From sequence record PV654397.1: 64,000 nt of DNA, one strand, 5' to 3'. The notes under the pieces were generated by a model. That model was not told where the DNA came from. It worked only from the letters and a program-made list of their open reading frames with translations, and did not search any database. The position numbers and the translations under genes are program-made. Each line of letters begins with the position of its first letter. Position 1 is the first letter of the stretch. This document shows, one piece after another, positions 1 to 64,000 of the stretch.

Positions 1-1
1 A

Positions 2-20
2 GGGGAACACCATGTTCCCC
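2..20 (-). terminator. Hairpin/terminator downstream of topoisomerase gene
   Basis: GGGGAAC-accat-GTTCCCC inverted repeat 11 nt after the stop; near-identical copy at 43683-43701. Confidence 0.6.
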
Positions 21-31
21 ATTAATCTATA

Positions 32-1996
32 TTATTCCATCCAGTTCTTACGATCATCAGCACGTTTCTTGTTGAAAATCAAATCAAGAGTTTCACCAAG
101 GCGACCATCATCTGTAATCGCTACTGCAACACTGTTAGTGAATGCATCACGGAAGTTTGCTTTTTCTAACGTACCCAATCCTTTCGCACGGGTTGCTTTC
201 CAACCTTTCCAATCATCTGGGTTGTATTCATGTACATCATGACCATAGTAGTACTTGGATTCCTTACCTTTCTCTAGAATGATGAATGGTGTTTTGAATA
301 TATACACAAATGGATTCTCTGGGTCTTGGAATAGTTCAGGCCAGAATTTGTATAGGAAGTTACATACTAAAGCACCAATGTTCTTTCCATCCTCATCTTC
401 GTCGGCACAGATATAAAGCTTACCATAGTTAAGGTCTGCTCTTTCCGCTTTTACACCAGGAATCAGGTTGATACTCGCCATTATATCATGCAATGCCATT
501 GAATCCATTAATTCTTTGGTTTTCTCATTACCACTGACGTTCATAATTTTACCACGCAATGGTAGAATACCATGAACTTTAGGATCACGAGCACTCGCCA
601 TGTTGGAAATAGCAGAATCACCCTCAGCAATTAGTAGGATGCATTTGGAACGATCCGTACCTGTACTGTCCAATAGTTTTGCAACTTTACCTTTCAGTAG
701 TTTTTTAGCTAGACGGCGATCTTCTTCTGCATCTTTCTTGTTTGTACGAGCAGCACAGCGTTCAAAAATCTCATCAATCCACTCTTTGTTCTTCTTGACT
801 AATTCATCAAACCACTCGGAATTCATCGCTTGTTGAATTGGACGAATAACGTTTTCGTTAGTTAGTTTGGATTTAATCTGTGAGTTGAATGATGGTGCTT
901 TCATCGTTGTTACGTTATAAATCAACAAACCTTCTTCAATATCAGAGCGGTTAGGTTTCATCTTGCGTTTCTTTGATTCTTTCTCTAGAGCAGTTCCTAC
1001 TCCTAATGAGAAGAATTTCTTGAATGTATCAAGATGTGTACCACCATCAAATGCTGGGGCATTGTTAACCAAACCATGCATATGGAAGTTAGTGTTCATA
1101 CCCGATACTGCATTAGGAACAATGTAGAAAGTACTGTTAAAGTTGAATGATTCATCTTTAACATTCAATTGCATCAGTTTAGATGCGTTGAATAGTGCTT
1201 TTTCTGTAGTTCCTTTAATTGCAATACGCTTACCGTTAAGGAAAATCTTATAGGTAGGGTTAGCAGCAGACATTTCTTTCAAAATACTGTATAACAATTC
1301 GGTTGGCAGTTTACGGTTAGGAAATACCTCAGAACTCAGAGTGAAGCGAATTGTTGTTCCAGTCTTATCTGCTTGAACCTTACGAATAGTTGGTTCATGT
1401 ACATGAAGTTCAGGAAACATAATAGTTCCTTCTTCGAACTTCTGATTGAACTTATAAAAACCGTCATATCCGTCATTGCTACTTTGTGTTTTATACGGGC
1501 GACCTTGGCGATGGATTTCAAGTTCAGCTTTAGAACTTACAATCATTGCAACTGAACCACCCAATCCATTCTGACCGATTGTTTCATCACGCTTCGAGTC
1601 ATCAAAGTTGCGACCAGTTTTAGTTTCAGTCATTACCATTGTACATAGATTTTTCTGATACTCAGGAACATAGTCAATTGGAATACCACGACCATTATCA
1701 CTGATCTCAAAGGATAACTCTTCTTCATTGAAATCAACTTTGAGTACTGGTTCTTTTGTGCCAGCTTTTTTAAATTCATCTAAGCTGTTATCGATAATTT
1801 CACGAGTAGCAGTTAGAATTGCAGGAACCCACTCAACGTTTTTAACTTCATATCCAGACTCACCAAAGATCAGTACTTGACTTTCGTGAACAGAACGTGA
1901 ACCCAGATACATCTCAGTACGTAAGCGAGCATGTTGATAATCGTTTAGACGTTGTACATCATGTTCCTGAAGAACAGCACTTTCTTTCTTAGCCAT
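32..1996 (-). CDS. gp39: Type IIA DNA topoisomerase, ATPase+TOPRIM subunit (T4 gp39+gp60-like, uninterrupted)
   Basis: GHKL motifs (EIIDNSLDE, DNGRGIP, GQNGLG); TOPRIM IAEGDSA, PLRGKIMN, DEDEDG; C-terminal KGLG. Confidence 0.95.
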   Translation of the reverse strand: MAKKESAVLQEHDVQRLNDYQHARLRTEMYLGSRSVHESQVLIFGESGYEVKNVEWVPAILTATREIIDNSLDEFKKAGTKEPVLKVDFNEEELSFEISDNGRGIPIDYVPEYQKNLCTMVMTETKTGRNFDDSKRDETIGQNGLGGSVAMIVSSKAELEIHRQGRPYKTQSSNDGYDGFYKFNQKFEEGTIMFPELHVHEPTIRKVQADKTGTTIRFTLSSEVFPNRKLPTELLYSILKEMSAANPTYKIFLNGKRIAIKGTTEKALFNASKLMQLNVKDESFNFNSTFYIVPNAVSGMNTNFHMHGLVNNAPAFDGGTHLDTFKKFFSLGVGTALEKESKKRKMKPNRSDIEEGLLIYNVTTMKAPSFNSQIKSKLTNENVIRPIQQAMNSEWFDELVKKNKEWIDEIFERCAARTNKKDAEEDRRLAKKLLKGKVAKLLDSTGTDRSKCILLIAEGDSAISNMASARDPKVHGILPLRGKIMNVSGNEKTKELMDSMALHDIMASINLIPGVKAERADLNYGKLYICADEDEDGKNIGALVCNFLYKFWPELFQDPENPFVYIFKTPFIILEKGKESKYYYGHDVHEYNPDDWKGWKATRAKGLGTLEKANFRDAFTNSVAVAITDDGRLGETLDLIFNKKRADDRKNWME

Positions 1997-2031
1997 TTGA
2001 ATTCCTTTTTAATGTCTCTTTGTCATGCAAC

Positions 2032-2060
2032 ATTGTATCATCAATGCTTTGTTTGTCTCA
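2032..2060 (-). promoter_or_regulatory. TGAGAC-N17-TACAAT promoter (extended -10 TG)
   Basis: Reverse complement reads TGAGAC aaacaaagcattgatga TACAAT, upstream of topo gene. Confidence 0.8.
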
Positions 2061-2068
2061 AAAAAATA

Positions 2069-2089
2069 TCGGGACATTAAATGCCCCGA
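2069..2089 (-). terminator. Intrinsic terminator
   Basis: Minus strand CGGGGCAT-tta-ATGTCCCG followed by ATATTTTTTT. Confidence 0.7.
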
Positions 2090-2095
2090 CAATTA

Positions 2096-2889
2096 TTATT
2101 TTACCAGAAGTAATTGTAATTCAGCACTAGGACTAAATTCATCATCACTCCAGTACTTGTGAACCTTCTCTGGACTAGCCTTAGCCAGTACTTCACCACC
2201 ACCCACAATGTAGACTTGGTGTGAACCAATCAATCGGGTCCAGAATTTAATTGCATCATCTGTGTGAAGACTGTCACTTAGTACTTTAATACCATGAGAA
2301 ACCATATCCATAAAGATATTATAGATGATACCTTTAGTACCAGTTTTAGAGGCTGTAGCAGAAATCTCAAACACTTGTGGTACACCAACCACTGCATCAT
2401 TCGACAAATGTCCACTAACGATAGCAAGCTGTTTACCCGCTTTATCATAGGCAATAAACCCAGTACCATTCTTATTCATAAACACATCATAATCTTTGTG
2501 TTCTGCGAACTTAACCATGTTGTGCTTACCTGTCATCTCGGCAGTTTTGTCAACGAACTCGTCACGGTCTTGGCCTTGGAAACTATCGAAACGTTGTGGC
2601 ATTTCTTCCAATTTCTCTTTATGGTCTTCTTCACATGAATCCATTATATCACTAGTTCTGTCTTCTGTATCAGCTAATTCTGCATCTTGTACAATATCAA
2701 CCAAACCACGCATACTAGATTCTTTTACTTTATTAGGGAGTTTTGAACCTTTCTTAAGATTTCCCTCTTTTTCATCGGCTGCATTCCACTCTTTTGCTGC
2801 ACTTTGTGAAATCCCTGCTTTTTTGGCGAATTCAGGATTATGGGCAGCAGCAGCGAAGAATTTCGCTTGGCTTTTACTTTTACTTGGCA

Positions 2890-2890
<1 letters not shown>
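2096..2890 (-). CDS. Hypothetical protein with phage N-terminal MPSKSKSQ motif and GNAT-like C-terminal domain
   Basis: ORF 264 aa; C-terminal TKGIIYNIF..VLSDSLHTDDAIKFWTRL resembles phage GNAT-fold proteins. Confidence 0.55.
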
Positions 2891-5058
<2,168 letters not shown>

Positions 5059-5071
5059 AGGTTATATACTG

Positions 5072-6134
<1,063 letters not shown>

Positions 6135-6178
6135 GTAATAAAAGCTCCGATATGGTTTTAATGTTCAATTCGATAGTA

Positions 6179-6207
6179 ATTATAGTTAAGAACTAATGTT
6201 CTGTCAA
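6179..6207 (-). promoter_or_regulatory. Consensus sigma70 (early) promoter TTGACA-N17-TATAAT
   Basis: Perfect -35/-10 with 17-nt spacer upstream of infC-clpS. Confidence 0.85.
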
Positions 6208-6398
6208 GCACTATCATTATGTTTTTTAATTGCTTCACAGATTGCTTGAACTTGCACTAGATAAGTTTTAGCAAACTCTGCTTGAGTACGCACGCGTGGA
6301 TTTGGTGCGTCTTTGATCATAAGTTCTAAGTCATAAACAACTTTATCGAAAACACCCTTGTCTTCAATAATACGATCATAAAAGGTTTTGTCAGTCAT
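6204..6398 (-). CDS. Hypothetical protein
   Basis: 64 aa ORF with GGAG RBS. Confidence 0.6.
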   Translation of the reverse strand: MTDKTFYDRIIEDKGVFDKVVYDLELMIKDAPNPRVRTQAEFAKTYLVQVQAICEAIKKHNDSA

Positions 6399-6421
6399 GT
6401 CAAGAACTCCATGTGGTTAAA

Positions 6422-6988
6422 TTATAATTTTACGTAAGAAACTACAGAAGCATCAGTAATAGAAGGTACGTTTAGGTACACATTCTCGTACTCAATGAAA
6501 TCAACAGTGGTGGTAGATAGTGCATCTTTAACACGTTGGATTGTTTTCTGAACAGAAATTTCTTCATTCTCAATTGCGTTAGTACCGTCACCTTTTAGGG
6601 ATTCGTTTAGCAACTCTTGAATAACTTCTGCTGCTTTAGCAGTTTTAAGATCAACAGTGGTTAGTGCAGCTTGTTCTTCAACACTTAGAGTGCTTAGGAA
6701 TGGCTCGTAGCTGATATAACCAACATTGATGGTTGCACCAGTTGGAATAGTTGCTGCTGTGCCTGGGGTAGCAAATTCAACAGTACAATACACTGGAACA
6801 GAATATGTTGATAGTAGACGTGTAACCTGTAGGTAACGTAGTAGTGCTACAGACTTGTCAATTGTTTGTTGGTCGGTTGGTGCAGTTGTTGGGGAAGATG
6901 AATCATAATCTTCATACATATAATAAGGAATATTATCTAGATTTGTCCCTGCAACTTCAATTTTGAATACTTGTAGTAAATTGTTCAT
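6422..6988 (-). CDS. Hypothetical late (probably virion) protein
   Basis: GGAG RBS before ATG 6988; late promoter at 7025-7031. Confidence 0.6.
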   Translation of the reverse strand: MNNLLQVFKIEVAGTNLDNIPYYMYEDYDSSSPTTAPTDQQTIDKSVALLRYLQVTRLLSTYSVPVYCTVEFATPGTAATIPTGATINVGYISYEPFLSTLSVEEQAALTTVDLKTAKAAEVIQELLNESLKGDGTNAIENEEISVQKTIQRVKDALSTTTVDFIEYENVYLNVPSITDASVVSYVKL

Positions 6989-7024
6989 TGTATATTCTTC
7001 TCCATAATACAAAACACTTTTGAT

Positions 7025-7031
7025 TATTTAT
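7025..7031 (-). promoter_or_regulatory. T4-like late promoter (ATAAATA)
   Basis: TATTTAT on + strand upstream of the 6988 gene. Confidence 0.6.
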
Positions 7032-7071
7032 TGTTAAGAATCAAAATTATTTGTGTATATCATTTAGTCTA

Positions 7072-8415
7072 TTAGAATCGTGCATTTTGACGCAACATAA
7101 CATTATAACGCGGTCGTGTCATTGCAGTATATAGGATTCTACATTTTGTATCATTAGTGCCAATACGCTCAATAAAATCAGTATCAAACCAGATGTTATC
7201 GAATGTACTTCCTTGTGATTTGTGAACAGTTGTTGCATAAGGATAGTTGATAATATGTAATTTGTTTTTAATCACATAGTAATCTTGCCACATATATGGT
7301 TTCTTTGTCAATGGGTTGATTTCTTTTTTCTCAATGTTTTTAACTAGTTCATCAAGTTTAGTTTCCATTGCAATTCTCGTTTCTGGCCCTACACCTAAGA
7401 TGTAGCTACCATTTGGTAAACGGAATTGCCAACAGTCAATCCCCATGAAACTTTCGGTTTTCACATCAGGACATTGGATGATTTGCTGGACCACATATGG
7501 ACTGTTCTCAGTGATACTTTCAAATACAATCGGTTCACCTTTTGTGAATTCCTCTGGTACTTCAAACAATTGGCTACGAATGTAGATGTTAGCCAAGTTC
7601 ACACGGTAGTTAGTGTATGCCAAAATTTTATTTTCATTAACAAAATCAAATATCTTCTTAGCTGAACCTTTGTTCTCCATAATAAATTCACGGTAAACTT
7701 CCAAGAAAAGATCTTCATCTTCAATTGGTGTAATAGTACTCAAACCATGTGTCTGGTGCATAATATCAAACGGGTTCTTGGATGTACCTATGCACTCACG
7801 AATTGCAGTTGCAATTGCAAGTATAGGGTTATCCAACGCTTGACGTAAAACTTCTGTTAATTCATATTGTACTGGAACATCAAAAGTAGGGGAAAGCTTA
7901 GTTTCTCCTATTGTTCCTTCTGATTCAACTGGAGGCAACTGACAGCGATCACCGATGAATAAAACCGCTCGGCGAACACGCCACAATTGATCCTGAATGT
8001 GTTGAAACAGTTCTTCTGAAATCATACTACATTCATCGACAATTAGAATATCAACATTAGTATTACTAACTTTACTTTGTGGGTCATGCTTCAGTACTTG
8101 ACGATTCTTTTCATATACTAGTTTTAAACCTAGAAATGAGTGAATAGTACTAACCTGTGCATCTTCTTTAGTTAACCCAGCATTGTTGATTAGCATATTG
8201 CGAATAACAGAGTTTGCCTTGTGTGTTGGCGATGTTACTGCAATATTGTAATTTTTACATAGTGCTTTAACAATCTCAGCAGTAGTGAAAGTTTTACCTG
8301 TACCCGCTGGTGCTGACAGTACAGATATAGTTTTACCTGCATAATTATAAACACGATCTACAAAATTATCAAAAATTTCTTGTTGCTTATCCGTAAGCTT
8401 GATTTTACTCATCAT
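7072..8415 (-). CDS. dda: Dda/RecD-like SF1B DNA helicase
   Basis: APAGTGKT, LIVDECSM, GDRCQLPPV, YATTVHKSQGSTF, YTAMTR. Confidence 0.92.
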   Translation of the reverse strand: MMSKIKLTDKQQEIFDNFVDRVYNYAGKTISVLSAPAGTGKTFTTAEIVKALCKNYNIAVTSPTHKANSVIRNMLINNAGLTKEDAQVSTIHSFLGLKLVYEKNRQVLKHDPQSKVSNTNVDILIVDECSMISEELFQHIQDQLWRVRRAVLFIGDRCQLPPVESEGTIGETKLSPTFDVPVQYELTEVLRQALDNPILAIATAIRECIGTSKNPFDIMHQTHGLSTITPIEDEDLFLEVYREFIMENKGSAKKIFDFVNENKILAYTNYRVNLANIYIRSQLFEVPEEFTKGEPIVFESITENSPYVVQQIIQCPDVKTESFMGIDCWQFRLPNGSYILGVGPETRIAMETKLDELVKNIEKKEINPLTKKPYMWQDYYVIKNKLHIINYPYATTVHKSQGSTFDNIWFDTDFIERIGTNDTKCRILYTAMTRPRYNVMLRQNARF

Positions 8416-8437
8416 TCCCTCGACTGATTATTACACT

Positions 8438-9746
<1,309 letters not shown>

Positions 9747-9793
9747 TTATTACTTTAACTCCATATAAACTATCAAAAAAACGTAAATTTGGG

Positions 9794-9799
9794 TAAATA
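9794..9799 (+). promoter_or_regulatory. Late promoter TAAATA for the holin-like pair
   Basis: TAAATA about 40 nt upstream of ATG 9840. Confidence 0.6.
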
Positions 9800-9823
9800 C
9801 TTTATAAAAATAACAATAAGATT

Positions 9824-12684
<2,861 letters not shown>

Positions 12685-12686
12685 TC

Positions 12687-12715
12687 ATTATAGCACAGTT
12701 CTGGTGTTTGTCCTA
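12687..12715 (-). promoter_or_regulatory. TAGGAC-N17-TATAAT promoter (variant of TGAGAC class)
   Basis: 17-nt spacer, TG extended -10. Confidence 0.65.
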
Positions 12716-12722
12716 AATTTTA

Positions 12723-12887
12723 TTAGGTTGGTACAAACATGACAATGTGTGCCTGAACGACTCTAGTACCATCTACCAGTACAAGGCCATTGGGACAAAC
12801 ATCAGATACTGCACCAGTTACCTTAAATCCACCAGTTAGGTAGAAGTCATAGATAACATTACGCTCAATTGTAAAAATATCACTCAT
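12723..12887 (-). CDS. Small hypothetical protein
   Basis: 54 aa, GGA RBS. Confidence 0.45.
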   Translation of the reverse strand: MSDIFTIERNVIYDFYLTGGFKVTGAVSDVCPNGLVLVDGTRVVQAHIVMFVPT

Positions 12888-12904
12888 ATAAATTCCATAA
12901 GAAA

Positions 12905-12923
12905 AGGGATTCATAGAATCCCT
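12905..12923 (-). terminator. Terminator after nrdB
   Basis: AGGGATTC/GAATCCCT hairpin followed by TTTC on the minus strand. Confidence 0.65.
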
Positions 12924-12935
12924 GTTAGTTTTATT

Positions 12936-14060
12936 TTATAGTTTAAATGGCGAGAATGTATCTCCTTGGATATCATTCACAATACCACCAATGATATAAG
13001 AACTGATTTCAGTTTCTTGTGGTGCTACCTGTACAGAACTACCACTTACCCAGTGTTCAGTCCACGGTAGTGGGTTACTCTTGGATACAGTATATGGACA
13101 TTTGATACCAAGTGCAGTCATACGCTTAGAACCAATCCAGCGAACATACTGTTTAAGAATTTCAGAGTTCAATCCAATAATAGAACCATCTTTAAAGAGG
13201 AAATCTGCCCATGCTTCTTCTTGGCGAATAGCAGACATAAACATTTCCAGTACTTCATCATAGCACTCTTCGGCAATTTTTACCATATCTGGATCTTCTT
13301 TCTTTAGAAGACGTAAAATCATTTGTGTTGCTGCGAGATGAAGGTTTTCATCACGACAAATTAGACGAATAATCTTTGCATTACCTTCCATGAGGTTGTT
13401 CTCTGCAAATGCCCATGAACAAGCAAAACTAGCATAAAAACGAACACCTTCAAGAATGTTAATACTATTCAAACATAACCATAGTTTTTTCTTTAGATCA
13501 TACATATTAATTTCAATAGTTTTACCATTAACAGTATGAGTGCCTTTACCTAATGCACGATACAATGTTCCTAGTTCATCAAGGTCATCATAGTATTTTG
13601 AAACATCAGCAGCACAATCGGTGATTTCTGGAATGTCCAACATAGTATCAAAAACTTCAGATGGATTAGGATAAATGTTACGAATAATATGTGTATATGA
13701 TTTACTATGAATAGCACCTTCAAAGAACGCCCATGTTTCAATAAAGTTTTCAAGTTCAGGTAGAGATGCATATGGCAGTAGCATTAGATTAGGACCACGA
13801 CCTTGAACTGAATCAAGAAGGATTTGACGTTTTAAGTTTGATGTAAAGATATGCTTCTCAGAATCATTGAGGTTAGCAAAATCAATTTTATCTTTAGATA
13901 CGTCAACTTCACCTGGTGTCCAGAAGAAACTTTTCTGTTGTTCAGTTAGTTTTTCAAGTGTAGAGTATTTGTTACTTTCAAATCGTTGAATATCAACACT
14001 TTCATCAAAAAACATATTCTTTTCTAGGTGAGACTTCTCATTAATTTTGAAAACTGACAT
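12936..14060 (-). CDS. nrdB: Ribonucleotide reductase class Ia beta subunit
   Basis: FWTPGEV, QILLDSVQGR, IHSKSYTHI, EGVRFYASF, ICRDENLH, APQETE. Confidence 0.97.
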   Translation of the reverse strand: MSVFKINEKSHLEKNMFFDESVDIQRFESNKYSTLEKLTEQQKSFFWTPGEVDVSKDKIDFANLNDSEKHIFTSNLKRQILLDSVQGRGPNLMLLPYASLPELENFIETWAFFEGAIHSKSYTHIIRNIYPNPSEVFDTMLDIPEITDCAADVSKYYDDLDELGTLYRALGKGTHTVNGKTIEINMYDLKKKLWLCLNSINILEGVRFYASFACSWAFAENNLMEGNAKIIRLICRDENLHLAATQMILRLLKKEDPDMVKIAEECYDEVLEMFMSAIRQEEAWADFLFKDGSIIGLNSEILKQYVRWIGSKRMTALGIKCPYTVSKSNPLPWTEHWVSGSSVQVAPQETEISSYIIGGIVNDIQGDTFSPFKL

Positions 14061-14072
14061 ATATATATTCCT

Positions 14073-14846
14073 TTATGTATTAATTTTATGACCCAATTTA
14101 TATGATAGCCAATGGATATCACTAATTCCTTCTTGTGAACCCAAGTGTAGTGTAAGTAGTTCATTCCATGTCAAAACTGTATTATTGTCAGGTGTATGAG
14201 CATTGTATCGAGCCATACCATCGGCACATGGGTCCAACGCGAGTATTTGATTACCCGTAATAGTTTTTGCTGGTGCTTCTAACCCCATCAATGAGCGTAT
14301 ATCATCCGATAGTATTTGAAATGCGGATACTGCTGCAACATTTAATGCAGTAATATTATCTTTGATAAAATCAACCGTTAAAGTTTGATAATATGAAATA
14401 TAGTTCTTATCAATATAATCCCATTTATCTTTAATGAAATCAAGTGTTAGTTTTTGGTATCTGGAAATTTCCGACATTACACCATCTCTAAATTCAACAA
14501 GGTCATTCCATTTGTCTTGAATAAAATCTTGTGTTAGTTTTTGATACTTAGCAACAGTATCCAGAAAGTTATCTTTGAAGTCATTCCATTTTTCCATAAT
14601 CAATTCCATTGGCATGACTACATATTGTGCAATAACATTTTTATCAAACCACTCCCACTTTTCTTTAAGAAAATCAGTTGTCATTGTTTGATATCGAGCT
14701 AACATATTAGGGTTCATTTTATCAAAATGTTTTTTTATAAAGTCTTGTGGGAGTTTTTGATAGCGAACAATCATATCCATATCAAGATCATCCCAAAATT
14801 CTTCTATGAATCCAATATCTATTGGACTACGATAGTCAACTTTCAT
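14073..14846 (-). CDS. Tryptophan-repeat protein (about 22-aa repeats) between nrdA and nrdB
   Basis: About 7 copies of [IV]xxYQ[KT]L[TP]xDFIxx[KH]W. Confidence 0.75.
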   Translation of the reverse strand: MKVDYRSPIDIGFIEEFWDDLDMDMIVRYQKLPQDFIKKHFDKMNPNMLARYQTMTTDFLKEKWEWFDKNVIAQYVVMPMELIMEKWNDFKDNFLDTVAKYQKLTQDFIQDKWNDLVEFRDGVMSEISRYQKLTLDFIKDKWDYIDKNYISYYQTLTVDFIKDNITALNVAAVSAFQILSDDIRSLMGLEAPAKTITGNQILALDPCADGMARYNAHTPDNNTVLTWNELLTLHLGSQEGISDIHWLSYKLGHKINT

Positions 14847-14867
14847 TATATCACTCCTATGAAATAA

Positions 14868-14885
14868 ATCCCGCCGAAGCGGGAT
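14868..14885 (-). terminator. C(UUCG)G hairpin terminator after nrdA
   Basis: Minus strand ATCCCGC-TTCG-GCGGGAT then TTATTT. Confidence 0.7.
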
Positions 14886-14891
14886 CTTTAA

Positions 14892-17210
14892 TTAGATCTT
14901 ACAACTATCACAATCACCTTCATCTAAGTCAGGTAGTGTAGGCAACACAAACTGTCCTGATTCTGGTTTTGCAGCTTCTTTTAGTACTTTCTCAACATCA
15001 ACTTCATCAGAACCATCATTAGTATTATGATAGTACAGATTTTTCAAACCAACTTTGTATGCATACATTAATTCAGTTAGTAGTGTTGACATTGGCAACT
15101 TACCATCAGGGAAGTGTGCTGGATTGTAACTGGTATTCACACTGATACTTTGGTCAATGTATTTCTGAAGAACACCACAGATTTGTAGATAACCGATGTT
15201 ATCTTTCTGGTCCCACAATAAATCATATTTGTTTTTCAACTTATTGATTTCAGGAACTACTTGTTTCAGAATACCATCTTTAGATAGTTTCTTAGTTACA
15301 AGTGAACGAGGTTTCTCAATACCATTAGTACTGTTACTGATTTGTGCACTAGTTTCTGCTGGCATCAGTGCCATAGTTGTTGCGTTACGAATACCATATT
15401 GTTTGATATCCTGACGCAATGTTTCCCAATCTTGTTTTAGTTCAGGAGATACCAACGCATCAATATCTTCTTTATAGGTATCAATTGGTAAAATACCTTT
15501 AGCATATTTTAGTGTGTCAAAACCTTCACACTTACCTTTCTCTTTAGCAAGCTGAACAGAAGATTTAATTAGATAATAAGACCATGCTTCAGCCCACTCG
15601 TTAACTGTTTCCAATGCAGCTTCATTGTAACGCAAACCACGTTTAGCAAGGAAGTATGCAAAGTTAATTATACCAACACCTAATGGGCGATACATTTTAG
15701 TTGCACGGTCAGCATGAACTACTGGGTAGTCTTGATAATCCAATAGAGAATCAAGAGCACGTACAGAAAGATCACAAGCAGTTTCCATATCTTCTGGACG
15801 ATCAAAGTTACCCCAGTTGATTGCACTCAAAGTACATAGACTAATCAAACCTTCACCAGTATTAATATCATCAAATGGCACAGATGGTAGTGCGATTTCT
15901 TGACACAAGTTGGATTGTTCAATTGGTGCAATTGATTCAATAAAGGTTGAGTGTGTGTTTGCATGGTCAATGTTTTGAATATAGATACGACCAGTTTCTG
16001 CACGCTCAGTCATTAGAGTACTGAATACTTCAACAGCAGATACAGATTTTTTACGAATGCTTGGATCAGCTTCATACTTCTTGTACAGCTTTTCAAATTC
16101 TTTTTGGTTAGAACAGAATGCTTCATATAGCCCAGGAACTTCATTAGGACTAAAGAATGTAATATTCTTGCCATCCACTAAACGTTGATATAGTGTTTTG
16201 TTCACTTGGAAACAATAGTCAAGTTGTCGAACACGGTTGAACTCAGTACCTTTGTTATTTTTCAGTACTACAAGATTGTCAAATTCCAAATGCCACAATG
16301 GGAAGTGGACTGTTGCTGCACCACCACGTACACCACCTTGAGAGCAGCTTTTAACGGTCTTAGCAGTTGATGCAATGAAAGGAATCAAACCAGTGTGTAC
16401 TGCATCACCTGAACGAATCTCGGAGTCCAGAGCACGAATGCGGCCCATATTGATACCAAGTCCAGCTTTACGGGAAATATAACGTAGTATAGCGTGGTTA
16501 GAAGAACCAATACTATCTAGACTATCTCCAACGTTTAGTACTACACAAGAACTAAACTGACGTGTATTGGTACGTAGACCAGCCATGATAGGAGTCGGGA
16601 GACTGATATCAAAGTTACTAACAGCATCATAAAACTTCTTAACATAAGACATACGTACAGAGCGATCATACTCCATAAAGATGATTGCTGCAATGGTCAT
16701 ATATGCCATTTGTGGAGTTTCGTAGATTTTCTTAGTTACGCGATTCTTATATAGATACTTTCCTTCCCACTGACGCATAGCAACATAAGTGAATTTATCA
16801 TCACGTTTATGTTTGATGTAACGTCCAAGCTCTTCAATTTCTTGAAGTGTGTATTTCTCAAGAATTTCTGGATCATAGATTTTTGTATCTACCATTTCTT
16901 GTAGATGTGCAGTGTACTTGATAGGGTCATAGTCACCATACACTTGCTTACGGATACTATAATTTAGTAAGCGACCAGCAACGTATTGGTAGTTTGGTGT
17001 ATCTTCAGAAATAAGTTCTGCTGCCGATTTAATCAGAATATCATGAATAGTATTTGTTTCAATACCTTCAAAGAATTGAAGTTGTGCACGAATTTCAATT
17101 TCGGAAACAGATACACCACTCAGCCCTTCGGCAGCAAAAAATAAAATTTGATGGATCTTATCCAAAGATAACGGTTCTTTTTTTCCATTACGCTTGGTTA
17201 CGTTAATCAT
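14892..17210 (-). CDS. nrdA: Ribonucleotide reductase class Ia alpha subunit with ATP cone
   Basis: VTKRNG, PTPIMAG, FSSCVV, QSNLCQEI, CTLSAIN, MPAETS, KNLYY, C-terminal CDSCKI. Confidence 0.97.
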   Translation of the reverse strand: MINVTKRNGKKEPLSLDKIHQILFFAAEGLSGVSVSEIEIRAQLQFFEGIETNTIHDILIKSAAELISEDTPNYQYVAGRLLNYSIRKQVYGDYDPIKYTAHLQEMVDTKIYDPEILEKYTLQEIEELGRYIKHKRDDKFTYVAMRQWEGKYLYKNRVTKKIYETPQMAYMTIAAIIFMEYDRSVRMSYVKKFYDAVSNFDISLPTPIMAGLRTNTRQFSSCVVLNVGDSLDSIGSSNHAILRYISRKAGLGINMGRIRALDSEIRSGDAVHTGLIPFIASTAKTVKSCSQGGVRGGAATVHFPLWHLEFDNLVVLKNNKGTEFNRVRQLDYCFQVNKTLYQRLVDGKNITFFSPNEVPGLYEAFCSNQKEFEKLYKKYEADPSIRKKSVSAVEVFSTLMTERAETGRIYIQNIDHANTHSTFIESIAPIEQSNLCQEIALPSVPFDDINTGEGLISLCTLSAINWGNFDRPEDMETACDLSVRALDSLLDYQDYPVVHADRATKMYRPLGVGIINFAYFLAKRGLRYNEAALETVNEWAEAWSYYLIKSSVQLAKEKGKCEGFDTLKYAKGILPIDTYKEDIDALVSPELKQDWETLRQDIKQYGIRNATTMALMPAETSAQISNSTNGIEKPRSLVTKKLSKDGILKQVVPEINKLKNKYDLLWDQKDNIGYLQICGVLQKYIDQSISVNTSYNPAHFPDGKLPMSTLLTELMYAYKVGLKNLYYHNTNDGSDEVDVEKVLKEAAKPESGQFVLPTLPDLDEGDCDSCKI

Positions 17211-17259
17211 GTGTCATCCTTGTTATATTGTTTATACAGTTCTTAAATTTTGTGGAAGA

Positions 17260-17278
17260 AAAAGGCGGGACGCCTTTT
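17260..17278 (-). terminator. Terminator
   Basis: AAAAGGCG-gga-CGCCTTTT. Confidence 0.6.
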
Positions 17279-17858
17279 AAGGTTTGTCCCACCCACGATA
17301 TACAAATTCTATGTGGTATCCTGAATTTAAATAATCCGCATTAACTATGTCAAATTGCATATTTCCAGTACTTGAATCATAAACTGGATTACTAAACAGA
17401 ATAGATAAAATTGCATCAGTACGGCTTGTGTTATTTGACTGTGCAATCATAGTTGAAGAACCAGCAGCAACAATTTGCACTGTGCCTGATTCTAAAATAG
17501 TCTCATTGCTATTATACGCGATGTAGTCGATGAATACACGACTTTCACTTTCAATAATAACTTCAACACTCTCTTGGTTTTGTGGAATGTCTACTTCAAA
17601 TGGACGGTTGATGATTTTGGATACCGTTCTCCACGGTGAGAATTCGGTAATTATTTCCACGTTCTCTTTACCAGAGTTTGGATCAGTTTCCCATGTACGC
17701 CCAGCAACTAAGCTTGCTGGGTCTGATGAGGAAGGTAGGCCGATGAATACACGACCCACATCAGTACTGAATCCTATCTGGCCTTTTTCCAACGCGTCTG
17801 GTAAGTCACGTTGCTTACCAGTTCTTACTTGCTGTAACGCAATTTGTTGTTGTGCCAT
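17277..17858 (-). CDS. Virion structural protein with Mtd_N/hyaluronidase-N-like N-terminal domain
   Basis: QVRTGKQRDLPDALEKGQIGFSTDVGRVFIG; late promoter at 17888-17893. Confidence 0.65.
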   Translation of the reverse strand: MAQQQIALQQVRTGKQRDLPDALEKGQIGFSTDVGRVFIGLPSSSDPASLVAGRTWETDPNSGKENVEIITEFSPWRTVSKIINRPFEVDIPQNQESVEVIIESESRVFIDYIAYNSNETILESGTVQIVAAGSSTMIAQSNNTSRTDAILSILFSNPVYDSSTGNMQFDIVNADYLNSGYHIEFVYRGWDKP

Positions 17859-17886
17859 AAAAACTATCTCCTATAGTATTATAGGA

Positions 17887-18444
17887 TTATTTAGCGTTTT
17901 CTTTAACTTCAGCAATACGCTCATTGATTAGTTGAGATACAACAGAGCTATCAACGGAAGAAAGAATTGATTCAGGAACTAGGGATTTCAAGTGTTTTAC
18001 ATAGTTTGCAACACTTTTTAGTTCTTTGGTTTTTAGTGCTTCTTTGATAATATCCAAATCTTCTTTTGAAGCTTCAACACGTTCAATAACAACAACGTCT
18101 TCTTCTTCAACAACAGGTGCTAGTTCTTCAGCGATTACTTGTACTTCTTCAGATACTTTAATTTGTTCTTCAGTATCTACTACATATGATTCGATTACTT
18201 CTGGTGCAACATTACGAGATACTTCATCAACACTAATATCTTCAGCAATTTTCTCTTTGATTACTTCTACTGGTTTTGCACCGCGAGATTTATAATCTTT
18301 AATATTAACTAGAAGTTTATTTGAAAGTTGTAGTTTGTCAATTTCTTCATCACTTAGTTTGATTACTTCATCTAAGGAGTAGCCTTTACTTTCTAGTGCA
18401 CGAATTGTATATAGGTCTTGTTTCATTTGTTTATGCTGTTCCAT
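17887..18444 (-). CDS. Hypothetical acidic protein
   Basis: ORF; start 18444 or 18426. Confidence 0.6.
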   Translation of the reverse strand: MEQHKQMKQDLYTIRALESKGYSLDEVIKLSDEEIDKLQLSNKLLVNIKDYKSRGAKPVEVIKEKIAEDISVDEVSRNVAPEVIESYVVDTEEQIKVSEEVQVIAEELAPVVEEEDVVVIERVEASKEDLDIIKEALKTKELKSVANYVKHLKSLVPESILSSVDSSVVSQLINERIAEVKENAK

Positions 18445-19150
18445 TTGATTCAATTTCTCCACGTAAAATATAGTATTGTTCAACTCTACCAATCCACATA
18501 TCAACCGCATCCTTGAAGTCTTGTCCTTCAATAACGAATTCTTGATATTGTAAATTGTTAGGATCTTTTCTTACACAGATGAAAATTACACCACGCTCAA
18601 TATTTGTTCCAAACATTTGATTATGCGATAGTGCATATGCAGCGATTTGCATACGGTAATTTTCGATATGTTCCCATGTCTTTAATTTACGGGAATTCTT
18701 ATAGTCCATGATAGAAGGAATACCATCATGAACTCCAACTAAGTCAGTTGTTCCAGCCCATAATCCTTCATAGAATAATGGAACTTCCTGACCCCACACT
18801 TCATTGATTCTAGGCCATGCTTCTTCTTGAATTTTGTCAGCCATTCTACGGGCCAGAACTCGTATCGGCATACCACCTTGGTGGTCTGGCTTTCCATCCA
18901 GACGATATTCTAAGTTCTCGTGCATAAAAGTACCAACAGTACATGCTTCTAATGTAATCTCATTAGCTTTCTCTTCACCAACAAATTCTCTCCATTTTTT
19001 CAACCCCTCATTGTCAGAGGTGGCACTAAGAATTGTTGTCACTGACGGCAGATTCCCTGTTGGAGTTGAATAAAGGCGACCTTCGGGGCCGCCTTCAATT
19101 CTTTTGTAATCAACGTATGTATATCTGCTAACAATTGGTGGTGTGTACAT
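18431..19150 (-). CDS. PD-(D/E)XK exonuclease (Cas4/lambda-exo-like)
   Basis: LPSVTTIL, GTFMHENLE, QEVPL, WAGTTDLVG, IMDYKNS, MQIAAYA. Confidence 0.85.
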   Translation of the reverse strand: MYTPPIVSRYTYVDYKRIEGGPEGRLYSTPTGNLPSVTTILSATSDNEGLKKWREFVGEEKANEITLEACTVGTFMHENLEYRLDGKPDHQGGMPIRVLARRMADKIQEEAWPRINEVWGQEVPLFYEGLWAGTTDLVGVHDGIPSIMDYKNSRKLKTWEHIENYRMQIAAYALSHNQMFGTNIERGVIFICVRKDPNNLQYQEFVIEGQDFKDAVDMWIGRVEQYYILRGEIESNGTA

Positions 19151-19163
19151 CCGTGTACTCCTA

Positions 19164-19192
19164 ATTATAGCATCGTATTTTTGTTTGTCTCA
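19164..19192 (-). promoter_or_regulatory. TGAGAC-N17-TATAAT promoter
   Basis: Exact match upstream of the exonuclease. Confidence 0.8.
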
Positions 19193-19196
19193 GTTT

Positions 19197-19526
19197 TTAT
19201 TGCTTATTTGCTGCAACAGCAGCTTTTGTTGCCCAATCTTCAACTTGGTCTTCAGAGTTCTGTTCAACTTCACCAGTACTTTCTGAATCATTACCAGTAA
19301 ATGTTACAACATCCGAATTCGCATCTTGCACAAATGGCAAAGAGTTTAGAATATCCATCATAACATTATAAGGAACATCAATGTTGGTTCGCTTTTTGAT
19401 TTCAGCGATTAAAGATTGTAGGTTCACTTCTTCGCGACCCGATGATACTAAAGACAACGCAATAGTAGTAATCATATTGCGTATGTCTTTACCAGGAGCC
19501 TCTTCTGTAAGATCTTGAAATCTCAT
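19197..19526 (-). CDS. Hypothetical (putative head) protein
   Basis: 109 aa; N-terminal LTE. Confidence 0.6.
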   Translation of the reverse strand: MRFQDLTEEAPGKDIRNMITTIALSLVSSGREEVNLQSLIAEIKKRTNIDVPYNVMMDILNSLPFVQDANSDVVTFTGNDSESTGEVEQNSEDQVEDWATKAAVAANKQ

Positions 19527-19542
19527 TTAGATTCATCCTTAA

Positions 19543-20175
19543 TTATTTTTTAACGTATCCTAGTACACGTTTAACTTTCTTCTCGTTCTCAGATAGCCAA
19601 GTTTTCATTTCTTCTTTGTTTTTGAAGAATTTAGTACCTACAGTACCGCGAACACTTTCCATCTTAATACCAATTTGAGTTGGTTTTACAGATTCTTTCA
19701 TTTCACGCTCAGTTGGTACTGGCTCAGAAATAATATCTTCTTCGAAATCAGCATCAGCACCCATGTCGAACGTTGGGGTGTCAGCAGCAATGTCGATATC
19801 AACATCTTCACTACCAATATCAGAAACTGCTGGACCATCAGTGATATCACCAGTTAGTTTTAAAGTTTCAGTACTGATTTTGTCTTTAACATCCATTAGA
19901 GTAGTAACTGCATGTTGAAGTAGGTGGCGAACGCTATCACTAAAGTTCTGTGCAGCATCAAGACCTTGTTCCGCTTTGATACGGTCAAGTAGTGGGCCTA
20001 GAACGTCAACGCCCATGTTGTTGATTACTTCAGACTGACGTTGTAGTTTGTCAACGATTTCACCTTTAACAGAGAGAACGATTTCAGCTTTCTCAATATT
20101 AGATTCGTTCAATTTGATGAACTTCATTGCTTCAACACGTGAAGCAGATTCCATTAGTTTTTTGTAGTTAGACAT
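19543..20175 (-). CDS. Hypothetical (putative head) protein
   Basis: AAGGA RBS; LME/LNE motifs; late promoter at 20206-20211. Confidence 0.65.
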   Translation of the reverse strand: MSNYKKLMESASRVEAMKFIKLNESNIEKAEIVLSVKGEIVDKLQRQSEVINNMGVDVLGPLLDRIKAEQGLDAAQNFSDSVRHLLQHAVTTLMDVKDKISTETLKLTGDITDGPAVSDIGSEDVDIDIAADTPTFDMGADADFEEDIISEPVPTEREMKESVKPTQIGIKMESVRGTVGTKFFKNKEEMKTWLSENEKKVKRVLGYVKK

Positions 20176-20208
20176 TTGAATTTCCTTATAAAATATCACT
20201 AAATTTAT

Positions 20209-20886
20209 TTACTTTATATAACCTTCACTCTTTAGAAAGTTCAGTACACGCTCTTTGAGTTTGTATGCTTCAGCTTTCTTTTCAGCGATGATGATATCTA
20301 AATCTTTTGCTTCATCGTACTTCGACTCATTCAGAACACGTTGACGTTTCTGTGCAGCCTTCAATGCTTCGGTAATTACATTGGTGTATTGTAAACCGGA
20401 ACTGATGATACCAAGAACTTTTGCATCTGTCAACATTCTTCCTTCGTTGAGAAGGTTTACTAGTGTTAGTGCAGCTTCATACATCATAATATTATTCATG
20501 ATAACTTGAGAACTATGATTACATTTAACACTGTATACTTTTGTTGATTTAGTACCTTGAATTTTTTCTTCTACTAAACTCCAGTTAGTTTTAGGTTTAG
20601 CAGGTGCACGTTGTACAACAGGTTGTGCTGGTTGGTGACCAAGCATGTGTTCATTGTATGGGGCGTAGAATGGAACAACATGTGGATGAGCCTGTTCTGG
20701 ATCAACACCATAATTCATACCAGCTTCATTTAATGATGTCAATATGTCGGTCATTGCACCGATATCACCACCTGACTTGTAAGGAACACCAGACGCATTA
20801 TGGGTTGCACCAGCTTCAATGTCATTCAAACCGCTTAACAAATCAGCCATCTGATTAACTGATTGTTGATCGTACTCGTAATTCAT
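20209..20886 (-). CDS. Hypothetical protein
   Basis: 225 aa ORF with GGAG RBS. Confidence 0.65.
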   Translation of the reverse strand: MNYEYDQQSVNQMADLLSGLNDIEAGATHNASGVPYKSGGDIGAMTDILTSLNEAGMNYGVDPEQAHPHVVPFYAPYNEHMLGHQPAQPVVQRAPAKPKTNWSLVEEKIQGTKSTKVYSVKCNHSSQVIMNNIMMYEAALTLVNLLNEGRMLTDAKVLGIISSGLQYTNVITEALKAAQKRQRVLNESKYDEAKDLDIIIAEKKAEAYKLKERVLNFLKSEGYIK

Positions 20887-21101
20887 TTATTACTCCTAAC
20901 AGTTGAATACTCTTCAGTACCGTCATCTTTCTCAACAATATTTAGGACTCCACGAGATACCATTTTATCCGCTAGTTCCTGATAGTATTCGTTTACTTTT
21001 TCAACTGGCACGGAACCTCGTGCCTTAATTTTCTGTAATAGTCTGTATTCTTCGTTGGAAACCATAGTGTTGTGACCATGAACATTAGGTACAGTTCTCA
21101 T
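20883..21101 (-). CDS. Small hypothetical protein
   Basis: 72 aa, translationally coupled to its neighbours. Confidence 0.6.
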   Translation of the reverse strand: MRTVPNVHGHNTMVSNEEYRLLQKIKARGSVPVEKVNEYYQELADKMVSRGVLNIVEKDDGTEEYSTVRSNK

Positions 21102-22063
21102 TATCGGCCTCGCATACGGTGACAGAAATCAATGATTTGATCTACCATCTCATCATTCTCTTGTTGTGCAGAGTTTGCCATTACACTTTCATCACCATAG
21201 ATATCATCTTCTTTTTCGATATCAGCGATTGCATGAATCATTTCACCCATACCTGGTGCGTGTTGTGTTAGTGGAGATGGTGAATTTGGATTACCGTCTG
21301 GTTCCATACCAGGCTCACCCATCACTTCACTATTAATTTCTTGTGGTGATTTCTCTTCACGAATTGTAGTACTTTGATTTTGATTGTTAACTGGAGTTAC
21401 ATCATCCAAAGGGAAAACATTCAATTCGTTTGGCTTAGTGCCACTTTTAGTTACTACTAAAGATTGCTGTGGGTTTTGTCCAGCATCGATACCAACAACA
21501 GGTTCAATTGAATCAGTACCGCTTTGATTCCCAGGGACGCTAACTTTAATGTTATTAGCATTACGTTGTAGTTCTGCTTGTTTAAGTTTAGCTTGGGTTT
21601 GTGGGTTCACTTGCTGTTGTTGCTGTGACACATTCATTTTAGCAATCTGTGTAGATTTTAATTGATTTTCTGGATTTTCCAAATTAGAGGATAAATCTTC
21701 AAACACAATAGTTTTTAATTCTTGAATACTCAACTTAGAAACATCAGAGTATGTGAAGTTACTTTTGTATGCTTCAACTAAGTCTTTCATTGTCATAGAA
21801 TCAACTGTCTTATGCCAATCAGAACTTTCAACAATATGTTTAGTTACATTATCAGTACTGAAGTATGAGAAACTTTCACTCATTTGTGCTTTGTACTTTT
21901 GTAGAATTTGAAAAATTTCACGGTTATCTGAATTATCCATAGCGGCATTTAGTGTGATGAAATCACCCGCATCCATATTATCCAGTACAACAGAAACATC
22001 AACATTCAAATTATGTGCGTCAGCAAACTTCTGTAGCTCCGCTGCTGTTTGGTTTATATCCAT
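21101..22063 (-). CDS. Hypothetical Gln/Asn-rich late protein
   Basis: 320 aa; late promoter at 22109-22115. Confidence 0.65.
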   Translation of the reverse strand: MDINQTAAELQKFADAHNLNVDVSVVLDNMDAGDFITLNAAMDNSDNREIFQILQKYKAQMSESFSYFSTDNVTKHIVESSDWHKTVDSMTMKDLVEAYKSNFTYSDVSKLSIQELKTIVFEDLSSNLENPENQLKSTQIAKMNVSQQQQQVNPQTQAKLKQAELQRNANNIKVSVPGNQSGTDSIEPVVGIDAGQNPQQSLVVTKSGTKPNELNVFPLDDVTPVNNQNQSTTIREEKSPQEINSEVMGEPGMEPDGNPNSPSPLTQHAPGMGEMIHAIADIEKEDDIYGDESVMANSAQQENDEMVDQIIDFCHRMRGR

Positions 22064-22120
22064 AATTACTCCATATAAAATAAAAAAGACCTCTGTCTTG
22101 CTTTATGATATTTATCACAA

Positions 22121-22513
22121 TTAAGAAAAGGTCTGTTTGCTGATGCTAATATTTGTATCATTACCTGTTGTGATAAATTTTGTAATTCTTTTACCATTTA
22201 ATTCTGTAGGTAAAACTAATGGTATTCCATTCAAACGCAAATCAACATCCATTGGTATTGCGAATTTGAAAGTACTAAGAGTACATTTACCCCATGAAAC
22301 TGGAAGATTATAGAAAGATGCGTTGTTATCTTTATATAGATCTATTTCAGTTTTTACTACACTTACCATCATGGGATAATCATGTGCCATAATAGCCTCC
22401 AACAATCTCGACAAATTCATAGCACCAGTGAACTTAGAATCGATGATTGTTGGAGTTGTACCATCACCTATATCTACAACAGTATTAATTGTGTAGAAAG
22501 TATATGGTTTCAT
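22121..22513 (-). CDS. Hypothetical protein
   Basis: 130 aa ORF. Confidence 0.6.
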   Translation of the reverse strand: MKPYTFYTINTVVDIGDGTTPTIIDSKFTGAMNLSRLLEAIMAHDYPMMVSVVKTEIDLYKDNNASFYNLPVSWGKCTLSTFKFAIPMDVDLRLNGIPLVLPTELNGKRITKFITTGNDTNISISKQTFS

Positions 22514-22677
22514 TCCTTATCCTTATTTTTAGTCTCAACAACTTTATATCCAAAGAAATTTGTAGGAGGCATTCTTCGAAGTAATGGGTAATTTAATCCA
22601 GTACTGACTGATGCTACTGCACCTGCTGATGTTGCACCAGCAGAAGCATTTTCTTTTAGTTTAGTTTTCTTCTTCAT
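22510..22677 (-). CDS. Small hypothetical protein (LKE-NASAGATSAG motif)
   Basis: 55 aa; ESA.GAT.AG-like motif also at the MCP N-terminus. Confidence 0.55.
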   Translation of the reverse strand: MKKKTKLKENASAGATSAGAVASVSTGLNYPLLRRMPPTNFFGYKVVETKNKDKE

Positions 22678-22678
22678 A

Positions 22679-22951
22679 TCAATTCCCTTTATTACGTTTT
22701 TCATCAAGTGCTATGTTCTCCAAGCCCTTCTGAAACTTTTTATAATCTCGGTTCTTAATACTAAGAAATAAACGTTTCTTCAAATCTTCAGCATCAGTTT
22801 GGTTAAATTCATCTTCGATACTCTCCAATAAATGAATAACAGAGTTGATTGCATGATCTGCACGATTACCAAAACTCTGTAACGTATCTTTCTCTGGTGT
22901 ATAGTCAACTATACTATCAAGTAGATTCTTTTTATTGGATTTACTAGACAT
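22679..22951 (-). CDS. Hypothetical protein
   Basis: 90 aa ORF. Confidence 0.6.
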   Translation of the reverse strand: MSSKSNKKNLLDSIVDYTPEKDTLQSFGNRADHAINSVIHLLESIEDEFNQTDAEDLKKRLFLSIKNRDYKKFQKGLENIALDEKRNKGN

Positions 22952-22954
22952 TCA

Positions 22955-24475
22955 TTATTTCCTTTGATTTAACCATTGCTTCATTGCATTTACACGATCA
23001 GTACCAATGTGAGGCTGTTGAGGCTGGGATTCAGTTTGTGTAGAAGTGATTGGATCACTATCTGTATTTAGTGTTACGCTTTCAACACTCGGTGTAGTGC
23101 TTGGTTTAGGAGCACCAGAAAGCGTATGACGCAGTGTTTGCATTGTACTTGGTGGCATTGCCATGTTACCACCGCCGACCTTAGAGATGCCACTGTGACG
23201 GAATCCTGACCCATCAGTTTCGAATTGTTGGATTGTGGTTGCGTGGTCTAGTACACGAAGTGAATCGATATCATATGACATACGCAAACGTGAACCAACT
23301 GCACTACTGTTACGTGTTTTCTGGAAGTCAAACCAAAGTTCGCCAGTTTCTTTACGTGCTTCAATGTAGATAACGTTATCCGCAGTATAGATTTTAGAAA
23401 TACCACCAGCAATCTGACTTTGACTTTTCTTATCTTCATCCATACCACTACGGTTAAACTGTGACGCAGTGAAGACGGTCAAATCCATTTTGGTTGCTAG
23501 TGCACGCAATTCTTCAGATACAAATTTATCTTTTGTAAATGTATTAGATTTATCATTAGGACCAAGACGATTTGATGTTAATAGGTCAAGGTAGTCCACA
23601 CAAACATAATCTAATTTGACTTCCATTTTAATTTGCAATTCACGAAGATAACTTTCAATATCATCAGTGGTTGTTACGGATTCTGGTAAACGTTTAATAC
23701 GCAATATACCACTATCCTTGCCTTCCATTTGAACTCGTAGACCAATCTTTTCAGCTTCGTTCTTAACGTTACTTAGCTTAGATTCAGTCATCATACCATA
23801 GATACGAACGGCTACCAACTCTTCTGCTAGTTCTAGTGAAATGTATGCACCATTCATACCAGCCTTAGCAAAGTTAACTGCTAAGTTCTGTAGTACTACT
23901 GATTTACCACCACCAGACGCGGCTGCAAAGATTTCAAGTTCACGGCGACCAAAACCACCGAATAGTTTATAGTCAAGGGTTTCCCATCCACTCTTGAATG
24001 AACCTTGCATAGTGCTCAATGAACGAATGGTATCTTCTGGATTTTCAAAGATATCAAGACCCAACTCATTCTGTACAGATACTAACATAGCTTCACGAAT
24101 GAGTTCTTCGATGCCACCATATTTTTTCTGATGTACTAATTCCATACCTTTCTCTACTGCTAGAGCTAGAGCTTTGTGACGGCAAAACTCACTACAGGTA
24201 TCCAGTACTGCCTGTTTATGAAGTTCTTGTACTTCATAATGATCATACTGATAACCACCTTTCACTTCGATATCTTTCAGTGTAGGGGATGAACTATATT
24301 TTGCTGCATAATCATGAACGTACTGAATACTTTCATGAAATGTTTTATCAAAATATTCTGGCTTTAGAATATTTTTACAACGTACAAATAAATCTGGATT
24401 ACTGAAAACTTGGGATAGTAAGTATTGTTGTGCATTAATCCCATACTGTTTGACGTCCACTGTGCTTTGAATCAT
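22955..24475 (-). CDS. gp41: DnaB-like replicative helicase (T4 gp41-like)
   Basis: AAASGGGKS, SLELAE, CVDYLDLL, TASQFNRSG, QKTRNS. Confidence 0.92.
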   Translation of the reverse strand: MIQSTVDVKQYGINAQQYLLSQVFSNPDLFVRCKNILKPEYFDKTFHESIQYVHDYAAKYSSSPTLKDIEVKGGYQYDHYEVQELHKQAVLDTCSEFCRHKALALAVEKGMELVHQKKYGGIEELIREAMLVSVQNELGLDIFENPEDTIRSLSTMQGSFKSGWETLDYKLFGGFGRRELEIFAAASGGGKSVVLQNLAVNFAKAGMNGAYISLELAEELVAVRIYGMMTESKLSNVKNEAEKIGLRVQMEGKDSGILRIKRLPESVTTTDDIESYLRELQIKMEVKLDYVCVDYLDLLTSNRLGPNDKSNTFTKDKFVSEELRALATKMDLTVFTASQFNRSGMDEDKKSQSQIAGGISKIYTADNVIYIEARKETGELWFDFQKTRNSSAVGSRLRMSYDIDSLRVLDHATTIQQFETDGSGFRHSGISKVGGGNMAMPPSTMQTLRHTLSGAPKPSTTPSVESVTLNTDSDPITSTQTESQPQQPHIGTDRVNAMKQWLNQRK

Positions 24476-24501
24476 TTATGTTCCCTCATTTATATCCTGT
24501 G

Positions 24502-25557
24502 TTACATCCACTTATCCGTTTGTGCTTTAATATAGAAAGGCTCGTCAACTATACTATCATGTATCAGTTGTAAACAAAATAATCTTCCAAATCTAGCACA
24601 TGCTTCGTCAAAATCTTTAATGTGACGTATAGTACTTCCAACACGTACTGCCCCAAAATCTGGGAAAGAAACACTAAATCCATATTCTAGTGCTTGTTCT
24701 ATTGTTTGTAATCCATCCTTATCACGGTCAGGTACTATAACAATCTTTTTACCTTTTTCTTGTGCAGCTTTAAGTACATCTATTTGTACTGCTGACAATT
24801 TAAAGTTATTTGCAGAAACACCACCCATTAGTGCTGCATCCATTGGACCTTCACAAACTAATATAGTTTTAATTCGTTCATCTTGTAACAGATCATAATT
24901 ATATAGAATATTAGTACTGACCTGATTAATAAAACGATAGGTACTTCCTGGGTCTTTAAGTTTGTGTCTAGCAGTATATCCGATAATTTTACCGTTCATA
25001 ACGTATGGTATGATAAATCGGTCATACATTTTATGTTCTTTAGCTGGACTCCAATACAATTCTAAATCTAATAGATATGGATTTCGCTCATTCACATGAT
25101 TCAGAACACTAATAAATTCTTGTGGTATTTGCTCTTCTGGTAACGATGCCCATTCCCAGAATGTTTTTGAGTTCGGTGGTAATTCACGAACAGTTACACG
25201 TTGATATAGTTTAGATGCAGTAGTTTCTTGTTCTGCAAAGTCTCCACTATCAACCATTTCTTTAATGTAAAATTTAGCTAGTTCTATTTCCTTATCCTGT
25301 GCACCAAAAGAAATGAGCAAAGACTCCATATCTTTGCTCATATATTTTCCAGGTTGCCACCCAGTTTTTAGACTACAGTTAAAACAGTTATAAGAAACAG
25401 AACCATCTGCGTTAAACATATGATTGCCGCGATTTTTAGTATCGGGGCGTGAATGACCACGGAACACACAAGCAGGACAATTGTGATGTGTCCACATACC
25501 AATTCCTGGTACTGGGTCATTCATGATTTGTGCCATGATGTTTTGTACAGCGTTCAT
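24502..25557 (-). CDS. gp61: DNA primase (T4 gp61-like)
   Basis: Zn ribbon CPAC..CFNC; TOPRIM VCEGPMDA, PDRDKDG, KDFDE. Confidence 0.88.
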   Translation of the reverse strand: MNAVQNIMAQIMNDPVPGIGMWTHHNCPACVFRGHSRPDTKNRGNHMFNADGSVSYNCFNCSLKTGWQPGKYMSKDMESLLISFGAQDKEIELAKFYIKEMVDSGDFAEQETTASKLYQRVTVRELPPNSKTFWEWASLPEEQIPQEFISVLNHVNERNPYLLDLELYWSPAKEHKMYDRFIIPYVMNGKIIGYTARHKLKDPGSTYRFINQVSTNILYNYDLLQDERIKTILVCEGPMDAALMGGVSANNFKLSAVQIDVLKAAQEKGKKIVIVPDRDKDGLQTIEQALEYGFSVSFPDFGAVRVGSTIRHIKDFDEACARFGRLFCLQLIHDSIVDEPFYIKAQTDKWM

Positions 25558-25586
25558 AATTTAATCCTTGTTATTTCTCACAAATG

Positions 25587-25615
25587 ATTATAGCACAAAC
25601 ACTTGTTTTGTCTCA
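25587..25615 (-). promoter_or_regulatory. TGAGAC-N17-TATAAT promoter
   Basis: Exact match upstream of primase-helicase. Confidence 0.8.
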
Positions 25616-26590
25616 CCTGCGAATCAAAATTTTAGGAACTGACAGTAGTGGGTCATAGACTTTTCTTACTGCCGCATAGTCATAAGGAACTGGAACGATC
25701 TTAGGATGAATACAAACAACCAATCGCAACCACATGTAATTACCTTTAAAATTAAATGCTTGAATCCCATCTAACGCTTTAGGGAATCCATTTTCATCAA
25801 TATCATTTTCGATATATTCTTTACCATCCAATTTAACAATAAACCATTTATAGTTTTCGTTATCAGTTGGTACGTTATTACACAAACATCCTTGTAATTG
25901 AATTCTACCAATGAATTTATCAAAGTACATTGCAATAGTACTAAGACCATCAACTAATCCGTACTGCATTTGTGCAGGAAGGGGAGATGTTGCCATTATA
26001 TCAAATTCACCAATAACGCCACGAGCGATTGGTTCATGATACAAGCGTTTGATGGTAGTCCATGCTGGGTTTTTATTAACAGATACTTCAATACTTGGCA
26101 CAAACACAGGAGCAGCTTGGTCGGAAATGATCAATTCAGCAGAGGCTTCATAATCAAGACCAGTGTATAAGTACTGTGTAGGTTCAATCAAGGAACCATC
26201 CATTGTTACTTTAGTAATACTCCATCTATATTTTGAACCAGGACTAGTATCCTGAATTACACCAGCAGGAACAATACATCCATAATATACTTTTTTACTA
26301 TTGCCTAATGTTTGTCTTGCTTGTCCACTTTCTGATAGCCATGATGGTTTTTGTTTATCCAAAACTACATCGAATAATTTAGTATTGTTTCTAGCATCAA
26401 AAATCATGAATGTTAGATATTCGTTATCTTTTAGTAATGTATATTTTCCATCAGCGTTATGCACTGTGAATGATAAATTGTTATTTGCACCTCTGTATAT
26501 TGTAAGTTTCTCGTTGCTATATGGCATATTAAAATTGCCCAATGATACTTCTTGGTTATAAGGGTACATAAACACGCCGTGATGAGCCAT
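25613..26590 (-). CDS. Putative virion structural protein
   Basis: Real start MAHHG at 26590 (GGAAGG RBS); late promoter at 26632-26638. Confidence 0.65.
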   Translation of the reverse strand: MAHHGVFMYPYNQEVSLGNFNMPYSNEKLTIYRGANNNLSFTVHNADGKYTLLKDNEYLTFMIFDARNNTKLFDVVLDKQKPSWLSESGQARQTLGNSKKVYYGCIVPAGVIQDTSPGSKYRWSITKVTMDGSLIEPTQYLYTGLDYEASAELIISDQAAPVFVPSIEVSVNKNPAWTTIKRLYHEPIARGVIGEFDIMATSPLPAQMQYGLVDGLSTIAMYFDKFIGRIQLQGCLCNNVPTDNENYKWFIVKLDGKEYIENDIDENGFPKALDGIQAFNFKGNYMWLRLVVCIHPKIVPVPYDYAAVRKVYDPLLSVPKILIRR

Positions 26591-26603
26591 AGTTTTTCCT
26601 TCC

Positions 26604-26638
26604 ATAAATAATAGGTATAAATTTATACTAATATTTAT
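26604..26638. promoter_or_regulatory. Face-to-face late promoter pair (ATAAATA + at 26604-10; - at 26632-38) serving divergent genes
   Basis: Both motifs lie in the intergenic gap. Confidence 0.6.
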
Positions 26639-26647
26639 GGAACTCAT

Positions 26648-27001
26648 ATGAATCAATATAATACTATTCCACCATTTATCACGGTAGTTCAGTGTGATGG
26701 TAAAACTTTCATTGGTATTATCAAGATAAAAAGTAAACAGTATACTACTCTTTACTGCTTTGATGATATGGATGAACCAATGCAAGATGAATTGTTGGGT
26801 ATAGCACATGATTGGTGGTGGCAAAGCAACAGGTCAATTCCAGTCTGTCTATTCTTCCAAGAAGAGATGGAGAAATTTGAACCTTACACACAGAGATTCG
26901 ATACCCCTGCGGTGAATTTCGTTTGTGGTCCAGTAGTTTCTTTAAGTGATTTGCCACAAAAACGCATCAAGCGTCGTAATGTGGCTCTTAAGAAGAAGTA
27001 A
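26648..27001 (+). CDS. Hypothetical protein
   Basis: 117 aa ORF with GGA RBS. Confidence 0.65.
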   Translation: MNQYNTIPPFITVVQCDGKTFIGIIKIKSKQYTTLYCFDDMDEPMQDELLGIAHDWWWQSNRSIPVCLFFQEEMEKFEPYTQRFDTPAVNFVCGPVVSLSDLPQKRIKRRNVALKKK

Positions 27002-27626
27002 GATGTTCAACTAAAGCGTTAAGTTGAACTACAATCATTAAGCTGTATGCATACGCATGTGGCTTTTTGAAATATCGTAACTTATTTCCTGCTTGGTCTG
27101 TGCCAATAGTACTGTAATCCCATATAGTGGATTCAACTTCACTCCATGTATTCATACTTTGGCACTGCCTTTTTCCAGGACGAATCATTGCAATAAACAT
27201 TGCAAGTTCATCAATGGATTTAGGTTTCCACACATTTAATAATGTAACGTGTTTTTTAATCTGTGAAAGATGTTCAACTATTTCTGGTTCTAACAGAAGA
27301 TCCCAATTAGGTTCCTGATTCATTAGTTCTTTTAAATGTGCTCTATCACGAACATACTGGTAAGCCGATTGTGACAGGATATCTACCTTTTGATATCCCA
27401 AGCGTTCGGCTTCTTTATATTGTATGCTGGCTAAACCAGTGATAGGGTCAATTGGTATATTATCAAAATGAACACCACTGTTATGGGGGATTAAACCATC
27501 CTCCGTAATTTTTTCTGTACTTCGCACACAAGGAAGCTGTGCAATCACTGACTTACTATCTTTAAAGTCAATGTCGATATCTGTTCGTGCTTTACGGTAC
27601 GAATTAGAATTTGTCGAATCCTGCAT
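26988..27626 (-). CDS. Stand-alone minimal DNA polymerase III alpha (DnaE) catalytic-domain protein
   Basis: DIDIDF, HNSGV, GYQKVDIL, IAMIRPG, FKKPHAYAY are DnaE palm/finger motifs, all within 212 aa. Confidence 0.8.
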   Translation of the reverse strand: MQDSTNSNSYRKARTDIDIDFKDSKSVIAQLPCVRSTEKITEDGLIPHNSGVHFDNIPIDPITGLASIQYKEAERLGYQKVDILSQSAYQYVRDRAHLKELMNQEPNWDLLLEPEIVEHLSQIKKHVTLLNVWKPKSIDELAMFIAMIRPGKRQCQSMNTWSEVESTIWDYSTIGTDQAGNKLRYFKKPHAYAYSLMIVVQLNALVEHLTSS

Positions 27627-27933
27627 TTTTGATTTGCTCCTGCAATTTGTTTACAGTGTTAGATAATTTGGTTACCTGATTTTCTAACATTGTACACTTT
27701 TGTTTGGTCTTTGACAACTCTTGACTTAGACCAAAGAATCTTTCCTCATGTCTTTCAACCATACTGATAATTTTTTCTACACGAACAGGATCGTGCACCT
27801 GAAAGGTTTTACCATCAAGTGTAATTTCAGTTATAGAACCCTGTCTAAGCAATGATAAAGATTTAGATTTATCTGCTTTAGGCACAGGTACATACCCTTC
27901 TGGTATTTTATTATATATACTTTTTCCATTCAT
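27604..27933 (-). CDS. Hypothetical coiled-coil protein
   Basis: 109 aa. Confidence 0.6.
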   Translation of the reverse strand: MNGKSIYNKIPEGYVPVPKADKSKSLSLLRQGSITEITLDGKTFQVHDPVRVEKIISMVERHEERFFGLSQELSKTKQKCTMLENQVTKLSNTVNKLQEQIKNAGFDKF

Positions 27934-28640
27934 AATCCAGCCTCACGTAGCATACTTTTTATTTCATCACATTCCTTTTTGTACTTTATAGTTTTAACCT
28001 CAAAGTAACTAGGATCAATGTATTTAAGTATATACTCGATTTCAGAGTTAGAGAGATTCTTGAAAAACTTATTAGTACTTTCTTTTGGTGCTAACCAGAT
28101 AATCCAAGGTGAAATCTTACCACTCTCAATCCATGCAATTGCACGGGCAGAACTCACATTGGAAAAAAACTTATTCCACTCCAAGTTCAGATTCTGACCC
28201 CATTCCACCATCGCAACAACACTACGGGAAACCGCAGCATTGGGAGATTCAGAACGAATACAATCTAATATCCATTCATCCTTTGCTTTATAAGTACTCC
28301 ATTCCATAATAGGACGGTTTCTTACAATTAGACTTTTCACAAAACCATCAATATCTAAAATATCACGGTTGTTCAAATAATAAATTGCAAAATCATAAAA
28401 ATCACTAAAGTACTTTGATTTTATAAAAGCCATTAATGGTTCAACTCCCTTCTTGAAAGGGAAATGGTTTAACTCCATGAATTGCATATAAATGCGAAAA
28501 GCCTCCCTCATGGGGCGGCTATCACGATCTTCGTAGCGGTCACGTTTAACACACTTATGTGTGTTAACTGTGTCTTCGCGTTTAAATTCTTTATCACAGA
28601 ACTTACATTTGTATACGGGACTACTTGATTTCTTTGCCAT
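27930..28640 (-). CDS. Hypothetical protein with N-terminal zinc finger
   Basis: YKCKFCDKEFKREDTVNTHKC. Confidence 0.65.
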   Translation of the reverse strand: MAKKSSSPVYKCKFCDKEFKREDTVNTHKCVKRDRYEDRDSRPMREAFRIYMQFMELNHFPFKKGVEPLMAFIKSKYFSDFYDFAIYYLNNRDILDIDGFVKSLIVRNRPIMEWSTYKAKDEWILDCIRSESPNAAVSRSVVAMVEWGQNLNLEWNKFFSNVSSARAIAWIESGKISPWIIWLAPKESTNKFFKNLSNSEIEYILKYIDPSYFEVKTIKYKKECDEIKSMLREAGL

Positions 28641-29466
28641 ATTTCTTACATTCTTCTTTAAATAATTTCATCATTGATTTCATTTCTTTCTCTTGTAAAC
28701 CTATGTCTTCAAGGAAAGACTCGAATGTTTTTTTGTTATATTGCAACAAAACAATTTTATATTCATCTTCGTTCATTTGAGTTGCGATTGAATCTGGTTG
28801 TGTACTTTTAATGAGTTCAAATAATTCATTATTAGCACGCTTAAAACTCTTGGAAAAGTTTAACCAGTTTCGTGGCAATTCCTTACCACCCAACATATCA
28901 TGAACAGAACATAGTAGTTGATATACAAGTTCAGGGTGTTCTTTCATATCCCAGAACCCATCATTAACCATATCATTCAACATAATCAACTGATAACGTA
29001 CAACGTCACTGTCAACCAATGAGATGATCTGTCCACCAGCAATGCTAAATTCAGTCATTGCTGCAATCAACTTGTTAGCATCATCATTGCTTTGTACGGC
29101 AAACTTGATACGCCAATCATAGTCACTGTGACAGTACTTAGTAACTGATGTTACATTAACACCAGTACTATTGAGTTCTTTGACAAGTTCAGTTAGTGCT
29201 TCTTTACCACCAGCTTTCCACTTACCAAATACGTTTTCCACTTTACTACTAGGGAAAGTCACTTGAAGTGAGTCATCAAGTGAACTTACCCAACGAAGTA
29301 CAGTATAAGGCGTAAATTCCTTACGCTCATCTTCGGTCATGTCATTATAGTATTTGTAATCTGCACGGTCAATATGTTTTAGAAATTCAGCAATAGAAAA
29401 TGTATGCTGGGTTGGTTTATCGTTTTCGTCTACTGACTTAGCTTTAATATTACTGAAATCTAACAC
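28621..29466 (-). CDS. Putative clamp loader small subunit (gp62-like) with insertion
   Basis: FSIAEFLKHID..FTPYTVLRWVS pattern; replication cluster context. Confidence 0.45.
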   Translation of the reverse strand: MLDFSNIKAKSVDENDKPTQHTFSIAEFLKHIDRADYKYYNDMTEDERKEFTPYTVLRWVSSLDDSLQVTFPSSKVENVFGKWKAGGKEALTELVKELNSTGVNVTSVTKYCHSDYDWRIKFAVQSNDDANKLIAAMTEFSIAGGQIISLVDSDVVRYQLIMLNDMVNDGFWDMKEHPELVYQLLCSVHDMLGGKELPRNWLNFSKSFKRANNELFELIKSTQPDSIATQMNEDEYKIVLLQYNKKTFESFLEDIGLQEKEMKSMMKLFKEECKKYGKEIK

Positions 29467-29468
29467 TA

Positions 29469-29966
29469 TTACACTCCTAGATACAAATCTTGAATTTTCT
29501 CGTTCTCATCTGCAAAGTAAACACAAGGTGGATTATCACCACTGTGCAGAGGAACACATAGTAAGTTCTTCTTAGGCAGCATAGGGATCTGCCACTTAGT
29601 AGTGAGTGCGAATACACGCAGTACTTTTACAGGTTCGAACTTAGGATACATCGAACGGATTGGATTGTAAACAAAAGCTTTAGGTTCTTTCATATTAAGA
29701 ATGTTTTCAATGGTACACATCTCAACCATACCTGTCTCTTCATCACCCAACATGATTTGCCAACCCAATGGTACTTGGATAATCTTTTCACCAATCTGCA
29801 AATCAGCACTGATACTATTAAATGATACAGTGTTCAAAATGTGGCGAAAATAAAAGTCAGAGTCACCATTTGGACTCAAATCTAAAACACAATACATTTC
29901 TGATGGAATGTGTTCAGTTACTAAATCCATATCAAATGAATTATTTTCTGGGGTTAATACGTTCAT
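29469..29966 (-). CDS. Hypothetical protein
   Basis: 165 aa ORF. Confidence 0.65.
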   Translation of the reverse strand: MNVLTPENNSFDMDLVTEHIPSEMYCVLDLSPNGDSDFYFRHILNTVSFNSISADLQIGEKIIQVPLGWQIMLGDEETGMVEMCTIENILNMKEPKAFVYNPIRSMYPKFEPVKVLRVFALTTKWQIPMLPKKNLLCVPLHSGDNPPCVYFADENEKIQDLYLGV

Positions 29967-29975
29967 CTCATCTCC

Positions 29976-30404
29976 TTAGTACTGGGAATCTTCATCTTCA
30001 TCGTAGTAATCTTCTTCATCTTCATCGGATGTACCATAGAATTCAAGACCATACGTTTCACACATTTCTTGAATCTTATCAACATCGGTATCTAAGTAAG
30101 AATCAAAATTACCACTAAGACTAACAACATCAATAAACGTTGTAGTATCAGTACTTGCATAGATGATATCATATTTTAATGATTCAACTTTCGAGTCAAT
30201 TCTGGTTTGCAATTCATAGATATTAATCCATGAATTAGTGTCAATATTACATCTCCAAACATTAGTATCGTCAGTTTCTAGTTCAGGTATATAGTCAAGT
30301 GAAGATACCATGTCATCCATAATACCATCATCATTCAACAATACATCAATTACATCTAACGTTTCTTGGTCACAGATAAAAGCAATACTAGATCTTAATT
30401 CCAT
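29976..30404 (-). CDS. Hypothetical acidic protein
   Basis: 142 aa ORF. Confidence 0.6.
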   Translation of the reverse strand: MELRSSIAFICDQETLDVIDVLLNDDGIMDDMVSSLDYIPELETDDTNVWRCNIDTNSWINIYELQTRIDSKVESLKYDIIYASTDTTTFIDVVSLSGNFDSYLDTDVDKIQEMCETYGLEFYGTSDEDEEDYYDEDEDSQY

Positions 30405-30439
30405 TTTTATTTTACTTCCTTGTTGTTGTCATACGACAC

Positions 30440-30473
30440 ATTATATCATGTACAGCGGGATTATCCCGCTGTA
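30440..30473 (-). promoter_or_regulatory. Hairpin over the uvsW stop codon, overlapping a CGGGAT-N17-TATAAT promoter variant
   Basis: TACAGCGGGA-tta-TCCCGCTGTA; TG-a-TATAAT at 30440-48. Confidence 0.5.
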
Positions 30474-31945
30474 TTTTCCCAATCCTTAACATCTATAATA
30501 CTATGAGGATATTGTGCTTCCTTATAGTATTGTAAACGTTCACGTAAGTGTTTTGCACTATATTTGTTTGTACCACTGATATCAAAGATTTCCACGTGGT
30601 CTTTGTCTTCTGCACGACGCAACCCACGACCAATGGACTGTATTGTACGAACGAAGCTTTTTCCTGGTTCGATTAGAACGACATTATACAAACGAGAAAT
30701 ACTGATACCAGTACTTGCTACCCCATAGGTTGCAATGAGTATTTTGTTATCAGCCCAGCGAATTTCACCATATGAAGATTCACGGTCTTTCTTTTTGGTT
30801 TCCCCACGAACAAATTCTGACTTAGGAATACCCAAAAATTCACAAAGCAATTCACCAGCTTCAAGTCTATCAACCAGTACTAAAGTGTTTCCAGATTCTG
30901 CTAACGCACCTATCAGTGATGCTACATATGCCATTCTATCACGGTCAGTAACTAAGTACTTCAATTCTTCTGCATATGACGCGAACTTTAAATTACTTTT
31001 AAGTTTAATACAGTTCACATTACATGTGCTTAGTATTTTTTTATCTTGTAATTCTTTAGCTGTGATTTTAAATATCACATCACCAACGTTACATTTAATC
31101 TTCGCAGCGACAACTTGGTCTTTAGGGATTGTACCAGTTAATCCCCAGCGAAGTGGGACGTTATTCATAACTTTAGAGAGTACTTGAACTAATGCATCAC
31201 CACCAGCACCTTGACACTCATCGACAATCACACAAACCACACCATCAATAAAGTCATGAACGTCTTGTTCAGTCAGTTCAATTTCACCTTTCTTTGTTTT
31301 CTTCCACAAAGAGTTGAATGACTGCCAGGTAGTGATTGTGTGTTGGTGACCAAAGTCTTTCTGTGCACCATAGAACACTCCAGTGTCAAGACCACACATA
31401 ACATAGTCATCATATGTTTGCTGCACCAAATCAGTACTAGGTACGATAATCACAGAACGTCCATACTCTTGTACCTTCTTGGATAATGCCGCTGTGATGA
31501 GCGTTTTACCAGCCCCTGTAGCTGCTAATAATAAACCATGTGGGTTTGCAAGGCAAGCATTAACTGCGTTCACCTGATGCTCTCTGAGCTTGATTGACTT
31601 ACCTTCCATGTGGTGTCCAGCACCAAACACAACATCACTAAAAATATCTTCATCAATTGGTTCAAAATTGAATCCGTAATTGACACGATGATCTTCAAGT
31701 TCAATATCAATTTTTGCTTCATCTAAGATTGGCAACAACTTATCCAACATGTGGTAGTAAGTACTGCCACCTAAGTTCATGAACTGTACCTTACCATCCC
31801 AACGACCAATACGACCAGCAGGGGTGAACTTGGCGTATGGAAGTACATATTCTGTTGCACGAATCATCTTCTGACGAATTGAGGGATCTAGTCCCTCAAA
31901 TTTACAATTAACCTCGTCCAGTAAGGTTAGCTTACAAGTTTTCAT
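30461..31945 (-). CDS. uvsW: UvsW-like SF2 DNA helicase
   Basis: WDGKV, AATGAGKT, IVDECQ, GLTGT, TGISI, QSIGRGLR. Confidence 0.92.
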   Translation of the reverse strand: MKTCKLTLLDEVNCKFEGLDPSIRQKMIRATEYVLPYAKFTPAGRIGRWDGKVQFMNLGGSTYYHMLDKLLPILDEAKIDIELEDHRVNYGFNFEPIDEDIFSDVVFGAGHHMEGKSIKLREHQVNAVNACLANPHGLLLAATGAGKTLITAALSKKVQEYGRSVIIVPSTDLVQQTYDDYVMCGLDTGVFYGAQKDFGHQHTITTWQSFNSLWKKTKKGEIELTEQDVHDFIDGVVCVIVDECQGAGGDALVQVLSKVMNNVPLRWGLTGTIPKDQVVAAKIKCNVGDVIFKITAKELQDKKILSTCNVNCIKLKSNLKFASYAEELKYLVTDRDRMAYVASLIGALAESGNTLVLVDRLEAGELLCEFLGIPKSEFVRGETKKKDRESSYGEIRWADNKILIATYGVASTGISISRLYNVVLIEPGKSFVRTIQSIGRGLRRAEDKDHVEIFDISGTNKYSAKHLRERLQYYKEAQYPHSIIDVKDWENTAG

Positions 31946-31960
31946 CCATGAATACCTTTA

Positions 31961-32779
31961 TTAATTAGTTCGAGTATTATATTCGTACTCAAATGTATAT
32001 ACTAAATCTTTATCACAGTTTGGGTTACTTGCATCAAGGATATCACTATTAGTAATCATCCATTCAATATAGTTCAATGGAACAGTTTCCATTGGTTCAC
32101 CTTTGTGTTTACCGAATGGCATGAATTTATAACGCATTGGTGTATTACAGAATGTTACTATTTGTTCACCAATGTCACCATTAGGGTCAATATGACCACG
32201 TTCAATAGCAACTTCAATCAATTTGATTAGAACTTGGTAACACATGAATACGTCATCTTTTGCTGCGTGAGCATTCACTGCACGATGTACGTCACGATAG
32301 CAACCAAATTTATACCACAAATAACTTAGAGTTAAGTTTTTGAATTCAGTGTCTTCTGCAAACATCTTCTTAGCTAAACGAAGAGTACAAATCCATTTAT
32401 CTTCATCGAGCAAGTACTGCGAAACTGAGTTACGATATTTATATTCGTTATCTACCATCATTCGGCGGTCAAATTGAACGTTGTGTCCAATAAAATAATC
32501 ACGACAGCCCATGAGTGCGTCGATGTTTTCTAAGTCATCTTTATAACCAATGCAGTTTGCTACATCTTCAGTACTGATGAAATGAACTGCACTTGCTTCT
32601 GGTGGTATATCTTTTAGTGGTTTGTAACGTAAAGTATAGTTATCAATGGTATCAATATTCTCATGAGCATTATGAGGATATGAAATACTAAATTCAATAA
32701 TATCATCTTCACTTTCGACACCAGTTGTTTCGGTGTCTAGTACTGATACGTTTGATAGGAACTCATCTAATTTTGTCAT
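31961..32779 (-). CDS. DEDDh 3'-5' exonuclease (ExoX/epsilon-like) with C-terminal MPFGKHKG domain
   Basis: LDTETTG, GHNVQFD, HAAKDDV. Confidence 0.88.
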   Translation of the reverse strand: MTKLDEFLSNVSVLDTETTGVESEDDIIEFSISYPHNAHENIDTIDNYTLRYKPLKDIPPEASAVHFISTEDVANCIGYKDDLENIDALMGCRDYFIGHNVQFDRRMMVDNEYKYRNSVSQYLLDEDKWICTLRLAKKMFAEDTEFKNLTLSYLWYKFGCYRDVHRAVNAHAAKDDVFMCYQVLIKLIEVAIERGHIDPNGDIGEQIVTFCNTPMRYKFMPFGKHKGEPMETVPLNYIEWMITNSDILDASNPNCDKDLVYTFEYEYNTRTN

Positions 32780-32797
32780 TTTATTCTCGCATAGAAA

Positions 32798-32818
32798 AAG
32801 GACGCGTAATGCGTCCTT
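32798..32818 (-). terminator. Terminator after uvsY
   Basis: AAGGACGC/GCGTCCTT followed by a T-run on the minus strand. Confidence 0.7.
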
Positions 32819-32826
32819 ATGGATAG

Positions 32827-33288
32827 TTATTCTAAACGTGCATCTTCAATACCAGCAGCACGTAGTCTCACAATATTGTTTAACTGAAAAGCTTTCATCT
32901 CTAAGGATTTAACAATACTGGAAAACGTATTACGGATATATGATACTTCATTTATTAGTTCGGATAATTCACAAACTTCTTTATCACCTTCAACATACTT
33001 TTTACAGTCAGAAGATGATAGTGCTCGACGATATGCTTCAAGGAAATATTTAAACTTTTCAGCTTGTAGTTGACGCATTTCAATTTCTAGCATTTCAAGT
33101 ACCGCTTCTAGTTCTTGAAGCTGACTGAGACGAGTCTCATGCCAGCCTGGAATCTCCTGAGCAATCTTTTCAATGATGCCAATCTTTTTAACTTCACGAC
33201 GAGCTTCTTCAGTTTCTTTTTCGAAGTGTTCAATCATGTCGATTATTTTAGATTTATCATCTTTGATGATCCAATGCCAAGGTTTCAT
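32827..33288 (-). CDS. uvsY: UvsY-like recombination mediator
   Basis: Helical 153 aa next to uvsX; KKYVEGD..KAFQLNNIVRLRAAG. Confidence 0.75.
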   Translation of the reverse strand: MKPWHWIIKDDKSKIIDMIEHFEKETEEARREVKKIGIIEKIAQEIPGWHETRLSQLQELEAVLEMLEIEMRQLQAEKFKYFLEAYRRALSSSDCKKYVEGDKEVCELSELINEVSYIRNTFSSIVKSLEMKAFQLNNIVRLRAAGIEDARLE

Positions 33289-34406
33289 TATTCCTCACTA
33301 CTTCCAATATCAGTACCAAATGATTCATCACCTTTTTCTTCTTCTTTGACTTCTTCAATCAAAGGGTGACGTTTGAATTGATTCATAACTAAATCAAGGC
33401 AAGAATCTTCATTACGCATCCATTCTTTACGATATTTTAGAATCTGTTCACCAGTGTCAATATCAACGTACATTAGACGGTTACCAGATTTAACGATAAG
33501 TTCATATTTCTCGAACATATCTAGTAGACCACTGCGTGGGTCCATACCTTTATCCCAAGGAATTTTAATCTCAACATCTTCAAATGGTTTGTTGTAACGA
33601 GTCTTCATGACTTTACATTTAGAACGAATACCACTTACATCTGAAGTCTTGTTGCCTTCTTCATCTTCTTTAAGTTTTAGTTTACCCATTGCGATAACCA
33701 TAGAAGATGCATAAATCAAACCACTACCACCAGATACTTTTGGATCAGGGTTGAACATATCTTGGGATTCATAACTATGGTTTACACAAACCATACCAAT
33801 GTTAAGTGAACCAATCGAGTTTACGCAGTTGGTGATGTAAGCTTTAAGCTGTTTAGGTTTGTGACCCATATCACCTTTCAAGTTACCAGCTTTCATCTGG
33901 TCATTAGCAACTTCAGTATTCAACATACCAATTGAGTCGATAATGAATAATACTTTTTGACGTTCTTCTTTAGGAGTATTTTCGTATTCTTTACGATACC
34001 CTTCGATGAACTCATAGGTAAATTTAGCAACATCACCAATCATACCCATGTTTACTTTTAGTAGTTTTTCTTCTGAAGTGTCTACACCTAGTGCTTGTAG
34101 CCAATCTGAATCCAATGCGTTCTCGGAATCAATCATAACAACAAAGATACCTTGTTGTTGTGCTTCACGGGCGATGTTTCCAGAAACGATAAATGATTTA
34201 CCAGAACCAGATTCACCAGCAAACATTGTTACTTTACCTAGTGGAATACCACGGTCAAAATATCCACTAATACGATAGTTCAAAGCAAAGTTACCAGTAC
34301 TAATCCATGTATCAGGATCATGAAAGCCTACGCTAACACCAGTATTCTTTTTAACGCTACCAGTACTATTTTTTAGAATGTTTGCAAAACCACTTGTCAT
34401 TTTCAT
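33288..34406 (-). CDS. uvsX: UvsX/RecA-like recombinase
   Basis: ISTGNFALN, FAGESGSGKS, IDSENALD, IIDSIGML, VSGGSG. Confidence 0.93.
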   Translation of the reverse strand: MKMTSGFANILKNSTGSVKKNTGVSVGFHDPDTWISTGNFALNYRISGYFDRGIPLGKVTMFAGESGSGKSFIVSGNIAREAQQQGIFVVMIDSENALDSDWLQALGVDTSEEKLLKVNMGMIGDVAKFTYEFIEGYRKEYENTPKEERQKVLFIIDSIGMLNTEVANDQMKAGNLKGDMGHKPKQLKAYITNCVNSIGSLNIGMVCVNHSYESQDMFNPDPKVSGGSGLIYASSMVIAMGKLKLKEDEEGNKTSDVSGIRSKCKVMKTRYNKPFEDVEIKIPWDKGMDPRSGLLDMFEKYELIVKSGNRLMYVDIDTGEQILKYRKEWMRNEDSCLDLVMNQFKRHPLIEEVKEEEKGDESFGTDIGSSEE

Positions 34407-34437
34407 AATTCGCTCCTTGAATTTTATGAAATAAAAC

Positions 34438-34457
34438 GGGGCAAACTCCGTTGCCCC
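34438..34457 (-). terminator. Terminator after the ssb gene
   Basis: GGGGCAA/TTGCCCC then TTTTATTT on the minus strand. Confidence 0.65.
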
Positions 34458-34475
34458 TTAACTTTTCAAATACTA

Positions 34476-35525
34476 TTACTTACCTTGTTGTTTCAAACGA
34501 GCAACTAGTGCAGATGCAGAAAGTTGTTCTTTTGGAGCTTCAGCTACTGGTGCTGGTGCAGCAGCTACTGGTTCAGCAGCAGGAGTAGGAGTAGCTACTG
34601 GTGCTTGCGGTGCAGGAGTTTGTGCAGGAGCAGGTTGTTGTACTGGAGCTTGTGGAGCAGGTTTGTTTTCACTAATAGTACCAGTTGTTGGTTTTTGTAC
34701 ACCTGCTGGACGGTAAGCGAAAGCCCAACGTGCAGGGTCATAAGGTTTACCATCAACAGATGCTTCGAACATTTCTTCGATAGCTTTTAGTTCTTCTGGA
34801 GTTGGTTGTTTTGGCATAAAATCATTTAGATTATATAGACCAAACTTTTCAATCGCTGCCAGTTCTTCTTCATTGAGTGGACGCTCGGACATGGAGAATT
34901 GAGACATGTCATAGCTATTGTAACCACCACCATTCTTAGTTTTAACAATACCAAAGTCACGACCGTGAATGTAGTGAGTTGGTAGTTCTTTGATGCCTGG
35001 GTTTAGCAGGATAGATTTAACTTTATCAAAGATATCTTTGTTAGCTAGGATACGACGGATTGGGTTTTCTGGAGCAATATCGTCTTTTACTGCTACGCTA
35101 TCAGGAGCAACGAAACATTGCATTAGATAGGTTTTCTTTTTCCAGTAACGACCAGCCATTGCTTTCAGTTCTTCGTTTCCAGTTTCATTCGCACTTTGGA
35201 ACCATTGACGTACTTCTTTAAGAATTGGACATGATTTAGGAACCCACATTTCGTTACATGGTACTTGAACGGTAACTTTATCGGTGTGCATACCAACAAT
35301 ACCTTGGAACGTTAGGTTGATCATATCACGTTCACGCCAGAAGAATGGGTTAGACTCATCAGCATCTGGTAGAAAACGTAGGTTTAGTGGTTCATTGTAA
35401 GGGACATTCCAGAAAGCTAGGAAAGAATCGGCTTTACGTTCACCTGTAAATGTACCATTCTTCTGTGCTTCTGCTTTTTCTTGTTCAGCTTTTAGTTTTG
35501 CACGAATTTCAGCTAGAGTTTGCAT
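34476..35525 (-). CDS. gp32: Single-stranded DNA-binding protein (T4 gp32-like)
   Basis: LRFLPDAD, CPIL, YWKKKTY, GRDF.I.K, YDMSQF; Pro/Ala-rich tail. Confidence 0.88.
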   Translation of the reverse strand: MQTLAEIRAKLKAEQEKAEAQKNGTFTGERKADSFLAFWNVPYNEPLNLRFLPDADESNPFFWRERDMINLTFQGIVGMHTDKVTVQVPCNEMWVPKSCPILKEVRQWFQSANETGNEELKAMAGRYWKKKTYLMQCFVAPDSVAVKDDIAPENPIRRILANKDIFDKVKSILLNPGIKELPTHYIHGRDFGIVKTKNGGGYNSYDMSQFSMSERPLNEEELAAIEKFGLYNLNDFMPKQPTPEELKAIEEMFEASVDGKPYDPARWAFAYRPAGVQKPTTGTISENKPAPQAPVQQPAPAQTPAPQAPVATPTPAAEPVAAAPAPVAEAPKEQLSASALVARLKQQGK

Positions 35526-35612
35526 ATTGGGCTTCCTTGTCATTAGTTTGTTTGTTAAGTTTTAACGGGCTATTAACGTTGATTTGTCTTCGTTGACTCA
35601 TCAACAATTTAC

Positions 35613-40945
<5,333 letters not shown>

Positions 40946-41014
40946 GATTTGATAAATAATATCATAGAGATCAGGGAATATTGCCTTAAATTTAAATGTG
41001 GTTTATATTTTTTG

Positions 41015-41021
41015 ATAAATA
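41015..41021 (+). promoter_or_regulatory. Late promoter ATAAATA (second copy at 40952-58)
   Basis: Upstream of ATG 41068. Confidence 0.65.
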
Positions 41022-41067
41022 ATATTAAGCAGGGTGTTCCTGCACAAAATTTGACAAGGAGATTTTT

Positions 41068-41667
41068 ATGAGTCTTAATTCTTTTAACCGTAACTATGGT
41101 ATGTCTGCTACTGCTCGTGAATACTGGGGTGGTAACAATGGTTTCGTAACCATCGTTGTTGATCTACCAGCAGATGTTGAAGTTGGTACTACCGCTGTTA
41201 CTTCTGACGGTTCCGAAATTCAAGATGAAGCACTACAAACTGCAATCAGCAATGCTCAATACAACCAATTCATGATTACCCAACTACTACAACAACGTGC
41301 AGTACTAGTTACTACTTCCGTACTAGCTCTAGACACCGCTGTTGTTATCCCTGCTGACTTTAAAACCGTTGGTGGTAACGTAATCGCGTTTGGTACTAGT
41401 GGTGCTGATGTTACAGGTGGTGCTGGTTCTGTTGCTCTAACCTTCATCTGTGAACGTCAAGACGTATTTGACAAACAAGAAGTTCGCCCAGGTGCTGCTT
41501 ACTCTGTTCCAGTTGATCCAACTGTTGAACTAGCTAAAGCTATTGCACAAGCTAAATTCTTCCGTACCAAATCTTATGTTGCTCTAGGTACTGATGGTGT
41601 TGGTGATGCTGCTGCCGCTGACGCTGTTGCAATTAAAGTTCGTGCTGCTCTACCAGTACAACTATAA
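41068..41667 (+). CDS. Abundant virion protein (possible capsid decoration), paralog A
   Basis: Strong codon bias, AGGAGA RBS; QQRAV and ERxxVFDK motifs shared with the next gene. Confidence 0.7.
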   Translation: MSLNSFNRNYGMSATAREYWGGNNGFVTIVVDLPADVEVGTTAVTSDGSEIQDEALQTAISNAQYNQFMITQLLQQRAVLVTTSVLALDTAVVIPADFKTVGGNVIAFGTSGADVTGGAGSVALTFICERQDVFDKQEVRPGAAYSVPVDPTVELAKAIAQAKFFRTKSYVALGTDGVGDAAAADAVAIKVRAALPVQL

Positions 41668-41682
41668 TAGGGGGACTACAAT

Positions 41683-42372
41683 ATGTCTAATACTAATACT
41701 TCTTTTGAACGTATCAATGGTTATTCCTTTGATAAAATTCTAGGTTACTTCTGTGGCAAAAACGCCCTAGCATCTATCGCAATTAGTAAAATTGGTAATG
41801 TTAACGTGCGTGTTACTGGTGCAGTTGGTTCTTTCGCTGGTCTACAACGTTTCCTAAACACTGACGTAGCTGATGAAATCGTTGCATATCTAAATGAAAA
41901 AGGTATCATCCGTATCGATGGTACTCCATTTGAAGCAGCAACTCTAGAAGCTGATTATAACGCTGCTTACGCTGCACAAACTAACGTTAAACGTATCGTT
42001 GATGTTGTTCAACAACGTGCAGTTATCATCGCTACTTCCGAAATCGCTGGCAACGACGTTGAGCCATTTGCAGTTACTGGTTTTACCAACGCTGCTGACG
42101 GTATCCTAAGTGTTGGGTCTGTTGATATCGCTAGTGCTTCAGTAGTTACTTTCCTCGTTGAACGTGCTAACGTATTTGATAAAGATATTCAATCTTTCCA
42201 AGGCGTTCCAAGTACTGAGATCGAAGAAGGCCGTCTACTAATTGATGACCTAACCGCAGTTCCACTACTCGCTAAAGATGGTGTTACTGAAGTTGTTCTA
42301 CGTTCCCAAGCTGCTGATGCTGCTGGTGACTTCGGTATCAAACTATTCAAATTCATCCCAGCGATGGTTTAA
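41683..42372 (+). CDS. Abundant virion protein, paralog B
   Basis: QQRAVII, FLVERANVFDK; strong codon bias. Confidence 0.7.
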   Translation: MSNTNTSFERINGYSFDKILGYFCGKNALASIAISKIGNVNVRVTGAVGSFAGLQRFLNTDVADEIVAYLNEKGIIRIDGTPFEAATLEADYNAAYAAQTNVKRIVDVVQQRAVIIATSEIAGNDVEPFAVTGFTNAADGILSVGSVDIASASVVTFLVERANVFDKDIQSFQGVPSTEIEEGRLLIDDLTAVPLLAKDGVTEVVLRSQAADAAGDFGIKLFKFIPAMV

Positions 42373-42391
42373 TAAATTAAAGATAAAAGAA

Positions 42392-42417
42392 AAGGAGAGC
42401 TTTTGCTCTCCTTTTTT
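42392..42417. terminator. Bidirectional terminator
   Basis: AAGGAGAGC-tttt-GCTCTCCTT with flanking A/T runs. Confidence 0.8.
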
Positions 42418-43142
42418 TATTTGTATGAACGGAACCCTTCAGGTAAACCAGGTAGATTCTCTAACCCTTCGTTCGCATTCACTAGCTTTACGTCATAATC
42501 ATCACTGAAATCATCCGTAGCTAGTTTACGCCCCATGTCTCTAACGAAGTTGTCAATAATTTCTTCTTCGTCATTACCTGGATGACCTTCCGCTTTTAAC
42601 TTTTTCCAAAAGTATTCATTATAATCAAAAACAAATTCAACTTCATTTGTTTCTGGATTAAGTACTACATCCAAATCAATCCAAGGTTCTTTACGTAAAG
42701 TAAAGATTTCCTTTGAATACTCTTGTTGTGTAATCTCTTCATAACGATATGCAAACTCGATAGCTTTAAGACGTTTGTCATCACCATCAGGCATTAGTTC
42801 GATTACTTCCATATCATACTCTTTTTGAGTAATTGCACCAGTACTTAATTTAGCATCAAGTAATTTTACATTATACTCATCACGGGTAATCTTGGAATAC
42901 TTCAATTGTACATCTGCCTGTGCTATTAGATAATCAAGAGTTTCTAATACATTGTATTTCTTTTTGATATCCAACTGTGCTACATCAACTTCATATGGTG
43001 TTAGATATGTAAGTTCTGCAACTAACATATCAGCTTCATAATCATCGTTATAGTAGTATGCTTTCGCAATCTCTTTCGCTTTACCAGAAAGTCCCCAATG
43101 AGCGGGGACCATCCAGAAAGGAATAAACCTTTTTTTAGCCAT
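42417..43142 (-). CDS. Hypothetical protein
   Basis: 241 aa from MAKKRFIPFW. Confidence 0.65.
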   Translation of the reverse strand: MAKKRFIPFWMVPAHWGLSGKAKEIAKAYYYNDDYEADMLVAELTYLTPYEVDVAQLDIKKKYNVLETLDYLIAQADVQLKYSKITRDEYNVKLLDAKLSTGAITQKEYDMEVIELMPDGDDKRLKAIEFAYRYEEITQQEYSKEIFTLRKEPWIDLDVVLNPETNEVEFVFDYNEYFWKKLKAEGHPGNDEEEIIDNFVRDMGRKLATDDFSDDYDVKLVNANEGLENLPGLPEGFRSYK

Positions 43143-43437
43143 TTGATTTCTTACCAAAAATTTCTTCAATTTTCATCACATAATATGTGTCTTCACCACC
43201 ACCAAGATCTTCAGTGATAGGAGTGTTTAGTGATGAGCGACCGAATACAACCATATCACCAACACAAATATTATGTTCTGCAATTTGCCCATTAGGTAGT
43301 ACTTTACCTTCACCAACTGAAATCACCATACCAACACATGGTGGTTCAACGTTTCCTAGGATAATACCACCAGTACTTTTATTCTGTGCTTCAATTTGAC
43401 GAACCAGTACATAATCGTTAATCATTTTAATTTTCAT
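43135..43437 (-). CDS. groES: Co-chaperonin GroES-like
   Basis: DYVLVRQ..STGGIILG..VISVGEG..VGDMVVF..MKIEEIFG. Confidence 0.88.
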   Translation of the reverse strand: MKIKMINDYVLVRQIEAQNKSTGGIILGNVEPPCVGMVISVGEGKVLPNGQIAEHNICVGDMVVFGRSSLNTPITEDLGGGEDTYYVMKIEEIFGKKSNG

Positions 43438-43438
43438 A

Positions 43439-43645
43439 TCAGTAACCTCCAGTGTTTGCAAACCATTTACCACGGAAATAAAGATTTGCACCTTTATCAC
43501 CTGGGGTAAAAACTTCCAACTTCATAGTCTTCTCACCATTACATTGAGGACAATCATGAGGTTCTTCACGATTGGCAATTTTTACAATCTTTTCTAAACT
43601 GTGTTTACATTCTTCTTTTTCACAACGATATGTATATAATGGCAT
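43439..43645 (-). CDS. FmdB-family zinc-ribbon protein
   Basis: MPLYTYRC..C..CPQC..G..FRGKWF. Confidence 0.8.
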   Translation of the reverse strand: MPLYTYRCEKEECKHSLEKIVKIANREEPHDCPQCNGEKTMKLEVFTPGDKGANLYFRGKWFANTGGY

Positions 43646-43682
43646 TTTTGTCTTCCTTTACTTATTTTTAAATCAAAAATTT

Positions 43683-43701
43683 GGGGAACTCCATGTTCCC
43701 C
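43683..43701 (-). terminator. Hairpin/terminator after the clamp gene
   Basis: GGGGAAC-tccat-GTTCCCC. Confidence 0.6.
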
Positions 43702-43711
43702 ATTATTTATA

Positions 43712-44443
43712 TTAGCAACCTGTTACGTAAATCTTGTATACCGCAATACCAGTGTCTAGAGTTACGTTTAGCATACCAGTTTTGGTAATACCAAGGGTAA
43801 CAGATTCTGCGTTAGAAACGCGGGATAGAGCTTGTAGAACACGGTCAATGTTATAACCAAAACCAAGACCTAGTTCACCTTCAGTTTTAGAGAATGCTAG
43901 TGCACCAACGTGGTTACTTTTGTTCTTCTCACCAACGTGGAAGTAAAGAGTATCACCTTCAGTGTATGGAGTTACTAGAGAACTGAAAGATTTAAACACA
44001 CCAGAGAAGCTTTTTAGTTCCTGAACTTTAGCTGCACTAGGTGTAACCTGTACGTCATATGGTTGTTCGTGGAAACGAGGCTGGGCTGGAATTAGTTTTT
44101 CTGGTTGAACCATGAAAGTAGTGCTTGCATCTTCTGCTTTGAATGCTAGGCTCTTAACTGCACCATCTTTCAAATTAGAAGTGATAGTAGTTCCTTCAGT
44201 ACTATAAGTTTTTAGAGACATTAGACCCTGTAGAAGACCTAGGTTACCAAGACCAAAACGACCTTGAACTTCTGGTACGTCTTCTTTAGTATATGCACGC
44301 ATAACTAGGGTGCGGTCATCGGTGTATGCTTCCATGTAAACACGCTGTCCATCACCACGGTCTTCACTGCTAACTGCGATACAAGAAAAGTCGATGCCGT
44401 TGGTAGTGTTAACTAGGTCACGTAGTACGTTGCGTAGATCCAT
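43712..44443 (-). CDS. gp45: Sliding clamp (T4 gp45-like)
   Basis: 243 aa, two-domain alternating pattern, GRFGLGNLGLL; near the DNA polymerase gene; high-expression codon bias. Confidence 0.7.
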   Translation of the reverse strand: MDLRNVLRDLVNTTNGIDFSCIAVSSEDRGDGQRVYMEAYTDDRTLVMRAYTKEDVPEVQGRFGLGNLGLLQGLMSLKTYSTEGTTITSNLKDGAVKSLAFKAEDASTTFMVQPEKLIPAQPRFHEQPYDVQVTPSAAKVQELKSFSGVFKSFSSLVTPYTEGDTLYFHVGEKNKSNHVGALAFSKTEGELGLGFGYNIDRVLQALSRVSNAESVTLGITKTGMLNVTLDTGIAVYKIYVTGC

Positions 44444-44510
44444 TATATAATTCTCCGTTTTATTTGTTAATCAAAAATGTTTTTGTATGCTTCAGATTAC
44501 TACAAGCACC

Positions 44511-44539
44511 ATTATATCTCGTGAATGATGCTTGTCTCA
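44511..44539 (-). promoter_or_regulatory. TGAGAC-N17-TATAAT promoter
   Basis: Exact match upstream of the clamp. Confidence 0.8.
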
Positions 44540-44547
44540 ATTTTTTA

Positions 44548-44850
44548 TCAGTATTTTGTGTTCCAACGTTTAAGGTACGGCTTATCAGCGTTTGCACCTG
44601 CACCAATGTTGAATTTGTAACGTAGATGTTCTAAGTCTTTTAACGTGTTAACATCTTCAACAATGACAACTTTGCGTTTCTTTTCAATAGAATAGACGTC
44701 AACAATCTCACCGTCAATTTCAACAGAACCAGTTCTGGTGAAACCAGCAGACATTAGAACAACTTCATCATCATTATTGTATGCAAGTACTGAATTTACG
44801 ATAGTACTATCTTCCAGTACTGCACCAACACGCTTATAGATATTTTCCAT
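44548..44850 (-). CDS. Hypothetical protein
   Basis: GGAG RBS before ATG 44850. Confidence 0.6.
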   Translation of the reverse strand: MENIYKRVGAVLEDSTIVNSVLAYNNDDEVVLMSAGFTRTGSVEIDGEIVDVYSIEKKRKVVIVEDVNTLKDLEHLRYKFNIGAGANADKPYLKRWNTKY

Positions 44851-44851
44851 A

Positions 44852-44992
44852 TTACTCTCCTTGGGATGCACTCCATAAAACGTACTGTTCCCACGCCTCG
44901 TTAACACTGTCCTCAGACAGTGCCAGTGATTCATCAGAGAATACGTCATTTACTTCGTCATATTTTAGTTTAGTTTCGTCTGCAATAATCAT
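44852..44992 (-). CDS. Small hypothetical protein
   Basis: 46 aa; AAGGA RBS. Confidence 0.5.
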   Translation of the reverse strand: MIIADETKLKYDEVNDVFSDESLALSEDSVNEAWEQYVLWSASQGE

Positions 44993-45002
44993 AATATTTT
45001 CC

Positions 45003-48000
45003 TTACCAGGTGAAGAATCCGTTATTAACGGCTGCTGTGCTTTTCTCATGAATACCAATATCCATATCCAGAATACCAAAAATGTTTTCTAATTTTTTAG
45101 TTAGAACTATTTCTTCCATTTTCTCTGTATCAAATGGTAGTTCTAAGAACCATTCAGGTAGATATTCCACACAGTCAATTGGGTAACCTACTGCTTTGAT
45201 ACCCATCGGGTTATCTTTTAAGTTACATACAATTACTTTTGTACCGTCAGTTACTTCAGGTACAGTTTTGTCATCATATACTTCACGTAGACGGTTCCAT
45301 TGAATACCTGCTAATACGTGACCAACTTTACATTTACCAGAAACTTCATATTCTGCTTCTAAGTTGGTATAGTTCTTAACAGTTTTCGGTGAACCCTTTT
45401 CGTGTACAGGCATGTCTTTAAATACCTCTTTAAAGTCACGTACACGCTGTTTAAGTTGAGCTTCAGACTCACCCACCAGCAATGCAATTAGAGTCTCTTC
45501 TAGGAAGTTCTGGATGTATTTTGGCGTATCTGAACGTTTAATTTCAAGACCCATCGCTTTAATTTCACCAGGCTTTCCATCAACATCTTTACGGAAACCA
45601 TCTTCCCAGTACTTGAGAATTGCATAACGCTTTTTCTTCAGGAATAGACCACGGGAACCGACCATCTCTAGGTCTGCACCAACAATCTTACCTTTCTCAA
45701 TACCAGTATTGAACATTTCGTTCATGAATGAAGGGAATGATTCACCAACTTCATCACCGATTTTGATATACATGTCAACAATTTCTTCTTTAGAAAGATT
45801 ATATGGAATACCTTGTTCTTTCAGGTAATGAGTTACACTGAAGTAAACGGAGTCAGTATCACCGTAAATTACAGAGCCACCTTGGTGATTATAAACACCA
45901 GTAGTGATTTCATTGATACGGCTTGCCATATGTTTAGTCATAGAACGACCAGTTAAGGTAACGGACTGACCTAAACGCTTATCAAAGAAACGTGAACCTT
46001 TGTTCAATAGTGCACCATATAGACTGTTTAGAAGAATCTTACGAATTTGCTGGTTCTGTTTCCAGAATGCACTTTGCTGTTTGAAGTAATTCTTATCTTC
46101 CGTTGCACAGAAAATACGACCATCTTTCAGTACTAAACCATTTTCCACAATGAGTTTTGCAACTTCTTCCCATTGACCTTTACCAATAGCAATACGTAAT
46201 AGATAAACAGGATCATTGTCATGTAAGTTTGTACGGAACATTGTACCACTTGTGTAGTTAGATAGCAAAGGTTCAACCTTCTCAGAACCATTGAATTCCC
46301 ACCCATCACTGTACATGTGTTTGTAGTCGATTACCATTTTTTGTTGTGCTTTACGCTCAGAATACCATTGAGTAAGAATATCTGGAATTACACCATACTT
46401 AGACTTATCAAAAAGTGTTCCGTTAGCACTTAGTACAATAGTACTGTCTTCAGCAAAGATAATATCATACAATTCTTTACCAGTTGCATTGAACGAACTA
46501 CCATCTTCTAAATCAACAATCAAAGTTTTGTCAGATTTTTCATGAACCATTGTAAATTCTACAGCAGCAAATAAACCATGCCATGCAGCGGTCCAATCAG
46601 GTTCAAACGCTTTAGATTTGGATTTAGCTTTTTGCTCTTGTACTTTAGCAGCAAGATATGCATCAGTGTAGTCTTGACGAAGTTGTCCAAGAATACATTC
46701 AGTACTCATGCCAAGTGTACGTAGTACAGTTGGATACAATGAGTTAAAGTCTGTACATCCCAAATCGCTAACAAGGCCAAGAACTGGATCTTGAACCCAT
46801 GCACCAGCAGCTTTTGCACTGATTTTCTCATCTTCTTCATCACCTTCTTCACCATAGTACTCCATCTCTGGATCTAACTCAATATCATCTTTCGGTGCTT
46901 TGTTAAAAACAACTTCACCGCGACTGTGAGCAAGGTTGATGATAGCAGTGTCGATTAGTGCAACCGAACCCATTGTAGTACTAATTAGTACACATTCTTT
47001 ATGAGCAAGACGGTTATGCAGGTTGATAAAGTCACATTTAGCATCAATTTTCTTTAGAAGAATACTATCCTGCTTAGAATAACGCAAGAATGTAATGTAA
47101 TCTTCACGGTATAGTTTATCCAATGAACCTTCATAGGATACTTTGTTTTCTTTAGTTACTTTTTCAGCAATATAATCTAGTTTGTACGACTGTTCAACTT
47201 GACCAGCATGTTTCTTATAAAGAGCAAGATAGTCTAAGTGTACACGACCAATAAGATCATACGTTACTACAGTTTTACCAAAGTTATCAGCTTCACGAGC
47301 ATTTGGTTTTTTATTCCACAAGCACCAACGAGCAGTAGTTGCTTCGTTGAAGATTTTCTTGGTACGGTTGACCATATATGGAATATCAAAGAATTCACTG
47401 TTCCAACCTGAAATTACATCAGAGTCATCGATTAGACTAAAGAACTCCATAAACATTTCTTTCTCATCCGTATAAAGGATGACAGTACTGTTAGGGTCGT
47501 TAGTTTCTTCGTTTAACTGACGAACAATATCTTGTGCTTCGTACATTTCCATATCAGTTGGTGGCAAAGTCAGTACATAATCCTTACCAGTCCATGATTG
47601 ATATAGAGAAATTGCAGTTACACGGTTGAATGGATCTGATGGTGGAGCATAACCAAACTTCTTATGGAAGTCGGTTTCGATATCGAAAAATGCTACGTTC
47701 AAATCCGGCGAACCTTTACCCATGTATTCTCTAGCCAACGTCTTGAAGGTAATGTTGCAATCACTTTCAAAAATACGCAGACCTTCATTTTTATGTTGCT
47801 CAACGCTTTTATTCATCTGTGATTGAGTTTCAAACTCCAAATGCTTTGCGTTGGTTCCATAAATTGTTTTGTGTTCACCAGTAGGAGATTCAACATAATA
47901 TTCATATACTGGGTCCAACTGACGTAGAATACGTTTACCGTTTTTACGTTCTGCTACGTGCAAAATATCACCAGTACGTTTACGTTCCATATAAGCATCG

Positions 48001-48008
48001 ATATACAT
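45003..48008 (-). CDS. gp43: Family B DNA polymerase (T4 gp43-like)
   Basis: FDIETD, GWNSEFFDIPY, YKLD, DFNSLYP, KILLNSLYG, YGDTDS, KKRY. Confidence 0.97.
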   Translation of the reverse strand: MYIDAYMERKRTGDILHVAERKNGKRILRQLDPVYEYYVESPTGEHKTIYGTNAKHLEFETQSQMNKSVEQHKNEGLRIFESDCNITFKTLAREYMGKGSPDLNVAFFDIETDFHKKFGYAPPSDPFNRVTAISLYQSWTGKDYVLTLPPTDMEMYEAQDIVRQLNEETNDPNSTVILYTDEKEMFMEFFSLIDDSDVISGWNSEFFDIPYMVNRTKKIFNEATTARWCLWNKKPNAREADNFGKTVVTYDLIGRVHLDYLALYKKHAGQVEQSYKLDYIAEKVTKENKVSYEGSLDKLYREDYITFLRYSKQDSILLKKIDAKCDFINLHNRLAHKECVLISTTMGSVALIDTAIINLAHSRGEVVFNKAPKDDIELDPEMEYYGEEGDEEDEKISAKAAGAWVQDPVLGLVSDLGCTDFNSLYPTVLRTLGMSTECILGQLRQDYTDAYLAAKVQEQKAKSKSKAFEPDWTAAWHGLFAAVEFTMVHEKSDKTLIVDLEDGSSFNATGKELYDIIFAEDSTIVLSANGTLFDKSKYGVIPDILTQWYSERKAQQKMVIDYKHMYSDGWEFNGSEKVEPLLSNYTSGTMFRTNLHDNDPVYLLRIAIGKGQWEEVAKLIVENGLVLKDGRIFCATEDKNYFKQQSAFWKQNQQIRKILLNSLYGALLNKGSRFFDKRLGQSVTLTGRSMTKHMASRINEITTGVYNHQGGSVIYGDTDSVYFSVTHYLKEQGIPYNLSKEEIVDMYIKIGDEVGESFPSFMNEMFNTGIEKGKIVGADLEMVGSRGLFLKKKRYAILKYWEDGFRKDVDGKPGEIKAMGLEIKRSDTPKYIQNFLEETLIALLVGESEAQLKQRVRDFKEVFKDMPVHEKGSPKTVKNYTNLEAEYEVSGKCKVGHVLAGIQWNRLREVYDDKTVPEVTDGTKVIVCNLKDNPMGIKAVGYPIDCVEYLPEWFLELPFDTEKMEEIVLTKKLENIFGILDMDIGIHEKSTAAVNNGFFTW

Positions 48009-48090
48009 CGTTTGTATTCCTTTACGTTTATTAAGTTAAAAATAAAGCCCCCATTCATTGGAGGCTATAAAGTTTAGTTTTTAGTACTTA

Positions 48091-48396
48091 TTAGTAATCG
48101 TCATCTGCTTGTGGCAAATTGTTAGTAACACTTAGGATAGTTTCGATATTATCGAGTTTGTTTTGTTTATCAAAGTAATCGCCTTTGTAGATACGTTGAG
48201 CGGCTTGTTTGATATCGGATGCATCAATACCTAGTTCATCAGAGATGGAACTAATGAAATCTGCATAGGATGCTTTGGTATCGTCAATAAAAGTAAGTTG
48301 TACTACTGCGTTGTTTAGTGCATCACCTAGGCGTTTACGTTGTTCATCATTTAGGTCACGAATTTCAACTTTAACTTCTTTTTTAGCTTTTGCCAT
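48091..48396 (-). CDS. T4 DsbA-like dsDNA-binding / transcription regulator
   Basis: 101 aa helical; ISDELGIDASDIKQAAQRIYK resembles T4 DsbA AKDELGVDGKMFNRLLALYHK. Confidence 0.55.
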   Translation of the reverse strand: MAKAKKEVKVEIRDLNDEQRKRLGDALNNAVVQLTFIDDTKASYADFISSISDELGIDASDIKQAAQRIYKGDYFDKQNKLDNIETILSVTNNLPQADDDY

Positions 48397-48458
48397 TTGT
48401 TTGCTTCTCCATGTGTTTTGAAAAAAATGTCATCTCACAACCGCTGTAAGATGACTAC

Positions 48459-48487
48459 ATTGTATCACTACTTTAAAAGTTGTCTCA
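48459..48487 (-). promoter_or_regulatory. TGAGAC-N17-TACAAT promoter
   Basis: Upstream of the dsbA-like gene and DNA polymerase. Confidence 0.8.
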
Positions 48488-48495
48488 ATATTTTT

Positions 48496-50205
48496 TTAAT
48501 AACCAATTGTTGTCCAGTACACGCCCAGTCCACGTGGATTATCATCATTTGGGTTAGCTGCACCAACAGCAATCTGTGAGTTACTTAAAATATTACCATG
48601 TGATGCCCATGCAGCATCATTATCTGGACGACCTGATACTCTACCAGTTACTTGTAGATTTAAACAAGCATTTGGGTATGGTATAGGTAATGTTACAGTT
48701 ACATACGAGTCATCCCCTACTGCCAAGTATCCCCACTGGGTTATCATACCAGTATTGTTATCTTTATACCAGCCATTTTGTGTCAACGACGCAGAAGTTG
48801 TTGTGGTAGATATAGTTACATTACCACTTGCATCTGCCGCAGTACCGTTAACTGAACGTACAATGTTTTTACCAGATACTGTTGCAGAGTTAGAACTAAC
48901 AACCAACGATGGAGAAGTTAGTACACCAGATGAGTTAATTGTAACTTCCGAACCACCATTACTTCTCAAACGTAATGTATTGTTAGATGAACTATGATAA
49001 ATTGCTGCACGTTCACCATCAGTAGCGTTACGGAAGTAAAGTACTAATGAAGTGTCATTTGAACGTATAGAAGCACTGTTAGCAATAGTCAATGAACCAG
49101 TCATTACATCACCAGTTTTAAGTACATAACGGGTGTTTGCAACTTTTTCACTCAAAGCAACGTTGGACTCAGCAATGTTATATAAGTATGCCACATTGAA
49201 GTGTGGTACGTCAATATTACTAATTCCGTGGCTGTGTGCTTGACCACTACCAACGGTATTGGTTGAACCACTGAAACTATGCACGTGATCAGGTGCTTCG
49301 TTAATGTTATTAATTACAGTTGGGATTCCGTTGTCGTTACTGGATGTTAACGCATTAAGACCACTTCTGTCCATACCTTTTAGTGCCTGACTATGACCAT
49401 GACGACCAGCAGCACCAGTAGTTCCACTGAAACTAAATGAGTGCGGTGGAAGTTGAGCAATTGATATCGCAGTACCACTAATTGATGCACTACTTGCAAT
49501 CACACTATCAGTTTTAGTTACGCCTGATGTGGTAATGCCTTTCAAGTATGCTTCTTGGTTAAGATTCGGAACTTGTTTTGTGATTGTACCATTTTCACCA
49601 ACCCATTGCCACCACATTCCATCAGCAAAACACCAACCATCAGAAGTTTTCCACGGAGAACCTTGTGAACCATTACGACCACTTTGACCATTGGTTACAC
49701 CAGACATCTGTTCACGAATACTAGCAACAGTTTGTCCAGAAGTCAATGAGTACTGGGTAATTGCACCAGGCTTCATTGAAGTATAAAGACCTGTTGGGCC
49801 AGTACCGCTACTTGATGGAATAGGGAATATGATATTTAAATTCGTACCACTAATGCTCGCACTTGGAACAGCACTACTACTATATGTTACTGTTTCAACT
49901 TTTAAATTCAGTTTACGGTTCACTTCATCGAGTGAAATACGGATTGGTTCAAGAATTGTATCAGTATCGTATACTGCAATCCAACTTGTCCCGTTGTGGT
50001 ATTTTAACACCAACTCATTTCTATCAAATACCATAGCACCTTGCTCACCTGCTGGCAATGTCTGTACTGGTAAAATGACAGAAGATGAATTAAAACGAAT
50101 AGGTCTTGGATTAGTTGGCGTACCACCAAGCACTATTAGTTCTAAAGATCCATTAGCACCAGTACTAGTCATAGTATCCAGTGGGTTATTAAAACTTATG
50201 CTCAT
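48496..50205 (-). CDS. Tail fiber / baseplate-attached protein
   Basis: Collar-like GWCFADG..VPNL, HxH repeats, YVLKTGDVMTG, C-terminal gp53-like NGWYKD..GMITQWG; late promoter at 50238-44. Confidence 0.8.
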   Translation of the reverse strand: MSISFNNPLDTMTSTGANGSLELIVLGGTPTNPRPIRFNSSSVILPVQTLPAGEQGAMVFDRNELVLKYHNGTSWIAVYDTDTILEPIRISLDEVNRKLNLKVETVTYSSSAVPSASISGTNLNIIFPIPSSSGTGPTGLYTSMKPGAITQYSLTSGQTVASIREQMSGVTNGQSGRNGSQGSPWKTSDGWCFADGMWWQWVGENGTITKQVPNLNQEAYLKGITTSGVTKTDSVIASSASISGTAISIAQLPPHSFSFSGTTGAAGRHGHSQALKGMDRSGLNALTSSNDNGIPTVINNINEAPDHVHSFSGSTNTVGSGQAHSHGISNIDVPHFNVAYLYNIAESNVALSEKVANTRYVLKTGDVMTGSLTIANSASIRSNDTSLVLYFRNATDGERAAIYHSSSNNTLRLRSNGGSEVTINSSGVLTSPSLVVSSNSATVSGKNIVRSVNGTAADASGNVTISTTTTSASLTQNGWYKDNNTGMITQWGYLAVGDDSYVTVTLPIPYPNACLNLQVTGRVSGRPDNDAAWASHGNILSNSQIAVGAANPNDDNPRGLGVYWTTIGY

Positions 50206-50246
50206 GTATAAATCCCTTTAATGATTAATATATACTATATTTATTA

Positions 50247-50555
50247 CTATAGCAAGTCGTTTTCCATATCGTCAAGAACAGAATCGACGATGTTCGCTGC
50301 TATCTTCTTAGGCATCTTGAACCACTCGGTGTTAGGTTGCCTTACTGCGTTCATTTGTTTTAGTCTTTTGTGAATTTCTTTCTCTGCTAAACGTGCATCT
50401 TCAAAGTGTACTTCATGGTATACCACAAAATCTCTAAAAGGTGTAGCAGTTTGATATGTCCTTAAACGTTCTGTCATTTCAGATTTACTGGTAAATCCTA
50501 TCTTAACATAATCAGGCCATGCATCATTTACTATAACATAACATATCTGTGACAT
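50247..50555 (-). CDS. T5orf172/GIY-YIG-family protein
   Basis: CYVIVN..YVKIGFT..RLRTYQT..AEKEIH..EWF. Confidence 0.8.
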   Translation of the reverse strand: MSQICYVIVNDAWPDYVKIGFTSKSEMTERLRTYQTATPFRDFVVYHEVHFEDARLAEKEIHKRLKQMNAVRQPNTEWFKMPKKIAANIVDSVLDDMENDLL

Positions 50556-50594
50556 AGAAAATATCTCCATCAGTAATATGAAGATATTTATTAA

Positions 50595-50945
50595 TCAAGT
50601 AATTCGGAAATTTACCCCAGCATCAATTAGGCGTTGGAATGGGTTTTGTGGCTCGAATTCAGAAGGAGTTTTTGAAATGTTCAGTACTGGAGCATCAGCA
50701 TGTAACTTTGACATACGTTCTTTGTACTTATCTAAGTATTCTTCATATAACATATCTTCAGTGTTACTATCAAGTATGTCTTCAATAAATGAATCAATAC
50801 TATAGTCCAGTCTATCATCATTATAATACAAAGTTTCACTAGCTTCATCATAACCAACTAAAGTCCCGTATGGAACGTTAATCTCAATTTTTGAGTACTG
50901 ACTCTTTAAGTACTCTTCTTTCTTAAAAATGTATACAGTTAACAT
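50595..50945 (-). CDS. Hypothetical protein
   Basis: GGAG RBS before ATG 50945. Confidence 0.6.
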   Translation of the reverse strand: MLTVYIFKKEEYLKSQYSKIEINVPYGTLVGYDEASETLYYNDDRLDYSIDSFIEDILDSNTEDMLYEEYLDKYKERMSKLHADAPVLNISKTPSEFEPQNPFQRLIDAGVNFRIT

Positions 50946-50968
50946 CCGTGTCAACTCCTTATGGTTGT

Positions 50969-51892
50969 TTACTTAAAAGTATTTACGATTTCCAAAACAC
51001 TTTCAAGATACTTAGCATCAAAAGTTTCAGTAAATCCTGATGGTAACTCTTCAGTACTTACTACACCACTATCAATGTATTGTTTCAAAAACTTTTCCAA
51101 TAATAATGGTTTGTTACCATCCTCAAAGTAACGTTCTACCAGTACAGTGTGTTCAAAATCAGAATCACGGCTTTGTTCATGAATTCGCCTCTTCATGTCA
51201 CCAGTAATTCCGTATTTGTAAACGACTTTTGAGTTATTAGATAGTTTTTGTACATAGAAATATCCAGGCTTTGATGGTTGATAACCATACTCACCACATG
51301 ATGGACATCCTCTTCCTGCCATATGAGATTTGGGTATTTGTTTAAAGACACCATGTTCAGGACAAATAATATCCACATGTTCATCACTAGTCTTGTAATC
51401 CACCAAGCTATAATCATACTTATGGTTATGGATAGGCGACACAAGTTCAATGAAACGTTCAGTACTTCTTCCACCTTTACCAGAACATATTCCACAACTA
51501 GTTTTTCCTTTTAATAATGTTGCGGCTGATACTTCCCAATCATGAACATCATTTGGATCGTTGTGACATGTTACCGTCACTTTCCCATTACAATCACGTT
51601 GTCTTTTGTAGATAGTTTTTTCAAATGACAATGTTGGATGAATTGTTTTTACTTTCTCTATGAACGTTTCAGTTGTGTATGCTGTATTTTTTTGGCAAAT
51701 ATTACATCCCTTTGCAGTAGATCTTACAATTTGCATAGGAGTGATTTTGAAATAATGACCACCTTCCACACAATAAAGTTCAACCTGTTTATGTGCATTT
51801 ATGTATACCATTTTATCAAACAAATAAACCCCAGTGCCATATTTTTCATTCACCGTATTGATAAATTTTTCTTCATTTGGATTCATTGTCAT
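50969..51892 (-). mobile_element. Free-standing homing endonuclease (repeated Cys/His DNA-binding modules + GIY-YIG-like C-terminus)
   Basis: Three repeats of FI..V..(H)..Y....Y...V.I.C..H..F...P..H..G.GC..C; YFYVQ..YKYGIT..RR..E. Confidence 0.8.
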
Positions 51893-51963
51893 TTCTCTTC
51901 TTCATTTATAATGTACGCGTATTATTACACAAAAAATGTGACATGTCAACACAAAAAAAGAAA

Positions 51964-51983
51964 AGGGACTCCGAAGAGTCCCT
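51964..51983 (-). terminator. C(UUCG)G terminator after MCP
   Basis: AGGGACTC-TTCG-GAGTCCCT-TTTCTTTTTTT. Confidence 0.85.
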
Positions 51984-52026
51984 ATTGTTTTTAATTTCTT
52001 GATTAAATCTTTTAAATCGATTACAA

Positions 52027-53202
52027 TTACATGAAAGTAACGTTTTTGATAGCGATTTTGCTGTAGTAGTCAGCAGCGTTACCAAGAGAAGAAGTACTAT
52101 CAGTCAATTGTACATAACCATACCTGGTAAGGAAAGTTGTGACCAATTCCCCAGTGTTAGGGTCCATTACAGTACCGGAAGCCATTAGTGGGATGTATGG
52201 GCAATAGAACACACCAGCATCAGTTTCAGCGTTACCTTTGTAACCAATTAGGATATCTTCAACATCACTTGCATAGGTATCAACGAAGATACGCATGGTG
52301 CTGTTTAGAGTACCAACAAATTTAACGTTAGTTGGAGCTTCGAAAGTACCTTCAGTAGTACGTGCAAAACTAGAAGTAGTTGCAGACTGTAGAATGGTTA
52401 GAGCGGTTGGAGAAACAACAGCCCAGTTCGCAGCACCACGTTTGGTACGACGAGCAACTTCGTTCGCTTGACGGTTGATTAGGGTAGCTAGAGCAGCGTG
52501 CTCGTCACCAACGAAGGTCGCAACACCAGTAACTTTAGATTGGTCATAAGTTACAGCAGCAGCACCAGGTAGTGCACGTAGACGGCTTAGTAGCTCTTGG
52601 TCGATTTCAACGGTAACTTCTTGAGCGATTGCAGCCATTAGTTCAGCTTCAACGTCGATACCATGTTGGGATTGTGCATCTTGTGCAGATTCAACAGTCC
52701 AACGTGCAGATAGACGACGAGATTTCGCTTCAACAGTTTCACGTAGAATACGGATGTTAACGCGACGACCCATAGTACCTTCTAGTTGGCTAGTAGGAGC
52801 AGCTTGTGGGTTGCTGTTGTCTGCGTTTAGGTCACCAGTATAAGACTTAGCGATTTTGTATGGAGAAAGCATTTCTTCACCAGCGATAACACCAGGAGCG
52901 TTGTCAGCATATTGAACACGTAGGGTGTGGATCTGACCAACTGGGCCAGTCATTGGCTGAACACCGATGATTTCGTTAGCGATTACGGTTGGCATAACAC
53001 GACGCATAATTGGTAGAATCACTTTGTTTAGAGTAGCGATGTTACCAGCGGTGGTTGCACCAGAAGTAGCAGATTCGTTTAGCATTAGTTTACGATGGTT
53101 ATCAAGTACGGTTTCCATTACGGACTTACGAGTACCTTGTAGACCTTCAACTAGTTTCTCTTTAACTGCTACCCATTTGGATTCATTTAGTAGTTGTGAC
53201 AT
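52027..53202 (-). CDS. gp23: Major capsid protein (T4 gp23-like)
   Basis: RRVMPTVIANEIIGVQPMTGP, EAKSRRLSARWTVE, EIDQE, FYCPYIPL, TRYG. Confidence 0.97.
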   Translation of the reverse strand: MSQLLNESKWVAVKEKLVEGLQGTRKSVMETVLDNHRKLMLNESATSGATTAGNIATLNKVILPIMRRVMPTVIANEIIGVQPMTGPVGQIHTLRVQYADNAPGVIAGEEMLSPYKIAKSYTGDLNADNSNPQAAPTSQLEGTMGRRVNIRILRETVEAKSRRLSARWTVESAQDAQSQHGIDVEAELMAAIAQEVTVEIDQELLSRLRALPGAAAVTYDQSKVTGVATFVGDEHAALATLINRQANEVARRTKRGAANWAVVSPTALTILQSATTSSFARTTEGTFEAPTNVKFVGTLNSTMRIFVDTYASDVEDILIGYKGNAETDAGVFYCPYIPLMASGTVMDPNTGELVTTFLTRYGYVQLTDSTSSLGNAADYYSKIAIKNVTFM

Positions 53203-53246
53203 TATTATCTCCTTAAAGATGTTATATTCGTTTTTCAGTATGATAT

Positions 53247-53254
53247 TATTTATA
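53247..53254 (-). promoter_or_regulatory. Perfect T4 late promoter TATAAATA
   Basis: Upstream of MCP. Confidence 0.85.
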
Positions 53255-53292
53255 GAACTGAAAAATTTGATTATTAAAATGCTTTAAAATGT

Positions 53293-54408
53293 TTATTTTT
53301 TATTGATACCAGAAAGAACATCGAGTTCTTTTAGGAATGCCATATCGTCAGCGGTCATTTCTTCGCTTTCAACAATAGCCTGACGGTTGCCAGTGATTAC
53401 TTTACCTTCTGCAAGAGTTCTCTTAGCGGAAGACTGAACTGCTTGACGAGTGGTAGCAGATTCATTTACTTTAGTACCGTTAAGTACTGACTTATGGTAC
53501 TTGCTGAAATCGTCTTTAAGCTTTTCTGTAGGAGAAGTAGCTAGAAGGGATTCCATAATTTGTTTCTGTTGTGTAGTTAGTGGCTTAACTAGTTCAGACA
53601 TAATCGCATTACGAGCTTGTGAATCTTCCATAATACGTAGTTTGGTTTTAGCAGCTTTAACTTCACTTACAGTTTCATTTAGTTCTTGTTTAACTTGTGC
53701 AATTTCGTCTTCTTTAGACTTAATTGATTCAGTTAGGGAACGTAGTAGTGAATTCTCATTAAATTGTTTGACATTAAACTCTTGAGCAAACGCTTCAAAG
53801 ATTTTACGACCAAACATATTTTGTTTTGCTTCAACAAGATCTTCTTTCAAAGCGTATAGGTTTTTCTGAGTAGTTTCTGCAATGTATTTAGCAGCACTTT
53901 CAGAGGTACGTTTGATGAAGTTGTTACGTGCTTCAGCAATTTGACGGGAGCCTTCAGCTAGTAGTTTAACGCGAGTTTCAACTAGTTGACGTTTCTCGAT
54001 GTGGAATTCTTTTAGCTCTTCTGCTAGGATACCGTTAGAGAAATTAACGAATTTACCCATGCATTCTTGAAGATGCTTACGTTCTTTACGCATTTGTTTA
54101 ACTTCTTCAGCCAAAACAGAGTTAGAAAACGCAGAGAAATTACTTAGGGTTTTACGGAGAGTTACACGATCTTCTACAAGACGTTTTTTCTCTTCATATA
54201 CTGCACCCATTTCTTCAGCGATAACTTGAGTAACCATAGTATTTAGACCTTCGGTTAGCTCGGACAAATCTTGTTTGTAGCGGCCTTTCATTTCTTCACG
54301 CATTTCTGCGGCAAGTGTGTTTTTTTCTTCATTCCATGCTTCCTGAATTAGCTGTTTTGCCTCATCAGAAAGAGATGATTCTTTTAGAAGCTTTTCTAAT
54401 TTAGACAT
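53293..54408 (-). CDS. gp22: Prohead core scaffold (gp22-like)
   Basis: Coiled-coil protein with many LxE motifs, between protease and MCP. Confidence 0.85.
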   Translation of the reverse strand: MSKLEKLLKESSLSDEAKQLIQEAWNEEKNTLAAEMREEMKGRYKQDLSELTEGLNTMVTQVIAEEMGAVYEEKKRLVEDRVTLRKTLSNFSAFSNSVLAEEVKQMRKERKHLQECMGKFVNFSNGILAEELKEFHIEKRQLVETRVKLLAEGSRQIAEARNNFIKRTSESAAKYIAETTQKNLYALKEDLVEAKQNMFGRKIFEAFAQEFNVKQFNENSLLRSLTESIKSKEDEIAQVKQELNETVSEVKAAKTKLRIMEDSQARNAIMSELVKPLTTQQKQIMESLLATSPTEKLKDDFSKYHKSVLNGTKVNESATTRQAVQSSAKRTLAEGKVITGNRQAIVESEEMTADDMAFLKELDVLSGINKK

Positions 54409-54455
54409 TCGTTCTCTCCTTTAAGTACTGAAATATCTGTACTTCAACATACAAA

Positions 54456-54463
54456 TATTTATA
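54456..54463 (-). promoter_or_regulatory. Perfect T4 late promoter TATAAATA
   Basis: Upstream of the scaffold gene. Confidence 0.8.
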
Positions 54464-54474
54464 TTTTTAAAATG

Positions 54475-55095
54475 TTAACCTTTTAATTTCTTGAAAAAAT
54501 CGTAAATTTCAGAATCTACATTATTTACTGTTTTAGATTCTGTGATTTTTTTAGGACTATTACAAGGTGATCCGTACTTACTCATCAGAGATTCAAAAAC
54601 CGCAGTAGGGTATGCCTCTGGAGCACTAGGTTGAGCAACAATATCAATTGTGATAATTTCAAAATCAGAAACTATTCCATTGTAATCCACGTTACCGGAA
54701 CCACGAGAACTTACACCAAGTTTCACACCAGCTTCTAGCATTTTACGAATATTAGTACCATGAGCAGTATCAAGTAGTTTGATTTCTGCCATGCCGTTAG
54801 CACCTTCCATCCAGACCTTAGTAATCATTGCTGCTACACGGTCAAGGTTAATTGTTAGTGTTTCAGGGTGGTCACATTCAACTAGAATACTTTCACCTTT
54901 AGCCAAACGTTGAGCCATATTATTAACAGCTTTAGTAATTTCGGCTAAAGGGTAAATTCTCTCATTTAAATTTCTTTGATCGGCTTGAATAGCAATACCA
55001 CGAAGATAGCAATCACGCCCACCAAGTCCATTATCACGATGTTCCAAAACAACTTTAGAATCATTGAATGAAGACCATTCACGAATCATACTCAT
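54475..55095 (-). CDS. gp21: Prohead protease (gp21-like)
   Basis: NLNERIYP, ECDHP, LGVSSRGSG, DIVAQPSAPEA; late promoter at 55118-23. Confidence 0.93.
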   Translation of the reverse strand: MSMIREWSSFNDSKVVLEHRDNGLGGRDCYLRGIAIQADQRNLNERIYPLAEITKAVNNMAQRLAKGESILVECDHPETLTINLDRVAAMITKVWMEGANGMAEIKLLDTAHGTNIRKMLEAGVKLGVSSRGSGNVDYNGIVSDFEIITIDIVAQPSAPEAYPTAVFESLMSKYGSPCNSPKKITESKTVNNVDSEIYDFFKKLKG

Positions 55096-55126
55096 AATGA
55101 TCTCCTTTCCTTTTCTTTATTTAGTG

Positions 55127-55960
55127 TTAGATTTTTGGTTGTGATTTTGGTAGTGGAGAACGAGATTTAGAAGCGGTATTTTTTGGCTTCGCAACATCTT
55201 TCATTTCGCCACGAGCATTTTTACCTAGGTCTTCATCAGTGTGGGACATAGCATCTTCGTTTTCAAAATCATAATCTACTTGTTTTTCGGAAGCTTTAGC
55301 GAATTTCACTGGAGCAACACCTTGAACTGGAGATTTAGCTTCTGGTGCAACTGGGGACTTGGTATTAACGCCAGCTTTTTCTTTCTTATCAACCGCAGCA
55401 ACTTGCTTAAGTTTGAAAGACTCACCAACTTTCTCATCACCGAATTGTACATCAGCAAATTCGTCTTCAGATTCTTCACCATCAGCACCGAATTCTTCTT
55501 CCGCACCAACTTCAACTTCTTCGTCGTCAGAACCTAGGTCAACTTCATCACCACCGATTTCGTCAAACATTTGTTGTAGGCCACGGAAAGCATCTTGAAT
55601 AGATTCCCATTGGTCTTCGGAAGGAACTTCTGCACCAACTTCTGCTTCAGCGTCAACTTCTTCGCCATCAGCATCAGCAGAGAATTCAACTTCTTCTTCT
55701 GCACTTTCATCTTCTTCACCTAGGGTGTATTCGATTTCAGCATTTAGACCAGCGTCTGGTTGAACATCAAAGTCTTCGTCAAGTTTTTCTTCGTCTTTGA
55801 CTTCAACTTCACATTCTTCTTCGTCCATGCTTTCTTCTAGTTCTTTATTGATTTCTTGAGCTTGCTCAACAAAGTACTTACGCATTTTTTTATCAGCAAC
55901 ATCTTGTTCGCCGTTTGCAAACGCTTCAATTGCTTCTTGTAGTAGTTTTAAATTCGCCAT
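55127..55960 (-). CDS. Acidic prohead core protein (gp67/68-like position)
   Basis: Very Glu/Asp-rich; GGAGG RBS; late promoter at 56004-09. Confidence 0.7.
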   Translation of the reverse strand: MANLKLLQEAIEAFANGEQDVADKKMRKYFVEQAQEINKELEESMDEEECEVEVKDEEKLDEDFDVQPDAGLNAEIEYTLGEEDESAEEEVEFSADADGEEVDAEAEVGAEVPSEDQWESIQDAFRGLQQMFDEIGGDEVDLGSDDEEVEVGAEEEFGADGEESEDEFADVQFGDEKVGESFKLKQVAAVDKKEKAGVNTKSPVAPEAKSPVQGVAPVKFAKASEKQVDYDFENEDAMSHTDEDLGKNARGEMKDVAKPKNTASKSRSPLPKSQPKI

Positions 55961-56060
55961 TATATCCTCCATAGATATATTACATTCATATAAAGTATGA
56001 TATTATTTAGTACTGAAAAATTTCGCCATTTTTAAAAGCTTTAAAAAGTGCGATTTTTGT

Positions 56061-56288
56061 TTACATTAATCCTGAACCATCACCGGATGGTGCTGCTGCA
56101 TAAACAACAGCGACAACATTTTTGCGTCGTTGTTCTTCATTAGCTTTAAATTCACGGTACTTTCTTAAATTATTAAGTACTTGTAATGTTAGTTTTGGTT
56201 TTCTGGAATCAGTAATTTTATATACGTTCTGATCATCTTCAGGGTCGTATAAAGAATCACTGCTAGATTCAAAGATGTCCTTTAACAT
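56061..56288 (-). CDS. Small hypothetical head-cluster protein
   Basis: 75 aa; GGAG RBS; late promoter at 56353-59. Confidence 0.65.
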   Translation of the reverse strand: MLKDIFESSSDSLYDPEDDQNVYKITDSRKPKLTLQVLNNLRKYREFKANEEQRRKNVVAVVYAAAPSGDGSGLM

Positions 56289-56361
56289 TTCATCTCCTTT
56301 GAATATGCATTATAATGAGGGCAACTAATGTACCCTCATTCTTATACATTGTTATTTATGA

Positions 56362-58098
56362 TTAAAAAGAATCGCCTAAATTATTCGGGTTAAAACCTGC
56401 ACTTCCTTGTTGTTCTTGGTATTCAGCATCGGCACTTTCTAAGTTACCGTCACCATCAATACCCAAATCCATACCAGGATCGTTAGGAGCATCTATACCA
56501 ACAGATTGCAACCCAGCAGCATCTTCTTCACCACTTGACGGAGCGGAACCATCTTGTGGATTTTCTTGGAGCCACATTTGCTCATTCTTAACAATATCAG
56601 CTTTAGAGAAGCCCATTTTTTCAAGAATAGTTTGTTTTGCCATATATGGCAGATCGTTAAGTGGGAGATAGGTGTTAATTAGTTTAGCATCTAGTTCCGC
56701 TTTACGATAAGAAGCCAAGTTAATAGGTGGATTCATAATTACTTCAAAAGATGAAGTACTAATGTTATATCCATTTTTAACCATAAAACGTTTAAATTCT
56801 GCATCAAATAGTTTTGCAACTAAACGTTGATAACGCATACATTGGTTATTAAAACGTAATTCACTTGCCATTGCTTGTGTTGCACCATCACCGAATAGTG
56901 ATACACCACCATCATCTGGACCTTGCGGTAGATATGAAGCTGGAATTTGCAATCCACGAATCAATTTATTGTTGAAGTAACGCAAGTCATCAATCTGACC
57001 TAAGTTATCACCACCAGGAAGTGTTTGTACATCTGAACCACGACCTTCAGAAGTTTGTGGGAAGAAGTAATCTTCTAGAATACTTAATGGATTATATGCT
57101 GCATCCATTAGAGAAGTACTGCCACCTTTATTTGAAGGGATACGNNNNNNNNNNNNNNNNNNNNNNNNNNNNNNNNNNNNNNNNNNNNNNNNNNNNNNNN
57201 NNNNNNNNNNNNNNNNNNNNNNNNNNNNNNNNNNNNNNNNNNNNNNNNNNNNNNNNNNNNNNNNNNNNNNNNNNNNNNNNNNNNNNNNNNNNNNNNNNNC
57301 TTTGAAAACATCTTCAAGTATACTAGTACCAAAAGGCCAAACTCCATCTTGTCCTGTATTTAGGGTTAGATGAATTACGTGTTCTGCACCAACTGGAATA
57401 ACATCAAGACGACCGTTAGTACTGAATGGGTCAGCAGAGTTTCCTTGGTTAGTAAAGCCAGATGCACCACCTGCTGCTACTGAACCACCGCCACCTAATG
57501 TGGTAGGGATTGCACCAGGATATGCAGTTTTGTCAAAACCAACTTGCAAGTTACTAAACACTTTATCTTTAAGATTCAAAGATACGTCACGGATATAATA
57601 AATTACAGGGGTTTTTCCGGTTGCTTCGTTAACGAATACTTGTTCAACGTTTTTTGGGCTTACCCAGTACCAGTCAAATGTTTCTGGGTCACGAATGAAG
57701 AATTGGTCACCGTATTTTAATAGGCCACGTACAATTTCATACATTCTGGTTTTAAAATCATTTTGTTCAGTCCATGCATCCAAACGGTCTTCAATAGTAG
57801 TTACTTCTGTATCACCAATATCATCTTTATATTTGATTTTATATGGAAGACCAAAATCTTCAGTACTTTGTGTACAGAAGTCAGCAATGATATTAAGTGC
57901 TGTTCTAATTTCAGGATCTTGGTCCATCTGTTCATACTGACTATAACGTTCAGTACGGTTAGCTAAACCATTGTATACTACTGGAAGATAGGAAGCGAAA
58001 TTGGTTTTCGTTCCTGTTGATTTGTTGCTATTACTGGACTGATTAGGGACGACCGATAACTTCGATCTCCCCATTGTCATATGTCGTTTCCAACTCAT
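56362..58098 (-). CDS. gp20: Portal protein (gp20-like; N gap 57145-57299)
   Basis: YEQMDQDPEI, EDYFFP...GRGSDVQTLPGGDNLGQIDDLRYF..KL..GLQIPAS. Confidence 0.93.
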   Translation of the reverse strand: MSWKRHMTMGRSKLSVVPNQSSNSNKSTGTKTNFASYLPVVYNGLANRTERYSQYEQMDQDPEIRTALNIIADFCTQSTEDFGLPYKIKYKDDIGDTEVTTIEDRLDAWTEQNDFKTRMYEIVRGLLKYGDQFFIRDPETFDWYWVSPKNVEQVFVNEATGKTPVIYYIRDVSLNLKDKVFSNLQVGFDKTAYPGAIPTTLGGGGSVAAGGASGFTNQGNSADPFSTNGRLDVIPVGAEHVIHLTLNTGQDGVWPFGTSILEDVFKXXXXXXXXXXXXXXXXXXXXXXXXXXXXXXXXXXXXXXXXXXXXXXXXXXXXRIPSNKGGSTSLMDAAYNPLSILEDYFFPQTSEGRGSDVQTLPGGDNLGQIDDLRYFNNKLIRGLQIPASYLPQGPDDGGVSLFGDGATQAMASELRFNNQCMRYQRLVAKLFDAEFKRFMVKNGYNISTSSFEVIMNPPINLASYRKAELDAKLINTYLPLNDLPYMAKQTILEKMGFSKADIVKNEQMWLQENPQDGSAPSSGEEDAAGLQSVGIDAPNDPGMDLGIDGDGNLESADAEYQEQQGSAGFNPNNLGDSF

Positions 58099-58110
58099 TA
58101 TTGTTCGTCC

Positions 58111-60312
58111 TTAACTGTTTCTCTCACCTTGGGTGTTTTCAGAGATAGTTCTTAGATAATTATTTGTCTGTTGTACAGCAGATAGTGATTGTTCATTAAC
58201 ATCGGCAAGCTTTTTGAGTATTTCTTTCATTTCATCAGAAATCGGTGCTGGTGGTCCAGTTCTCGATGTCACTGCACTACCATTATTTATCATCTTCTTA
58301 ATTGCCTCTGTATCGTCAGGTTTTGGTGGAACTGGTGGTTCACCTGGTGCCCATGCAGTTTTATCAAAATCTTTACGAGATACAGTTATTTCTGGAGCAA
58401 CGTTATTGGTTTTTTCAATAACAGGACGAATACGTTCTACTCCTGGACGGTTGAATAAACTGTCAGCATAATCAGATGGTAGTGGTTTTGGTTCTTTGTA
58501 GTTACGTGAGGTGTTCCATTTGTTGAACTTATCCCACATCCCTGCAAAATAATCACTAACACTATTTACACCGTTGTCAATGATGTTGTTTACGCTTTCT
58601 GCTGGGGTTTCAGTACTGTTATTGAGTTTTATATCATTATCAGAACCACCACCGAACCAACTTTTAACAGAATTCCATAGGTTACCAGGTAAATCCATTA
58701 AGTTATTCATAAAGGTATCAAATGCTTCTGACACTTTAGAGTAACCTGAACCGAATATATCTGCACCCAATCCATCCAACCAAGCTGTAAATTCAGCACC
58801 AATACGATCAAGGTAAGCAATTGCATCTTTAGCAATAGGTACTAACCCAAATCCATCAAGAGCCAATTCCCCAATAAACTCCCATGCACCATCAGTTCTG
58901 TCTGCAATGTCAGAAAGATAATCCACAATTGAATTTTGTGTATTAGCATACATTATATTAAATGGTTCAGTGAATTCTTTACTAATCCACATATTGAAGC
59001 GGTTGGTAAATTGAGTTAATTTATCAGCCGGATTATTTTGTGCAGCATTGAATCTGGATTCTGCGGCTAGAAGTTCTTTAAGAGCAGCAGCAGCAGCAGC
59101 CCCTTCAGAACCACGTTGTTGTTGATAATACAACTCCATTTCCAATTCACTTTTATTCTTCTTGGTATATTCCATTATTTTGCGTTGTAAATCAACGGAA
59201 CTGGTCCCAGATCTAACAAGTTCAGAAACGTAATTACTAAGATCGAACAATTCAGGAGCTAATATATCATCAGGAAGTGCTCCAGTTGTGATTTTGGAGT
59301 TTACTATGCTTAGAAGTTTTGGTCCAAAGTCACCCATTGCTGCGGAAGCTTCAACTATATTCTTTGCCGCAGTTGCTGCTGCATCAGAAGTCAGTCCACC
59401 TACATGTTCAAGTGATATTGCAATTGATTTTGCGTCAAGTGAATCATCAAGAGAACTAGTTTTATTCAACAGTGAATCTACCGACTCACCCATTGCTTTA
59501 CTGAAAGTGGTTATTGTTTTTATAAATTGTTCAGTACTGCGTTCTTGGTTAGCACGCTGTAGTAATTCTTTACCGCCCAATAATTTTTGAACTTTAATAT
59601 TCCTAGCAGTTAGATCAATTAGTGTTTTTTGAGATATGCCATATAAACCAAGTTCTTTCTGTGCAAGTTGGACATTTCCAACTAAGTTTGCGAATGCCAT
59701 TGTTCCATCGCCATACAACGCACCCAACTGGTTTACTGCTTGGGCATGAACTGATACTGCCTCAGAAAACTGATCAACACTCATCATCGCTGCACCAGCA
59801 CCTTTCAGTACTGACCCATAACCTTCAGCCAATGCAACACCAGCACTGTTAATTCTGGTGTATACTTCCAATTGTGCATTAAGGGCATTGTATACAGCAA
59901 GACCAGCACCAGTAACGAGTTTAAATGCTGCTGCCGCTGCACCAATTGGACCTGGCATCATTGCTAATGAACCAGCAAATGAGGATGCACTAACGCCTAA
60001 TGAGTTTACTACAGTACTTACGTTGTTACTGGAGTTCATCATTGTTTTGCTTACATTAGAAACTTCAGAAGATAGTGATTTGAACAATTTACCAAATGCT
60101 TTCCCGTCATCGGCTTGTGCACTTCCACGAGTTCCACGATTACTGGAAGAACTGGAACTGGAACCATTCTTTTTACTATTTGAACCTGATTTTTTCTTAT
60201 CATTCTTTATATTTTCAGCTAATAACTCACGGATAGCAGTCAAACTATCATTGTTATCTTTAGTTTGATTAACCAACTGCTGTAGTAGGTAATCACTTGT
60301 ATTGACAGCCAT
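58111..60312 (-). CDS. Putative tape-measure / baseplate hub protein
   Basis: 733 aa, Ala/Gly/Ser-rich helical; divergent from a chaperone-like gene; late promoter at 60345-51. Confidence 0.6.
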   Translation of the reverse strand: MAVNTSDYLLQQLVNQTKDNNDSLTAIRELLAENIKNDKKKSGSNSKKNGSSSSSSSNRGTRGSAQADDGKAFGKLFKSLSSEVSNVSKTMMNSSNNVSTVVNSLGVSASSFAGSLAMMPGPIGAAAAAFKLVTGAGLAVYNALNAQLEVYTRINSAGVALAEGYGSVLKGAGAAMMSVDQFSEAVSVHAQAVNQLGALYGDGTMAFANLVGNVQLAQKELGLYGISQKTLIDLTARNIKVQKLLGGKELLQRANQERSTEQFIKTITTFSKAMGESVDSLLNKTSSLDDSLDAKSIAISLEHVGGLTSDAAATAAKNIVEASAAMGDFGPKLLSIVNSKITTGALPDDILAPELFDLSNYVSELVRSGTSSVDLQRKIMEYTKKNKSELEMELYYQQQRGSEGAAAAAALKELLAAESRFNAAQNNPADKLTQFTNRFNMWISKEFTEPFNIMYANTQNSIVDYLSDIADRTDGAWEFIGELALDGFGLVPIAKDAIAYLDRIGAEFTAWLDGLGADIFGSGYSKVSEAFDTFMNNLMDLPGNLWNSVKSWFGGGSDNDIKLNNSTETPAESVNNIIDNGVNSVSDYFAGMWDKFNKWNTSRNYKEPKPLPSDYADSLFNRPGVERIRPVIEKTNNVAPEITVSRKDFDKTAWAPGEPPVPPKPDDTEAIKKMINNGSAVTSRTGPPAPISDEMKEILKKLADVNEQSLSAVQQTNNYLRTISENTQGERNS

Positions 60313-60458
60313 AACATTCCCTTTTAATAGATGTATTATAGAAATATTTATGAATCTATAACGAATAAAAAAAGACCCATCTATAACATTTGTCCAATTT
60401 GTCCCATTTTTTGGTAATAAATACTACAGAGACATTTATTACATGGAGATTTAATAAA

Positions 60459-61295
60459 ATGGCAATGAACCCACTAGCTAAGTATACTAAAATTGAAGAA
60501 CTTGGTACAAAATTGGTCACAAATGGCGTGATTCCTTATAAAGAAGGAGTTCTTGGCTCTAAAGGTATCAAATGTGGCATTTGTGCTCGTAGTGCACGTG
60601 ATGAAATGACACTCAATACACCAGATATGCTTCTAAATGGTGATGCAATTGCTCGTGTTATTGAAAACTGCGTACCTAACGTACTTGATGCAGATGAACT
60701 TTATGTAAATGACGTAGAGCAACTACTTATCGCTATTAAAGTAGCTTCTAAAGAAGAATCATATGATATTAATGTGACATGCCCTGAATGTAACAAAGAA
60801 GGCCGTTTTGAGCGTAGCTTATCATATCTACTAGAAACAGCACAAACTTTCAGTGAAGTTCCTACTGTACAATTGGATAATGGACTAAGTTTAGAGTTTA
60901 GACCACTTACTTGGAAGGAATATTCTAACTTCGCAGAAAGAATGTTTACAGAACAACAAAAAACTAAATTCCTTGAAACTGCCGAAATGGAGCAGGAAGA
61001 AAAAGTTAAAGTGTTTGGTGAAGTATTTGAAAGTATGGCACAACTCAACTTTGATATGATCGCAGGAGTTATTGCTAAAGTAATTACTCCTGAAGGTGAT
61101 GAAGTAACTGAAAACGAATTCATTTCTGAATGGCTAGGCCAGCAGTCCAAAGGAACACTTAAAATAATTCGTGAAAAAATGGATGAAGTACTTGAAATTG
61201 GTGTTTCCCATACTATGGAAGTTGAATGCAGTGACTGTAATCATCAATGGGAAATTAATGGACTGAAATATGACCCAAGTCATTTTTTCGCATAA
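60459..61295 (+). CDS. Baseplate hub / tail assembly chaperone (T4 gp26-like)
   Basis: MNPLAKY, DEMTLNTPDMLLNG, DVEQLLIAIK, two CxxC; late promoter at 60417-23. Confidence 0.75.
   Translation: MAMNPLAKYTKIEELGTKLVTNGVIPYKEGVLGSKGIKCGICARSARDEMTLNTPDMLLNGDAIARVIENCVPNVLDADELYVNDVEQLLIAIKVASKEESYDINVTCPECNKEGRFERSLSYLLETAQTFSEVPTVQLDNGLSLEFRPLTWKEYSNFAERMFTEQQKTKFLETAEMEQEEKVKVFGEVFESMAQLNFDMIAGVIAKVITPEGDEVTENEFISEWLGQQSKGTLKIIREKMDEVLEIGVSHTMEVECSDCNHQWEINGLKYDPSHFFA
61283..61289 (+). other. -1 slippery heptamer T TTT TTC at the end of the chaperone gene
   Basis: CAT TTT TTC GCA TAA; the -1 frame runs into ATG 61295. Confidence 0.6.
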
Positions 61296-61504
61296 TGCTT
61301 CTCCACTCATCTCCTGAAGAAATACAAGAAGTACTTAAGGAATTTGAGTTGAATAAGTCAGATATTAAAACTGCATTAATGGAGTGTTCTGTTTATATGG
61401 AAAGTGTTGATTACGGAACACTACTTAATATGCCACTAATTGATAGAGACTTATTAGTTAAGTCTTTTAATAAGAAAATTAAAAAACAAAACGAGAAGCA
61501 CTAA
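61295..61504 (+). CDS. Small chaperone extension ORF (gp51/GT-like)
   Basis: 69 aa in the -1 frame; LLNMPLIDRDLL motif typical of tail chaperone second ORFs. Confidence 0.65.
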   Translation: MLLHSSPEEIQEVLKEFELNKSDIKTALMECSVYMESVDYGTLLNMPLIDRDLLVKSFNKKIKKQNEKH

Positions 61505-61512
61505 CTCACAAG

Positions 61513-61540
61513 GAGCCAGCACATTGTTGCTGGTTTTTTT
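61513..61540 (+). terminator. Intrinsic terminator
   Basis: AGCCAGCA/TGCTGGTT + T-run. Confidence 0.75.
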
Positions 61541-61760
61541 TGGTTTTTAAACTACAGAATTGATTGAATTGAATTATGAAAGGAATTAATTATTTTATAG
61601 TGAACTCATCTAACTCATTTCATTCGTTAGCTGAAGAATATTCGTTACTACGTAACTCATATTCATTTCTTATAATTAATTATAAAGAACTTTAAAAGAT
61701 TTAATACTTGACGGGATTTGTTGAAGACATTTTCATCCCCCCGCAGGGGAATGAAGACAA

Positions 61761-61785
61761 TAAAAAAGAGACAATTAAGTCTCTT
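61761..61785 (-). terminator. Intrinsic terminator of the ORF-less unit
   Basis: Minus strand AAGAGAC-ttaatt-GTCTCTT-TTTT. Confidence 0.7.
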
Positions 61786-62215
61786 AATTCTTGACGCTGA
61801 TGGTTTCAGCATTTATTGTATTGCGAATTTCTTAAAATTCATTAAGAACGAAAGCGGGTTGCTCTGTTTCTCTCTATCGCAGTCATGTGCAACGGTCGTC
61901 AGTCTTAATCATCCTGACACTCACCTGAAAGTCTATACAATCAAACTTCAGGCTGTTTATTAAATCACTTAATAAACTCCCTTAGCAAATCTGGTAAGGT
62001 GCGATCCTTATACATCTATCGAGGAACTCTCTGTATGCTTATCGGAGTTCTTTATTGAGCCGTGTCGCCGTGAGGGGTTCAAACTATGCCCACATCTAAC
62101 GGGTTTCTTCTGCTCATCGCACTGTTGAACTGCTCATCTGCCATCTACATTTTCGATAGGATCAGGTTCTAATTTATATGCATTTCTGCATTCAACAGGA
62201 TTGTCATCACTACAA
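61761..62215 (-). ncRNA. Candidate ~450-nt structured non-coding RNA
   Basis: Bounded by promoter 62221-49 and hairpin+U-tract 61761-85; no minus-strand ORF longer than about 21 aa seen; at least 8 hairpins. Confidence 0.55.
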
Positions 62216-62220
62216 TTAAC

Positions 62221-62249
62221 ATTATAGCACCAAATTCAAAAGTGTCTCA
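62221..62249 (-). promoter_or_regulatory. TGAGAC-N17-TATAAT promoter
   Basis: Exact match pointing into the ORF-less region. Confidence 0.8.
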
Positions 62250-62342
62250 CTATTATGATAAAAAAATTATAAAAAGTACATAATTCTTGAACATTGAAGT
62301 AACGCATAAATATTTTGATAAGAATTAGTTTAGTGGGGATTT

Positions 62343-62834
62343 ATGAAGAAAAGATTAAAAGATAGTAAAGAAGCTGCAAACTATCGAAATGAATTACTAA
62401 AGAAGCAAAAAGGAATTGATCCTATAATTAAGGAACCAATTACTAAGCCAGTACTTGATCACTATCACTTCGAGAATCAACACTGTCGTGAAGTTCTCCA
62501 GAACGAAGTGAACGCATGGGAAGGTAAAGTACAGAACAGCTTTAATCGCTATATGAAGCACTTAACCGATAAACCCTTATACGAGGTACTACGAAATCTT
62601 GCGGATTATCTGGAGCGTAATAACAGCATTCCTGAAGATGAGCAAGTTATACATCACACTGCACTAACAATCGATACGAATAAGTTTAAAAGGCTCCCAG
62701 CAGGACAACAGAATGCAATACTGGAAGAGTTAGGTGTTATCCCTGGTGCAAACAATGCTGCTCGTGTTAAGCAAGCCAGAAAGCTTATCAAGGAAGGCAA
62801 ATTAAATATGGTAGATGTAAAAAAAGGGAGCTAA
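62343..62834 (+). CDS. gp49: Recombination endonuclease VII-like Holliday junction resolvase
   Basis: KKQKGIDPI..VLDHYH..REVLQNEVNAWEGKV parallels T4 gp49; late promoter at 62306-12. Confidence 0.75.
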   Translation: MKKRLKDSKEAANYRNELLKKQKGIDPIIKEPITKPVLDHYHFENQHCREVLQNEVNAWEGKVQNSFNRYMKHLTDKPLYEVLRNLADYLERNNSIPEDEQVIHHTALTIDTNKFKRLPAGQQNAILEELGVIPGANNAARVKQARKLIKEGKLNMVDVKKGS

Positions 62835-62843
62835 GGCTCCCTT
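62824..62843. terminator. Bidirectional terminator
   Basis: AAGGGAGC-taag-GCTCCCTT. Confidence 0.7.
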
Positions 62844-62852
62844 TCCTTTTAA

Positions 62853-64000
62853 TTAGAATACATCATCAAGAGTTGTATACTCAACAGTACTGAAACCATC
62901 CTCTTTAACTACTTTTAGGATTTTCTCAGTCTTAGAAAGCAATTCTTCTCTGTGAGAAATGGCATATACATTCTTACCACGCACAGCAGCCATATCTTGG
63001 AAGATAGACCACACGCGAAGAACACCACTTGAATCAAGACCTTGGTCAATCATCTCATCAATGATAAGAATATTGATACTTTGATACAATGACTCATATG
63101 TATCACGGAAAGCACAAGATAAAGCAATGTTTACCCTTGTACGCTCACCACGACTAAGCTGTTTATAGTCAAAGTACTGACCACTTTTCTCAATTTCTAC
63201 ACTCAAATCATTCAAGAACACAACATTATGTTCAGAACCACACATATCAATGTAATATTGAAGACGTGTATTCAGATACGAAATGTTTTGTTCAATAATA
63301 CGCTTACGGACATAAGAATCCTTGTTTAACAACAATTTAACCAAGAAATCTTGGTGATTTGCCATCTTATCAAGGTTATTATAGTCACTATAGTCTATTG
63401 GTACTAATGAATCGGTCGTAAGTGTATTAATTTGTCCAATAAATGTGTTAGTAGTTTTCAATTCACGATCTAATTGCTGCGATAATGAAGTTACTGTCAT
63501 TTCTAACTCTTTTACTTCAGATTTATTCAATGTATCTGGTACTTCTTGAAGAACATGTGCGTTCAGTTCTTCATATGATGACATAAGTTCATTAGCATAG
63601 ATGTTAATTTGCTCTTCTTCACTCTTTTTAATAAGTTCTTGAAGCTTATGCTCATGCATTTGTGCTTCAGTTAGTGTAGAATAGAATGTCACAGGCTTAG
63701 GTGGCATATCAAAAATCTCAATACTATCAATTTCCTGAAGTATTGTTTCAATTTCAGAAGCGGAACTATCAATTTTCGATTGAAGTTCATTAATAGTATT
63801 TTGAATTTTATCTTTAATAGACGAAGTATGTTCATTATGTTCTAATTCGGACATACAAAGTGGACATTTACTACTCTCCACTGTTGCTAATTTGTCCACC
63901 TCAGCACGTAACGAACTCTCATGACCATTTAAAGCCACCTTTAATGCGTTAAGTTTTTGTTCTTTGAAACGTTTTTGGTTATTATTCTCTTTTAGAATAC
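62853..64000 (-). CDS. gp46: SbcC/Rad50-like recombination ATPase (gp46-like), 5' part beyond the window
   Basis: Zn hook CPLC, LSRGERTR, ILIIDEMIDQGLD, ISH; frame open to the window edge. Confidence 0.92.
   Translation of the reverse strand, partial: ILKENNNQKRFKEQKLNALKVALNGHESSLRAEVDKLATVESSKCPLCMSELEHNEHTSSIKDKIQNTINELQSKIDSSASEIETILQEIDSIEIFDMPPKPVTFYSTLTEAQMHEHKLQELIKKSEEEQINIYANELMSSYEELNAHVLQEVPDTLNKSEVKELEMTVTSLSQQLDRELKTTNTFIGQINTLTTDSLVPIDYSDYNNLDKMANHQDFLVKLLLNKDSYVRKRIIEQNISYLNTRLQYYIDMCGSEHNVVFLNDLSVEIEKSGQYFDYKQLSRGERTRVNIALSCAFRDTYESLYQSINILIIDEMIDQGLDSSGVLRVWSIFQDMAAVRGKNVYAISHREELLSKTEKILKVVKEDGFSTVEYTTLDDVF

Follow-up and report, generated by a model that had tools for sequence, protein, structure and literature searches.

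A new family of large structured RNA genes in RaK2-like jumbo phages, also present in small islands of enterobacteria

The locus and its promoter-to-terminator unit

The stretch of DNA analysed (64,000 nucleotides of sequence record PV654397.1, hereafter the window) was 100% identical in this region to Escherichia phage WPEC5, and 92-100% identical to other Asteriusvirus-like coliphages (121Q, PBECO4, phAPEC6 and others). The unit examined lies on the minus strand at 61759-62249, between a baseplate-hub-like gene on one side and endonuclease VII, gp46 and gp47 on the other. Annotations leave the stretch empty or fill it with ORFs of 33-70 codons.

An extended -10 sigma-70 promoter was identified on the minus strand at 62221-62250 (GTGAGA/GAGACA, 16-18 nt spacer, TG-n-TATAAT; 10 of 12 matches), with the -35-like hexamer TGAGAC at 62244-62249 and the extended -10 element TGcTATAAT at 62221-62229. 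The start of the RNA was inferred from promoter geometry to lie near 62214. The same type of promoter, TG(A/G)(A/G)AC-N14-TGnTATAAT, heads almost all copies in other phages and at least 10 other minus-strand sites in the window. A terminator-like hairpin plus U-run was found at 61759-61785 (7-bp stem plus T-run at 61785-61766 and beyond), and is the probable 3' end of an RNA of roughly 455 nt, although the hairpin is present in only about half of the copies of the family.

The minus strand had no ORF of 25 aa or more between 61813 and 62342, and its three frames carried 10, 13 and 17 stops. The longest sense ORF had a median of 35 aa in 53 family members, and single-base indels inside the best-conserved blocks exclude coding. 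The G+C content was greater in the RNA (0.395-0.41) than in the flanking spacers (0.215-0.27) and in the window as a whole (0.362). Minimum free energy was -115.1 kcal/mol (z = -2.98), with 0 of 100 dinucleotide shuffles as stable.

Rfam 15 gave 0 matches in the whole window at gathering thresholds, and with E up to 10 gave only sub-threshold hits on terminator hairpins (best 29.5 bits against a threshold of 99). No group I or group II intron, RNase P RNA or known ribozyme model matched, and the unit has its own promoter, lies between genes and has no flanking exons. ARAGORN found 0 tRNA or tmRNA genes in 61400-62400.

Evidence for transcription was weak. Sixteen studies had runs containing part of the stretch, seven of them on record as RNA, and contigs from four RNA libraries were compared with 4 kb of the window. 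In a plant metatranscriptome the only contig was 61870-62112, at 100% identity, with nothing else of the 4 kb covered. In two other libraries the core had the highest summed depth, with the flanking genes also covered. One contig crossed the promoter, and carry-over of DNA cannot be excluded; a control stretch from a structural gene was also present in RNA runs, with lower shares.

Distribution in phages and bacterial islands

Phage WPEC5 holds four copies, all on the minus strand, at about 71.6, 185.7 (the window copy), 270.2 and 320.4 kb, the other three being 69-79% identical to the window copy. Each has its own promoter of the same type and lies in a stretch without real genes. With blastn, the element was found in 72 phage records, at 291 places in all, and only in RaK2-like jumbo phages of Escherichia, Salmonella, Klebsiella, Erwinia, Yersinia, Serratia, Cronobacter, Pectobacterium and Xanthomonas. 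Homologues occurred in every RaK2-like jumbo phage checked, mostly 5 per genome and 50-95 kb apart. Whole-record searches gave five copies, always on one strand, in GAP32, BF, CBB, XbC2, Munch, EJP2, Kaldavass, Hallingskeid and XaC1, and three strong matches in RaK2. More distant jumbo phages searched with model R1 gave no match in PA5oct, whose four reported ORF-less ncRNAs (PMC7318152) showed no homology, or in XacN1, and one 24.7-bit match in Atu_ph07 with an unconvincing alignment.

Positions of the copies were syntenic. The orthologue of the window copy lies between endonuclease VII and the baseplate gene in Munch, GAP32, CBB, EJP2 and Hallingskeid, and another copy follows the phage sigma-factor gene in both WPEC5 and RaK2. 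In a tree, for which no support values were computed, copies grouped by position across genera, so the multi-copy state predates those genera. Gaps between neighbouring copies were 53-85 kb in GAP32, BF, XbC2 and CBB. For five random points on a circle, the probability that all gaps reach the observed minimum was 0.0002-0.02 in eight 5-copy genomes and 0.07 in the less regular XaC1; it was 0.11 in four-copy WPEC5. Because the genomes are syntenic, this counts as roughly one observation. In GAP32 the copies lie on the strand that carries nearly all genes, and GC skew followed transcription with no local inflection at the five copies, although skew may be a weak criterion in such a genome.

A degenerate pattern scan of species-representative genomes, checked with the covariance model, found full-length homologues (83-92 bits) in nine assemblies: Serratia fonticola, Serratia sp., Citrobacter amalonaticus, Enterobacter chinensis, Silvania, Buttiauxella, two Enterobacteriaceae assemblies and one short contig labelled Clostridium. 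Rfam gave no match at the island loci apart from an unrelated STnc450. The five whole genomes searched held one copy each. The RNA is rare, being found in 1 of 151 sampled Enterobacterales genomes (the query's own genome), in 2 of 5426 complete E. coli genomes and in no plasmid. A metagenome scan added 53 more loci and a divergent subfamily.

The bacterial copies sit in integrative islands of about 10-12 kb. In Citrobacter and Enterobacter, an island of about 10 kb between ppdD and nadC comprises a large serine recombinase, the RNA, a convergent cI-like S24 repressor, a cro-like gene, and then a DNA invertase and defence cargo (DarT-like with an ADP-ribosylglycohydrolase and a UvrD-like helicase, or an HEC-06/SspE-like protein). 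The Enterobacter-type islands also carry conserved proteins of 286 and 138 aa with no known function. A related 12-kb contig has a tyrosine integrase and nSTAND3/AbiGi cargo, the E. coli island sits at ffs, and the Serratia one has two ParB-like genes. One island contig was not circular by end overlap. No replication gene was recognised in the islands, and no island protein had a homologue in GAP32 or the window, so the RNA unit, including both boxes and the C/G hairpin described below, is the only part shared with the phages. Island RNAs fell in at least three places in the tree, which suggests repeated exchange.

Covarying helices and the conserved 3' module

From 65 unique copies, 53 that were less than 93% identical to one another were retained. 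Pair counts with slid and shuffled controls agreed with RNAalifold on the 5' domain, and with pair counts on a covariance-model alignment of 80 sequences of the 3' domain. At least 15 helices were kept by compensatory changes, including four or five pseudoknots.

The 5' domain (61977-62198) contains P1 (62191-62198 with 62122-62129; CUGUUGAA/UUCAACAG, 70% of cells paired in a noisy alignment, all 8 pairs changing on both sides), P1a, and the P2 hairpin with a conserved GAAAAUGUA loop (62138-62165; three segments, 89-92%). P3 (62131-62133 with 62119-62121; GCA/UGC, 100%) encloses the 3' strand of P1, which is a further crossing. The domain also contains P4 (62112-62116 with 62056-62060; UGAGC/GCUCA, 100%), P5 (CCGU/ACGG, 100%, nearly invariant), P6, the P7 hairpin (62024-62050; GAACUC/GAGUUC, 92%) and the P8 hairpin (61996-62009; AAGG/CCUU, 83%). 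Pseudoknot PKA (62063-62065 with 62012-62014; ACA/UGU) was paired in 97% of cells, and PKB (62036-62039 with 61984-61987; AGCA/UGCU), which joins the P7 loop with the segment before the invariant AAGGGAG (61977-61983), in 84%. A variable central hairpin (61955-61977) is replaced by a larger insert module in many other copies.

The 3' domain (61815-61952) begins with the P9 hairpin (61924-61952; CCUGAAGU/ACUUUCAG, 86%), whose loop (61935-61941) pairs with a segment 120 nt downstream (61815-61821) to form PKC (AUUGUAU/AUACAAU, 99%; 7 of 7 pairs covary). It also contains the P10 hairpin (61898-61918; GUCAG/CUGAC, 81%), P11 (61889-61893 with 61858-61862; GUUGC/GCAAC, 100%), which crosses P13 (61870-61874 with 61850-61854; GAGAG/CUUUC, 100%), P12 (61877-61881 with 61822-61826; UGCGA/UCGCA, 98%) and the P14 hairpin (61829-61848; UUCUUAA/UUAAGAA, 77%). 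For the helices of the model, which include P12-P14, 97.2% of cells were paired against 79.2% in shuffles and 36-48% when slid, 291 cells were changed on both sides against 79, and the covariation score was 0.576 against 0.211. Junction segments were invariant or nearly so: GAAAAUGUA, GAUGAG, ACCCGU, CGGCAAUGCGGC, AUAAAG, GAUAGA, AAGGGAG, CGACCGUUG, GAAAC and ACCCGC. An RNAalifold helix GUU/(G/A)AC inside R1 varied on one side only and conflicted with the fully covarying P11, and an RNAalifold pairing of UCC with GGG of AAGGGAG showed one-sided changes only.

Of nine stems proposed in a sequence-only reading of the locus, eight stand. Six were supported by covariation (CUGUUGAA/UUCAACAG, GAACUC/GAGUUC, UAAGG/CCUUA, CCUGAAG/UUUCAGG, GUCAG/CUGAC and UUCUUAA/UUAAGAA), and two (UGCA-GAAA-UGCA and GUUUAUUAA/UUAAUAAAC) lie at variable hairpin positions that are hairpins of other sequence, or larger inserts, in other copies. 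GCUGA/UCAGC was not supported (34% paired, no better than shuffles). The main proposal of that reading, a structured ncRNA of roughly 450 nt that is not a tRNA, tmRNA, RNase P RNA or intron, was supported by paralogues, orthologues, covariation and the absence of any Rfam or ARAGORN match. Besides the one stem, it requires correction in that the element belongs to a multi-copy family that also occurs in bacterial islands, and in that the conserved unit extends about 55 nt, and more weakly further, beyond the terminator at which that reading ended it.

Box 1 (CAUCAGCGUCAAG, 61790-61802) forms the loop and 3' strand of a short hairpin, P15, in most copies. It is followed by the terminator-like hairpin in about half of the copies and by a U-rich segment in all of them, and then by a conserved hairpin of a C-run and a G6-run (UUCAUUCCCC UGC GGGGGGAUGAA, 61732-61755). 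The G-run is invariant and the C arm takes C-to-U changes, with no two-sided covariation. Box 2 (CAAAUCCCGUCAAG, 61707-61720) comes next, and A+T was 0.68-0.73 in the 50 nt after it against 0.60-0.64 upstream, a modest enrichment. A short frame starting at GGGGGGAUG in box 2 and the G-run is not kept, because single-base indels shift it.

Box 1 (A-Y-C-A-N-CGUCA-R) and box 2 (A-Y-C-N-CGUCA-R) are direct repeats 50-101 nt apart that change together, copy by copy, in at least six ways. Among 53 copies, the states at Y in box 1 and box 2 were T/T in 31 and C/C in 22 (MI 0.98), and those at R were G/G in 29, A/A in 22 and mixed in 2 (MI 0.79). The core was CGUCA in both boxes in 50 copies, CUUCA in both in two RaK2 copies, and UGUCA in both in Munch copy 5. 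Outside this set, the core was UGUCA in both boxes of a metagenome relative of Munch copy 5, CGACA in both in a Serratia island, and CGAAG in both in a divergent metagenome subfamily. Copies within one phage differ from each other, so a single trans-acting protein per phage does not explain the coupling. The RNA holds no complementary segment of 7 nt or more, and only the 4-5 nt 5' strand of P15 is complementary to the boxes (GACGA/UCGUC, GAAGA/UCUUC, UUCG/CGAA). Reading the boxes as antisense -35 hexamers (TTGACG) fits many copies but not the CGAAG subfamily.

Possible functions and comparison with known systems

That the locus is a gene for a large structured RNA, one member of an undescribed family of multi-pseudoknotted non-coding RNA genes of about 450-630 nt, is close to certain. 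Host RNA polymerase can read it from the sigma-70 extended -10 promoter. Its mechanism is inferred, and the reading ranked first, an RNA-primed replication origin acting in cis, is tentative in the absence of any experiment on replication. An origin-priming transcript had also been suggested by the sequence-only reading. In this hypothesis the folded transcript ends at, or is processed near, box 1 and the U-run, and its 3' part hybridises to the template in the adjoining module of C/G hairpin, box 2 and A+T-rich DNA, which would explain why the two boxes must stay identical. The phage replisome, which in T4-type phages appears to start from R-loops without an initiator protein, would extend it. 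Five such modules on the main coding strand would divide a 350-kb genome into replicons of 55-85 kb, and an island carrying one module could then be copied by the enzymes of the phage or the host. It is the only reading that uses the even spacing, the single strand, the sequence-level conservation past the terminator, the A+T-rich end, the single copy in islands without recognisable replication genes and, above all, the identity of the two repeats. However, GC skew gave it no support, the A+T enrichment is modest, the spacing is one evolutionary event shared by syntenic genomes, WPEC5 and 121Q manage with 4 copies, and a fold this elaborate, with invariant junction nucleotides, is more typical of ribozymes and RNP RNAs than of known primer RNAs.

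Only slightly less favoured, and also no more than possible, is a trans-acting stable RNA made early and in quantity, which would fold, alone or with proteins and perhaps as a multimer, into a particle that binds or mimics a host component, for host takeover or as a decoy against a defence system. Islands would carry it for the same benefit or to interfere with incoming jumbo phages. The complex architecture, a strong promoter for each copy and a terminator for many as in stable RNA genes, the dosage offered by multiple copies, the greater depth of the core than of its flanks in RNA libraries, and its portability among islands with different integrases and defence cargo agree with this reading, but it does not explain the even spacing, the single strand, the conservation of the 3' module in sequence only or the coupled boxes, and no partner or target was identified.

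A ribozyme, or an RNA that processes itself or another nucleic acid, is unlikely. Its size and pseudoknot density are like those of large ribozymes, and the boxes could be two substrate sites read by the same active site or by the P15 5' strand, but the coupling extends to positions outside the P15 helix, and a GAUGAG...CGA resemblance to the hammerhead core fails on topology and on the conserved U-turn position, which is A, G or C, the flanking strand belonging to P2 and not to a stem with the post-cleavage strand. A cis-acting antitermination element of the HK022 put or lambda qut kind, by which polymerase would read the next 50-85 kb of co-directional genes, is similarly doubtful. Its layout of promoter, structured RNA, terminator and long co-directional gene arrays fits most copies, and the spacing is regular along a genome transcribed almost entirely in one direction, but the window copy and its orthologues run into convergent genes, the RNA converges on cI in islands, known antitermination RNAs are generally 70-200 nt, and the boxes are left unexplained. 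A selfish element (an ORF-less intron or MITE-like repeat) or a decayed protein gene is very unlikely: the element is repeated, HNH endonuclease genes lie within about 1 kb of two of the four WPEC5 copies, and it is shared between phages and islands, but the copies are old and stable at syntenic sites in different genera, and covariation shows selection on RNA pairing. Some probability remains for an explanation not considered here.

No description of the family was found in Rfam 15 or in the literature searched, whereas large ornate phage ncRNAs and RNA-defined origins, to either of which it may belong, are already known. It is possible, although less likely than not, that it represents a categorically new class of large functional RNA of mobile elements, whose fold and adjoining identical repeats carry out a nucleic-acid transaction not yet described in phages, such as primer translocation at multiple RNA-defined origins, or a new ribozyme or RNP, and which defence-carrying islands would copy in order to ride on, or block, jumbo phages. 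If it marks origins, it would give the first view of how 350-kb RaK2-like genomes start replication and would suggest a way for satellites to parasitise jumbo phages; if it is a trans-acting particle or a ribozyme, it adds a new RNA class in a model host. It lies in cultivable E. coli phages (121Q, PBECO4, WPEC5 and others), and in either case the spurious 30-70 aa hypothetical proteins annotated at these loci should be replaced by an ncRNA feature.

The HK022 put RNAs are also structured RNAs just downstream of a promoter and upstream of terminators, but they are typically about 70 nt with two stem-loops, and several copies here face convergent genes. Two short direct repeats that must stay identical within one molecule recall, by analogy only, hepadnavirus DR1/DR2 and retroviral R, although no reverse transcriptase is involved here and the repeats are 50-101 nt apart. 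The T4 origins oriF/oriG are probably likewise dispersed sites each starting with a promoter and followed by A+T-rich DNA, although the rise in A+T here is modest, and T4-related replication and recombination genes (gp46, gp47 and endonuclease VII) lie next door to the window copy; T4 origin transcripts are not known to need a conserved fold, while here a fold of about 430 nt is under strong selection. The ColE1 RNA II primer is probably also a folded transcript of about 500 nt from a sigma-70 promoter, with a G/C-run element and an A+T-rich start region in the downstream DNA with which it hybridises, although here the rise in A+T is modest and such hybridisation is only inferred. The present unit has no homology with it, is far more intricate, with pseudoknots, has no identified equivalent of the antisense RNA I, and is multi-copy in a lytic phage. 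There was no homology to the covariance models of ROOL, GOLLD, OLE or HEARO, which the RNA resembles only in kind (size, complexity and carriage by mobile elements). Large, intricately folded bacterial and phage RNAs are rare, and most (ROOL, GOLLD, OLE) still lack a function. ROOL and GOLLD RNAs in particular are probably comparable in having several hundred nucleotides, many covarying helices and pseudoknots, and carriage by phages and prophages; in the present family the hosts are Enterobacterales, and there are 4-5 dispersed, evenly spaced copies in most of the phage genomes searched and a conserved 3' module with coupled direct repeats.

Promoters, leaders and repeats

The promoter of the RNA belonged to a general class, (T/C)G(A/G)GAC(A)-N14-TGnTATAAT(G), which heads many genes on the minus strand of this structural-gene region, for example at 48487, 35718, 35641, 30468, 25615, 19192, 12715, 8782 and 2060 of the window. 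The phage also encodes its own sigma factor. The five copies of Xanthomonas phage XaC1 (loci L038, L074, L077, L081 and L084) lacked the TGnTATAAT promoter and shared a different upstream motif, CTGA(T/C)TGG..ACCCG.TTAGT. Four of the five XaC1 copies grouped together in the tree, which suggests homogenisation or recent duplication in that phage.

One orthologous group of copies (locus L005, the WPEC5 copy at 320 kb; L063, the GAP32 copy at 35 kb; and loci L075, L076, L095, L055, L073 and L054) had a hairpin plus U-run immediately after the -10 box and before the conserved RNA. It could be a leader terminator or attenuator, or the terminator of the upstream operon placed inside the leader of the RNA. 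In the window, a bidirectional terminator-like hairpin (61510-61539, and 61522-61498 on the minus strand) lay between the convergent 69-codon ORF (61295-61504) and the RNA unit. Four imperfect direct repeats of 49 nt (63-100% identical), with spacings of 87, 147 and 69 nt, were present at 14411-14762.

Optional module and divergent subfamily

In many copies, an optional module of about 30 nt (AAUUUU-GUACAAUAUAGAUCCGUCC-AAAAUU, or a GUACAAUGAAGUUGUAUCU version) was inserted in the central region, at the tip of P14, or at both (e.g., L004 1587-1720, and L165 3751-3960 on the Serratia fonticola chromosome). The module was inserted at either of two peripheral helices and always kept the helix continuous, and it looks like a movable tertiary-contact or protein-binding element. 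A divergent and G+C-richer subfamily, found in metagenome contigs (L233, L240 and L252), kept the 3' domain, GAUAGAC and UAAGGGAG, but had a much altered 5' domain and CGAAG boxes.

Copy number and neighbouring genes in the phages

Asteriusvirus-like phages close to the window (WPEC5, PV654397.1, and 121Q, KM507819.1) had four copies rather than five. The copy expected between about 72 and 186 kb was missing, and only a 16.8-bit match appeared at 93.1 kb. HNH endonuclease genes (PV654397.1 70182-70976 and 271579-272190; loci L010 and L008) lay within about 0.6-1 kb of two of the four WPEC5 copies. In phages XbC2 and Kaldavass (loci L033 and L037), ADP-ribosylglycohydrolase genes lay about 0.3-0.6 kb downstream of one RNA copy, and one also sat in the cargo of the Enterobacter island (L179 4279-5964), although this may be coincidence.

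Integrative islands

Adjacent to the island that carries the RNA in the Serratia fonticola chromosome (locus L165), and beside tilS, there were two rof (Rho-binding antiterminator) ORFs with identical scores (4775-5038 and 5227-5490), which may be a duplication made on integration. The islands in Citrobacter, Enterobacter, E. coli and a Logan contig (L178, L179, L198 and L318) formed a family of integrative islands of about 10-12 kb, with interchangeable integrases (serine or tyrosine), a cI/cro switch, an invertase and variable anti-phage cargo (DarT/ADP-ribosylglycohydrolase/UvrD, HEC-06/SspE-like, nSTAND3, AbiGi, DUF4238 and DUF4326/DUF488). Several relatives assembled as stand-alone contigs of 10-12 kb. 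The island family may be a satellite-like element.
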